Source: Mobula birostris
Lineage: Eukaryota
Length of the DNA: 64,000 nt
Direction of reading: 5' to 3'
Assembly: GCF_030028105.1 (NCBI RefSeq)
Contig: NC_092377.1
Span: forward strand, 94,246,865-94,310,864
A program made the translations under genes and the position numbers. Each line of letters begins with the position of its first letter. The first letter of the stretch is position 1. Positions 1 to 64,000 of this stretch are shown piece by piece. The notes below the pieces were generated by a model. That model made no database searches. It was not told where the DNA came from and saw only the letters and a program-made list of their open reading frames with translations.

Positions 1-354
1 AGAACAGCTGAGGTCCCATGTGTTCATCTTGTCTAACAAACAGAAACCAGAACCCCACCAAACAATACAGTGAAAGACCCCACAGAAATGTTACCAGACA
101 GGGCACTGCTTGACAGACAGAAGTGGTGCACTCTCAGCAGAGCGAGAGCGGGAGTTTGTAGGACGGGAGACAATATGGTGAAGTGGGGTTTAAAGACCAG
201 CGCATCCTGTGAGTGTGGCGAAAGGGTGCAGAACATTGAACACGTTCTGCGCAACTGCCCACTGTCACCTGATTTAGCTGACACTGACCTGCTCAACGTC
301 AACCAAACAACACTAGTGGCTGGCTGTCTGGTGTGACAAGCTATGATGATGATC
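1..354 (+). mobile_element. 3' end of a non-LTR retrotransposon (Vingi/Ingi-like, I group), running off the window start
   Basis: ORF 70-336 ends in W..LSRARAG..R..MVKWG..CECG..Q.IEHVL..CP, a C-terminal CCHC knuckle typical of I/Ingi/Vingi ORFs. A short (ATG)n tail follows at about 343-353. Confidence 0.6.
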
Positions 355-2040
355 TTGTCTTTATTCATGTTGCTTAACCTTTATCAAATAATCACCTAAT
401 CCAACACTTTCCTTTAATGTTCATTCTTTGCAGAATTTCTCACCCTTCCAAAAATGCTTTCCATCCAAAGGTTCTTAGCACTCCTTCTTTCTCAATGACA
501 AGATATTCTGCATCGCTATTTGAAAGAAGGACTCAGCTGAAAAATGTATGCTTTAACACTACTTTGACCCATTCAAGTGGTTCTGTGCTCCTTCCCTAGT
601 CAACATCTTAGAAAGATAACCTCTTTTACCCTGGTCTGAGATATCAACATTAGATCTTTCTCAATCACAAGGACCATCTAAGCCACCTTCAACACCCCCT
701 TCCTCTACCTCTATATCAGCCTATTGCCTGCTGAAACTCTCATTCATGTTTTATCATGTCCACATCTAATTATGACAATATAAACTAATTTCCATCCAAA
801 GTCCCACACTGCTGAACAAATGATATAACAGCAAAAAGAAATATCTAGCATATTTCCATGAGACGATAAGACGGGCAGAACTTGGCCATTCAGCCCATCG
901 AGTCCACACCATTATCAATCACAGCTTATTGTTTGTCCTTCTGAACCCCATTCTCCAGCTTTCTCCCCCTAACCTTTGATGCCCTTAATAATCAAGGCTG
1001 ATCAACCTCCGCTTTAAATGTGCCCAATGATTTGGCCTCGACAGCCGTCTGGTATAATGAATTCCACAGATTCAGCACCCTCTGGCTAAAGAAATTCTTC
1101 CTCCCTGTCCTAAAGAGACATCCTTGTATTCCAAAGCTGTGCTCTTTCTAGGCCCTTCAATATTTGATTAGTTTCAATGAGATCCTCCCTGATTCTTATA
1201 AACTCCAGCAAGTACCAGCCCAGAGCCATCATGCGCTCATCGTACATTAACCCTTTCATCCCAGGGACCATTCTCATGAACCTACTCTGGACCCTCTCCA
1301 AAGCTAGCAAATCCCTTTTTTTTTTAAAAAAACGTAAGAGGCCCAAAAACTTCAAATGCAGTTTGACAATGCCTTATAAAGCCCCAGCATTACATCCTTG
1401 CTTTTATATCATACTCTTCTTGAAATAGCATTTGCCTTCCTTACTACAAACTCAAGTAGCATGTTGACCTTTAGGGAATCCTGCACTAAGCTCAAATAAG
1501 ACCCTTTGCACTTCCAATTTTTGAATTTGCTCCCCACCTTTATTCCTTCTACCAAAGGATACCCTTCCATCTGCCACTTTTTTTTGCCCATTCTCCTACT
1601 ATGCCCAAGTCCTTTTGCATACTCCCTACTTCCTCAACACAATCTACCCCTTCACCTATCTTTGTCATCGTCCACAAACTTGGCCATAAAGTCATCAATT
1701 CCATCATAAAGATCATTGATATATAATGTAAAAAGAAGCAGCTCAACACTGACCCCTGTGGAACATCTCTAGTCACTGACAGCCAACCAGAAAATGCCCT
1801 CTTTATTCCCATTCTTTGCCTCCTACCAGACAAACAATCTTCTATCTATGCTGGTACCTTTCCTGTAATACCATCCTGTTTAGCAGTCTCGTGTTCGCCA
1901 CCTTGTCAAAGGCTTTCTGAAAATCCAAGTTAACAATATCACCTGACCCTCCTTTATCATCCTGTCTGTTATTTCCTCAAAGAATTCCAACAGAATTGTC
2001 AGGCAAGATTTTCCAAGTAAACCATGCTGACTTCAACATA

Positions 2041-3602
2041 CAGAGGTGCTAGAAAGTTTGTGAACCCTGTAGAATTTTCTCTATTTCTGCATAAATATGA
2101 ACTAAAATGTGATCAGATCTTCATGCAAGTCCTAAAACTACATAAAGAGAACCCAATTAAATAAATACAATCTAATATTACATGTATTTGTTAGAAAGAA
2201 TAGGTAAACCTTGGGGGTAATGCCTTCTACAAAAGCTATTTGGAGTCAGGTATTCCAATCAATGAGATGAGATTGGAGATGTGAGTTGTAGAGGTGCCCT
2301 ACCCCATAAAAAAGACAAAAAGTCAGGTTACTGACAGAGCCTGCTCTTCTCAAGAAAGATCTTTTTGTGTGCACCCTGCCTCAATCAAACCAACTTTCAG
2401 AGAACCTTAGAAGAAAAATTGTAGAGATGCATGAAGCTGGAAAAGGCTACAAAAGCATTTCAAAAGACTTGAGTGTTCATCAGTCCACAGTAAGAGAAAA
2501 TATGCACAAATGGAGGAAACAGTACTGCTGCTACTCTCCCTAGGAGCGGACATCCTGCAAAGATCACACCAAGAGCACAACATGCAATGCTGAAGGAGAT
2601 GAGAAAGAACCCAAGGGTAATAGAAATCCCTAGAACTTGCTGAAGTCGCTATTCATGTGTCCACTATAAGAAAAACACTGAACAAGAATAGTGTTCATGG
2701 AAGGACACCACAGAGGAAACCACTGCTCTCTAAAAAACAACATTGATGCATGACTCAAGTTTGCCAAAGACCACCTAGATGTTCTACAATGCATCTAGGA
2801 CAATGTTCTGTGGACAGATGAGGCAAAAGTTGAACTTTCTGGCAGAAATGTATATTGCTACGTTTGGAGGAAAAAGGGCACTACACACCAACACCAAAAC
2901 CTCATCCCAACTGAGAAGCATGGTGGAAGGAGCATCATCTTTTAGAGCTGTTTTGTTGCCCCCAGGCCTGGACAGCTTGCAATCATTGAGGGAATAATGA
3001 ATACAAAATCGTATCATGACATTTTACAGGAGAATATCAGTGTAGCAGTCTGTTACATGAAGATTAATAGAAGTTGGATAATGCAACAGAGCAATGATCT
3101 GAAAGACAATAATAAATAACAACAGAATGATTTAAAAAGAAGAAAATTCATGTTTTGGTATGGCTGAGGCAAAGTCCTGACCTTAATTCTATAGAAATGT
3201 TGTGGAAGGACCTGAAGCAAGCAGTTCATGCAAAGAAGCCCACCGATATCCCAGAGTTGAAGCAGTTTTTTTCAGGAGGAATGGCTAAAATTCCTTCAAG
3301 TCAATGTGCAGGACTGATCAACAGTTACCGGAAATATTTGGTTGAAGTTATTGCCATACAAGGGGGTCACACCAGCTACCGAAAGCAAAGATTCACATAC
3401 TTTTTCCAACAAATACATGTAATATTGGATCATTTTTCTCAAAAAAATAAATGAATAAATATAATTTTTTTGTGTTATTTATTTCATTGGGTTCTCTTTA
3501 TCTAGTTTCAGGACTTGCATGAAGATCCAATCACATTTTATGTCATACTTATGCCAAAATAGAGAAAATTCTACAGCATTCACAAACTTTCTAGCACCAC
3601 CG
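2041..3602 (+). mobile_element. Tc1/mariner DNA transposon, full length, defective
   Basis: Long TIRs (cagaggtgctagaaagtttgtgaaccctgtagaattttctc ... gagaaaattctacagcattcacaaactttctagcaccaccg) flanked by TA at 2039-2040 and 3603-3604. Confidence 0.95.
2376..3380 (+). pseudogene. Frameshifted Tc1 transposase
   Basis: Fragments QLSENLRRKIVEMHEAGKGYKSISKDL (paired-like HTH), VLWTDEAKVEL (first D), MQQSNDLK (second D region, mutated) and QSPDLNSIEMLW (E). The start codon has decayed to CTG; there are multiple frameshifts and stops. Confidence 0.9.
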
Positions 3603-4843
3603 TATTTTATCATGTGCCTTCAAGTACCTCGAAACCGCATCCTTAATAATGGACTCCAACATCTTGCCAACTTCTGAACCCCTTTCAGAACCCTAGGGTG
3701 AAGTCCATCTGGTCTAGGTGATTATCTACATTCAGACCTTTCAGCAAGTACCTTCTCCTTAGTAATAGCGACTATACTCACTTCTGCCTCCTGACACTCT
3801 CGAATTTATGGTATATTGCTGGTGTCTTCCACAATGGAGACTGATGCAAAATACCTACAGTTCGTCCACCATTTCTCTGTTCCCCTTCATTTTTCCAGCA
3901 TCATTTCCCACTATTCCGACATTCACTCTTGACTCTCTTTTACTTTTTATATATCTGAAAAAAAACTTTGGTAACCTCTTTTATATTATTGGCTAGCTTA
4001 ACTTCCTATTTCATAATTTCTCTCCTTATTGTTTTTTAAGTTGCTTTCTGTTAGTTGCTATAAGCTTCCCAATCCTCTACCTTCCCATTAATTTTTGCTA
4101 TATCGTATGCTCTCTGTTTTGCTTTTATGCTGTCTTTGTCTTGCCTTGTCAGCCATGGTTGCCTCATCCTCCCTTTAGAATGCTGCTTCTTTGGAATGAA
4201 CTGATCCTATGCCTTCCATAATTGGTCCCAGGAACTGGAGCAACTGCTGCTATGCTATCATCCCTGCTACTATCCATTTCCAATCAACTTTGGCCAGCTC
4301 CTCTTTGTCTCTTTAGTTCCCTTTACTCTACTGATTTTAGTTTCTTCCTCTCAAGCTATAGGGTGAATTCTATCATCAGTGATTATGAGCACTGCCTCCT
4401 CAGGGTTCTTTTACTTTTAAGTTCCCAAATCAAATCTGGTACATTACACAACACCCAATCCAGAATTGCTTTTTTCCCAGTGGGTTTAACTATAATTTCC
4501 TTGGTGCGTGTGTGCTGTAGATTATAAGTGTGTAACTTGAGGGTATGAAAACTACAGAATCAGAAAAAAATTCAGACACAGAAGTACCTTGATACGGACA
4601 AGAAATGCAGGCTTGATTAAGACAGATGGGAAGGAAAGGAACAATGGGAAGAGGATCAGCTTGAACAAAAGACATTATGAAAGTAAGTGCTGAAGTATTA
4701 AGATAATCCAGAAAGGCTTGTTATGACAGGTTTATTGTCTCGGTTAGGATATGTCCTTGTTAAGCAACTAAGTGTCATTAAACAATTGGTTCGAACTCTT
4801 TTGCTGTAATTTAGTTCTATAATTTAGTTTTATTTCAGCTTAC

Positions 4844-4969
4844 CTCCACATCTGGAACACTGCGGGGCTGAACCAGACACAGCATGCTTAACAGCTGTAG
4901 AATTAGCTCTTCAATATATTGCAAAGCATCCTCAGTAGATTTAAGCTTGGGATGTACTTGTTGTTGAAC
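4844..4969 (-). CDS. SOS1: Internal coding exon (exon 2) of Son of sevenless homolog, N-terminal histone-fold domain; most similar to SOS1
   Basis: 126 nt, phase 0-0, open frame [42 protein letters not shown]. The acceptor is ttgcttttccatttgctgttgacAG (4970-4971) and the donor is GTAAGC (4843-4838). It matches the vertebrate SOS1 exon-2 peptide as I recall it ([42 protein letters not shown]) better than SOS2; the paralog call is from memory, not a search. Confidence 0.93.
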
Positions 4970-5309
4970 CTGTCAACAGCAAATGGAAAAGCAACTTACA
5001 ATTAAAACCCAAACAAAACAATTAATAAATACACATTTCATAATTTTTAAATTTCCCAAGTAATACTTCAAATACCCGACTAAAAAAGTTATTTCCATAT
5101 GCAATATTTTATGGTATTCTGAGCTGTATATTTTTGATTGGCAGTATATTCAACTCTAACCAAAAAAAGTTGATATATTCTAAATATGGTCACCTATTTG
5201 GCTCATCTACATTCATCCATCCAGAAAGGTCAAGTTCTCTCCCATGACAAATTTGGTTCAGCTTTGGATATGTTACAGGTCCACTGGCTTCATTAACAAT
5301 TAAACAGAG

Positions 5310-5622
5310 ATAGGTGTGTAAAAAGAGCCCAAAGGATCATCGGAGACCCAAGTCATCCCAACCATAAACTGTTCCAGCTGCTACCATCTGGGAAATGGCA
5401 CCGCAGCATAAAAGCCAGGACCAACAGGCTCCGGGACAGCTTCTTCCACCAGGCCATCAAACTGATTAATTCACGCTGATAATTGCATTTCTATGCTACA
5501 TTGACGGTCCTGTTGTACATACTATTTAGTACAAATTACTATAAATTGCACATTTAGACGGAGACATAACATAAAGATTTTTACTCCTTATGTATGTGAA
5601 GGATGTAAGTAATAAAGTCAAT
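5310..5622 (+). mobile_element. 3' fragment of a Rex1/Babar-like LINE
   Basis: Encodes the C-terminal IIGDPSHPNHKLFQLLPSGK..RSIKARTNRLRDSFFHQAI motif, followed by a 3'UTR ending in aataaagtcaat. Confidence 0.75.
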
Positions 5623-6702
5623 CCACAGTTCAAATGCTGTTTGTATGCCTAATTATTCTGGGAGTTGACTTGACTGATATTATCGATTTGCAGAAGAGGA
5701 TCATCTGGAACGTCATAGTGCTATTGCATGACTTGAATTGGATATTCTTATCTTTACAGTAAGTACTAATGCAATCATTCATAAGGCACATCAAGCATAC
5801 ACAACGTTTAACTGAATTACCTAATTCCTTTTACTTCACTGAATGTGAACATTAAAGGTCATGTATGTTCAATCAGATTGCTTCAATCAACCCTTTCCAT
5901 TTATTCATGATCTTCAATTACTACAAAAACCCTCCCAACATCTGGTAATAATTTTACTCAACTTAAACAGGACATATTTCTACAAGTCTGCCATTCAACC
6001 CTGGATGAGCACCCATTCTCTGCAAATACCTGTCTTTCCACTGTCTGATTTCAGTGCAAATTTTTGGTAGAAGTACATTCAATCAGAAGTGGAATCCACC
6101 TGCTTAACTTAGTCGTGACCTTTACCCGGCTTCTACTGAGGAATTGATGCAGAGCCAATATCCAAGAAGAAATGCAAATCACTGAAATGGAATCTTGATC
6201 TCTATTTGAGTCTAGTCTACATTTCACAGATTTGCAGGAATTCAAGACTATTCAGAGCTAAGCTTAACGCAACTATTATATTTTTAGGATGAATTCTACC
6301 AAAGACCTCTTCCTATTAACAGAAATCCTAAAATGTGATTGCTCAAGAAGAAAGAATTTGGTATTGTATTGCACATATATTGCATTTCTTAATTTAAAAG
6401 TCAATTCAATGCAATAATCAAAGTGTGTGTGAAAATAATTTAGCAGCACTAAATAAACCCTTAGTTTAAACCCAGAGCCCCTTATTCTACACCCTTAATT
6501 ATGAAATCATATTCCAGCTTATCCATTACTAATCTCTGAATATTCACATGTCTCCTCATGCCCCTCTCTTCCTTCTTTGACTTATCCCATCTACTTTCGT
6601 CTAGTCCTCCCTTTCCACCTGCATCAGGACACTTCTTGTGCTCTCAAGCATTCTGATCACTTTCAATTTCTTTGGCACCAACATCCCATGGGCATCTAGT
6701 CT

Positions 6703-6738
6703 AGTCCTGACGAAGGGTCTCGGCCTGAAACGTCGACT
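6703..6738 (+). ncRNA. Minimal type I hammerhead ribozyme (intact core)
   Basis: AGUC CUGACGA AGG-GUCUCGG-CCU GAAAC GUC GACU. Stem I is AGUC/GACU, with the CUGANGA and GAAA boxes, stem II AGG/CCU, palindromic ACGU as stem III (dimer-dependent) and a GUC cleavage triplet at 6732-6734. Confidence 0.8.
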
Positions 6739-6800
6739 GCGCCTCTTCCTACAGATGCTGCCTGGCCTGCTGCGTTCACCAGCAACTTTGATGTGTGTTG
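6703..6800 (+). mobile_element. ~98-nt Penelope-derived mini-element carrying a hammerhead ribozyme
   Basis: Nearly identical to the 3' terminus of the Penelope copies (52039-52136). Flanked by the direct repeat CTAGTCT (6696-6702 and 6801-6807). Confidence 0.85.
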
Positions 6801-7074
6801 CTAGTCTTTATACATTTCCATTTCCCCCAGCAGGAAGGATTTAGGGCCCTCTGCTTCTTTCTTGAGCATGGGCTCTTGCATGGGCTGCAACTACAACTGT
6901 CTTTTCATTGGCTACATGTAACCATCTTTATCTCAAACCTACTCTGGCACCTCTCCATAACTCTTTCACCATTATATTAACTGCATTGGTGCTGCTTCCT
7001 ATAATCATGTGAAACTCCTCAGTTTTATCACCTTTGCTACAGATTCATTTGGACCACTTTTGACACTAAGACTG

Positions 7075-7315
7075 TCATTGTGTGTGAGTGATTGAGTGGG
7101 AGGTATGGGGCTTGTTTTTCTGTTATTCTGTATTGTAGTTGTTGCTTGTGTAGCCCTGCTGAATATTGTGAGCATGCTATGTTGGCACCGGAATGTATAG
7201 CAATACTTGCGGGCCGCCCCCAGTGTACCCCTAGGTGGTATTAGTTAACGGAGAAAATGCATTTCACTGTATGTTTTGATGTACATGTGAATCTGAAAAA
7301 CTGAATCTGAATCTA
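7075..7315 (+). mobile_element. 3'UTR/tail of a LINE- or SINE-like retroposon
   Basis: Ends in the tandem tail (gaatct)n at about 7289-7314. No ORF. Confidence 0.45.
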
Positions 7316-8269
7316 AACTAGAGTTTTATTCCTTGGAACTTAGGAAGTTAAGTGATAATTTGAAGTTTTAAAAGCACTAGGAGAACTGATGAGGCAGACA
7401 GAAAATATTTTCAGTAGTTGAGGTCCTTAACAGTATTATTATTCTTTTACTGTTGTTACATGTACCAAGATACAGTGAGAAGCTTTTACTTGTGTGCAAT
7501 TCCACAGCTGGTTTCCCATCAAATTGTCACTATAAATACAAAGTAAGCAAAATTAAATAAACCTTTCAAAACCAGGCAGTGATTAGAGAATAGAAACTTT
7601 TAGACAAGGTGCGATTGAGGTATTAGAGCAAATAAATATTGATTTTTACAGGAGTGATATAAAAATGAGATCCTAATGTGGTTAATGAAGTAGAGAAGAA
7701 TTCAAAGAGCATAAAAGCAGCATATGGCATTTGTGACTGACTCAAATTTTCTATGCTGCATTTTCTATTTCTCTTGATTGTCCTTAAATCATAATCAGGG
7801 GCCTTCCAATCTTACAATGCATGTCTGGTTACAAATAATTTTCTGTGAAAAATCTCTGTTATATATTGTTAACGTAATGAACTTTGCCAATACCAGTGCA
7901 TTAATGGTGCTGTATTAAAAGAAACTGCTGAGTATAATCTTGACCACTAGGTGTCAATAATGCCATTAACATTTTGATGCTTTTTAAAAATCAGATATGG
8001 TATAATTCTCTGGCATCTTGCTTCAGGTTCAGGGAACATTTCCAGGAACAAAAGCACTAATTTGGGTTCTCTGTGATGTGTGAACCTCTGCTCTCGCAGG
8101 TTCTGGGCATTGCTATGCTGGGTGCCTTTTCACAGGGTTTTGACCCAAAAAGTCAGCAATTCTTTATCTCTCATAGAAGCTGCTCAACCCAGAAGGTTCA
8201 TCCAATAAGATTTGCTTCAACTGGTACAAACCCTGCCTTAGTTGTTGCTGCACAATGTTACAAAAAACA

Positions 8270-9585
8270 AAACAGCACTGTACAGACCTTTTGGCTTAAA
8301 ATGTTGTGTCAACCTTTTAACCTATTTTAAAACCAAGCTAACCCTTCCCTCCTCTATAATGCACTATTTTTCTATCATCCGTGTGCCTATTTAAGTATTT
8401 CCTAAATGCCCCTAACGTGCCTGCCTCTATCACCAGCCAAAAAAAAGGCCATTCCATGCACCTACCACACTCTGTGTAAGAAAAACTTCTCTGACATCCT
8501 CCCTATACTTTCCTTCGATCACTTAAAATCATGTCCCCTTGCATTAGCCATTTCCACCCTGGCAAATAGTCTCTGGCTATCCATGCTATCTATGTCTCTC
8601 ATCATCTTGTATACCTCTATCAAGTCACTTCCCATCCTCTTTCGCTCCAAAGAGAAAATCCCTAACTCACTCAACCTATCTTCATAAGACATGCTCGCTA
8701 GTCAAGGCAGCATCCTCTGCACCCTCTCCAAACATTCCAAATCTTTCCTATAATGAGGCGACCAGAATGGAACATAAGTGAAGTCTAACCAGAGTTTTAT
8801 AAAGCTGAAACATTACTTGTGGCTCTTGAACTCAATCCCTGACTACCAAAGGCCAACACACCATACACCTTCTTAACCACCCTGTCAATTTGCATATCAA
8901 CTTAGAGATCCATGGATGCGGATCCCGAGATCTTTCTGCTCCTCCCCATCAACAAGAATCCTTTCATTACCGTTGTATTCTGCCTTCAAATTCAACCTTC
9001 CAAAATGAATCATTTCACAATTTTCTGGGTTGAACTCCACTTGCCACTTCTGAGCCCAGTTGTGCATTCTGCCAATGTCCTGTTGCAAACTACAACAATC
9101 CTCCATTCTATCCACGACTCCACCAACCTTTATGTCATCTGCAAACCAATCTACTCTTCTACTTCCTCACCTAAGTAGTTTATAAAAAACAACAAAGAGC
9201 AGGAGTCCCCGAACAGATCCCTGTGGAACATGTTGTTTACTGATCTCCAAGCAGAATACTCTCTGTATATTACCTTCAATGGCCAAATCAATTTTGTAAC
9301 CACATAACCAAGTTTCTCTGGATCCTATGCTCCCTTTCTGAAAGAGGCTACCAAGGGGAATCTTATCAAATGTCCCCTTCGTAGGCTCTTTCAGGAAGGG
9401 GGCATATCCACTGCTCTACCTTCATTGATGTGCTTTGTCCATTCCTCAAAGAAGTCAAGCAGGCTTTTGAAGCATGGCCAACCCATCACAAAGCCATGCT
9501 GACTATCCCTAATCATACTATGCTTCTCCAAATACTCATAAATCATGTCTCTAAGAATCTCTACAATAATGTGCTCAACACTGAA
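8270..9585 (-). mobile_element. Degenerate CR1 LINE
   Basis: Minus-strand ORFs LQQDIGRM..WA.KWQVEFNPE.CE..HFGR and IRDSQHGF..G..C...LL.FFEE.TK.I.EG.AVD. Confidence 0.85.
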
Positions 9586-9959
9586 GTATTTGAGCAAGAA
9601 TTCCAAATAGTCTCATCTTTAGCATAAAGCTGAACTTGAATTTTTTGATGTCCTGTCATTCTAAATACCCAATTAAGAGTTATAAACCTATCAGTATCTT
9701 TCAATAGCTTAATTCTACAACTTAATCTGAATTCCAATCTTAGAATAGAACAATGCCAACCACTGGTACTGTCTACACTGCACTCTCTTTAAACTGGAAT
9801 GTATGGTACTCAGAACCGATCAAAGCACTGGGAAATGCAAAGATGGCATGCTGAGGAAACCACAGATAACAAAGTATATTGAAGATTTGATTAAAAAAGG
9901 GAAGCACATTACAAGCAACTGTAAGCAAATGAGACCTTGGATATAAAGGGTGCATGAAA

Positions 9960-10508
9960 TATAGAACATAGAATAGTACAGCACAATACAGGTCCTTCAG
10001 CCCACAATGTTGTGCCGACCCCTAAACCCTGCCTCCCATATAACACCCACTTTAAATTCCTCCATATACCTGTCTAGTAGTCTCTCAAATTTCACTAGTG
10101 TATCTGCCTCCACCACTGACTCAGGTAGTACATTCCACACACCAACCACTCTGAGTAAAAAACCTTCCCCTAATATCCCCCTTGAACTTCCCACCCCTTA
10201 CCTTAAAGCCATGTCCTCTTGTATTGAGCAGTGGTGCCCTGGGGAAGAGGCGCTGGCTATCCACTCTATCTATTCCTCTTAATATCTTGTACACCTCTAT
10301 CATGTCTCCTCTCATCCTCCTTCTCTCCAAAGAGTAAAGCCCAAGCTCCCTTAATCTCTGATCATAATGCATACTCTCTAAACCAGCCAGCATCCTGGTA
10401 AATCTCCTCCGTACCCTTTCCGATGCTTCCACATCCTTCCTATAGTGAGGTGACCAGAACTGGACACACTGCTCCTCCACACTACCAAGTATCCTGCCAT
10501 TTACTTTG
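9960..10508 (-). mobile_element. Young 5'-truncated CR1 LINE 3' end with an internal deletion (same family as 35053-36139)
   Basis: CVQFWSPHYRKDVEA.ERV.RRFTRML.GLE..Y..RL..LGLYSLERRR.RGD.IEVYKI. The tail is (ttctatg)-like and the DNA is near-identical to 35053-35570. Confidence 0.9.
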
Positions 10509-10986
10509 GAGAATCCTATTCTACAAGAGGTGGAGGGAAGCTTTTCTAATTGGGAGTCTGTGACTAGTGGTGTAACTAAAGAATAGTGCGAGGACCTTTG
10601 TTGTTTGTGAGGCACATTGACAACTTGGATATGAATGCAAGAGGTATCAAGTCCGAGTTTAACAGCATGGAAATAGGTCCTTTGCCCCCATTACAACCCA
10701 GTGAGCTCCTCCCATCAGTCTGCATTTGGCCCATAGCATTTTAAACCACTCATCCATGTACTTACCTAGAGGGCTTTTAAATGTAAAGTGTGCTCCCCCC
10801 AACCACTATTGCTGGCAGCTCATTTCAAATATGCACCGCTCTTCGTGTTCAAAGTACTTTGATTTTTGAACGCTTTGTGTGAAGATGCTGCTCCTGATAT
10901 CCCTTTTAACTGTCTTGCATCTGATCTTAAAGAGATACCTTTTTTTTCAAGCATCCCCTCTGTGGGAAAATGACTATATTCCCGAA

Positions 10987-11177
10987 TCACAAATGAGAAA
11001 ATCTGTAGATGCTGGAAATTCAAGCAACACACAGAAAATGCTGCAGGAATTCAGCAGGCTAAGCGACATCTAGGGAAAAAAGTACAGTTGACACTTCAGC
11101 CCAAAACATCAACTGTACTTTTTTTTCCATAGATGCTGCCTGGCCTGCTGAGTTCCTCCAGTATTTTCTGTGTGTTC
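10987..11177. repeat. Head-to-head pair of Penelope 3'-end/hammerhead units forming an inverted repeat
   Basis: The left arm aacacacagaaaatgctg...gtacagttgac (from 11026) is complementary to the right arm atcaactgtac...cagtattttctgtgtgtt (to 11176). The centre is near 11100, inside the ribozyme. Confidence 0.8.
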
Positions 11178-11184
11178 CTGAGTA

Positions 11185-12240
11185 CTTGAATGTGTGCCTT
11201 CATGCTTCTGTACTTCCTTCCTGATGGCAGCAATGAGAACAAGGGCTGACTCCTTTGAGGCATCACTCCTTGAACTTGTCCTGGATGCTACAGAGGCTAG
11301 TGCTCATGATGGAGCTGACTAAGTTTACAACTCTGTGCAGTTTATTTCAATCTAGTGTAGTAGCCTACCCCCCCCACCCCCACACCAGATGGTGATGCAG
11401 CCAGTTAGAATGCTCTCCATGGTACATTTGTAGGAATTTGTAAGTGTTTTTGGTGACATACCAAATCACTTCAAACTCCTAATGAAACATAGCCACTGTC
11501 GTGCCTTCTTTGTAGCTGCATCTCTATGTTGGGTCCAGGTTAGATCCACAGGGACTTTGACACTCAAGAACTTGAAATTGCTCACTCTTTGCACTTCTGA
11601 TCTCTCTACAAAGACTGGTGTGTGTTCTCTCATCCTACCCTTTCTGAAGTCCATAATCAGCTGTTTGGTCTTACTGACAGAGTGCAAGGTTGTTCCTGTG
11701 ACACCACTCAACTAGCTGATATACTTCACTCCGATATTTCCTCTTATCACCATCTGAAATTCTGCCAACAACGGTTGTATTGTCAGCAAATTTCTCGATG
11801 GCATTTAAGGTGTGCCTAGCCATACAGTCATGGGGGAAAAGAGACTAGAGCAGTGAGCTAAGCATACATCCCTGATATAGGCTAGTGTTGATTGTCAGTG
11901 AGGAGAGATGTTATTTCCGACCTACACACATTGGGGTCTTCCGGTTAGGAAGCAGAGGATCCAGTTGCAGAGGAAGGTACAGAGGCCCAGGTTCTGAAGC
12001 TTTTTGATCATAACTGTAGGAAATATTGTGTTAAATGCTGAGCTGTAGTCAATAAAAAGCATCCTGACATAGGTATTTGTATTGTCCAGGTGATCCAAGG
12101 CCATATGAAGAACCAATGAGGTCACATTGGTTGTAGACCTATTGTGGCAATAGACAAACTGCAGTGGGTCCAGGTGCTTGCTGAGACAGGAGTTAATTCC
12201 AGCCATAACTATTCTCTCAAAGCACTTCATCACTGTAAAT
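11185..12240 (-). mobile_element. Rex1/Babar-like LINE RT fragment
   Basis: [10 protein letters not shown]...LDPLQF.Y..NRST...[17 protein letters not shown] and SKTKQLIMDFRK motifs. Confidence 0.85.
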
Positions 12241-13267
12241 GGGATGATAAAGGAGAAACCTTTTCCAGAGTGGTTGATAATCTGGAACACTGACATTGGA
12301 AGTGATGCAGACAGATAGAATCACCATGTTTAAGAGGCATTTAGACTGACACACGAATAGGCAAGGCATATGGGAACTGATCAGCACTAATGTACTAATG
12401 TAACAGGCTGAATGGCCCATTCAGAAATGTTTGATCACACAGAACAAAATAGCCTAATGGATCAGCACCTTACCACAAAGTTAAACATTAATTCACTCCA
12501 TCATCTGCACACCATGATTATACCATCTACAAAATGTATTACAGTTACTTGCCTGGCCCACTCCAACATAATCTCCCAAATCAGGCATCTCATCTGCCAG
12601 GTGACAACTGCAATAAATCTTTGGCAACACCATCAACTACAGGTCCAGCTTCAAATGAATAGCATAAATGGCAGCGATGCTTCACTACCAGATGAACTCA
12701 ACGCCTTCTATGCCACCTTGAAAGGGAGAACACAACTACAGCTGTGAAGATCCCTGCTGCACCCGATGCCCCTGTAATCTCCGTCTCAGAGGCCGATGTT
12801 AAGCTGTCTTTAAAGAGAGTGAACCCTTGCAAGGCAGAAGGTCCAGATGGAGTACCTGGTAAGGCTCTGGAAACCTGTGCCAACCAACTAGTGGAAATAT
12901 TCAAGGACACTTTCAACCTATCACTGCTACGGGCGGAAGTTCCCACTTGCTTCAAAAAGGCAACAATTATATCAGTGCCTAAGAGGAATAACATGAGCTG
13001 CCTAAATGACTATCGCCCGGTAGCACTCACATTGACAGTGATGAAACGCTTTGAGAGGTTGGTCATGACTAGACTGAACTCCTGCCTCGCAAGGACCCGG
13101 ATCCATTACAATTTGCCTATCGCCACAATAGGTCAACGGCAGACGCAATCTCAATGGCTCCCCACACAGCTTTAGACCACCTGGACAACATAAACACCTA
13201 TGTCAGGAACACACATAAAAGTTGCTGGTGAACGCAGCAGTCAGGCAGCATCTATAGGAAGAGGTAC

Positions 13268-13303
13268 AGTTGACGTTTTGGGCCGAGACCCTTCATCAGG
13301 ACT
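13268..13303 (-). ncRNA. Hammerhead ribozyme of the Penelope 3' end, probably inactivated
   Basis: AGUCCUGAUGAAGGGUCUCGGCCCAAAACGUCAACU: the GAAA box has become AAAA and the stem I strand GACU has become AACU. Both changes are CpG-type transitions. Confidence 0.7.
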
Positions 13304-13507
13304 AACTGAAAGAAGAGCTAGTAAGAGATTTGAAAGTGGGAGGAGGAGGGGGAGATCCGAAATGATAGGAGAAGACAGGAGGGGGAGGGATGGAGCCAAG
13401 AGCTGGACAGGTGATTGGCAAAAGGGATATGAGAGGATCATGGGATGGGAGGCCCAGGGAGAAAGAAAGGTGTGTGGGGGGGGGGGGGGGAGGACAGCCC
13501 AGAGGAT

Positions 13508-13668
13508 NNNNNNNNNNNNNNNNNNNNNNNNNNNNNNNNNNNNNNNNNNNNNNNNNNNNNNNNNNNNNNNNNNNNNNNNNNNNNNNNNNNNNNNNNNNNN
13601 NNNNNNNNNNNNNNNNNNNNNNNNNNNNNNNNNNNNNNNNNNNNNNNNNNNNNNNNNNNNNNNNNNNN
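13508..13668. other. Assembly gap (161 N) inside the Penelope 3'UTR
   Basis: Run of N next to a poly-G and purine-rich tract. Confidence 1.
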
Positions 13669-16600
13669 TACGAGGGAGAGGTGGGGCATTAATGGAAGTT
13701 AGAGAAATCAATGTTCATGCCATCAGGTTGGAGGCTACCCAGACAGAATTATAAGGTGTTCCTCCAACCTGAGTGTGGCTTCATCTTTACAGTAGAGGAG
13801 ACTGTGGATAGACATATCAGAATAGGAATGGGATGTGGAATTAAAATGTGTGGCCACTGGGAGATCCTGCTTTCTCTGGCGGACAGAGCGTAGGTGTTCA
13901 GCGAAATGGTCTCCCAGTCTGTGTCGGGTCTCGCCAATATATAGGATGCCACATCGGGAGCACCAGACGCAGTATATCACCCCAGCCAACTAAGGGGTAA
14001 AGTGTCGCCTCATCTGGAAGGACTGTCTGGGGCCCTGAATGGTAGTGAGGGAGGAAGTGTAAGGGCGTGTGTAGCACTTGTTCCGCTTACAAGGATAAGT
14101 GCCGGGAGGGAGATCGGTGGGGAGGGATGGGGGGGGGGGGAAACGAATGGACAAGGGAGTTGCATAGGGAGCGATTCCTGCGGAAAGCAGGGGGGAGGGG
14201 AGGGAAAGAAAGATGTGCTTAGTGGTGGGATCCTGTTGGAAGTGGCAGAAGTTGTGGAGAATTATATGTTGGACCCGGAGGCTGGTGGGGTGGTAGGTGA
14301 GGACAAGGGGAACCCTATTTCTAGTGTGGTGGCAGGAGGATGGGGTGAGAGCAGATGTGCGTGAAATGGGAGAGATGCGTTTGAGAGCAGAGTTGATGGT
14401 GGAGGAAGGGAAGCCCCTTTCCTTAAAAAAGGAGGACATCTCCTTCGTCCTGAAATGAAAAGCCTCATCCTTAGAGCAGATGCGGCGGAGACGGAGGAAT
14501 TGCCAGAAGAGGATGGCATTTGCGAGAAGAGGAATAGCCCAGGTAGCTGTGAGAGTCCGTAGGCTTATAGTAGACATCAGTACCTTATCTCTGGAGACAG
14601 CTTGAGACAGAAAGATCTAGAAAGGGGAGTGAGGTGTCGGAAAAGGACCAGGTAAACTTGAGGGCAGGGTGAAAGTTGGAGGCAAAGTTAACGAAGTCAA
14701 TGAGCTCAGCATGCATGCGGGAAGCAGCGCCAATGCAGTCGTCGATGTAGCGAAGGAAAAGTGGGGGATAGATATCAGTATAGGTTTGGAACATGGATTG
14801 TCCCACAAAGCCAACAAAAAGGCAGGCATAGCAGGGACCCATATGGGTGCCCATGGCTACACCTTTAGATTGGAGGAAGTGGGAGGAGCGAAAGGAGAAA
14901 TTATTAACAGTAAGGACTAAATCCGCTAGACAGAGCAGAGTGGTGGTAGAGGGGAACTGGTTGGGTCTAGAATCCAAAAAGAAGCGGAGAGCTTTGAGAC
15001 CTTTCTGGTGGGGGATGGAAGTATATCGGGACTGGACATCCATGGTGGAAATAAAGCGGTGGGGGCCAGGGAACTTAAAATCATCAAAAAATTTCAAAGC
15101 GTGAGAAGCACGAACATATGTAGGAAGGGATTGACAAGGGGGGATAAAACAGTGTCGAGGTATGCAGAAATGAGTTCAGTGGGGCAGGAGCAAGCTGAGA
15201 CAATGGGTCTACCTGGACAGGCAGGTTTGTGGATCTTGGGTAGGAAGTAGAAACAGGAAGTGCGGGGTGTGGGAACTATAAGGTTGGTAGCAGTGGATGG
15301 GAGATCCCCTGAGCGGATAAAGCTGGTGATAGTGTGGGAGACAATGGCCTGGTGCTCCTTAGTGGGGTCATGATCAAGGGGTAGATAAGAGGAGGTATCC
15401 ACGAGTTGTCGCTGTGCCTCGGCAAGTTAGAGGTCAGTACGCCAGACTACAACAGCACCCCCCCTTATCGGCGGGTTTTATAGTAAGGTTAGGATTGGTG
15501 TGGAGGGAGTGGAGAGCAGAGCGTTCAGAAGGAGTGAGGTTGGAATGGGAACAAGGTGTGGTGAAGTCAAGACGGTTGATGTCCCGTCAGCAGTTAGGAT
15601 GCCAGTTAGGCAGTTAGGACCTATGTCAGGATGCTGTTTATCGACTCTAACTCAGCATTCATTACCATAATTCCCCAATCCTGATTGAGAAGTTGCAGAA
15701 CCTGGGCCTCTATACCTCCCTCTGCAATTGGATCCTCGACTTCCCAACTGGAAGACCACAATCTGTGCAGATTGGTGTTAACATATCCTCCTTGCTGACC
15801 AACACTGGCACACCTCAGGGGTGTGTGCTTAGCCCACTGCTTTACTCTCTATATACACACGACTATGTGGCTAGGCACAGCTCAAATACCATCTATAAAT
15901 TTGCTGATGATACAACCATTGTTGGTAGAATCTCAGGTGGTGATGAGAGGACATACAGGAGTGAGATATGCCAACTAGTGGAGTGGTGTCGCAGCAACAA
16001 CCTGGCACTCAACATCAGTAAGACAAAAGAGCTGATTGTGGACTTCAGGAAGGGCAATATGAAGGAACGCATACCAATCCTCATAGACGGATCAGAAGTA
16101 GAGAGAGTGAGCAGCTTCAAGCTCCTGGGTATCAAGATCTCTGAGGATCTAACCTCGTCCCAACATAATCTATGTAGTTATAAAGAAAACAAGACAGCGG
16201 CTATACTTCATTAGGAGTTTGAAGAGATTTGGCATGTCAACAAATACATTCAAAAGCTTCTATAGATGTACCGTGGAGAGCATTCTGACAGGCTGCATCA
16301 CTGAGTGGTATGGGGGCTACTGCACAGGACTGAAAGAAGCTGCAGAAGGTTGTAAATCTAGTCATCTCCATCTTGGGTACTAGCCTACAAAGTACCCAGG
16401 ATATTTTTAGGGAGCGGTGTCTCAGAAAGGCAGTGTTTATTATTAAGGACCTTCGGCACACAGGACATGCCCTTTTCTCACTGTTACCATCTGGTAGGAG
16501 GTACAGAAGCCTGCAGGCACACACTCAGCAATTCAGGAACAGCTTCTTCCCCTCTGCCATCCGATTCCTAAATGGACATTGAACCCTTGGGCACTACCTC

Positions 16601-18504
16601 ACTTTTTTAATATACAGTTTTTCCGATGTTTGCATGTTTTTTAATCTGGTCAATATATGTATACTGTAATTGATTTACTTATTTATTATTGTTTTTATTT
16701 ATTTCCCCTTCTATATTATTTATTGCTTTGAACTGCTGCTGCTAAGTTAACAAATTTCACGCCGCATGCCCCTGATAATAAACCTGATTCTGAGATGACA
16801 CCTATTAGCAGAGCTTCATTAATTGGCATGTTTTGGTTACTCAGGAGCATAATTGCTATTTATTTCAGAGTTCTTGTCGATTTAACATGCTGACCAGTTT
16901 CAGTTCCAATCAGACAAGCAAAGAGAATTAACTATTTAATTTTAAACAAATAATTTTAATCCAAATAATTAAGCATTGCAATACTGTAATCAAATGGAGA
17001 ATTATTTTATGCATACTAGACAGTCAAAATAAAATTTACCAGTAAGAAAGTGCAAAGGGAGTGCTAACAGAACAATAAGCAGGATGTATTGCTTCATGAT
17101 ACCAAAAAGATTGCTGGAGAAACTCAGTGGGTCAAGTAGCATCTGTAGAGCCAAATGGATAGTCAGTCAACGCTTTGGGTTGAAACCCCATATCAGGACT
17201 TACTTCACAATATAAGTTTGCCTAGTGTACACAATTGTCAAGGCCACAAATGTGTATTATTACATGATGTTCTAAGAATTTTAACCTATATCAGAGCTGA
17301 TTTATGCAATCCTAGTAACCATTGCTTAAAACTAAAATGACTATTTACAAGTAATTATATTTTCTTACAAATGTACCCAATTCCTTCTCACACTTTTTTT
17401 AAAATCCTCCAAAATACAAGGAGTCAAATTGAAGCAAAATCAATGTGTAGCCAGACAAGGTAGAGGCACTTGCAAGTAAGCAGAAATGAATGGAATTAAC
17501 AGCGAATTTTCAAGACCTGTGGGGGTGAGGGGGGACCCTTGAGCTTGCCATACTTGAAAAAAAAACATTATTTCTGATGACAAGCAGCCTGGAAAATATA
17601 TTTCTTTATTTTCCTTATTGTAATTGCAAAAAAAAAGTAACTGCACCAACTTGTCATTATTTAGAGAATTATTTAATTGTCTCAAAAGAAAACACTCACT
17701 AGTTAGAAATCTCCAGGGCGGCATCCCTCCTCAGATAAAAGCATCAAATGACATGATACTTGCATCTATTACAGAATAAGATCATTTTCATGTTGTAGAA
17801 TATATTCTATTTCCCTCCTTCTCTCTTCTGTCTTTTACTATTTTCTTTCAGGTGGGAATTGGTCTACTCTAATATGATGTTGTATGGCAGTATGCCTTGA
17901 GGAAATAATAGCTGCAGGCTGTATTTTCCAAAGCTAATGGAAGGCATATGGCCTTCATTGCCTTCTGCATCACATGCTCTTCACAAACCCACAGCACTTA
18001 ACATACTCCATTCCTTTTCCTTCTGCCTTTTGCTCTTGTATCTAACCTTTCCTGCTCCTTTGAACTATCCAGTGATTAATCTTCCTTCAACAGCAGACTG
18101 TGAGTGTTCATTAAATTCATCATTCAGGCTTTGTCCCGTTAGATCACTTTGTTTTTGCATTTTAATTTATTTGAATATATCAAACCAGGAAGAAGAAAAC
18201 TACAGCATTTCTTTACATTTTTCTCCCCAAGTTTCGATAATTAGAATGCTTTGAATTTCTAATTGCCAAAAGACATAAGAAGTTTAATTAGTTTTGATTT
18301 CTACTTTTAAATCAAAATTTAAAATTAAGATGGTGAATACAAACTGGTCTCCATCAACTTACATTTACTGAAATGTACTGTGTATATAAAAGCAAAAGTA
18401 GTTGTGCATTGTATGACAGGCACGCAGACTATCCCTCACACACAGCTTCCTTGAGATTCAGTGAATAGCAGGGTAATGACGTGTGACATTGGCTGTGGAG
18501 TGTA

Positions 18505-19980
18505 GCCTTGAAGTAAGGTGACCAAATCCCCAAGGACTAACCAAGTACACCCTGGATCTTGTGGGAGTCCAGAGAGGAAATCACAGGAGGCCTCGTAGAG
18601 CTATTTGCTTCGCGATTAGCCACTGGTGAAGTTGTAGAAGACTGGAGAATGACTAATGTTGTTCCACTGTTAAAGAACGACAGACCAGGGAACTACAGGC
18701 CACTGGAAGAAATTCTGAGGCACAAAATTTATCATCACTTGGATAATCAACGCCTGATCAGGAATAGTCAGCATGGTTTTATGCATGGGAGGTGAAATCT
18801 GCAAATCTTTTGGAGTTTTTCCAAAGAAGTAACTAAGGGGATAGATGAAGGTACCACAGTGGATGTTGTGTATACAAACTTCAGTAAGGCCATTGATAAG
18901 GTCCCGCATGGCAGGTTAATCTGAACAGTTAAATCTCAGGATTCAGGGGAGCTAAAATGACAGATTAATAGGTTGCAGTGGGTGGTGGCTCAAAGTCAAT
19001 GCTCTGAATGGAGGACTGTGACTAATGAATCCCCCAGGGTTTGGTGTTGGTAAGTCTTAATTACTACTTATGTAACTGATACGGACATGAATGTACATGG
19101 CACCATTATGCTAATGATGCCAATTCAGGGGTCCTTGCAATAGTGTATTTGCAAAGGGATCTTGATCATTTGGGGAAATAGGCTGAGGAATGATAAAGTA
19201 TTTCAACTTAAGTAAGTATGAGATAATGTTGTTTGGCACAGACAAACTAGGGTAGGACCTAAACAGTGAATAGCAGGGCAGAGAGGCGTTAAGGACAGAG
19301 AGACCTAGGAGTACAAGTGCATAGTTCACTGAATGTGGCCTCATAAGCAAACAGGTGGCGAAAAAGGTGCTTAGCAAGCTGGCCTTCATCAGTCAGGGCA
19401 TCGAGTTTAAAAGTAGGAACATTATGCAGCAGCTAGGCAAGTCATTGGTGAGATAGAACTTCGAATATTGTGTACAGCTATAGGAAAAACATTGTTTATC
19501 TGGAGAGGGTGTAGATAAGATTTACAAGGATGCTGCCTGAATTAGAGGGCCTGAGTTATAGGGAGAGGTTAGCCATGGCTGAATCTTTATTGGCAAATGG
19601 GGGGGGGGGGGGGGGGTGACATATTAAGGTTATAAAATCATGAGGGGTATGGATAAGAAAGACAGTCATAATCTTTTCCTTAGGGTTGGGGAGTCCAAAA
19701 CTACAGGACGCATATACAAGAGAAGAGGTTAAAAGAGACCTGAGAGGTAACTTCTTTACACACAGGATTGTGAGTACCTGGAATGAGCTGCCAGAAGAGG
19801 TTGAGGCAGTTATAATTGCAACATTTAACAGCCATTTGGATAGGTCACAGGGGGAGGGGGCTTGGAAGATTATGGGCCAAACAGGGGCAACAGTGACCAG
19901 CAGGGAGGATACGGTGGTCCCATGTACCAGTGGACCAAACAATCTGCTTCTTTGCTGTATTAACTCATTGAATCTATGAC
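18505..19980 (+). mobile_element. Degenerate CR1 LINE
   Basis: ELFAS.LATGEV.EDWR.TNVVPL.K..PGNYRP; IRNSQHGF.HGR; DLRGNFFT.R.V..WNELPEEV. Confidence 0.85.
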
Positions 19981-20589
19981 ACACATTCAGTTAGCACAAG
20001 GGTCAACTCTTGATTCTATTTGTCACCAGCAGCACAGAATTGTTGCACATGGAGAGAGAGAGAAGATTAAGAACAGATGACATGATGATGAATAAGGAAC
20101 TCTGAAAAGCAGTGTTTGCTGGGAAGTTCTGCACCTGATTTTTAGAAAAAAATCATCTGGAGAAGCAGCATCTGTGGACTAATAGGAACCTGTGGTTCAC
20201 TTCATACCTTCCACACATAGGTCATGAGTCTAGTGTTCACAACCTCTGCTGAAGTGAGGAAGCTTAGGTGGAATGATAGCTGTCATTCCATGCTGTTCAT
20301 TCCTTTTGTGTGAACAAACCATTCCATTCCAGGCAAGCATGCTTGGTGCTGCACGTTGGAAATTCTGCATGCAGCTGTGTGTACTCCCTAGCTTGAGTTT
20401 TCATATTTGCATACCTTGTTGTTTTCTGTACTGACCTCCCCTCTAGTCTTCCTTTGGTGAACATTGGAAGTACGTGGGCTAGGATCACTCAAAAGTAAGA
20501 TGGGCTATATGTTCAGAAGAAGTGTGATGCTTTGACCATGGATACTATTCATCCTCCAAATGTTACAAGCTAAAGAAATGCTCATTAGG

Positions 20590-21300
20590 GAGGGGTTGGT
20601 ATACATGCTCCTATTTACATCAATGGAGCTGAGGTTGAGAGGATTGAGAGCTTCAAATTCCTAGGACTTAAGGTCACCGTTGTAACCCACGGCCAAGGAA
20701 CCTCATCAGCGCCTCTACTTCTTCGAGAGGCTAAGGAAATTTGACATGTTCCCTTTGACCCTCACCAATTTTTAAATCATTGCATCATAGGAAGTATTGG
20801 ATGCATCCCAGGTGAGCATGGCAATTGCTTTGCCTGTGACCACAAGAAACTGCAGAGCTGTGGGGATAGCTCAGCAAATCACGGAACCTAGTCTCCCCTC
20901 CATGGACTCTGTCTGCACTTCTCACGGCCCTCATAAAGCAACCAGGATAATCAAAGGATACATCCACTTTTCTACCCCGCCCCCCCCCCCCCCCCACTGG
21001 ACACAAAAGCCTGAAAGGACATATCAAGGATAGCGTAATTCTAACTGCTAAGACCATTAAACTGTTCTCCTGGTACGATAAGATGAACAGCTAATCTCAC
21101 AATCTATCTTGTTATGGCTTTGGACCTTATTGTCTACCTGTGTTGCACTCTCTCTCTGTAATTATAATACTTTATTCAGCATTGTTATTGTTTTACTCTG
21201 TACTACCTGAATGCATTGTTGACCTGATTGAAAGATAACAAGGCAAGTTTTTCCTCTATACCTTGGTACATGTGACAACAGTAAACCAGTTTACCAATTA
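20590..21300 (+). mobile_element. Degenerate Rex1/Babar-like LINE 3' fragment
   Basis: Remnants of EVERIESFKFLG and QRLYF.RRLRKF; the tail is aaaccagtttaccaattatcaatt. Confidence 0.65.
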
Positions 21301-22099
21301 TCAATTTACATTAATCACCAGTTAATTAAAAATTGAAATCTGTCACCAACTAGCAATTATTCAAAATGCAACAGTATTCATGCTAACTAATTGTCTCTTC
21401 ACAAAAAAATTACAATATGGAACATAGCTAAAATCAACCACAAGTACAAAGAGAAACTAAACTGAATTTATCACGTGAATCTGAAGCTAATGTTTTAAAA
21501 TGGCTTAAGGATGAATGCTTTCAAGGGGAATTTAACATTACTGCGCTTTGGGAAGACATGATCAGTCTTGAGGGTAAATTGTTGTTAAAAATGATGGCAA
21601 GTTTCTGGGAAATATGAAAATAGCCACTATACTAATACTTTTCCTTATTCTATATAGAAACAGTCTCTAGTAAATGAAACCACTCATTTTCCTGTAGCAA
21701 AGCTACAATTCATCGGCTTTCAGAGTTGTCAACAACTTCTTTTTCCAAATAGTAGTTGCTATTTCTTCATGATTAGAAAAGTTACTTACTTATTTCAAAA
21801 CACCTAAATGGCTCGAATATACAAGCCACCTTGATGATCTTACCAACAATCTGTTGCGTTTGTTTTTAAAAGAGTGGTAGGTGCCTGGAATTAGCTGAGG
21901 TAGTGGTGGAGGCAGATATGATAGTGGCATTTAGGAGGCTTTCAAATAAACACATCAATATACAGGCAATAAACAAATAATGTGGAGGCAAAAAAGACTT
22001 ATTTTAATATTTCATCATGTTCAGCATAGTCATCTTGGGACAAGGAGCCTGTTGGACTCTTATGAGCTTAGTTTTGTGAACCTGTAGTTAGGATCATGG

Positions 22100-23200
22100 T
22101 TTGCATCCCAACATGAAGCAAACCTAAGGTGAAATGATTTTCTACAAGGAGGAAAATTTGAAGAAAGTGCTCTACAGTCCCTCCTGGTTGATTGAGTCAA
22201 AGGATTCAATACAGGTTGAAAGGTTCAATTCTAATGATTGGTGCTGTTTCTTAGCATCGGTTGTCATGTGGTGAAAGTTATATCAACTGTTCCTCCAGAG
22301 GGATAAAATCAAAATATGATTCAGCTGTAGCTCTTCAGCACTGGAAGGTGCTGGTTGAGAATGACCTTGTTATTATTATCCTGTGGACAAAAAGAGACTG
22401 CTCTGTAATTTGTCTCCTTTATTGAAGATGCTGATGACTTTGGCATTTTGGAGGTCACCTATAATATCACCTCTTCCCAGATACGGGCAATGAGATTATG
22501 GATATGTGACTGGAGCTCCCTACCACCAGATTTTAGAACATGGCAAAGACAGAATCTTGTTCTCAAGGCCTCCTTATTCAATTGGCAGATGGGCTTTGTT
22601 GGTCACGAGTGATGACAAGTCTAGACCAAATATACTGCAGCAGATGCTCACTCAAAAACCAAGAGACTGACTGCCTCTCTGTCCTTCGGTTCATTTGCAT
22701 ATTTTTCTCCCTAACTAGAGAAGGATCTTGGTTATTTGGGCCAAACGTGGCCTTGAGTGTATTATAAACATTGCACTGTCTGCAGTGCCTCCTGTGCTTT
22801 TTCCTCATGCCATCTGTCTTCTAGATCTCAGGTTTTCTGCTGCACGTGGTGGTTTTGATAACTCTTGAGACTTGCTTAATTAAGAAATGTTTCAATTGTG
22901 AATGATTAGCTGCAATATTCCCTGGTAATTCTCACCAAATCAATCCTGGTTTTTCTTGGTAGAGAAGCCAAAAATCTCTATATAGATGCGAATGAAGATA
23001 GACATCAGAGCACAGATCAGTGATTTCCACTGGCTTGCGAATCAAAAGATTACCTATGAAATGCTATCTACCTCTGTGGGGTCCTTCACAGCGTTGACAT
23101 TAAATTTCTACCTTTTCTGGTATTTTAGGGTCAAATCTATGGAGGTAACAGACTGGATTAAACACATCAGCAGTCATCTTGTTTTTGCTCAGACTAGGAA
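22100..23200 (-). mobile_element. Highly decayed RTE-clade LINE fragment
   Basis: The minus strand reads ..KAQEALQ....YNTLKATFGP...W.EHL..., and further on gtgacctccaaaatgccaaagtcatcagcatcttcaataaaggagacaaattacagagcagtctct (RTE-like dL.nA.vi.IF.KGD..NYR.vSL). Confidence 0.5.
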
Positions 23201-23466
23201 TGTCGCTATGGGGAAATTAGCTGTCAGTCTGAAAAGCAACCTGAATACACTCATAACTTTCTTCAGAACAGACTAAAATGTTTAATTCCTAGAAATTTTA
23301 AAATCAACTCTCAAAAACTTTAACTAAGATCCAAGAGATTAATCAAAAACATCAACAGATGATTAAAGAAACAGGAGAAAACAAAAAAAAAATGAAGTGA
23401 AGTCAGTGAAGTCCATCAGAGCTCCTAAGAATTGGGAACAGTACCAAGCATAAAAAGTGCTTTTCA

Positions 23467-23760
23467 ATGGGCAGTAGCCTCCCCAGCGTTGAGGACACCT
23501 TCAAAGAGCAATGCCTCAAAAAGGCAGCATCCCTCATTAAGGATTCCCATCACCCAGGACATACTCTCTTCTCAGTGCTACTATTAAGGTGGTGGTACAG
23601 GAGCCTGAAGGCACACACCCAATCCTTCAGGAACATCTGCTTCTCTTCTGCCATCAGATTTCTGAAGTTTTTTTTTATTATTATGTATTGCAAAGCACTG
23701 CTGCCACAAACCAACAAATTTCATGACTTATGCCTGTGGTATTAAACAGATTCTGATTCT
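23467..23760 (+). mobile_element. Rex1/Babar-like LINE 3' end
   Basis: CLKKAASLIKDSHHPGHTLFS.L...YRSLKAHT..FRN..F.SAIRFL; the tail is aaacagattctgattct. Confidence 0.8.
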
Positions 23761-24109
23761 AAAAAGACAACAAAAATTAGACATGGGAGAAACTTGCAAG
23801 AAATACCAAAACTAGCACAAAATATTAATTCTATTAGGAAAAAAGCAGGGCAAGTTAATTTAAAATCAGTAATTGCAGTAAAGAAACTGTAGGAAATAAT
23901 TACTTTGCACCATTTTCAAGCAGAAGAGGAAACCATACTAGACATTTGTAGGAAACTAATATTGAAACAAAAATATTTAACTAGCAGTCAAGTGATCTGG
24001 TACATTCTAACCCTGAAAAAGGGAAGGTAGAAATGCATGCATCTCTTTCTTATACAGTATTCATTTATACTAGCTTTGATTTTCTTCAGTCTCTCCAGTG
24101 CAGTCGGAT

Positions 24110-25355
24110 GAGTTTGTCTCTAGTAAGGCAAACTCATCAAGACTGAAGGTGTAGAGTTACCTGAAGGCCACATACCACATGTACAGGACAGTTACAAATA
24201 CCTGGGGGCGCTACAGGTGCATAGAAGGCATGATTAGGACACAGGGAAGGCTGAAACATCCAAGTACCTCCAAAGAGTGAGACAGCTGAATGGGAACAAC
24301 AAGATTAGAGTCATCAACACATTCTCCCTACCAGTCATCAGGTACCAGCCACAATAGTGTGCTGGCCAAGGAATGAACTGGAAGCCACTGACATCAAAAC
24401 CCAGAAACTACTAACAATACATAGACAATTCCATCCAAAGGCCAATGTCAAGCGACTGTACACCCACTGGAATAAAGGAGGACAGGGACTTGGAAGTTTC
24501 AAGGCCACAGTCCTGGAAGAAATGTGAAACATCCATGAGCATGTCAGGAAGATGGCCCCTAAGGATGACCCGCTTGGAGAATACCTCAGACAGCATGCAG
24601 GGGATATGGAAATGGAAGTGGTTGAAGCAGAGCCAGAGGATCAGAGATCATGGCAGGACAAGCCACTGCACATGATGTACCATCGCCAGATATCAGAGGT
24701 GTCTGACATAAGAAAGTCCTACCAAGGGCTGAAAATGGTAGGCAGAGGGGCAGCACAGAGACACTGCTCATGGCTGCACAAGAGCAATAGGAGCAGGGGT
24801 TTATCACACCAGATAAGACCCAAGATGCAGACTGTGCAAGATGCAGGCAGGGACAGCATACACTAAACTGCACAACCAAGTTGCAGGAATTGTGTACAGG
24901 AACATCTGCATTGAGTATGAATTGGACACTCCCAAGTCTAAATGGGAAACACCCAAGAAGGTACTGGAGAATGAGAGAGCTAAGGTCCTCTGGGACATCC
25001 AAATACAGACTGATAAGCAGGTACTTGCCAAACAACCATAGTAAAACTGGACAAGGAACAGAAGAAAGCAATAGTAATAGATGTGGCAATCCTGAATGAC
25101 AGTAACATCAGGAAGAAAAAATATGAGAAGCTGAAGAAATATCAGGGCAGATAGAAAGGACATGGAAGGTTAAAGCCAGAGTAATCCCAGCACTTGGGAC
25201 TGTGACACCTGGACTGGGAGAGTGGCTTCAACAAATCCCGGGAACAACATCTGAGATCTCAGTCCAAATTGAGCACACTATCAGGAAGAGCAAGGATACT
25301 GTGCCGAGCCCTCAAGTTCCCAGGCCTCTGGTAGAGGACCCAAGATTGAGGGAAA
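24110..25355 (+). mobile_element. R4/Dong (Rex6)-like non-LTR retrotransposon 3' part with restriction-like endonuclease, defective
   Basis: YKYLG..Q; INTFSLPVIRYP; W.DKPLH.MY; AGTAYTKLHNQVAGIVY.NIC...KVLENE.AK.LWD..IQTDK..L...P; AIVIDVAI.ND.NI.KK..EK (RHN and PD-(D/E)xK-type REL region). Confidence 0.85.
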
Positions 25356-25698
25356 ATACCCTATGGGGTGGAGAAAAATTTACTGAAAGCATCTACAGTG
25401 GGATTCATTGGCCTTGGGGGAGTTGAATTGCCTTCCAGATTTGTCCAAACTAAATGGAATTCAAGGTGAGACTTCACAAACTATTGTCTCACAAATAATT
25501 ATAGGACATAATTAAAGGACTAATGTTATTAATGGGAGCTCATAAGATACAGAATAATCATTCTGGCTGGTCTAGGTTAGGAACAGGGATAAAGAGGTAA
25601 GCAATTTAGGAGTTTAACCATGGATTACATGTACAAGGTGCAGTGAATTTAAGAACACTTTTGCAATGACTACTGATGCTACATCAATTGTAACTTCT

Positions 25699-25932
25699 TT
25701 TCAAATCTTTTTATTATTATCCAAAATTAACACATCGAAGTAGGCAACACTTACAATGTCTCAAGGAAAAAAACACATTGTTTTAAAGATTGAAAAAATT
25801 TTGGTGACAAAAAAACAGGAAAAAAATCCTACTAAAGCAAAGAAAAGTGAGAGGAAAAAACCCATTAGGTGTCCAAACCCAGAGCCATGCGTCATACAAA
25901 AAGCTTCTAAAAGATAAACATCAAACCGCCAG
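25699..25932 (-). mobile_element. 234-bp 5'-truncated retroposon 3' end (L1/Tx1-like) with a perfect 17-bp TSD
   Basis: TSD CATCAATTGTAACTTCT at 25682-25698 and 25933-25949. The minus-strand end is ataataataaaaagatttgaaa (polyA signal plus A-rich tail). Confidence 0.8.
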
Positions 25933-26055
25933 CATCAATTGTAACTTCTAAATATGAGATTGGTAATTTAGTTTTCTTAATCAAAGTTATAAGGAAATAA
26001 ATAACTACAAGATAGAAAATAGATACAAAGGTGGCTACCTGGTATCAATCAACAT

Positions 26056-26741
26056 TTAGATTATGAGAACACTCAGTCCTCTTTTATTGTCATGTAGAAA
26101 TACATACATGCATTAAGAAATGATACAATGTTTCTCCAGAGTGCTATCACAGAAAAACAGGACAAACCAAAGACTAACACTGACAGAACCACATAACAAA
26201 AACATATAGTTACAGCAGTGCAAAGCAATACCATAATTTCATGAAGAACAAACCATGGGCACGGTAAAAAAAAAGTCTCAAAGTCCCCGAGTCGATTGAC
26301 TCCCAAGTCTCCAATAGCAGGTGGCAAAGGGGAGAAACTCCCTGCCATAAACCTCCAGGCATCGTCAACTTGCCGATGCCTTGGAAGCAGCCGACCACAG
26401 CCGACACTGAGTCCTTCCATCCAAAAACTCGAGCCTCCGACCAGCCCCTCCGATACAGCCTCCTGAGCGCCATCCTCTGCCCAGCGCCTTCGACTTCGCC
26501 CCAGCCGCTGAAACAAGCAAAGCCAAGGATTCAGGGCCTTATGCTTCGGAGATTCCGGTTACCACACAGTAGCAGTGGCAGTGAAGCGGGCATTTCAGAA
26601 GTTTCTCCAGATGTTCCTCCGTACTCTCCTGTCCATCTCCATCAAATCAGAATTGTGCATGGTACCCTACTTGACAAATTACAGATATCATTCACCAGAG
26701 AGGCCGTGTGCGCTGCCGTCGCACCGCCATCTCCTCCTCCT
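26056..26741 (-). mobile_element. ~690-bp GC-rich non-autonomous retroposon (LINE-derived, SINE-like)
   Basis: Sharp GC/CpG-rich island in AT-rich DNA. The 5' end (minus strand) is ggaggaggAGATGGCGgtgcgacgg and the 3' end is gacaataaaagaggactgagtgttctcataatctaa. No meaningful ORF. Confidence 0.6.
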
Positions 26742-28520
26742 CATTTTGAATGGTGACAAAAGCCTTGGGGTGGGTTGATTCTAAATAGCCTGCCAGCCCT
26801 ATGTTGGCAAAGGGGTACTGTGAGAGAAGGATGCATTGGATGTACTATATGGCCTAACACTGTTCCCAGGTTCTAATTCAGGAACATCAAAGATTCAATT
26901 ATATTGCAGCAGTCCAAAAGATTTTTCCTGATTACCTCTATGAATAATAGAAATTTATCTTGATGTAACTAACTGGAAAGAAAACCAAAGTTGCATACAT
27001 ATAGCAATTAAACTAAATTTCAGCCTTCTATTTATATTTATGTATATTAAGTTTTGGTCTCTTTATTATCTGATTGACATATCTATAATTCTCTTCCAGA
27101 GAATGGTTTGTATTGTCATCTTATCCTTTTATTTTTCATTGTCCCAAGGAAATTACATGAATTTCAATGGCCAGATTGTGTCATACAATTCACTGTTATA
27201 CCACCCGAAAGCCAGCCTTTCTGTGGAGCACCAAGCCTCACTCTCTGCCAAACTTTTCATTCCCATTCCTCAGCAAGCCAACCTCTAATCAACTCTAGCT
27301 ACAGTGTTGCCTACTACCAAAACAAAGCATTAACTCCAATCAAACCTCATTCTGCTTTTCCAATTTCAATGGAGAACTGCTGCTTTCACTCATTGCGTTA
27401 CAAAAAGAGGGTGAATTTCTCAAAGGAAACTGAAATGCAGCCAAGCTGACAAATATAAGCAAACTCAAGATTCCTTTGAATTCTTCACCTGCCACTGGGG
27501 TCCCACTGACTTTCTGCATTCAATTCAAACCTTTTATATTTCCTTTTCTCAGACCTTATTGTGACATGATCCACAATTTCCAAGTTATGAAACACTACAC
27601 ACAAAAATGCTGGCAGTTGGCTAAAGTCCTGCTGAAGGGCCTCAGCCCAAAATGTTGACTGTACTCGCGTGTTGCTTGGATTTCCAGCATCTGCAGATTT
27701 TCTCTTGTTTATAAAACACTACATAAGCCACAGCCAACAAACCACATGCTTCTGGTCACTACCTTACAAAAAGATGTGCTACTACCACAGACCAGATGCA
27801 AAAAAAATGATGCTAGGACAAAAGGATAATAGTTATGTAAAGAGGTTGACTAGGCTAAGGAGATTTATTTGAAACAAAGGTACAGAGTAATGAGAGATCA
27901 AAAGAGAGGTAAAAACGAAGGGCTATAGGTTTAAATTCATTGGAAAAGGATTAAATGGGAGCTCAGGAAAGATGGATGGGAAAGTAGTGAAAGTCAACAG
28001 TTACACAAAAATTCAAATAAGAAACAAGTACCAAGAAATGTACAAGTTGTCACGGAAAAACAAACTCACAATAAAATTGGTTGAAAAGGGATGCTGAAAT
28101 CAAAAACTGCAGAAATCTACAGCACAAGAATTCTCCAATCCATTGTCATTTCTGGTCAAATATCCTTCTGCTGCTTATACATGAGTATGTCAAATGTCAC
28201 ACGGGTTTCCACTTCCAGATAATGAGTTTCCAGGGTAGATCTTATTGCCTCAGTGCCCTCTGAACAATTAAACTTAAACAGACATCCTCTGGTTATCCCT
28301 TGAATGTTTCAAATAGCTAAAATGATTAGGTTTTATATTGCTAAAACTACTAAAAAACTAAAACACTCAAATACTTATAAATGTTCAAACACAGAAATTA
28401 ACAAATCATTAGCTTTTCTTTAAAAACCCTTGAAAGATATTAAAATAATATTTTTGTAATTTTTTGAATAGCCCACCTATTTACTATAACTGGGATCTCT
28501 CAAAGCTATTCCCCTCCATG

Positions 28521-29327
28521 TATGAACTCCCCAACCACTGGGCCGCAGACCGGTACCGGGTCGCAGAGCATGTGCTACTGGGCCGTGAGCAAACAATGAG
28601 TCAGCTGCACCTTTCCTCATTCCCCATTCCGTCATGCACTGTTGAACTTGAACATACGGTTGCCAACTGTCCCGTAGTAGCCGGGACATCCCATATATTG
28701 GGCTAAATTGGTTTGTCCCATACAGGACCGCCCTTGTCTCATATTTCCCCCACTAAGGTAGAGCATTCCTATGAAACCTTTTGTGCCGAAATGGCGTAAA
28801 GAGAAGAAGCAACTACCATTAATTTACATGGGAAAACTTATGTGAGCATTCCCAGACCCAAAAAATAACCTAACAAATCATACCAAATAACACATAAAAC
28901 CAAAAATAACACTAACATATAGTAAAAGCAGGTATGATATGATAAATACACACCCTATATAAAGTATTAATAATGTATGTACAGTATAGACAGGAAGATA
29001 AAGGCAAAACCAATCTATGGGGAAAAATCGGCACGTACACGCATGCGCACATCACACGCACACGTCACACATGCGTACACAGGTGCCCACGCAAGGCTTC
29101 ATGGTCATTGTAGTCTTTCCTGGGGTAGTGTCCCGGGATTTGACTGCTACTTTTGTCCCTTATTTGGGAGTGAGAAAGTTGGCAACCCTAACTGTAAAAC
29201 ACATGTTGAGGTGAGTTTAACCCCACTTGAACACCGCAACCACCCCCCCGCCCCCGGGTCGGCCAGTCCGCAAGAATATTGTCAATATTAAACCAGTCCG
29301 CGGTGCAAAAAAGGTTGAGGACCCCTG
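28521..29327. mobile_element. Composite non-autonomous DNA transposon: hAT/Charlie-like shell, then a hAT-like MITE, then a Tigger-derived core
   Basis: Outer ends are ..ctccccaacc / aaaggttgaggacccctg. Inner TIRs are TACGGTTGCCAACT (28655-28668) and AGTTGGCAACCCTA (29177-29190). The core 28746-28990 matches the left end of the 32010-33528 Tigger. Confidence 0.75.
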
Positions 29328-30464
29328 ACTTATACTATCTAAAATCTGACATATAATTGTCTGGTGAATTCTTATCTGTAAAGAAGCTGGCAATTCCCCA
29401 GCTAAATCCCAAAGTCCTATAGCATGCCAGTAACTGGTGAATAGTTGACAACAATGCCTACATTTCAGTGTAAGCACACGCATGCACAGAAATTCTAAAG
29501 CCAAAAGTCAGTCTGACTGGTGATTTTAGCAAATGAACAGTCTGCCAGGTCTGGGATAATGAGTTAGTGATTGTTAATGTGAAGGTAAAATGTTAAAAAA
29601 CAATGGCACTGTTAATAAGAGATTAAATCATGGGCATCCAACTCAAGAACAAGGAGGAAGAAATCTTGTCCAATCCAGAAAACTTATTTTAATGTGGACC
29701 AATTAAACAAATATATATCAAAGTTCTAAGTATGTATACCATATACAACCATGAGATTTGTCTCCTTACAGGCAGCCACAAAATGAAGAAACCAATAGAA
29801 CTCATTTAAAAAAGACCTTCAAACACCCAAATGTGCAGTGAAAAAAACAAATAGCACAAACAATAAAAGTAACTAGCATTCAGAATTGAAGTTCATGAAA
29901 GTGAGTCCACAGATATGAAGCCAGCAGCCAGCCGATCCAGCAGTTCATTAATTGTAGGCCACAACCTCAGTTCAGCGTAGAGATGAGTAATCCTCACAGA
30001 GAGGTTTGGGAATGGCCAAAAACTTTTGTATTCAAACTAATAAGTAATGCATGACTGACTCACAATCCAGAGAGCTACTGGAAAGAACTTATTTTGCATA
30101 TTTAAAGCACTGCCTTGTTTTCTTCATGTACCGATTTCCAGATCACCAAGGTTTGTAGAGTGAAAACACTTTCCTCGATCTTCAATTCTTCTACATGCTG
30201 AAATAATTCTTATCCTTCCCCTTATTCAACCAATTATTGTCCTCTCAAGGGAAATGGGTAATTCCAATTCCTGCTTGTTGTTGCTCATAACCTTATACAC
30301 CTGAAACAAAGCACCTGTCTCCTTTTGACTCCCAAAGAAAAGAATATAATTCTAGTCACTCTCTCCTTATTAACAATAATTTATCAGCCTAGGAATCAGA
30401 CCGCATTTCTTCAGATAGGCTAGATTTTACTTTCTCACTATGAAACACACTACTAATTTTGCTG

Positions 30465-31950
30465 TCAGAATCAGGTTTAATACCACAAGCATAAGTGTTA
30501 ACTTAGCGGCAGCAGTACAATATAATGCATGATAACATAGGGAAAAAAATAAGTAAATCAATTAAAATACATACAGATATGCACATTAAATAGTTAAATT
30601 AAAAATAGTGCAAAAACAGAAATAATAAGTGAGGTAACGTTCATGAGTTCAATATCCATAGTCATTAATAGAGCTCACACTACTTTTCTTAGGCACTGGT
30701 ATTATGGTTGCCCTTTTGAAGCAGATGGGAACTTTCAATCATATCAATGAGCAGTTGAAAATGTCCTTGAATACACCCGCCAGTTAGTTGGCACAAGTTT
30801 TCAGAGCTTTACCAGGTATTCCATTGGACCTGTCGCCTTATGAGGGTTTACCCTCTTGAAAGACAGTCTGACATCAATCTCTGAGACAGAGGCCACAGGG
30901 TCACTGAGTGCAGCAGGGATCTTCACAGCTCAAGTTATATCCTCCCTTCCAGAGCAGGCATAAAAGGCATTGAGCTTATCAGCTAGTGAAGCATTCACAC
31001 TATTGGGTTTCACTTTGTAGGAAGTAATGTCCTGCAAACCCTGCCAGAGTTAACATGCAGCCAATGTTGCCTCCAACCTCTGTTGAAATTGTTTCTTCTT
31101 TGCTCTTGAAATAACCCTCTACAAGTCATACCTAGTTTTCAGACTTAAATGCCACAAATCTAGCCCTCAGCAGACGATGAACCTTTTGGTTCATACATGG
31201 CATTTGGTTTGGGAATGTACAGCAAGTTTTCATAGGCACACACTCATCCACACAGGCTTTAATGAAGTCTGTAACTACTGCAGCATACTCATCCAGATTT
31301 GAAGATGAATACCTGAATATAGTCCAGTCCACCGATTCAAAGCAGTCCTGTAAGCGCTCCCATGCTTTCCCTGTCCATACCTTCTTGGTCCTCGCTACTG
31401 GTGCTGCAGTCTTCAGTCTGTGCCTATACTCAGAGAAGTGCAGCCAGGCAATCAGACTTTCTGAAGTGTGGGCATGGAATAGCACAGTAAGCACTCTTGA
31501 TCTTAATGTAACAGTGGCCCAGTGTGTTGCTTCCTCTGGCACGACAGGTGATTTGTTGATGATAATTATTTAATGACTTTTTCAAGCTGGCCTCGTTAAA
31601 ATCACGGTGTGCTGTTTCATGCACATTGATCACATTGCTCAGATCATCCAGATCCTGTTTGATATTGGCCTGAGGTGGAAGGTACACCGCTACAAAAAGA
31701 TCGCTGAAATCTCCCACAGCAGGTAAAATGGACAGTACTTAATTGCGAGATATTCCAGATCTGGTGAGCAGAATCGGGACATCACTGATACATCTGTGCA
31801 CCAAGAGGAGTTGATCATGAGGCATATACCTCCACCTTTCGTGACAGTGTATAGTGAACGCTGAGTCTCGGTATCAGGTACGGAAGGGTTAACCAGGATT
31901 CCTTGAAGCAGATGACACACGCTGTCCTAATATCTCTCTAATGCAGCATC
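30465..31950 (-). mobile_element. Rex1/Babar-like LINE with a large internal deletion (EN-to-RT start joined to 3'UTR)
   Basis: GGGICLMINSSWC, AVYLPPQAN, LQDCFESVDW.IF and VTDFIK.CVDECVP. The 3' tail tcagaatcaggtttaat lies at about 30465. Confidence 0.85.
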
Positions 31951-32009
31951 AGCAAGCTTCTTAATAGATGCCTCTACACTCAAGTTAAAATTATTGTGTG
32001 TGTCTAGTA

Positions 32010-33528
32010 CAGCTTTCCCCCGCCATCCGAAGGTAGAGCGTTCCTACGAAATGGTTTGTAAGCTGAAATGTCGTAAAGCGAAAAAGCAATGACCACTTAT
32101 TTATATGGGAAAAATTTGTGGGCATTTGCAGACCCAAAAATAACCTACCAAATCATGCCAAATAACACATAAAACCTAAAATAACAGTAACATATAGTAA
32201 AAGCAGGAATGATATGATAAATACACAGCCTATATAAAGTAGAATACTTTTCCACAATCATTACTGCACTGTTCTCCGTAGCGAAAATCTTGCGCAAGTA
32301 CCGCCGGCAGAAAATCTCACGCAAGCGCTGCCGGCAAAAACACAGCACAAGCGCTCTCCAGTAACCTTTAAGCTATGAAGCTGCCAAATCATACCAAATA
32401 ACACGTAAGAATACACAGCCTATATAAAGTCGAAATAATGTATGTACAGTGTATCACTTACCGGAATTGGTTCAGCGCCAAGCACACTGATGATGGTGTG
32501 TTAGACTGAGTCGTCGCAGGTTGGGTGATGCAGTGGCCCCCACCCTCCAGGCCGCCGACAGATACCGAACCACGAAGCATGCAGGGGTACAGCGGTAGCC
32601 AAGAGGCATCCAGCACATCTTTAAAAAAAAAAGCCAAAATAAACATGCTAATTAATTACGTATCGGGCAGCACCTAATTAATTAGCATGTTTATTTCGGC
32701 TTTTTTCTTAAAGATGTGCTGTGTGCCTCCCGGCTACCGCTGCATTCTCCGCGAATCACGGGGTGGTGGGACACTGGGGTGTCATCTCACTGTCTGTTTC
32801 CATTAGAGCAGGCAGCTCATCTTCTCCTATGACTGCCTGCCTCGATGTCGAAGGTCGAGGTTCGTCGTCTGCTGTGGCTGATGCAGAAGGCTTGCTTGAC
32901 TGCTGAGCCTCGCGCATTTTTCTATCATACAGTTCTTTGTAAGGACTCAAACCATCCTGCAAATATCCCCTAAACCTGCTTACCCTTTCAAAATTAAAGT
33001 TGTACTTTATCATTGCAGAAAAAACCTCACGCAGTTGCTTCACGTTCAGTTCCTGGACGACTTCACTTTTGGTCCGTTCACTACTGCATTCAGTTTCAAT
33101 TGTTATCCTTTCCTCTTCAGTTCTTGGTCATGGGATGCCAAAACCTCTTCAACATCATGTTCGTCAGCTTCCACAAGCCAAACTCACTTAGTCCTTACTT
33201 CCTTCACCACGATCGAAACGCTTAATTATGTCTAGTTTTACGCTTTGTGACATCCTTACAAGCTCTTTTAGGCTTTTCCAATACCTTAGAACTCATCTTG
33301 CAAACGGCTGCTCACAGGCACGTGTTTAAGCAATGCCGGCGAGAATGCTGTTCCGAATCCGGGGGAGAGCAGCTGCTCGGGGCGCGCAGCGCACTGCCTT
33401 TTATCGCGCGCTGATGTTTTTTCGTAACAGTGAAAACACCTTCTGAAAGCAAAAACAGGGTACTAATGTAGGTCTTTCGCAACAGTGAGGTTTCGTAAAG
33501 CAAACGTTCGAAAAGCGGGGGACACCTG
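32010..33528 (-). mobile_element. Tigger/pogo-family non-autonomous deletion derivative
   Basis: TIRs CAGCTTTCCCCCGCCATCCGAAGGT and (rc) CAGGTGTCCCCCGCTTTTCGAACGT with TA flanks (32008-9, 33529-30). The minus strand keeps the N-terminal MSSKVLEKPKRA..V / IKRFDRGE (CENP-B-like HTH start) and the C-terminal DDVEEVLASH...PYKELYDRKMREAQQ; the DDE domain is deleted. Confidence 0.88.
32590..32742. repeat. Long inverted repeat (~69-bp arms, 16-nt loop) inside the Tigger element
   Basis: cagcggtagcc..cagcacatcttt..aaataaacatgctaattaatta / taattaattagcatgtttattt..aaagatgtgctg..ggctaccgctg. Confidence 0.9.
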
Positions 33529-34129
33529 TATAAAGCCAAGAGCCAAGTATTGCGTCCTGCAGAATATCACTGTTTATTGTCTTCCATGTAACTTTTTAAA
33601 TAACTTGAAACTTTTTTTGGATCCCTTACCTTTCACTTTCTTAATTAATCCAGAACTTTGTCAATTCTTGCTAAGGTCAATGCATACTGTATCAATTAGG
33701 ATATCCTCATCACTTCATGTCAGATGAATCTTAATAAGTCCATGCTAGTCATCTTTGATTCCCAGAGTCATACATACTACCCTGCGTTACAGCAGGGTTC
33801 TGTGTTCCTAGTAAAAAGGCTCAATCACAATTTTCCCTTACAAGCAAAACTACATTATCCACACATGCATCATGAAGTATGAGTTGAAAAAAAAATTGTG
33901 CTGATTTACTTTTATTTTATACCAATTCCTTGAGAACAAATCTTATTCCAGACTAATTTTTTGTGCCCTAATTGTGAATTCTGCAAGGTGAATTTCTGTA
34001 GCCCAGAGTTATAACACAGGGTCACCTGTACAGCAGAGAAACAGGGACTTCAGCTCACCATCATGCTCATTGACAATAATCCCACTTGTCTCCCTCTATG
34101 AGCTCCAGCGGAGATGTTAAGCGTAGCAC

Positions 34130-37100
34130 CTATAAGGGCCATTGCCATACCCGAAAACACAACATGAAATGTGATATTCAAGCCAGGCTGAAGAGCAGAG
34201 GAATGAAGCCTCCTCTACCCAGCATCTTGTTGATGAATGCGCAGTCGCTGGAAAATAAGATTGACGATCTCAGAACAAGGCTGTTGTATCAGAGACAGAT
34301 CTCAATTGCTTGCTGCACCGACACTTGGCTATCAGCAGACATACCGGGCATGGCAGTCAGACCAGAGGGTTTTACGATTTTCAGAATGATTCGAACCACA
34401 ATCTCTGTTAAGGAAAAAGGTGGTGGCGTGTGCATTTTGGTCAATTCTCTTTGGTGTTCGGACATGGGGGTTATGTCAAACTTTTGTTCTCTACTTGGAA
34501 CACTTAATGATCAAATGTAGATCATTCTATTTGCCTTGGCAGTTCTCATTCGTGATCCTGACCAGTTTATATACCACCAGTAGCTGACTGTAAGCAAGCA
34601 TTTGCAACACTGCACAATATTGTCTGCAGGCAAGAAACAGCCCATCCCAAAACATTTCAAATTATAGTCGGTGACTTCAACCAGGTCTGTTTGAAGAAAA
34701 CCCTGTCCAATTATCATCAGCATGTAATCTGTTGCACCAGAGCTCCCAAACATTAGACCACTACTACACTGTGATAAGGAATGCCTGTTGTTCCTTTCCA
34801 AGACCACATTTTGGCAAATCTGACCATTTGGCTGTACTCCTACTACTTGCATACAGACAGAGCAAGTAGCAAGGCTCCAGAGATTTAAAAAAACTACCAG
34901 TTGGTTGTGAGAGGCAGCGGAACAATTACTGAATAGCCTTGAGTCAGGAGACTGGGCCGTGTTTAAGCACTCATCTGAGGATCTGAATGACTACACCAGG
35001 GTTGTAACAGACTTTATTAAAACAGCTGTGGATGAGTGTGTTCTCATGAAATAGAACATAGAACAGTACAGCACAGTACAGGCCCTTCGGCCCACAATGC
35101 TGTGCCGACCCTTAAACCCTGCCTCCCATATAACCCCCCCACCTTAAATTCCTCCATATACCCATCTAGTAGACTCTTAAATTTCACGAGTGTATCTGCC
35201 TCCACCACTGACTCAGGCAGTGCATTCCACACACCAACTACTCTCTGAGTAAAAAACCTTCCTCTAATACACCCCATGAACTTCCCACCTTACCTTAAAG
35301 CCATGTCCTCCTGTATTGAGCAGTGGTTCCCTGCGGAAGAGGCACTGGCTGACCACTCTATCTATTCCTCTTAATATCTTGTATACCTCTATCATGTCTC
35401 CTCTCATCCTCCTTCTCTCCAAAGAGTAAAGCCCTAGCTCCCTTAATCTCTGATCATAATGCATACTCTCTGAACCAGGCAGCATCCTGGTAAATCTCCT
35501 CTGTACCCTTTCCAATCCTTCCACATCCTTCCTATAGTGAGGTGACCAGAATTGGACACAGTGCTCCAAGTGTGGCCTAACCAGTTTTATAGAGCTGCAT
35601 CATTACCCCGCAACCCTTAAACTCTATCCCTCAACTTATGAAAGCTAACACCCCATAAGCTTTCTTAACTACCCTATCTACCTGTGAGGCAGCTTTCAGG
35701 GATCTGTGGATATGTATCCCTAGATTCCTCTGCTCCTCCACACTTCCAAGTATCCTGCCATTTACTTTGTACTCTGCCTTGGAGTTTGTCCTTCCAAAGT
35801 GCACCACCTCACACTTCTCCAGGTTGAATTCCGTCTGCCACTTCTCAGCCCACTTCTGCATCCTATCAATGTCTCTCTGCAATCTTCCACAATCCTCTAC
35901 ACTATCCACACCACCACCAACCTTTGTGTCGTCTGCAAACTTGCCAACCCACCCTTCTACCCCCTCATCCAGGTCGTTAATAAAAATAATGAAAAGTAGA
36001 GGTCCCAGAACTGATCCTTGTGAGACACCACTAGTCACAACCCTCCAATCCGAATGTACTCCCATCACCACAACCCTCTGCTTTCTGCAGGCAAGCCAAT
36101 TCTGAATCTACCCGACCAAACTTCCCTGGATCCCATGCCTGAAATCATTCAGGGTTTACCCCAATCAGAAGCCCTGGATGAACCATGAAATCCGGAATTT
36201 CCTGAGGCATTCAAGTCTGGAGATCAACGAATGCTTTACATCTCTGGAAAGCCGTCTCACAGGTGAAGTGGAGATTCCGAACTAGACTGGAATCAACGAG
36301 AGTTGCTCGACAGTTGTGGCAGGGTTTGAATGCCATAACCTCCTACAAAGTTAAATTTAGTGACACGTGGGATAGTAGAGCTTCATTTCCAGATGAGCCC
36401 AATGCCTTCTATGCTCGCTTTCGCCACCAGAACAGAGAGGAACCATTGAGCACCCCCATATCTCCCAATGATCCCTTGGTCTCAGTATCTGAAGATGACA
36501 TGCAGGCTGCCTTCAAGAGGGTGAATCTAAGGAAAGCATCCGGTCCAAGCGGAGTAGTTTGCCAAGCACTGAAGACCTGTGCTGACCAACTGGCTGGTGT
36601 GTTCACAAACATCTTCAACCTCTCACTTCAGCAGTGTGTGGTACTCATCTGCTTCAAGCAGGTTTCAATCAAGAAGAGCGTGGTAACCTGCCTCAATGAC
36701 TATGGCCCAGTGGCACTTACATCCACAGTAATGAAGTGTTTTGACAGGCTGGTATTGAAACACATCATCTCCAGTCTGAGTGTCAACTTGGATCCACTGC
36801 AATTAGCCTACCAGAGCAACAAATCCACAGCAGATGCCATTTCATTGACTCTTCACACAACCCTGGACAGCAAAGATGCATACATCAGGATGCTCTTTAT
36901 CGATTACAGCTCACCATTTAATACCATCATCCCCTCAAAACTAATCAGTAAACTCCTCATACTGGGCCTCAATACGCCCCTGTGCAATTGACACCACTCT
37001 TGTGGGCTGTATCAAAGGTGGTGATGAATCAGCATACAAGAGGGAGAATGAACATTTGTCTGAATGGTATTATAACAATAACCCCTCACTCACTGTCAGA

Positions 37101-37495
37101 AAGACCAAGGAACTGATTGTAGACTTCAGGAGAGGGAAACCAGAGGTCCATGAGCCAGTATGCATTGGAGGATCAGAGGTGGAGAGGGTCAGTAACTTTA
37201 AATTCTTGGCTGTCACTATCTCAGAGGACTTGTCATGAACCCATCATATAAATGTACATGCAAAGAAAACACAACAGCACTTCTACTTCTTGGGTGTCTG
37301 CAGAGATTCAGCATGACATCCAAAAGCTCAACAAACTTCTAAAGATGTGGAGTAGAAAGTGTATTGACTGGCTGCATTGCAGCCTGATATGGGAACAACA
37401 ACGTCTTTGAATGGAAAATCTTACAAAAGGTAGTGGATTTGGCCTAGAACATCATGGGTAAACCCCTCCTAACCATTGACATCTATATGAAATGG
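34130..37495 (+). mobile_element. Near full-length Rex1/Babar-like LINE (APE endonuclease + RT), defective, split by a CR1
   Basis: PPLPSILLMNAQSLENKIDDL..RL (APE start), KGGGVC..VN..WC, and RT ORF 36263-36991 (LNDYGPVALTSTVMKCFDRLV; [17 protein letters not shown]). Confidence 0.9.
35053..36139 (-). mobile_element. Young 5'-truncated CR1 LINE inserted in the Rex LINE
   Basis: VTSGVSQGSVLGPLLFIIFINDLDEGVEG.V.KFADDTKVGG. Short TSD TGAAAT at 35047-35052 and 36140-36145. Confidence 0.92.
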
Positions 37496-37499
37496 TGTA

Positions 37500-37770
37500 A
37501 TAGTTCTTTTACCTTAAGCTCCGTAATCGCCTCCGGTTTATTACATAACACCCAATCCAGAATAGCTGATCCCCTAGCAAGCTCAACGACAAACTACTCT
37601 AAAAAGCTATCTCTCAGGCATTCAACAAGCTCACTCTCTTGAGATCCATTACTAATCTGATTTTCCCAATCAACCTAAAATGTTAAAATCTCCCATGACT
37701 ACCATTAAACTTGCCCTTTTGACACGCCTTTTCTATTTCCTATTGTAATCTGTGATCACCCTCCCCTTTT
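37500..37770 (-). mobile_element. CR1 endonuclease-region fragment
   Basis: Homologous to 4400-4485 and 58860-59100 (gttccttaccttaagctcc..ttacacaacacccaatccagaat). Confidence 0.7.
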
Positions 37771-38552
37771 GAACGTCATGGACTTGATCCAAGATGTTCC
37801 TGAACCCTGGCACCTGGGATGTTACATACTATCCAGATGCCTCAATCACATCCACAGAATCTTGAGGTGCTGCAGCTTAGTGCACCTCGTGCAGTGTGGT
37901 TATCCGGGAGGCTAGATATCTCCCACATGAACTTGGTGAACTGAGGTGCAGGTGATATCTGATGTTTTCCATTGGCTTTGAACACCATTCACATAATCCC
38001 AGCAAGCGGTTTATTTGAAGAAAAGTACCATATTGCAGCAAGGAAGTTTCAAAAAATTGTTAGCCACCAGACCTTTCTAAAAGCATAGGTGATAATTCAT
38101 GCTTGGAATTTGCTATAAATATTATGACATTTTAAAAATTATTTTACATGTCTACACATTTCTCAGTTTTCTGCATCACAAGTGGGTTAAAGAGCCACTA
38201 TGGACACCAGTATCTTGGTTGATATACCTGTTGATACCATGAAAGTATAGAACAGTTATGTAATGATTTATATAATGATTTTTCAACAGATTTAAAAATA
38301 TACAGCAAAGAAAACAAAGTTATGAATATATCATGCAGCCTTACAGATATGAAACACTTTCCATGACTTAGTCACATAAGAGTCTATAAATAAAAACATT
38401 TTTTTAAAAACTTGTAATAAAGAATATACTTTGGGGAAGGGGAAGCATATCACTCTGATAGGGCAAATAAAATCAGCAACTTAAACACCCAAAACTCCTG
38501 AATAGAATAGGGAATTACAGCAATATTTAGGAAGTAATCATTAATTTTATAA

Positions 38553-39793
38553 CAGTAGTGCATTCCAATTAATTGGTCCATTAGTTAATCACGGCAACCA
38601 CTTACTTGGGACAACTCAAAGAACAAAACTAATTGAGAAAATAGCCAGAATTCCCTTTGTTTATTTGAGACACTGTCACTTAATTGGGACAGGAAACTGC
38701 TGCCGAACAGTTTCTAACTAGCGTCAGGTACATGAACTTCTGCGGCCATTAGATACTCTGCTTAGAGCAAACAGTTTTTAAATAGCATCAGTTGTGTGTG
38801 CTTATGTTCAAAAAGCAATGATTTTTGTCACCGATAATTGGTGAGAAATAAGCAGTAAGATAATTTAGAATTGCTTTGCTCACAGCAGTTTTGAGCATTC
38901 AGGCTTGGAGAGGTAAGAGAAATGGCTGGAAGTGAAAATGAAACTATTTCACTACTTCAACATGTTAGGAACTACAAAAAATTTGAAGGTATTGACAATC
39001 ATCTTGAATGTAGATTTGGAGGATGCAATTGTCAAAAGCATTGATTGAAGGCAGTCCATTATCTGCACTAGGTACCTGTGCTAACTTTGTTCATTTACTG
39101 TCACTCAAAAGAACACAGCAGCGGTTTATTTATCCGTCGTGTCCCATGATGACAGTGAAACCTGTGTGGAGAGTTTTTAAAGTGGAAAAACTATTGTATT
39201 AGGCCAGTTCCACTCTCTCAACCTTGGAAGTCCAAGTCCGGTGGTACAAATAGTCGTCACCAACTGCAGTCTTCCATAGTTGCAATAGATAACCGCGACT
39301 TTTTCTGTGTCTTATCATGCCCTTTGCTCTCCATGAAGCACTGTAGTACTATCTTCTTAGCCATTGGATCTCACTGTGATCTCACCTGCCTGGTCCGCCA
39401 GAGCTGACTTCACATGCTCGGATAGGTATGAGGCCCGCCAGCTCCTCGCACCTAGTTTAACATGTCTGTTGAAACAATGCACCAAGTAAGGCCACTGTCG
39501 CATGCAAACAGCTACTTGGAGCCACAGGTGAGAGCTGATTGCCAGTGGGAACCAAAGGTGAGAGAGCTGCCCATCAAAGGCGCTACCCCTCATTGGACAC
39601 CCCATACATGGCAGCATAAGCTCGATGAATTCCTCATTAATAACTATTAGTTCCGATTTATTCTGTATTTCATTTTAAAATATAATTTGTTACTCAGTTA
39701 AACAGCAGTTTGTCTTTTTTATACTTCTTAACTATTGGAGCAGACACTTAATTGGGCCAAAATGTACTGGTCCCAATAAACCAGAAACCACTG
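38553..39793. mobile_element. TcMar/Tigger-like MITE interrupted by a retroposon fragment (~39125-39610)
   Basis: The ends cagtagtgcattccaattaattgg and cccaataaaccagaaaccactgTA are imperfectly complementary, with repeated internal aattggg motifs. The insert is flanked by the imperfect repeat aca(c/t)(a/g)gcagc. Confidence 0.55.
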
Positions 39794-40649
39794 TACACGG
39801 ATAACTAACAGTCACGCAATAAAAATTAAAGCGTACATATCAAAAACACCGCAGATGCTGGAAATCGGAAATAAAATCAGAACATGCTAGAAATGCTTAG
39901 CAAGTTGGGCAACATATGTGCACATAGAAGCAGAAACAGTTACAAACACTCTGCTGGAGGTACTCAGAAACCTTGACAGTTTCTTTCCTCCCACAAATGC
40001 TGCTCAGCCTGCTGAGTTCCTGCAACAGACTATTTATTGCTCCAGATTCTGGCATCGACAGTCTCTTATGCCTCCAAAAAGAGTTAACTCTTCAGGTCAA
40101 GGACCCTTTATCAGAATAAAGGGTCTTCAATTTTGTGTATTAATTCTGCTCTTCCTTCCGTAAATGTTGTCTGACCTGTTGTGCATTTACAACAATGTGT
40201 TTTTGTTTTTTTAAACAAGTGCCTATCAACTAAAAAAAATTAAGTCCTAGGATTGCTGATTACTCACACCCTAATGACCATAAAATCTCTTCAGTATAAA
40301 TACATTCCTAAACAAAGAAAATGTACATGATTTAAATTTTTTCCAGTATATTTCTATAACCTCTTACATTACAAAGCTGAATGTTTTAATTTCCTTCAAT
40401 AACAGAAAATCAGGTGAACACCCAGTGCTCAAATACATATATCCTTTAACTTTCAGTTTACTAGCATTAAAGACAACAGTCTGAGAAATTGTAATTACTG
40501 TGTTTGCCAAATAACCACCATTTAAATTATTCATAGTGGCACAATCAAACACAAAAATGACTGGCTAAATAGAAAATGAACAGAAATACTGACAGGCATG
40601 CAAAGTCAAATTAAATCTATAAATTAACTCATTGATACATCTTCAAGTT

Positions 40650-41095
40650 ACATAGAACATAGAAATCTACAGCACATTACAGGCCCTTCAGCCCACAACA
40701 TTATGCTGACCATGTAACCTACTCTAGAAGCTGCCTAGGATTTCCCTACCGCATAGTCCTATGTTTTTCTAAAGTCCACGTACCTATCTAAGAGTCTCTT
40801 AAAAGACCCTAATGTATCTGCTTCCACTGCTATTGCCGGCAGTGCATTCCACGCACCCACCACTGTGCGAAAGAACATCCCCTCAGTAGCTATTTCCAAG
40901 CACCTTAAAACTATGCCCCTCGTGTTAGCCATTTCAGCCCTGGGAAAAAGCCTCCGGCTATCCACATGATCAATGCCCCTCATCATCTTATACACCTCTA
41001 TCAGGTCACCTCTCATCCTCCGTCACTCCAAGGAGAAAAGGCCAAGTTCACTCAACCTATTCTCATAAGGTACGCCCTCCAATCCAGGCAACATC
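40650..41095 (-). mobile_element. CR1 LINE 3' end
   Basis: MRGDLIEVYKMMRGID.VDS..LFP; VVGAWNALP..VEADTLG.FKRLLDRY; tail catagaacatagaa. Confidence 0.88.
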
Positions 41096-41370
41096 ATCAT
41101 TCAATCACAAGCAATCCTAACCTCAATCTGTAATTTAATTTAATATGCTAGTCTGATACTTTGATTATTAATTAAATGTCACAATCTCAAACTGCAACCA
41201 TCCTCCTATCTCAGCTTTCAACAAACTGAAAAAGTGGCTGTGTTCCTGTTGTGCAAAGTTAAATATTGGAGAGGTGCAAGGTGTCTTAAAGGTGTTTCTG
41301 GTAGTATAATATGGAACTGGTACACTGCATTCCCTTCCTCATTGCAGGATAAAGAACCAACTAAATAGCT

Positions 41371-42043
41371 ACCGGCCAACCCCGCCCCATCATCCCAGCA
41401 GCCTGGCAGCGGCGAGTTTTCAAATCCATTCACAACTTAGCGCACCCCTCCATCAGGACAACCGTCTGGCTGGTCTCCAACAGGTTCCTGTGGCATGGAC
41501 TTTGTAAACAGGTCAGTGAATGGGCCAAAACGTGCATGCAGTGCCAAACGGCCAAGGTGCAGCAGCATACCAAGGCTCCGCCACAGCAGTTCGAACCCAC
41601 CCACTGGAGGTTCGACCACATTCATGTGGATATCGTGGGGCCCCTACCAGTGTCGCGAGGAGCGTGGTACCTCCTAACTATGACAGACCGGTTCACCAAA
41701 TGGCCAGAGGCAGTCCCGCTCACCGACACCACCTCCAAATCCTGCGCCCGAGCACTGATCGCAACCTGGGTAGCACGCTTCGGGGTACCAGCCCACATTA
41801 CCTCCGACAGGGGCGCCCAGTTCACCTCCAGCCTATGGTCTGCTATGGCCAACCTTTTAGGATCACAGCTACACCACACAACTGCCTACTACCCACAGTC
41901 TAACGGACTAGTGGAGCGTTTCCACCATCACCTGAAGTCGGCTTTCATGGCCCGCCTGGAAGGGCCTAACTGGGTGGATGAACTTTCCTGGGTCCTGCTT
42001 GGAATCTACTTGGCACCCAAGGAGGATCTGCACACCTTGTCAT
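41371..42043 (+). mobile_element. Ty3/Gypsy integrase fragment, no LTRs
   Basis: HHCC remnant (IHNLAHP..C.QCQ) and core RFDHIHVDIVGPLP...TDRFTKWPEAVP...HITSDRGAQFTS...TTAYYPQSNGLVERFH, with D-35-E spacing intact. Confidence 0.92.
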
Positions 42044-42564
42044 AGATCATTTTTCAGAGTACCAGGGAATATCTAAAATATTGGAATGTTGTTTTTACAG
42101 AACACCATACTTAAGACAGACTCAAAACTCTATGGCAAAGCAGGATTGGAAATTAACTTAATACATTTGAACAGACTCCTGCAATTGCTGGCCAATAACT
42201 ATCCTGTAGGTGACAACCAAAATTCCTGTCCTAGACCAAGGTTCATGCAATCTTCCAGAAGTACATTCTTTAGTTCTGGTCTAGGTTGGAATGAAAGATG
42301 GAAGTCAGAAATATGTTGAACATCAGAGTCACAGAATCACAGGAAATAGCGTGCAAAGGCATTCTTTTAGTTCCATTGCTGTGGCTTCCACCTCACACCC
42401 TTGTAAATTATTTCCACTGAGATATTTATTCAAGCCTGTTTTTGATGCCATAATTTTCAGTATCTATTCATTACTTTCTATCTTCTAGTTCTTGATCTTT
42501 CTGCCATGGGAAAAATTACTCTTCATCTTTATCATTCTAAATACCTATGATTGTGCCTTTTAGT

Positions 42565-43085
42565 TTTAAAAGTTCAAAATAAATGTATTATCAAAGTACA
42601 TGTATGTCAACATATAATACACTGAGATTCATCTTCTTGCAGGCAATCACAGTAAATACAGGAAACACAATAGAATCAATGAAAGACCACATCCAACAGG
42701 ACGGACAATAACCAATGTGCAAAAAAAAAACAACCTCAAACGCAAAAAGAAAAATAAAATAAAAATCAAGAACACAGAGTAAGTGAGAGCAAGTCCATAG
42801 CTTATGGGAATTGTTCTGCTATGGGGCAACTGAAGTTATCCCCTCTGGTTTAAGACCATGATGATTGAGGGGTAATAACTGTTCTTGAACTTGGTGGTGC
42901 AGGTCTTGAGGTTCCTGGACCTTCTTCCTGATAGAAGCAGTGGGAAGAGAGCATGGCCTGGATGGTGGGGTGACCTTGATGATGGCTACTACATTCCTGT
43001 CACAGCACTCTGCAGATGTGCTCAATGGCGCAGAGGGCTTTACCCATGATGGATTGGGCCAACTTTTCTACAACTTTTTGTGGTC
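42565..43085 (-). mobile_element. Rex/L2-like LINE 3' fragment
   Basis: Minus-strand remnants of IIK..PHP..ALFPLL.SGR..RNLK.CTTKFKNSYYPS, plus the tail aagttcaaaataaatgtattatcaaag. Confidence 0.7.
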
Positions 43086-44829
43086 TTTTCCATACCTCCT
43101 CCTTTCCAAGGAGAAAAATCCCAGCAGTTCAATTGAACCACATAATCTCTGAAATAATTGTAGTATTTCTCTCTGCACCCTAAGATCTTAATATTGTTTG
43201 AAAATATGATGCCTAAAACTGCTTACAATACTACAGATGTAGCAAAGCCAATATTTTGCAAAAGGTTTATCATGAAGTTCTTACTTTTCTTCTCCATGTC
43301 CTGGGGCTCAATTTTTTTTCCAAATATTTCAATACACTTTATTTGCCAACAAAGTAATCTGCATGTTAAATATAAATTTTGGGTAAATATGGTACATGTG
43401 GGGCATTATGGCTATTTACCAACAGTACCAACTTAAAGAAAGCATTACTCAAAAAAGTTTTAGCCACACTCTATGTCATAGGCTACTTTAAATTTGTATA
43501 CCAGGTGGGTTTTATATCCCTAAGCTGCAATTTTGTGCTCTTGCAGATTGTACACACATATTAGTTTCCAATTTTAATTAATAAAAATTGACAAATTAAT
43601 TAAATCTATAAAACTATTCAAAAGTGAGAATTACTTTATAATGCAGATATCTTTACAATTAGTGAATGCATCAAAAAATTAAATTGCTAAAATATTTGCT
43701 TTGCAAACATTACACTCTGAATTTGAGATAGATTGCCAAATTTGATACTGATGTTCAGCATCACTCTTGAAGATTTATATTTTAATAAAGTTATGAGACA
43801 GATGCAGTTCAGTACAGCACGGCAGAAAAACACGATTATAAATTATCAAAAGAAAATGAGACAATGGATTATATTGGGAAAGAAGTACACTAAAAAGCAG
43901 TCACTATATATGATATTACTCATATTGTGAAAAGTTGTGTGGTTTTGAAAACCATTCCTGGTATAGATGTCATTAGCCTACATGGAATTCAAAAGTTAGT
44001 AATTGACATCAAACTTGCTGGAAAGGGGTTTTAGAAATAGTACTTCTTTTGAATTAGAACAAGCCTATGGTGCAACCAACCTGAAAATTCTGAACATTAT
44101 CCAATTCTGAAAGTCAATAAACAAGCTGTACTGCTTATGAAAAAATGATCAATGTAACACATTAAGACTTTTTCTCACTTAATAGCTGTAGCCCAACTTG
44201 AATATTTCGAGCAGTTTTAATTTTCCATTACATTCAAAAGAGTGCTTAGAGGTTTACTTACAGTACCAGTGATTAACTGCCCTTGACTGTATTACCATGA
44301 ATGACTACCCTACCTTCAATGTTCTGAGGTTGACTATTACTTAGCGGTGGTCATGCTCCAGAAGTTAGGTTTTGAGAATGTAGATCTTCTTCCCTGGTAA
44401 TTTAGTTCTTAAAACTGAGATTAAGGGTTGCATTCAAACCAACAGTCTCAACCAAAGTAAAAGTGGAGAAATTCCAACTGATTTTCTTTCCCCTCTATAT
44501 AGCATTACCTGACTTTTGTATTCAATTCATCATAAGCTAATCACTAGAATATATTCAAGTGGGGAAATCCTGTCCAAGTGTATTTTCTGATATAAAAGTG
44601 TCAACAATATTGAAGGAAAGCCTGCACTGATAATTCATTCACCCAAATTTCCCTAAAACTCCCTTCTTTAAGCAATTTTTCAGTCACACCTTTGGCTCAG
44701 CACCAAGCTTTGTAAGATTGTGCTTTTTTTCTGCGTCTAATTTCAAAAACTAGGTCCCATGTGGAGCTGTGTTAGATTACTTAATTTCTATATTCAAAGA
44801 ATCTAGATTTGAGTATTTTTTTTAAATGA

Positions 44830-45960
44830 TGAGATTTTTGACTTCTCCAGTGTGTTCAACACCATCCACCCTGCTCTGCTGGGGGAGAAGCTGAGAGCAA
44901 TGCAGGTGGATGCTTCCCTGGTGTCATGGATTCTTGATCACCTGACTGGCAGACCACAGTATGTGTGCCTGCAACACTATGTGTCCGACAGAGTAATCAG
45001 CAGCACTGGGGCTCCACAGGGGACTGTCTTGTCTCCCTTTCTCTTCACCATTTACACATCGGACTTCAACTACTGCACAGAGTATTGTCATCTTCAGAAG
45101 TTTTCGGATGACTCTGCCATAGTTGGATGCATCAGCAAGGGAGATGAGGTTGAGTACAGGTCTACGGCAGGAAACTTTGTCACATGGTGTGAGCAGAATT
45201 ATCTGCAGCTTAATGTGAAAAAGACTAAGGAGTTGGTGGTAGACCTGAGGAGAGCTAAGGTACCAGTGACCCCTATTTCCATCCAGGGGGTCAGTGTGGA
45301 CATGGTGGAGGATTACAAATACCTGGGGATACGAATTGACAATAAACTGGACTGGTCTAAACACTGAGACTGTCTACAAGAAGGGTCAGAGCCGTCTCTA
45401 TTTCCTGAGGAGACTGAGGTCCTTTAACATCTGCCGGACGATGCTGAAGATGTTCTACGAGTCTGTGGTGGCCAGTGCGATCATGTTTGCTGTTGTGTGC
45501 TGGGGCAGCAGGCTGAGGGTAGCAGATACCAACAGGATCAACAAACTCATTTGTAAGGCCAGTGATGTTGTGGGGATGGAACTGAAATCTCTGACGGTGG
45601 TGTCTGAAAAGAGGATGCTGTCCAAGTTGCATGCCATCTTGGATAATGTCTCCCATCCACTACATAATGTACTGGGTGGGCACAGGAGTACATTCAGCCA
45701 GAGACTCATTCCTCCGAGATGCAACACAGTGTGTCATAGGAAGTCATTCCTGCCTGTGGCCATCAAATTTTACAACTCCTCCCTTGGAGGGTCAGACACC
45801 CTGAGCCAATAGGCTGGTCCTGGACTTATTTCCTGGCATAATTTACATATTACTATTTAACTATTTATGGTTTTTATTAATATTTAATTATTTATGGTGC
45901 AACTGTAACAAAAACCAATTTCCCCCTGGATCAATAAAGTATGACTGTGACTATGACTAT
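44830..45960 (+). mobile_element. Young 5'-truncated Rex1-like LINE
   Basis: DFSS.FNTI.P; SSTGAPQGTVLSPFLFTIYTSD; LQKFSDDSAIVG; KKGQSRLYFLRRLRSF. One frameshift near 45360; tail aataaagt(atgact)n. Confidence 0.93.
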
Positions 45961-46918
45961 CAAGGTTCTATTGAAAAATGTACCATTTAGGTTCATTTCA
46001 GTATTATGTTGAACTTTACTTTCCTTTTGGTTGTCAATTTGTGTACAATCTACTCAAACTATCTCTATTAGCCTAAATTTACTATCCTCGCCATTTATTT
46101 ATTTTTTTATTTAATATCATTTGCAGAATATGTACCCCAGCCTGGATCATCTATGGGCAAAACATCAACATTCATGAATGCTACCCGGTCAGCTAAAAAC
46201 AACTACAGGTACCTACCACTGGTCGCAACTTTCTGTCCCTTGGCCAAATATCTATCTATGTTTCCACTTCCCCTTTATTCTGAATGTCTTCAAACCGATT
46301 ACGTAGTGATTTAATTAATTGCTTTTGTTAGTTCATAATGCAATATAAATCTTTTCCACTGTTTCAAAAACAACCCAGCTAGCCAATACACAATTTACCT
46401 TAAACAAATCTATGTGGTTTCACATGGCAATTAATATTAGACTGATTTTCAGTATGAGAAAATAGGAATAGCAGGCCACTCATCACCTCAAGCCTGCCTC
46501 ACCATTCAAAATGACAGTAACTGATCTGTCCTAGTCCTCACATCTCCCTCTACAGCAGTTTCCCAAAGCCTTCAATTGCATGAGCTTTCAAAAATACTAT
46601 CTGCTTGCTGTTTAAAACATCCAGCGACCTAACCTTCACAACCATTTGGGATAGGGAATTCTAAAGATTCTCCAACCTTAAGTTGCTCCTATACAATTTT
46701 AAATGATCACCTCCCCCAACATGTTACAAATATGTCCTCTCATTCAAGAGTCTCCCACTAGCAGAAATAATGACGTCAATCATGCCATGCTCGCTCTGAA
46801 TCTTATGTCTCAATCTGATAACCTTTTACTCTTCCCGTTTCCAAAGCATATTAATCCACTCCATTGAAACAGATCTGTCAAATGCTTTCACCACCAAAGC
46901 TACAATAATTGGCTTTCA

Positions 46919-47115
46919 TGCAACGCACACAAACTGTGGAGGCAATAACTGGTTTTCAAGCAACACACAGTTGACATTTCGGGCTAAGACCCTTCAGCAG
47001 GACCTCCTCTAGAGGACTATACTCTTTTCCATAGATGCTACCTTGCTTGCTGAGTTTCTCTCACATGTTGTGTGTGGTACCCGAATTTCCAGCAACTACA
47101 GATTTTCTCTTGCTT
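46919..47115. mobile_element. Rearranged, inverted Penelope-3'/hammerhead mini-insertion with a 14-bp TSD
   Basis: TSD ATAATTGGCTTTCA at 46905-46918 and 47116-47129, with a third imperfect copy at 46945-46958. A decayed hammerhead lies on the minus strand (46969-47003), followed by the plus-strand 3' unit. Confidence 0.75.
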
Positions 47116-48339
47116 ATAATTGGCTTTCAAATTGTTAATTTATTCAAGTTTCCCTTTTGAACACAATGCTCAATTCTTCCAGTTCTTCGTCAATATTTCC
47201 AGTTAATGAAAACTCAAAAACCATGGACAGAATTTTAGCAAATTCCAACCTCCATTTCCCTCAGCAACCCAAGATGGATCTATTCAAGATGTACTGATTT
47301 CTACTGTGGGTACTGCTGAATTTCTTAGATCTCCTATTCAATGCAAATTCTCAACTAGCTAATTTGTTATATTAGTTTTATTCTCGTTAGATAAAGCAAA
47401 TGAAAAGTATTCATATAATACATTGTCTATCCTGTCTATGAGAAGTCACTCCCCTTTTTATTTCAGTTTTTTCTATCTATTTACAGTTTGTGTTACATGC
47501 TGTTCCATTCTCATATTCTCTGTTCCTCTTAATTCCTTTTTCAGTTCTCCTCTTTATTATGCATTTTCTCCTTGGTTCTCTAATGAATTACAAAGCTGAA
47601 ATAAGATGTGGCAGATGCTTTATGTCTGAAAACTGAAATATACTTCAGTGCCTTGTGTTAATATTTTATGAGGAAGTAGCAATACCCGACAGAGTAATCT
47701 GTCAAAATACTGAGTAACAGCAATAGTCGTTAACCATGTTTTATTCAGGATTATTGCTTGAAGCTTAAACTTGTTTGGCTGGAGGGTGTAGCGTATATTA
47801 GATAAAGCCAAAGTTATGCTTGGAATTTGCTCTTTAATGAAATTTTGCCAGTGCAGACTTGTAACAGTGACATTCATGCACAATACAAAAAAAAAATTAA
47901 CCAGACACATCAATTTTTCCAAAGCAAACGACATGTACTAAATACAATACTTGTAAACAAAAATACTTATTTTTATCCCAAAATGAAATGATTTCAGTAA
48001 TGTTAATACATGATTGTGGAGTATATTTGCCACAAATAGAAATTTAACCATAAATGTGGAAAATTAGAAACATTAATGGGACTTTGTTGATTCAATCTGA
48101 ATATGATTACATAAGGAATACATAGCCAGCTAACTTACATCTCCTGTCTTACAAAAATAGGTAATATTTGGTCATTTTCACCTGATGAGCCTAAATACAG
48201 ATAATTGGTTTGAGGTGCCATGTTCATAGTTTTCATTAGTTTGCCTGCAATGTACAAAGGTTAAGGAGTTATACCCGGTGGCAAGACTGATAAATTGATT
48301 AATAGTGGCTACCTTCTATGCATACAACAAATAATGTAC

Positions 48340-48575
48340 TGATGACTTTAGCCAGAGAGTGGTGAATCCGTGGAATTCTTTACCACAAGCAGACGAGGAG
48401 ACCAATCTTTATGTATATTTAAGGCAGAGGTTGATCAATTTTTGATCGGTCAAGGCATGAAGGAAGAAGGCAGGAGATGGGGGCTGAGAGGAAAATTGGA
48501 TCAACCAGGATGAAATTGTGGAGCAGACAATGGGCCAAATGGCCTAATTCTGCTCCTATATTTTATGGTCTTATG
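48340..48575 (+). mobile_element. CR1 LINE 3' end fragment
   Basis: F.QRVVN.WN.LP...FKAEVD.FL, and the 3'UTR atgggccaaatggcctaattctgctcctat. Confidence 0.75.
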
Positions 48576-49639
48576 TGCCAACTGGTCTGGGATATGTTTC
48601 TAGATTGTAATAGTTGATAAAATTTCATTTTGTTTTTCTCTACAATAAAAAAGCAAATATCCATATGCACCTATCAAAATTTTTAAAAATTCACAAACCC
48701 TTTGGTAGACAAGAGACATCTTGTTACTTAACAAAAACAATCTGAAATTCCTTTATTTTCACCAGCCTCATCTTACAATGAAACAGCCAGGTTGCCTCAT
48801 GAAACTGACTGGCTTTCTTTATCACCTTTTAGCACCCACAGTTTTACTTTCAACACAGTAGTTTCAGTACAATAGCAATTCTTAAGTCTATTAAAATGTT
48901 TCAATCTAGCATCCATCTAAATAGACAAAATCTGTAATTGATTACAAATATTGCTACTACTTGATTTGTACGGAAGTCAGAAATACAAAACTTATTACAA
49001 CAATGTAAACTAAGCATGCAGTCTCAAAGAAATTCTTATATTCAATCCATAATATTTTGAGTAATAAACTGTTCATTCTATTGACTTAGCTGCTTAGTTC
49101 AAATTATCAAAACCTTATCAATTTAGAAATATTAAATAATAGATCACAGAAGCCAGATTAGCCAAATACCCTCTGGAAGAGTAGAATAACTATTTAATTA
49201 TAGTACCATACAAAATATTACATTGTAGCAAGATAAGAATTTGCTTTGAAAGCAAAAGGAAACCTGAACTAAAACAAAACACTCAGTTGCTCAGATAACA
49301 TTTGCATAAACGTTCTTTTATAAGGAATAAGAATTTTAAAGTGCATGAATTTATAAGTAATGCAAGGCTAGGTACTGGGAAGGGACTGGTGGTAGAAAGG
49401 AGGAATTAATATAAAACATCTGCTATAAGATAGAGAAAAAAAAGGCAGGATTAAAAGACAAAAGATGATGGAAGAACACACATAAAGGGAGGATGCTGGG
49501 ACGTATCTAGAAATTGTCTAGAGCAACTGGGAGAACTACAAAAATCTTTGTAAATGAAAAGGGCAATCTTGGCCTCAGAATGTACTAGAGTAGATGGACC
49601 GCAAATATGTAGATTTTGACCTCAAGTAGCACTTCATCT

Positions 49640-52600
49640 TACATACGAACATAAGAAATAGGAGGAGTAGGCCATCTGCCCCGTTGAGCCTGCTTCACCA
49701 TTCAACAAGACCATGGCTGACATGACCATGGACTCATCTCCACCTACCTGCCTTTTCCCCATAAACCTTAATTCCCTTGCTTTGCAAAAATCTATCCAAC
49801 CTTGTCTTAAATATTTATTGAGGTAGCCTCCACTGCTTCATTGGACAAAGAATTCCACAGATTCACCTCTCTTTGGAAAAAGCAGCTCCTCATTTCTGTC
49901 CTAAATCTACTCCCCCCAAATCTTGAGGCTATGCCCCCTACTTCTAATCTCATCTACCAGTGGAAACAACTTTACTGCCTCTATCTTATCTACCCCTTTC
50001 ATAATTTTATATGTTTCTATAAGATCTCCTCTCATCCTTCTGAATTCCAGGGAGTACAGTCCCAAGCGACTCAACCTGTCCTCATAATCTAATCTCCTCA
50101 TCTCTGGAATCAACCCAGTGAATCTCTCCTGTACTGCCTCCAAAGCCAGTATACCTTTCCTCAAGTAATGAGCCCAGAACTGCACGCAGTACTCCAGGTG
50201 TGGCCTCACCAGTACCCTGTGCAGTTGCAGCATAACCTCCCTGCTCTTAAATTCAATCCCTCTAGCAATGAAGACCAACATTCCATTTGCCTTGATAGCC
50301 TGCTGCATCTGCAAACCAACCTTCTGTGATTCATGCACAAGCACTCCCAAGACCTTCTGCACAGCAGCATGCTGTAATCTCTTACCATCTAAATAATAAT
50401 CTGATCTTCCATTTTCCCTTCTAAAGTGGATGACTTTGCATTTACCAACATTGTACTCCATCTATGTCTCTCTATAACCTATCTATATCTCTCTGTAGAC
50501 ACATTGTATCCTCCACACAATTTGCTTTTCCACTCAATTTAGCGTCATCAGCAAACTACACTACATTCGGTCCCCTCTTCCAGATCGTTTATACGTATCG
50601 TGAACAATTGTGGGCCCAGCACCGACCCCTGCGTCACACCATTCACCACTGATTGCCAACCAAGGGAACACCCATGTATCCCAACTCTCTGCTTTCTATT
50701 GGTTAACCAATTCTCTACCATGCTAATACATCACCTCCAACTCTATGCATCGTTATCTCATGGATAACTCTTATGTGGCACCTTATGGAATGCCTTCTGG
50801 AAATCCAAGTAAATAACGTCCATCTGTTCCCCTCTACCCACTGTGCTTGTTATATCCTCAAAGAACTCCAGTAAGTTTGTCAAACAGGGCCTGCGTTTGC
50901 TGAATCCATGCTGCAATTGCCTGATGGATCCATTTATTTCCAGATGTCTCGTTATTTCTCCCTTAATGAGAGTTTCAAGCATCTTCCCAACTACAGATGT
51001 TAAACTAATTGGCCAATAGTTACCTGCCTTTTGCCTACATCCTTTTTTTGAACAGTGGTGTGACATTTGCATTCTTCCAATCTGCTGGGACCTGCCCAGA
51101 GTACAGAGAATTTTGGTAAATTATCATCAAAGCCTCAACTATAATCTCTGTCATTTCTTTCAGTACCCTGGGATGCATTCCATCAGGACCAAGGGACTTG
51201 TCTAACTTTAGGCCCCTAAGTTTGTTCAGCACTACTTCTTCAGTGATAGCTACTGTAGAGGTCCTCACCTCCCAACGCATCCATATCATTTCTCTTCTGC
51301 ATTTTAAATGTGTCCTCCACTGTGGAATAGTCATTCAAAGCCTCAGCCATTTCCTCATTACCCAATTCCCCCTTCTCGTCCTCCAAGGGATCTACGTTCA
51401 CTTTGGCTACCCTTTTCTGCTTTATATAAATTATAAAAACTTTTACTATCCGTTTTTATATTTTGTACTAGTTTATTTGCATAATCTATCTTCCCTTTCT
51501 TTATTGCTTGCTTAGTGGTCTTATGTTGCTTTTGTCCGCTCTGTCCGCCAGAGAAAGTAGGATCTCCCAGTGGCCACACATTTTAATTCCACATCCCATT
51601 CCCATTCTGATATGTCTATCCACAGCCTCCTCTACTGTAAAGATGAAGCCACACTCAGGTTGGGGGAACAACACCTTATATTCCGTCTGGGTCGCCTCCA
51701 ACCTGATGGCATGAACATTGACTTCTCTAACTTCCGCTAGTGCCCCACCTCCCCTTGTACCCCATCCGTTATTTATTTATATACACACACATTCTTTCTC
51801 TCTCTCCTTTTTCTCCCTCTGTCCCTCTGACTATACCCCTTGCCCATCCTCTATTTCTTCTCCCCCCTCCCCCTTTTCCTTCTCCCTGGGCCTCCTGTCC
51901 CATGATCCTCTCATATCCCTTTTGCCAATCACCTGTCCAGCTCTTGGCTCCATCCCTCCCCCTCCTGTCTTATCCTATCATTTCAGATCTCCCCCCTCCC
52001 TCCCACTTTCAAATCTCTTACTAGCCCTTCCTTCAGTTAGTCCTGATGAAAGGTCTCGGCCCGAAACATCGACTGTACCTCTTCCTATAGATGCTGTCTG
52101 GCCTGCTGCGTTCACCAGCAACTTTGATGTGTGTTGCTTGAATTTCCAGCATCTGCAGAATTCCTCGTGTTTATGTTGCTTTTTAAAGTTTACCGCAACT
52201 TTCCAGTTGCCCAATATTCCTGGCAACTTTGTACACACAATCTTTTAGTTTGATGCTTCCCTTTATTTCCTTAGTTATCTCTGGCTGGCTCTCCCCACCC
52301 TTACTGTCCTTGCTTTTAACTGGAATATAGTTTTGTTGAGCACTGTGAAAAATCTCTCTGAAAGTCTTCCACTGTTCTTCAACCATCCCACCATATAGAC
52401 TGTGTTCCCAGTCTATCCAACTCCTCCCTCATCCTGTTGTAGTCTCCCTTGTTTAGGCATAATACACTCCATTTGTATGAGAAAATCAATCATTTAAAAA
52501 ATCATTTTTTAAAAATCATTAAAAATAAATAAATAAATGTTTTTTTTAAAGGGATCAATCTTTCCAAGAGGATCCCCAACTACAGATTGCTAATTTTATC

Positions 52601-53000
52601 TGTCTCATTGCACAGGGCCAGATCCAAGATAGCATGTTCCCTTGTAGGTTCAGTAACACATTGTTCAAGAAAGCCGTCACGTATGCATTCTATTAAGTCC
52701 TCCTCAAGATTGCCTAGACCAACTTAATTCACCCAATCTATGTGCAAGTTAAAGTCCCTGACAATAACCGCTGTTCCATTCTTATATGCCTCAGATATTT
52801 CTGTTTATTGCCTGTGCCACTGTAAAGTCAGCCTATAGACAACTCTGTGATTTTTTTCCCCTTACTATTCCCAATCTTTACCCAGATGGATTTAACATTC
52901 TGTTCCTTAGATCTTACATTGTCTCTCACTATCGCTCTGATCTCATCCTTAATTAAGAGTGCTACCCCACCTCTCTTACCTTCCTGCCTATCTTTCCTTA
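49640..53000 (-). mobile_element. Long CR1 LINE with deletions, interrupted by a Penelope 3' fragment
   Basis: ORFs 49907-50461, 50758-51072 (GNYWPISLTSVVGKMLE; QHGF....CLTNLLEFFE; DVIYLDFQKAF.KVPH) and 51035-51334 (KS.GPDGMHPRVLKE). Confidence 0.92.
51534..52170 (+). mobile_element. 5'-truncated Penelope 3' fragment (end of GIY-YIG, 3'UTR, hammerhead)
   Basis: Near-identical to the reverse complement of 13209-13890. The 13-bp TSD TTATGTTGCTTTT lies at 51521-51533 and 52171-52183. The hammerhead is at 52039-52074, with GAAACGUC changed to GAAACAUC. Confidence 0.92.
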
Positions 53001-53669
53001 TTACTCATGGTTAGTGGTGCTGGCGCATCCACTTTACATTAACAACACCTTACATCTACGAGAAAATAAAGTCAGTAGTTTAAGACTGGAAATTGTTATA
53101 CAATGATAAAGCCACAAGGTGTGATGAATTCTGTTCGTCAAGTCTCATTGGGAACATATCAGAAGGACAAGAATATTGATGTTAGACTGGGAATGGCACA
53201 GACTTGACTCGACTACGTCGACTCGACTCGGCACGGCACAAAGTGTTAAAGTAATGAGCAAACAGAATGTAAGTGTCATCTTGAGAAATAAATGAAGGTG
53301 TTCAGTGAAGCAATTTTCAAACTTTCAAAAGATCTTTGAAAAAGGCATCAAAAACTGCACATAGAATATACCAGATCAGAAACTGAACAGGTAAGTTCGT
53401 GTTTAAGTCCTAGTTAGACAATTGCCAGGGGGAAGACTACATGCTGCACTACAAAGCTTCTTTAGAATGATGAAAGGGGAAAGAATGGGATTTGTATTGG
53501 TATGGTATATTGGAGATAAGATCTGTCCTTAACCCCAAACATTTACTCTTAGTTTTTGTTCCACAGATGCTGCCAACCTTGAGTATTTCTAACTTTTTGA
53601 TATTTATTTTAGATTTTCTAATGGGGATTATTTTACTATATTAAGAATTCAAGATCTACATGTTCTTGC

Positions 53670-54455
53670 TGAATAAAGGTCAAGACTAGCAGGACAAGGG
53701 AACACTCTATGTCCAGGAATATTGATACTCTAGTCAGAAAAGAAATTAGGTATAGATCAGTAACAAGCAGCTTGAATCAAGTGAATCACTGGGGGAGTTT
53801 AGGGGATGCAGGAGTATAATGAAGGAGGAAATCAGAAGAACATAAAGGAGTCATGAGATAGCTTTGGCTGAGAAGATTGAAGAGAACCCAAAAGAGATTT
53901 TAAGTATATTAAGGGGAAAAAAGAGAAACTAGAAAGAGAAGAAGCCCCCCTCAGAGACCAAAATGGACATTTTATGTGGAGCCACTGGAGATGGGCATCT
54001 TCCCAAATGAACATTACTTCTTTGTTTTACCATTGTTACAGACATGGGGACTTCAGAACTTGAGATATTTAATAGGGATGTCTTGAGGTTAGTCCACATT
54101 ACAGCAGAGATGGTTTGAGATTTTATAACAGATATGAAGGTAGATAATTCTCTAGCACCTGATCTGATATCCAAAGACATTGTGGGAAGCTAAAGAAGCA
54201 ATTACAAGAGTCCTGGCTGAGATGTATACCTCATCGCTAGCGACAACTGAATTGCCAAAAGATTGCAGGGTGGCTAATTCCGCCTTTATTTAAGAATGGC
54301 TGCAGGCCAGTAAGCCACCAGATAGGATCCAAAGAGAGCTAACTAATTGAGAGATGGTAGGAAGTAGGTGTTAATGGTGGAGGCCTGTTTTGCAGACTGG
54401 AGGGTCAAGACTAGCAATGTTCACAGGAAGTCAGTGATAGGCCCATTAATATTTG
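53670..54455 (+). mobile_element. Degenerate CR1 LINE fragment
   Basis: Remnants IRRT.R.HEIALAEKI.ENPK.F..YI.GK, K.D.S..PD.I.P..LWE.KE.I and dW.VAN..PLFK.G. Confidence 0.7.
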
Positions 54456-54932
54456 TCATAGTCATAGTCATACTTTATTGGTCCCGGGGGAAATTGGTTT
54501 TCATTACAGTTGCACCATAAATAATTAAATAGTAATAAAATTATAAATAATTAATAGTAATTTGTAAATTATGCCAGGAAATGTCCAGGACCAGCCTATT
54601 GGCTCAGGGTGTCTGACCCTCCAAGGGAGGAGTTGTAAAGTTTGATGGCCACAGGCAGGAAGTCATTGACGCTCAGTGTTGCATCTCAGTGGAATGAGTC
54701 TCTGGCTGAATGTACTCCTGTGCCCAACAAGTCCATTATGTAGTGGATGGGAGATATTGTCCAAGATGGCATGCAACTTGGCCAGCATCCTCTTTTCAGA
54801 CACCACCAGAGAGTCCAGTTCCATCCCCACAATATCACTGGCCTTACAAATGAGTTTGTTGATTCTGTTGGTGTCTGCTACCCTCAGCCTGCTGCCCCAG
54901 CACACAACAGCAAACATGATCGCACTGGCCAT
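54455..54932 (-). mobile_element. 3' end of the same young Rex1-like family as 44830-45960
   Basis: ASAIMFAVVCWGSRLRVADTNRINKLICKASD is identical to the peptide at 45470-45570; the tail is (gtcata)n. Confidence 0.92.
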
Positions 54933-55454
54933 CCGTGGCACTGATAAATTTACTTTGCAAAGTACATATATGTCATCATATACAACCCTGATTATTTTTT
55001 TGCGGGCATTCACAGTAACTACAAGAAACACAATATAATCAAAGACTGCACCCAACAGGACACTCAGACAGGCAATGTGCACCTACAAAAAGAAAAAAAA
55101 TGATGATAATAATTACAAATAAAGCAATAAATATTGAGATGAAGAGTTCTTAAAAGTGAGTTCATGGGTTGTAGGAAATATTTAGTGATGGGGTGATGAA
55201 GTTATTCACTCTGGTTCAACAGCCTGATGGTTGATGGGTAATAACCGGTCCTGAACCTGGTGGTGCACAAGGAGGTATTTAGGCCTAGGTCTTGAATCTT
55301 ATTGATTAGTTTTGATGGATGATAGTATTGAATGCCAAGCTGGAGTCAATGAAGAGCATCCAAATGTATCATCTTCACTGTCCATAAGTTTCAGCGTTGA
55401 GTGAACAGCCAATGAAATGGCATCTGCTGTTGACCCGTTGTAAAGATACAATAC

Positions 55455-55535
55455 TACTATACTATGTCGACTCAGGCCTAGGGGGCCGGCGTCGGGCACG
55501 ATGATGGACTCTCCACTTCTCCCTCTCCCTCATCA
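55455..55535 (-). mobile_element. Short RTE-like LINE 3' terminus
   Basis: Minus strand MREREKWRVHHRARRRPPRPEST* followed by a (tag)-like tail. Confidence 0.5.
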
Positions 55536-55540
55536 AAATA

Positions 55541-55691
55541 CAATGGTGCAAGAAAACTTGTGAACCCTGTAGATTTTTCTCTATTTCTGCATAAGTATGA
55601 TCTAAAATGTGATCACCTTCACACGTCCTAAAACTAGATAAAGAGAACCCAATTAAATAAATAACACAAAAAACATTATACTTGCTCATTT
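55541..55691. mobile_element. Solo, truncated Tc1 TIR of the same family as 2041-3602 and 59673-61792
   Basis: TA|caatggtgcaagaaaacttgtgaaccctgtagatttttctctatttctgcataag... Confidence 0.85.
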
Positions 55692-55692
55692 A

Positions 55693-55820
55693 AAAACGCA
55701 AACACGAGGAAATCTGAAGATGCTGGAAATTCAAGCAACACACACAAAATGCTGGTAGAACGCAGGAGGCCAGGCAGCATCTATAGAAAGAGGTACAGTC
55801 AACGTTTCAGGCCAAGACCT
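55693..55820 (-). mobile_element. Penelope 3'-end unit truncated within the hammerhead
   Basis: Reverse complement of ..ggtcttggcctgaaacgttgactgtacctctttctatagatgctgcctggcc..cagcatcttcagatttcctcgtgtttg. Confidence 0.8.
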
Positions 55821-57629
55821 CAATTCAGTATCTTTGAAATGCCTCTCAAACTCATTTTCTTGAATGATTGAAACACCTGAGTCAGTGTTCAATTCCATCT
55901 TAATTAATTTACAGTTCACTTCTGGTGTAGCCATATTGCTTGCCTATTGCTAGTTTTTATATTGTAAATATCAAGGCTACGCAGTCCTATATCACTGTCA
56001 TCAAAGTTTTCATCAACAGCATGCAGATACGTGCTCTTTTTGAAACTGTAACTTGACTTCTCAGCTTTTTCTTTCCCTGAGCGGTCTGCCTGACATGCTC
56101 TTTGTCTGTGTCCTACTTTGTTTATTTTTTGCAAGTTTCATCTTTAAACCTGCATTTGTTTGGTGTATGTGAGCCCTTACCACAACGGTAGCACCATATG
56201 TTCGACCAGGCTGGTTTCTGCTTAGACATTGCAATTTTGTTCACAATCACTTTCATTCCTGACTGCAACTCAATTGCATCTCTACATTTTCCAGTGAAAC
56301 AGCAATTTCAACTGCTCTTTTTAAATGTAAGTTGTGCTTCAGTTATGAGCCGTTTTTGAATGCTTTCTTGTAAGATTCCACAACGTAAATAATCTCTTAG
56401 TGTATCATTAAGCCCATTACCAAACTGAAAATGCTCAATCTTTTCAATTCACCCACATATAAAATGGTCTCCCCTTCCTTCTGATTCTGCTTATGAAACC
56501 TGAAGCATTCTGCAATCAACAATGGTTTTGGTTCTAACAATGCTTCTGCATTACTTTCACAGCATCAGCAAAGCTCATTTCTGCTGGTTTGGTTGGAGCA
56601 GTTAAGTTTTGAAACAAACTGCATGCCTTTACACCCTATGCACTTAGCAAAATTCAAAGTAAAATTTATCAAGAGTACAATACGTATGTGTCACCACATA
56701 CAACTGAGATTGTATACCATGGGCATACTTAGCAAACCTAAAGAACAGTAACTGGAAACCGTAAACATCAGGAACTGTTAACTGTAAACAAAATGCAAAT
56801 GCAGATATAAATAAATAGCAATAAATAAAGAGCGTAAAATAACAATATAAGAGTCCTTAAATAAGTGTAGTTATCCCCATTTGTTCAGGAGCCTGATAGC
56901 TGATGGGAAGTAACTGTTCTTGAACCTGGTGTTGCGAGTTCTGAGACACCTGTACCTTCTACCTGATGACAGCAGCGAGAAAAGACCATGGCCTGGGTGG
57001 AGAGGATCTTTATTGATTGATGCTGCTTTTCTACAACAACATTTTATGTAGACGTGCTCAACAGCTGAGGGTTTTACCTGTGATGCCCTGGGCCAGATCC
57101 ACTAAAATTGGTACTTTCATTGGCCACTTCATTTGCTTCAAGATATTGTTAAATTAGCTCAGTGTACATACATGAACTAGTTACCTGTTGTGTCAATCTT
57201 TCCAACCAGCGTAGCCAACCATTTCTGCTTTTATTTATGATTATTATCACTCAGTGCCTAGTCTTCTGTTTACTGCTCTTTCTTTTAAAACTTGACAGTC
57301 TGCACATAAGTGCTGGGCTTCACATTTTACCCACAATTCCTGGCTGCAATTTTTTTTAGTTTGAATGTCTTGCTGTGCTTCAATAGGTCAACAGCCATCT
57401 TGAGTTTGGTTTTAAAATACCACAGCCAATGTGTGCTTTGTAACTTCAAAACATTAAACTAATTCAAGGTACATATGGGAGTCCGAATTTGGGTCTAACT
57501 TCAGGCGTACTTTGAGTGAGGCTCACACGTGTCATATGGTAGTGCGATGACATATGCAATTCATGCATTCTACATATAACTCGCAATGAATATTTTTAAA
57601 CAATGCTTCATCAATGTTACATATACACA
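55820..57629 (-). mobile_element. Ty3/Gypsy 5' part (putative LTR, PBS, gag, start of protease), decayed, with a LINE fragment inserted at ~56655-57105
   Basis: Minus-strand gag zinc knuckles (CYRCGKGSHTPNKC..K...C.K..KVGH..RAC) and the protease-like I.MELNTDSGVSII (decayed LDTGS). A putative LTR spans ~57430-57629 and ends ..CA, followed by a decayed PBS TTGGCTGTGG. Confidence 0.75.
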
Positions 57630-57678
57630 TCCCCCCACCATTTTTGTTTTCCATTACCCCATTATTACCACTCTAGCA

Positions 57679-57778
57679 ACACACATCAAAGTTGCTGGTG
57701 AACGCAGCAGGCCAGGCAGCATCTCCAGGAAGAGGTACAGTCGACGTTTCAGGCCGAGACCCTTCATCAGGACTAGCA
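57679..57778 (-). mobile_element. 100-nt Penelope-derived hammerhead mini-element with a 15-bp TSD
   Basis: TSD ATTACCACTCTAGCA at 57664-57678 and 57779-57793. The insert is nearly identical to 6703-6800. Confidence 0.9.
57739..57774 (-). ncRNA. Minimal type I hammerhead ribozyme (intact core), sense to the SOS pre-mRNA
   Basis: Minus strand AGUC CUGAUGA AGG-GUCUCGG-CCU GAAAC GUC GACU; all conserved core nucleotides are present. Confidence 0.82.
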
Positions 57779-58334
57779 ATTACCACTCTAGCATAATTTT
57801 CCAGTGGTACAATATCCACTCTTGCTTTTCTTTTACTCCTTATATATCTGAAAAAAATTGCGTTCACTTTTATATTATTGGCTAGATTATCCTCATATTT
57901 CATCTTTTCTCCCATTGTTTTGTTTTTAGTTGTCTTCTGTTCATTTTTAAAGCGTCTCATTCCTCCAACTTTGTACTATTTTTGTTATTTTGTATGCCTT
58001 CCCTTCTGCTTTTATGCTGTCTTTAACTTCCCTTGTCAACTTTTAGAATGCTCTGCATTGGGATGAACCAATCCTGCGTCTTCCATATTAATCCCAGAAA
58101 CTCCAGCCATTGCTTCTCTACGTCATCACTGCTAGCATCCTCTTCCAATCTACATTGACCAGCTCCTCTAAACCTTGCTCTCTTTTCACTGCTGCTATCA
58201 GAAAGGAGGTTCAGGAGCCTTATGTCCCCCACCAGCGTGGATAACTTTACCTTCCTCAATACTGAACTGTTTCCACAACCTGCGGACTCACTTTTGAGGA
58301 CTCTACAACCCAGGCTCTCAATATTTTTATTTAT

Positions 58335-58578
58335 TTGTTTTAATTTAGAGATACAGTGAGGAACGGGCCCTTCCAACCTAACGAGCCCCGCTGTCCAGAA
58401 CCCACCTATATAACACTAGTCTATTCACAGGACAATTTACAATGACCGATTAACTTACTAACTGGACTGTGGAAGGAAATCAGAACACCCAGAGGAAACC
58501 CAGGGAGAATGAACAAACTCTTTACAGACAGTGCCAGAATTGAACACTGAACTCCGGAATATCCTAAGCTGTAAAAGC
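58335..58578 (-). mobile_element. tRNA-derived V-SINE (HE1-like), degenerate
   Basis: Minus strand B-box-like gtgttcaattct, then the V-domain-like gggtttcctctgggtgttctgatttccttccacagtcc, and a LINE-like tail ending ctgtatctctaaattaaa. Confidence 0.65.
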
Positions 58579-59672
58579 ATATTTGCATGGTTTGCCTTCT
58601 TTTGCACATTGGTGGTTTGTCCGTCTTTGTTTGTGTGTAGTTTTTCATTGATTCTATTGTTTCTTTGAATTTACTATGAATGCCTGCAAAAAATGAATCT
58701 CAGGGTATTATATGATGACGTATATGTACTTTGATAATAAATTCATTTTGAACTCTCTCATGCCAATGTAGTTGCCTTTATTTAACTAAAATATCTGACT
58801 TTAGCTTCTCCTTCTCAAAATTGCAGGGTGAATTCTATCATATTATGATCACTGTCTCCTAAGGGTTCCTTTACCTTAAGCTCCCTAATCAAATGTGGTT
58901 CATTACCCAACACCCAAGTATTGCCTTTTCGCTGCTATTAAACACAACTCATGGGCATTCTACAAATTGCTTCTCTTGGAATCCAGCACCAACCTGATTT
59001 TCTCAATCTACCTGGATATTGAAATTCCACATGACCATTGTAACACTCTCATTTTTACATGTTTTTCCTACGTCCCATTGTAATTTGTACCCCAGATTAT
59101 GGCTGCTGTTTGGAAGCCTACAAATAACTCCTATCAGTGCCTTTTTATATTTACAGTTTCTTAACTCTACCCACTAGAAATTTACATCTTCTGATCCTAT
59201 GTCACCTCTTTCTAAGGATTTGATTTTATTTTTTAACTAACAAAGCCACTCATCTATCCTTTTGATAGCTGTGAATCTTTGGACCTACAGGACTGAAGAT
59301 GTTATGGTTGAATGCAAAATAAGGTAAATAAACTTATACTGCAGCTAGAAATTGGCAGTTTTGATGCTGTAGGCATCAAAGAGTCATGGTTGAAAGATCA
59401 CAGCTGGAGGCTTAACATCCAAAGATGTTGACTGACCTACTGAGTTTCTAGAGCACTGTGTGTGTAGCACAAGATTTCCAACATCTGCAGAATCCCTTGT
59501 GTTTATGAATTTCAAAAGTACACTACAACAGAATACACTGTCACAATAAAGAAAGCCTGAGTCAACCAAACCTACAAATTTAGCTCTGCTGGGAAAAATT
59601 ATAACCCTTTGGACCTATTGAGAAGGAAAGTAAAAACATGATTAAAAATCACTTCTCATGAAAAATCACCTA

Positions 59673-61792
59673 CAGTGGTGCCAGAAAGTTTGTGAACCCT
59701 TTAGAAATTTCTCTGTTTATGCATAAATATGACCTAAAATGTGATCAGATCTTCACACAAGTCCTAAAACAAAATAAAGAGAATGCAATTAAATAAATAA
59801 CACAAAAACTTTACTTTTTCATTTATTTATTGAGAAAAATGATCTAATATTACATGTATTTGTTGGAAAAAGTACGTGAACCTTTGCTTTCAGTATCCAG
59901 TGTGACCCCCTTGTACAGCAATAACTTCAGCAAAACATTTCTGGTAACTGTTGATCAGTCCTGCACATCGACTTGGAGGAGCTTTAGGCCATTACTCCTT
60001 TCAAAACTGCTTTAACTCTGGGATCACAAGCAAGAGAAAATCTGCAGATGCTGGAAATCCAAGCAACACACACCAAATGCTGGCGGAAGTCAGCAGGCCA
60101 GGCAGCATCTATGGAAAAAAGTAGAGTCTACGCTTTGGCAGGACTGGAGAAAAAATGATGAGTAAATTTAAAAGGTAGGGGGAGGGGAGAGAGAAACACA
60201 AGGTGATAGGTGAAACTGGGAGGGGAAGGGATGAAGTAAAGAGCTGGGAAGTTGATTGGTGAAAGAGATACAGGACTGGAGAAAGGAGAGCCTGATAGGA
60301 GAGGACAGAAGACCATGGAAGAAAGAAAAGGGGAGGAGCACCAGAGGGAGGCGATGGGCAGGCAACGAGGGAGAAGAGGATGGGAAATGGTAAGGCGGGG
60401 GTGGAATTACAGGGAAGTCAAGAAATTGATGTTCATGCCATCAGGTTGGAGGCTACCCAGACGGAACACAAGATATTATTCCTCCAACCTGAGTGTGGCC
60501 TTATCAAGACAGTAGAAGAGGCTATGGATTGACACATCGGAATGGGAATGGGTGGAATTAAAATGGGTGGCCACTGCCAAGAAGTTCAATTCTGGACTCA
60601 TCTCTCATCTGTCCACAGAACATTCTTCCAATAGCCATCTGGCATATCTAGTGGTCTTCAGCAAACTTAGACGGGCAATGTTCTTCGTGGAGAGTAGTGG
60701 CTTTCTCCTGGGATGTTAGTGGGCTTCTTGGCATGAACTGCTTGCTTCAGGTCCTTCCATAACATTTCTATAGGATTAAGGACAGGACTTTGACTCGGCC
60801 ATTCCAAAATATGAAATTTCTTCTACTTTAACCATTCAATGGTAGACAGAATTGCGTGTTTAGCGTCTTGCTGCACGACCCACTTTCTCTTGAGCTTCAG
60901 TAAACAGACAGATACTCTGACATTTTCAAGTAGAATTTGCTGGTACATTACAAAATTCATAGTTCCATCAGTGATAGCAAGCCATCCTGGTCCTGAGGCA
61001 GCGAAGCATGCGTCAACCATGACACTGTCACCATGGTTCATACATGGGATGAGATCCTTATGCTGGAATGTAGTGTTTGCTTTTTGCCAAATATAATGCT
61101 TCTCATTTAAGTCAAAAAGTTCTACTTTGGATTCATCTGTCCACAAACCATTGTAGTTCAGTGTTTGCCTGATGCAAGAGAGGCCTGTACCTCCTTAAAT
61201 GTTACCCAGGGGCCTTGCTCTTAGAGTGATTTTTGTTGGCCAATTACTCCTGGCGAGAGTAACTATAGTGTTGAATATCATCCATTTGTACACCACCTGC
61301 CTGACTGTGAATTGGTGGAGCCCAAACTCTTTAGAAATGGTTTTGTATCCTTTTCCAGCCTGGTGACCATCAACAACCCTTTTTCTGAGGTCCTCAGAAA
61401 TCAATGATCAAGGCATGACACACTTCTAAAAACCTGCGTGGTGAAGATCAGACTTTGATAGCAAAGACTCAGGTTTATGTTCTTTAAATAGGGCAGGACC
61501 TCCCGCACTCTTACCTGATTGTCATGCCATTGATTTAAACACCCAACTCTAATTTCCCCTCTAAATGAACTGATAATCCTAAAGGTTCACATACTTTTCC
61601 AACAAATCCATGTAATATTGAAACATTTTTCTCAATTAAAAAATGAACAAGTATATTGTTATTGTGTTATTTACTTCATTGGGTTCTCTTTATCTAGCTT
61701 TAGGATGTGTGAAGATCTGATCACATTTTAGGTCATATTTTTGCAGAAATAGAGAAAATTCTGAAGGGTTCACAAAATTTCTAGCATCATTG
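59673..61792 (-). mobile_element. Tc1/mariner DNA transposon, defective and internally rearranged
   Basis: TIRs cagtggtgccagaaagtttgtgaaccct ... agggttcacaaaatttctagcatcattg with TA flanks (59671-2, 61793-4). Minus-strand transposase pieces are ISEDLRKRVVDGHQAGKGYKTISKEF and WTDESKVELF...QQDAKH. Confidence 0.93.
60025..60577 (-). mobile_element. Penelope 3' fragment inserted in the Tc1, with the hammerhead internally deleted
   Basis: Homologous to 13209-13860 (gatgttcatgccatcaggttggaggctacccagac). The ribozyme is reduced to agtcctgccaaagcgtagact. Confidence 0.85.
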
Positions 61793-62869
61793 TACCCTAA
61801 CGTCTGCTCTCCACAGATGCTAACCTACAGTATTTTACTTTTAGCATCTACAGCGTTATTTCTTGCTTTATGACTAAAACATTGACTTTAATAACATAAA
61901 AATGTTTTTAATTCCTTTTTTAAAAAAGAGTCAATGGCTGTAAGGGGACAGAACAGTGAAGTGCATACCACTTTGTACTCTAGTAATCATATAACACTAT
62001 TGCTGCACCAATAGCTGGATCAAATTTGAATCAGACCTGTCAGTAATAGACTCAGCCAGTAGAAATTAATTTTGGCTTGCTGAAAGAATTAAAAAATACT
62101 GAATATTAAAAAATTCATTCCAGGTAATTTCACAACACCAGGAAACAAATGTAAAGGCAAAAACAAAATTATAGCAACGTGGAGGCAGTTCCCATACCAA
62201 TAAACCAATGAAAATGGATATCCATAATAGGAAAATATATGCATAAACTATGGAATAAGCAGCAACATGATAGGAAAGGTGGTTCCTTCAGCTGAACTCA
62301 GTATAGAACCCAGTCTTGAACTAAAACTAGTACAAGATATATTATTAGTTAATTGCAATGTCTGTTAGAGAAGCCAAGCCACTTTATTTGTGTATTTATA
62401 TAAAAATGACAATGGCGCACAATTATTCAGTCATCAGAAACCCAGGTAACTGATGAGGCTAAGAAGAGGAAACAGTTTGAATCAAAAGGGCCACTCAGAA
62501 GCTCTGAGATATATTGATCAGACCATTATTTACATTTTGTGTTGTTTTGCACATTGTTAGTTTGTCAGTCTTTGTGTTTATATTTTCCTTGATTCTGCGG
62601 TTATTTTGTTCGGCTGTGAATGCCTGCAAGAAAATGAATCTCAAGGTAGTATATGGTGACATATACATACTTAAATAATAAATTCACTTTGAACTTTGAA
62701 AGGCAAATTCAAAATTGGCTTTTCTTGCAAAAGGATGGAGTATAGAAGTAGGGGATTTCCAGGTTAGGCAGGATTATACTTGAGAGTGGAATTAAGGTTT
62801 GAGGATGTCTCAAACAATAATGATACAACAGTGCAGTTTGTAGATATATACTTACTTCATAGGTTTGTG

Positions 62870-63580
62870 GGGAAGGAAGGCAAACTTGTGCCTGTATACA
62901 TTGGGGGATCAGTAGTAGAGAAAAATCATCAGATCCAAATTTCTGGGTATTAACATATCCCGCGACTCATACTGGGCTCTTTCCATAGCTGCAATCACAA
63001 AGTAAACGGCACTAGTGTCTTTCCTTCTCAGGAAATTAGAGGTCACCAAATACTCAAAACTACTACAAATGCATCACAGAAAGTATCCTGTCTGGTTGTA
63101 TCATGGTCTAGTACAGCAATTCAAATGCACATGAACACAAGAAACTGCAGTGTGTAGGGGATTCTGTCCTATACAAAAGGAACACATCCCTCCCCATCAT
63201 CAGCAGTATCCAAAGGAGTCTAAACGAGGCTCTGCCTCAAGACAAAAATATCCAAAGATCCCTACCATCTGGGCCAAGCCATCTTCTCGTAGCTACCATT
63301 GGGCAGGGGTAGAGAAGCCTGAAATCCAACACCACCAGTTCAGTAACAGCTATTTCCTTTCAACCATTCAGATCTTGAGTTGACTAGCACAACCCTGATC
63401 ACTATAGTTCAGCAACACCGTGATAACTTTGATCACTTTGCCCTAAAATTATTCTAATTGCATTCTTGTAAAAATTGTGTATAATTTATGTTTAATTTAT
63501 ATGTGTCTTGGAATGCTGCTTATATGATCCTCTGTACCTGTCATACTGTTGCAAGTTTTTCATTGCACCCATACCTACAT
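62870..63580 (+). mobile_element. Degenerate Rex1/Babar-like LINE 3' part
   Basis: Remnants PVYIGGSVVE....KFLGINI and KDP.H.G..IFS.LP.GR. Confidence 0.6.
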
Positions 63581-63624
63581 GTACTCTGTAGTATTCTGTT
63601 CTGTTCCACCTGAAAAATTGGGGT

Positions 63625-63945
63625 CTCATATGTCAGATTGCTGTTTATAGACTTCAGTTTGATGTTTAACACCATCAGAAACTGGCAGGGAAACTGTCCT
63701 CACTGGGTTTTAATGCATCCCTCTGCAACTGGATCCTCGACTTAACAGAAAGGCCACATTCAGTCTGTGTGGACTGCAAAATCTCTAGTCCCATTACACT
63801 GAGCACTGGCACTTCCCAGGGCTGTGCGTTTAGCCTGCTGCTGTTCACACTGCCGATGCATGACTGTGCTGCAGGATTCAGCTCAAACTGTATTAATCAA
63901 GTTTGTGAATGACACAGTAGTGGCTGGTCTCATCAACAATGATAC
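63625..63945 (+). mobile_element. Rex1/Babar-like RT fragment
   Basis: YVRLLFIDFS..FNTI; LCNWILD; [20 protein letters not shown]. Confidence 0.75.
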
Positions 63946-64000
63946 ATAGAAACATAGAAAATAGGTGCAGGAGTAGGCCATTCGGCCCTTTGAGCCTGCA
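63946..64000 (-). mobile_element. 3' terminus of a CR1-type LINE running off the window
   Basis: catagaaacatagaaaataggtgcaggagtaggccattcggcccttt, the same tail type as 49645-49700. Confidence 0.75.

Follow-up and report, generated by a model that had tools for sequence, protein, structure and literature searches.

Two inserts of about 100 nucleotides, each carrying a hammerhead motif and sharing both boundaries, lie in a 64,000-nt stretch of the Mobula birostris genome (contig NC_092377.1, positions 94,246,865 to 94,310,864; hereafter the window), and they raise the question of whether such copies represent a discrete mobile ribozyme or fragments of a larger element whose ends are set reproducibly. 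A sequence-only reading of the window had favoured a ~100-nt non-autonomous ribozyme element. We compared the inserts with each other, with the remainder of the window and with the surrounding genome of 4.0 Gb. Positions within the repeat are numbered from the A of AGTCC as position 0, which is window position 6703 on the plus strand and 57774 on the minus strand. The two inserts with target site duplications (TSDs) of their own proved real; each is 100 nt long, they differ from one another at 5 sites, and their parts are as follows.

6703..6802, plus strand: copy A, assigned to a Penelope-like pLTR, from position 0 to reverse transcriptase (RT) start site 1 (+100); identical to the 3' ends of long copies such as L019
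6696..6702 and 6801-6807, plus strand: 5' and 3' copies of the 7-bp TSD of copy A, with a 2-nt overlap with the element 3' end
57675..57774, minus strand: copy B, by sequence comparison another subfamily haplotype of the same fragment
57779..57793, minus strand: 5' copy of the 15-bp TSD of copy B
57664..57678, minus strand: 3' copy of this TSD, overlapping the last 4 nt of the element
57775..57778, minus strand: 4 extra bases between the TSD and position 0 of copy B, matching the TSD start and the element 3' end
57675..57696, minus strand: 3' hairpin of copy B, located where RT start site 1 lies (for comparison, PMC11167929 describes an RT start at a stem-loop)

The small 3' hairpin that had been claimed is present, and so is the TTGCT ahead of copy B. 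The circular or tandem template that the latter had been taken to indicate is unsupported, as the feature occurs in 1 of 36 copies with a non-native leader, and that one is copy B itself. The TSD ends with the T that opens TTGCT and begins with the 6 nt TGCTAG, so that a re-copied TSD and an element 3' end are indistinguishable at copy B. The 4 extra bases are likely a templated insertion from the target, and a target-derived leader resembling that of copy B is also found in L197. Copy B lies in or adjoins an old repeat (57787-58169) that occurs a second time at 3894-4304 (72%).

Both inserts had been said to contain an intact minimal type I hammerhead, and this was borne out with a descriptor written after Cervera and De la Pena (2014, PMC4209133; here as for the other papers cited, our statements refer to the parts available). 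The descriptor has two matches in the whole window, namely copies A and B, with a mean of 0.0 in 200 shuffles, and helices I and II appear in the local minimum-energy folds.

6703..6738, plus strand: minimal type I hammerhead of copy A (descriptor and local fold)
6703-6706/6735-6738, plus strand: helix I of copy A
6707-6713, plus strand: core of copy A, then an extra A and helix II (6715-6718/6723-6726)
Downstream in the same motif, plus strand: GAAA and the palindromic CG, with the predicted cut after 6734
57739..57774, minus strand: minimal hammerhead of copy B, with the predicted cut between 57743 and 57742

The core, a helix I of 4-5 bp, the extra base before helix II and the palindromic 15.2-16.2 positions are all present. 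The hammerheads of metazoan Penelope-like elements (PMC4209133) are alike in their short helix I, the extra base before helix II, the lack of a helix III loop, the palindromic 15.2-16.2 and their occurrence mostly as single truncated copies; they differ in a conserved G10.1-C11.1 pair, which is G-U in copies A and B; other haplotypes do have G-C, as do some of the tandem units on contig C24 considered below. A search against Rfam gave no hammerhead match at E<=1. In the folds the core can mispair with the cleavage triplet, and because of this and of the G-U closing helix II, self-cleavage of the predicted hammerheads is not assured. The fold of the whole 100-mer is not more stable than those of shuffled sequences (z +0.4 to +1.6).

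The suspicion of Penelope machinery behind the inserts was well founded: the same 100-mer ends longer copies, and the longest one in the window carries broken RT and GIY-YIG frames. Three longer copies, overlooked in the sequence-only reading, lie within the window.

13205..15588, minus strand: long broken parent copy ending at site 1, with an RT fragment (14588-15175), GIY-YIG (13738-13989), 3' UTR, hammerhead and a masked N stretch
51537..52172, plus strand: 5'-truncated copy with the endonuclease end, hammerhead and 34-nt tail (site 2)
55700..55819, minus strand: short copy starting at +13, with tail

Broken-frame pieces of the first of these gave Pfam scores for RVT_1 (E=3e-6) and GIY-YIG (E=3e-4) that were both just under the cut-offs; the order, RT followed by a C-terminal GIY-YIG, is that of EN+ Penelope-like elements, and the copy ends in the same 100-mer. 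In an upstream walk, three of five new N-terminal loci (L216, L218 and L220) showed a tandem layout, in the order endonuclease end, pyrimidine-rich 3' UTR, hammerhead, 34-nt tail and ORF, with the ORF starting at +170 to +173. Such partial tandems, with a pLTR upstream of the ORF, are represented by 186 copies that continue from the hammerhead in the direction of the ORF. The linker between RT and endonuclease contains a C-x4-C-x2-C motif in L216 and L218; a zinc-finger-like Cys motif at this place marks the Neptune clade and is common to Nematis as well (PMC8557442). The tandem pLTR layout, as described in that paper, and the Cys motif indicate a Neptune-type Penelope-like element. That the 100-mer is the pLTR/5' UTR of this element is highly probable, a grading that applies to Penelope origin alone. 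Published EN+ elements of the Neptune clade (PMC8557442; PMC3846280) are alike in their RT and C-terminal GIY-YIG, Cys-rich linker, pLTR-forming partial tandems, inverted 5'-truncated partners, optional 34-nt tail, pLTR hammerhead and solo pLTR-like copies. Inverted 5'-truncated partner copies also occur here, as does an optional tail of 30-40 nt: of 84 sampled copies, 20 have their 3' end within 99-103 and 61 within 125-134. The 33-mer at the element's 3' end has 32,432 exact occurrences genome-wide, giving at least 32,432 copies, and copies A and B are ordinary members of this very large repeat family, which presumably resembles repeats of other cartilaginous fish. Older subfamilies are represented in the window by a head-to-head inverted pair (10986-11179) and by a minus-strand copy with a partly deleted hammerhead (60028-60576). 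An additional repeat at 32590-32742, a palindromic element of ~150 bp that is 84% self-inverted and has weak Rfam miRNA matches below gathering scores, is probably MITE-like.

The shared 5' boundary was examined in a sample of 84 copies selected on the 3' 33-mer alone, which represent 84 of 100 places listed in 80 stretches from the first 7.2 Mb of contig C1; halves of inverted pairs were counted separately, and rows reaching the edge of a stretch or resuming after an indel were scored as long. The sequence-only reading named the lack of a peak at AGTCC among the results that would make these ordinary Penelope truncations; a peak exists, with 17 of the 84 5' ends at -1 to +3, 16 at +4 to +20, 9 at -55 to -2, 6 at +21 to +59 and 36 longer. 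Density in the hotspot is 5.5% per nt against 0.24% in flanking bins, an excess of ~20-fold (Poisson P ~1e-17), and the ends form a cliff with 7 at 0, 1 at -1 and 0 at -2 to -5, and on the other side they thin out gradually as far as +20. Of the 17 hotspot copies, 11 form one half of an inverted pair and 4 are simple copies with tail. Genome-wide, a non-native base stands at -1 in 3,989 of 49,151 copies, compared with 588 at -6; inspection of 16 single C-led loci gave 13 true ends and 3 point changes. Leaders with four non-native bases were counted at position 0 (1,319), at the cleavage site at +32 (350) and, as a control, at +44 (78); correction for base composition changes these counts to ~4,800, ~980 and ~250. 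A hand count attributed 59 of 100 listed matches at +32 to joins in inverted orientation via helix I, to deletions of the core or to deletions of 1 nt, and with these discounted the ends at +32 are ~1.6 times the control. As a genomic proxy for self-cleavage, the excess of ends at +32 is thus only 1.6- to 4-fold over one control position. The 5'-end peak is not at the cut site. A monomer cut by the ribozyme was rejected as the source of the ends, with 0 of 84 ends at +31 to +33 and those 59 listed matches otherwise explained. Older subfamilies, surveyed by eye in 700 kb of evenly spaced sequence without a subfamily reference, also show many starts at -1 to +3. The available parts of the Neptune papers (PMC8557442; PMC3846280) describe frequent 5' truncation with no preferred site and mention no sharp excess at helix I.

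Whether copies are joined to partners, at positions that vary, or in tandem, as on contigs C24 and C35, the side of the join at position 0 stays fixed. Among 100 listed copies starting at 0, 15 join at +16 through a 2-nt join and ~10 through the helix I complement (L200 and L187, for example). Two loci on contig C1, L187 (5.63 Mb) and L188 (7.78 Mb), are head-to-head pairs in which both halves start at 0; their 13-nt spacers are near-identical and their flanks different, and the whole inverted structure was apparently copied in one piece. In 23 of the 100 listed matches at +32, the core seems to have been lost through a recurrent deletion of 26 nt via 3-nt microhomology.

The reading that we prefer, at a probability of roughly 0.55, is that copies A and B are 5'-truncated Penelope copies extending from site 1 to the helix I hotspot, and that an RNA 5' end lies at the hotspot. 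The proposed route would start from the 100-mer in the pLTR/5' UTR, where it is observed ahead of an ORF start at ~+170. The element protein would nick the target and prime internally in the RNA, a mechanism taken from PMC11167929 and based here on the 3' ends at +99-103 and +125-134. As counted above, cDNAs stop at 0 far oftener than at the cleavage site or elsewhere. This stop would correspond to the RNA 5' end, produced either by a start site at the Inr-like TT/AGTCC or by trimming up to the protein-bound ribozyme; we take the sequence at position 0 to be Inr-like. The cDNA end would then be joined to the target via 1-6 nt of microhomology to give a simple insert with TSD, or else might be joined to a second cDNA to give an inverted pair, and a jump to another template might give the rare tandem units. 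The hotspot would thus likely exist because some template RNAs begin at 0, so that the enzyme runs off there. An RNA end is suggested by the shape of the cliff, by position 0 being the fixed side of varied joins, by the tandem junctions that land on 0 and the Inr-like sequence there, and by the lack of structure ahead of the enzyme together with an unstable cDNA helix (+1.0 kcal/mol for the helix I hairpin). Other observations count against it. Raw counts at -1 (G 1,414 vs A 919) had seemed to support a cap-type G and were discarded as mostly partner-templated joins; in a hand count of the 100 listed 0-starts, with recurrent joins of this kind dropped, there is no G excess (G 17, A 23 and C 21 of 61), as background predicts. 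Of the ORF-continuing copies, found with a pattern that excludes C at -7, 96 of 100 listed (186 in all) read through 0 in the upstream pLTR, so the principal 5' end of full-length templates lies elsewhere, and a start of all full-length RNAs at 0 is ruled out. In Drosophila Penelope the start site precedes by 46 nt a 75-nt intron (PMC2377424), and it is the end of this intron that maps to helix I (PMC4209133); that start is not at helix I but further upstream, which likewise weighs against an RNA end at the hotspot.

Several other explanations were weighed against this one. The inserts could constitute a discrete ~100-nt ribozyme element, a retrozyme monomer or ribozyme-SINE with a lineage of its own and a circular or tandem RNA template. 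Identical boundaries do recur, in the window copies and in L013, L117 and L178; copy B has a 7-nt repeat at both ends, one apparent +99 to +1 head-to-tail join is found on contig C4, and tandem 112-nt units are present on C24. Yet an exact 3'-to-5' junction has 6 matches, 0 of them between two 100-mers, and no 100-mer array was found; looser patterns bring the head-to-tail joins to 19 (12 + 7) against ~49,000 copies. The join on C4 (185600521-185600546, minus strand) is a lone near-exact case and the nearest to a 100-nt tandem. Over 96 nt, at least 12 long copies match copy A without a single difference, while copies A and B differ at 5 sites, and copy B is nearest to other long copies. There are no private sites, and the short-short distance (4.9) is not below the short-long distance (4.7; 36 short and 80 long copies, the long set being enriched for the haplotype of copy A by the search used). 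The choice of 3' site is independent of the 5' end (5/17 vs 15/67, Fisher P=0.54), simple 0-to-100 inserts make up 2 of 84 copies, most hotspot copies are halves of inverted pairs, and a ribozyme-cut monomer is expected to start at +32 rather than 0. With haplotypes shared with long copies, independent ends and neither private sites nor fixed ends of a SINE-like lineage, the discrete element is largely refuted and we consider it improbable. Ordinary random 5' truncation, with a boundary shared by chance and CTAG microhomology, is a further explanation. CTAG is present in both window targets and other ends scatter from -55 to +59, but the ~20-fold excess at 0 holds in the sample and genome-wide, also in targets without CTAG; the endpoint counts refute this explanation, to which we assign next to no probability.

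Penelope origin would be retained if the hotspot arose at the level of cDNA, either through RT stalling or falling off as it leaves the hammerhead, folded or protein-bound at that moment, for the pyrimidine tract, or through trimming of the cDNA to helix I. Stops at -1/0 also occur on the second passage in 4 of the 100 listed ORF-continuing copies; this, the joins through the helix I complement, the exact coincidence of position 0 with the end that helix I would have in DNA, and the missing cap G all speak for such an origin. Structure would nevertheless block RT at its 3' side (+24 to +36), a region that holds 1 of the 84 ends, the cDNA helix on its own is unstable, and joins through helix I are a minority, the 2-nt join at +16 being as common. 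We regard a cDNA-level cause as possible, though somewhat unlikely. A 3' splice site is a further candidate, with short copies derived from spliced or splice-arrested RNA: the pyrimidine tract, a branch-point-like motif and an AG just upstream of or at 0-1 are all in the sequence, and helix I is where the intron of Drosophila Penelope ends (PMC4209133). The 36 leaders share no common upstream exon, however, and the cDNAs retain the AG, with TSDs that end in AG or G serving as microhomology in L013, L028, L122, L126 and L178, which leaves splicing very improbable.

The RNA-end reading allows for rare tandem units, and one family of these was found.

Contig C24, 16.0 and 49.9-53.6 Mb (L221-L225): 112-nt tandem family, up to six units

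Each unit runs from 0 to +110, adds one extra G and returns to 0. Exact junctions of this form number 12; the 8 loci that hold them are all on contig C24, and one locus has 5 in a row. Five of the 8 loci were inspected and comprise one trimer, three dimers and one array that spans all of the 481 nt retrieved. The four with a visible end have differing 3' flanks and 3' ends, and the first unit runs into normal 3' UTR; this pattern would be expected if a source that already held an internal duplication had inserted several times independently. That all loci lie on one contig may be due to linkage with a rare source, to local insertion or to duplication at the DNA level. A dimer of the 112-nt unit folds with its hammerhead halves paired (z=-2.0). 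Other tandem joins were also seen: an independent C24-like head-to-tail join (+108, extra G, 0) at C35:35258378-35258414 on the minus strand, and a single insertion with a 14-bp TSD at L226:45-510 (C27:18.74 Mb), in which an inverted half is combined with tandem units of period 146 and two C24-like junctions, produced by rolling-circle copying or later duplication.

A recent preprint (bioRxiv 10.64898/2026.07.22.740005) requires of a retrozyme at least two units in tandem, with a hammerhead in every unit, and proposes that retrozymes derive from pLTRs. Copies A and B are single inserts with TSDs and lack the 112-nt junction. The C24 arrays consist of such tandem units and fit both the definition and the pLTR-origin proposal; at 112 nt the unit is shorter than the 150-450 bp units of PMC7229834 and inside the 51-972 bp range of the preprint. 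Non-LTR retrozymes are tandem with a canonical motif, whereas copies A and B are single with a minimal motif and the C24 family comprises only 8 loci. Judged by sequence, the C24 arrays are a candidate nascent non-LTR retrozyme. We further suggest, as a conjecture that we doubt more than we believe, that the 5' edge of the hammerhead rather than the cleavage site sets the 5' ends of Penelope templates, that run-off and template jumping would generate tandem units, and that the C24 array may be a retrozyme at birth, which could self-cleave as a dimer into 112-nt circles containing an RT start site and be reverse-transcribed by rolling circle.

A further system for comparison is PAc, a Poseidon element of Anolis (Frangieh 2024, PMC11167929), which likewise has a tail delimited by two internal RT starts, RT starts at a stem-loop downstream of the hammerhead, and priming of both strands. 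Uncleaved RNA is the main template of PAc, and here there is no strong peak at +32; the PAc ORF starts inside the hammerhead, in contrast to ~+170, after the tail, in the present element. The available main text leaves the 5' ends of PAc copies untreated. Neither a helix I 5'-end hotspot nor the C24 family was found in the literature searched, with subscription papers largely outside its scope; the ends of genomic copies are mapped in supplementary figure S2 of PMC11167929, which may bear on the former.

The hammerhead is dispensable for Penelope insertion in vitro (PMC11167929). In the present genome, thousands of copies show cDNAs ending at the base that opens helix I, ~20 times as often as at a control position and several-fold more often than at the cut site. 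The hotspot and the C24 tandem family, both absent from the literature searched, are worth a specialist's look. The helix I stop provides a precise position for RNA end mapping and in vitro reverse transcription, and the C24 arrays offer a small, young test case for the pLTR origin of animal retrozymes.
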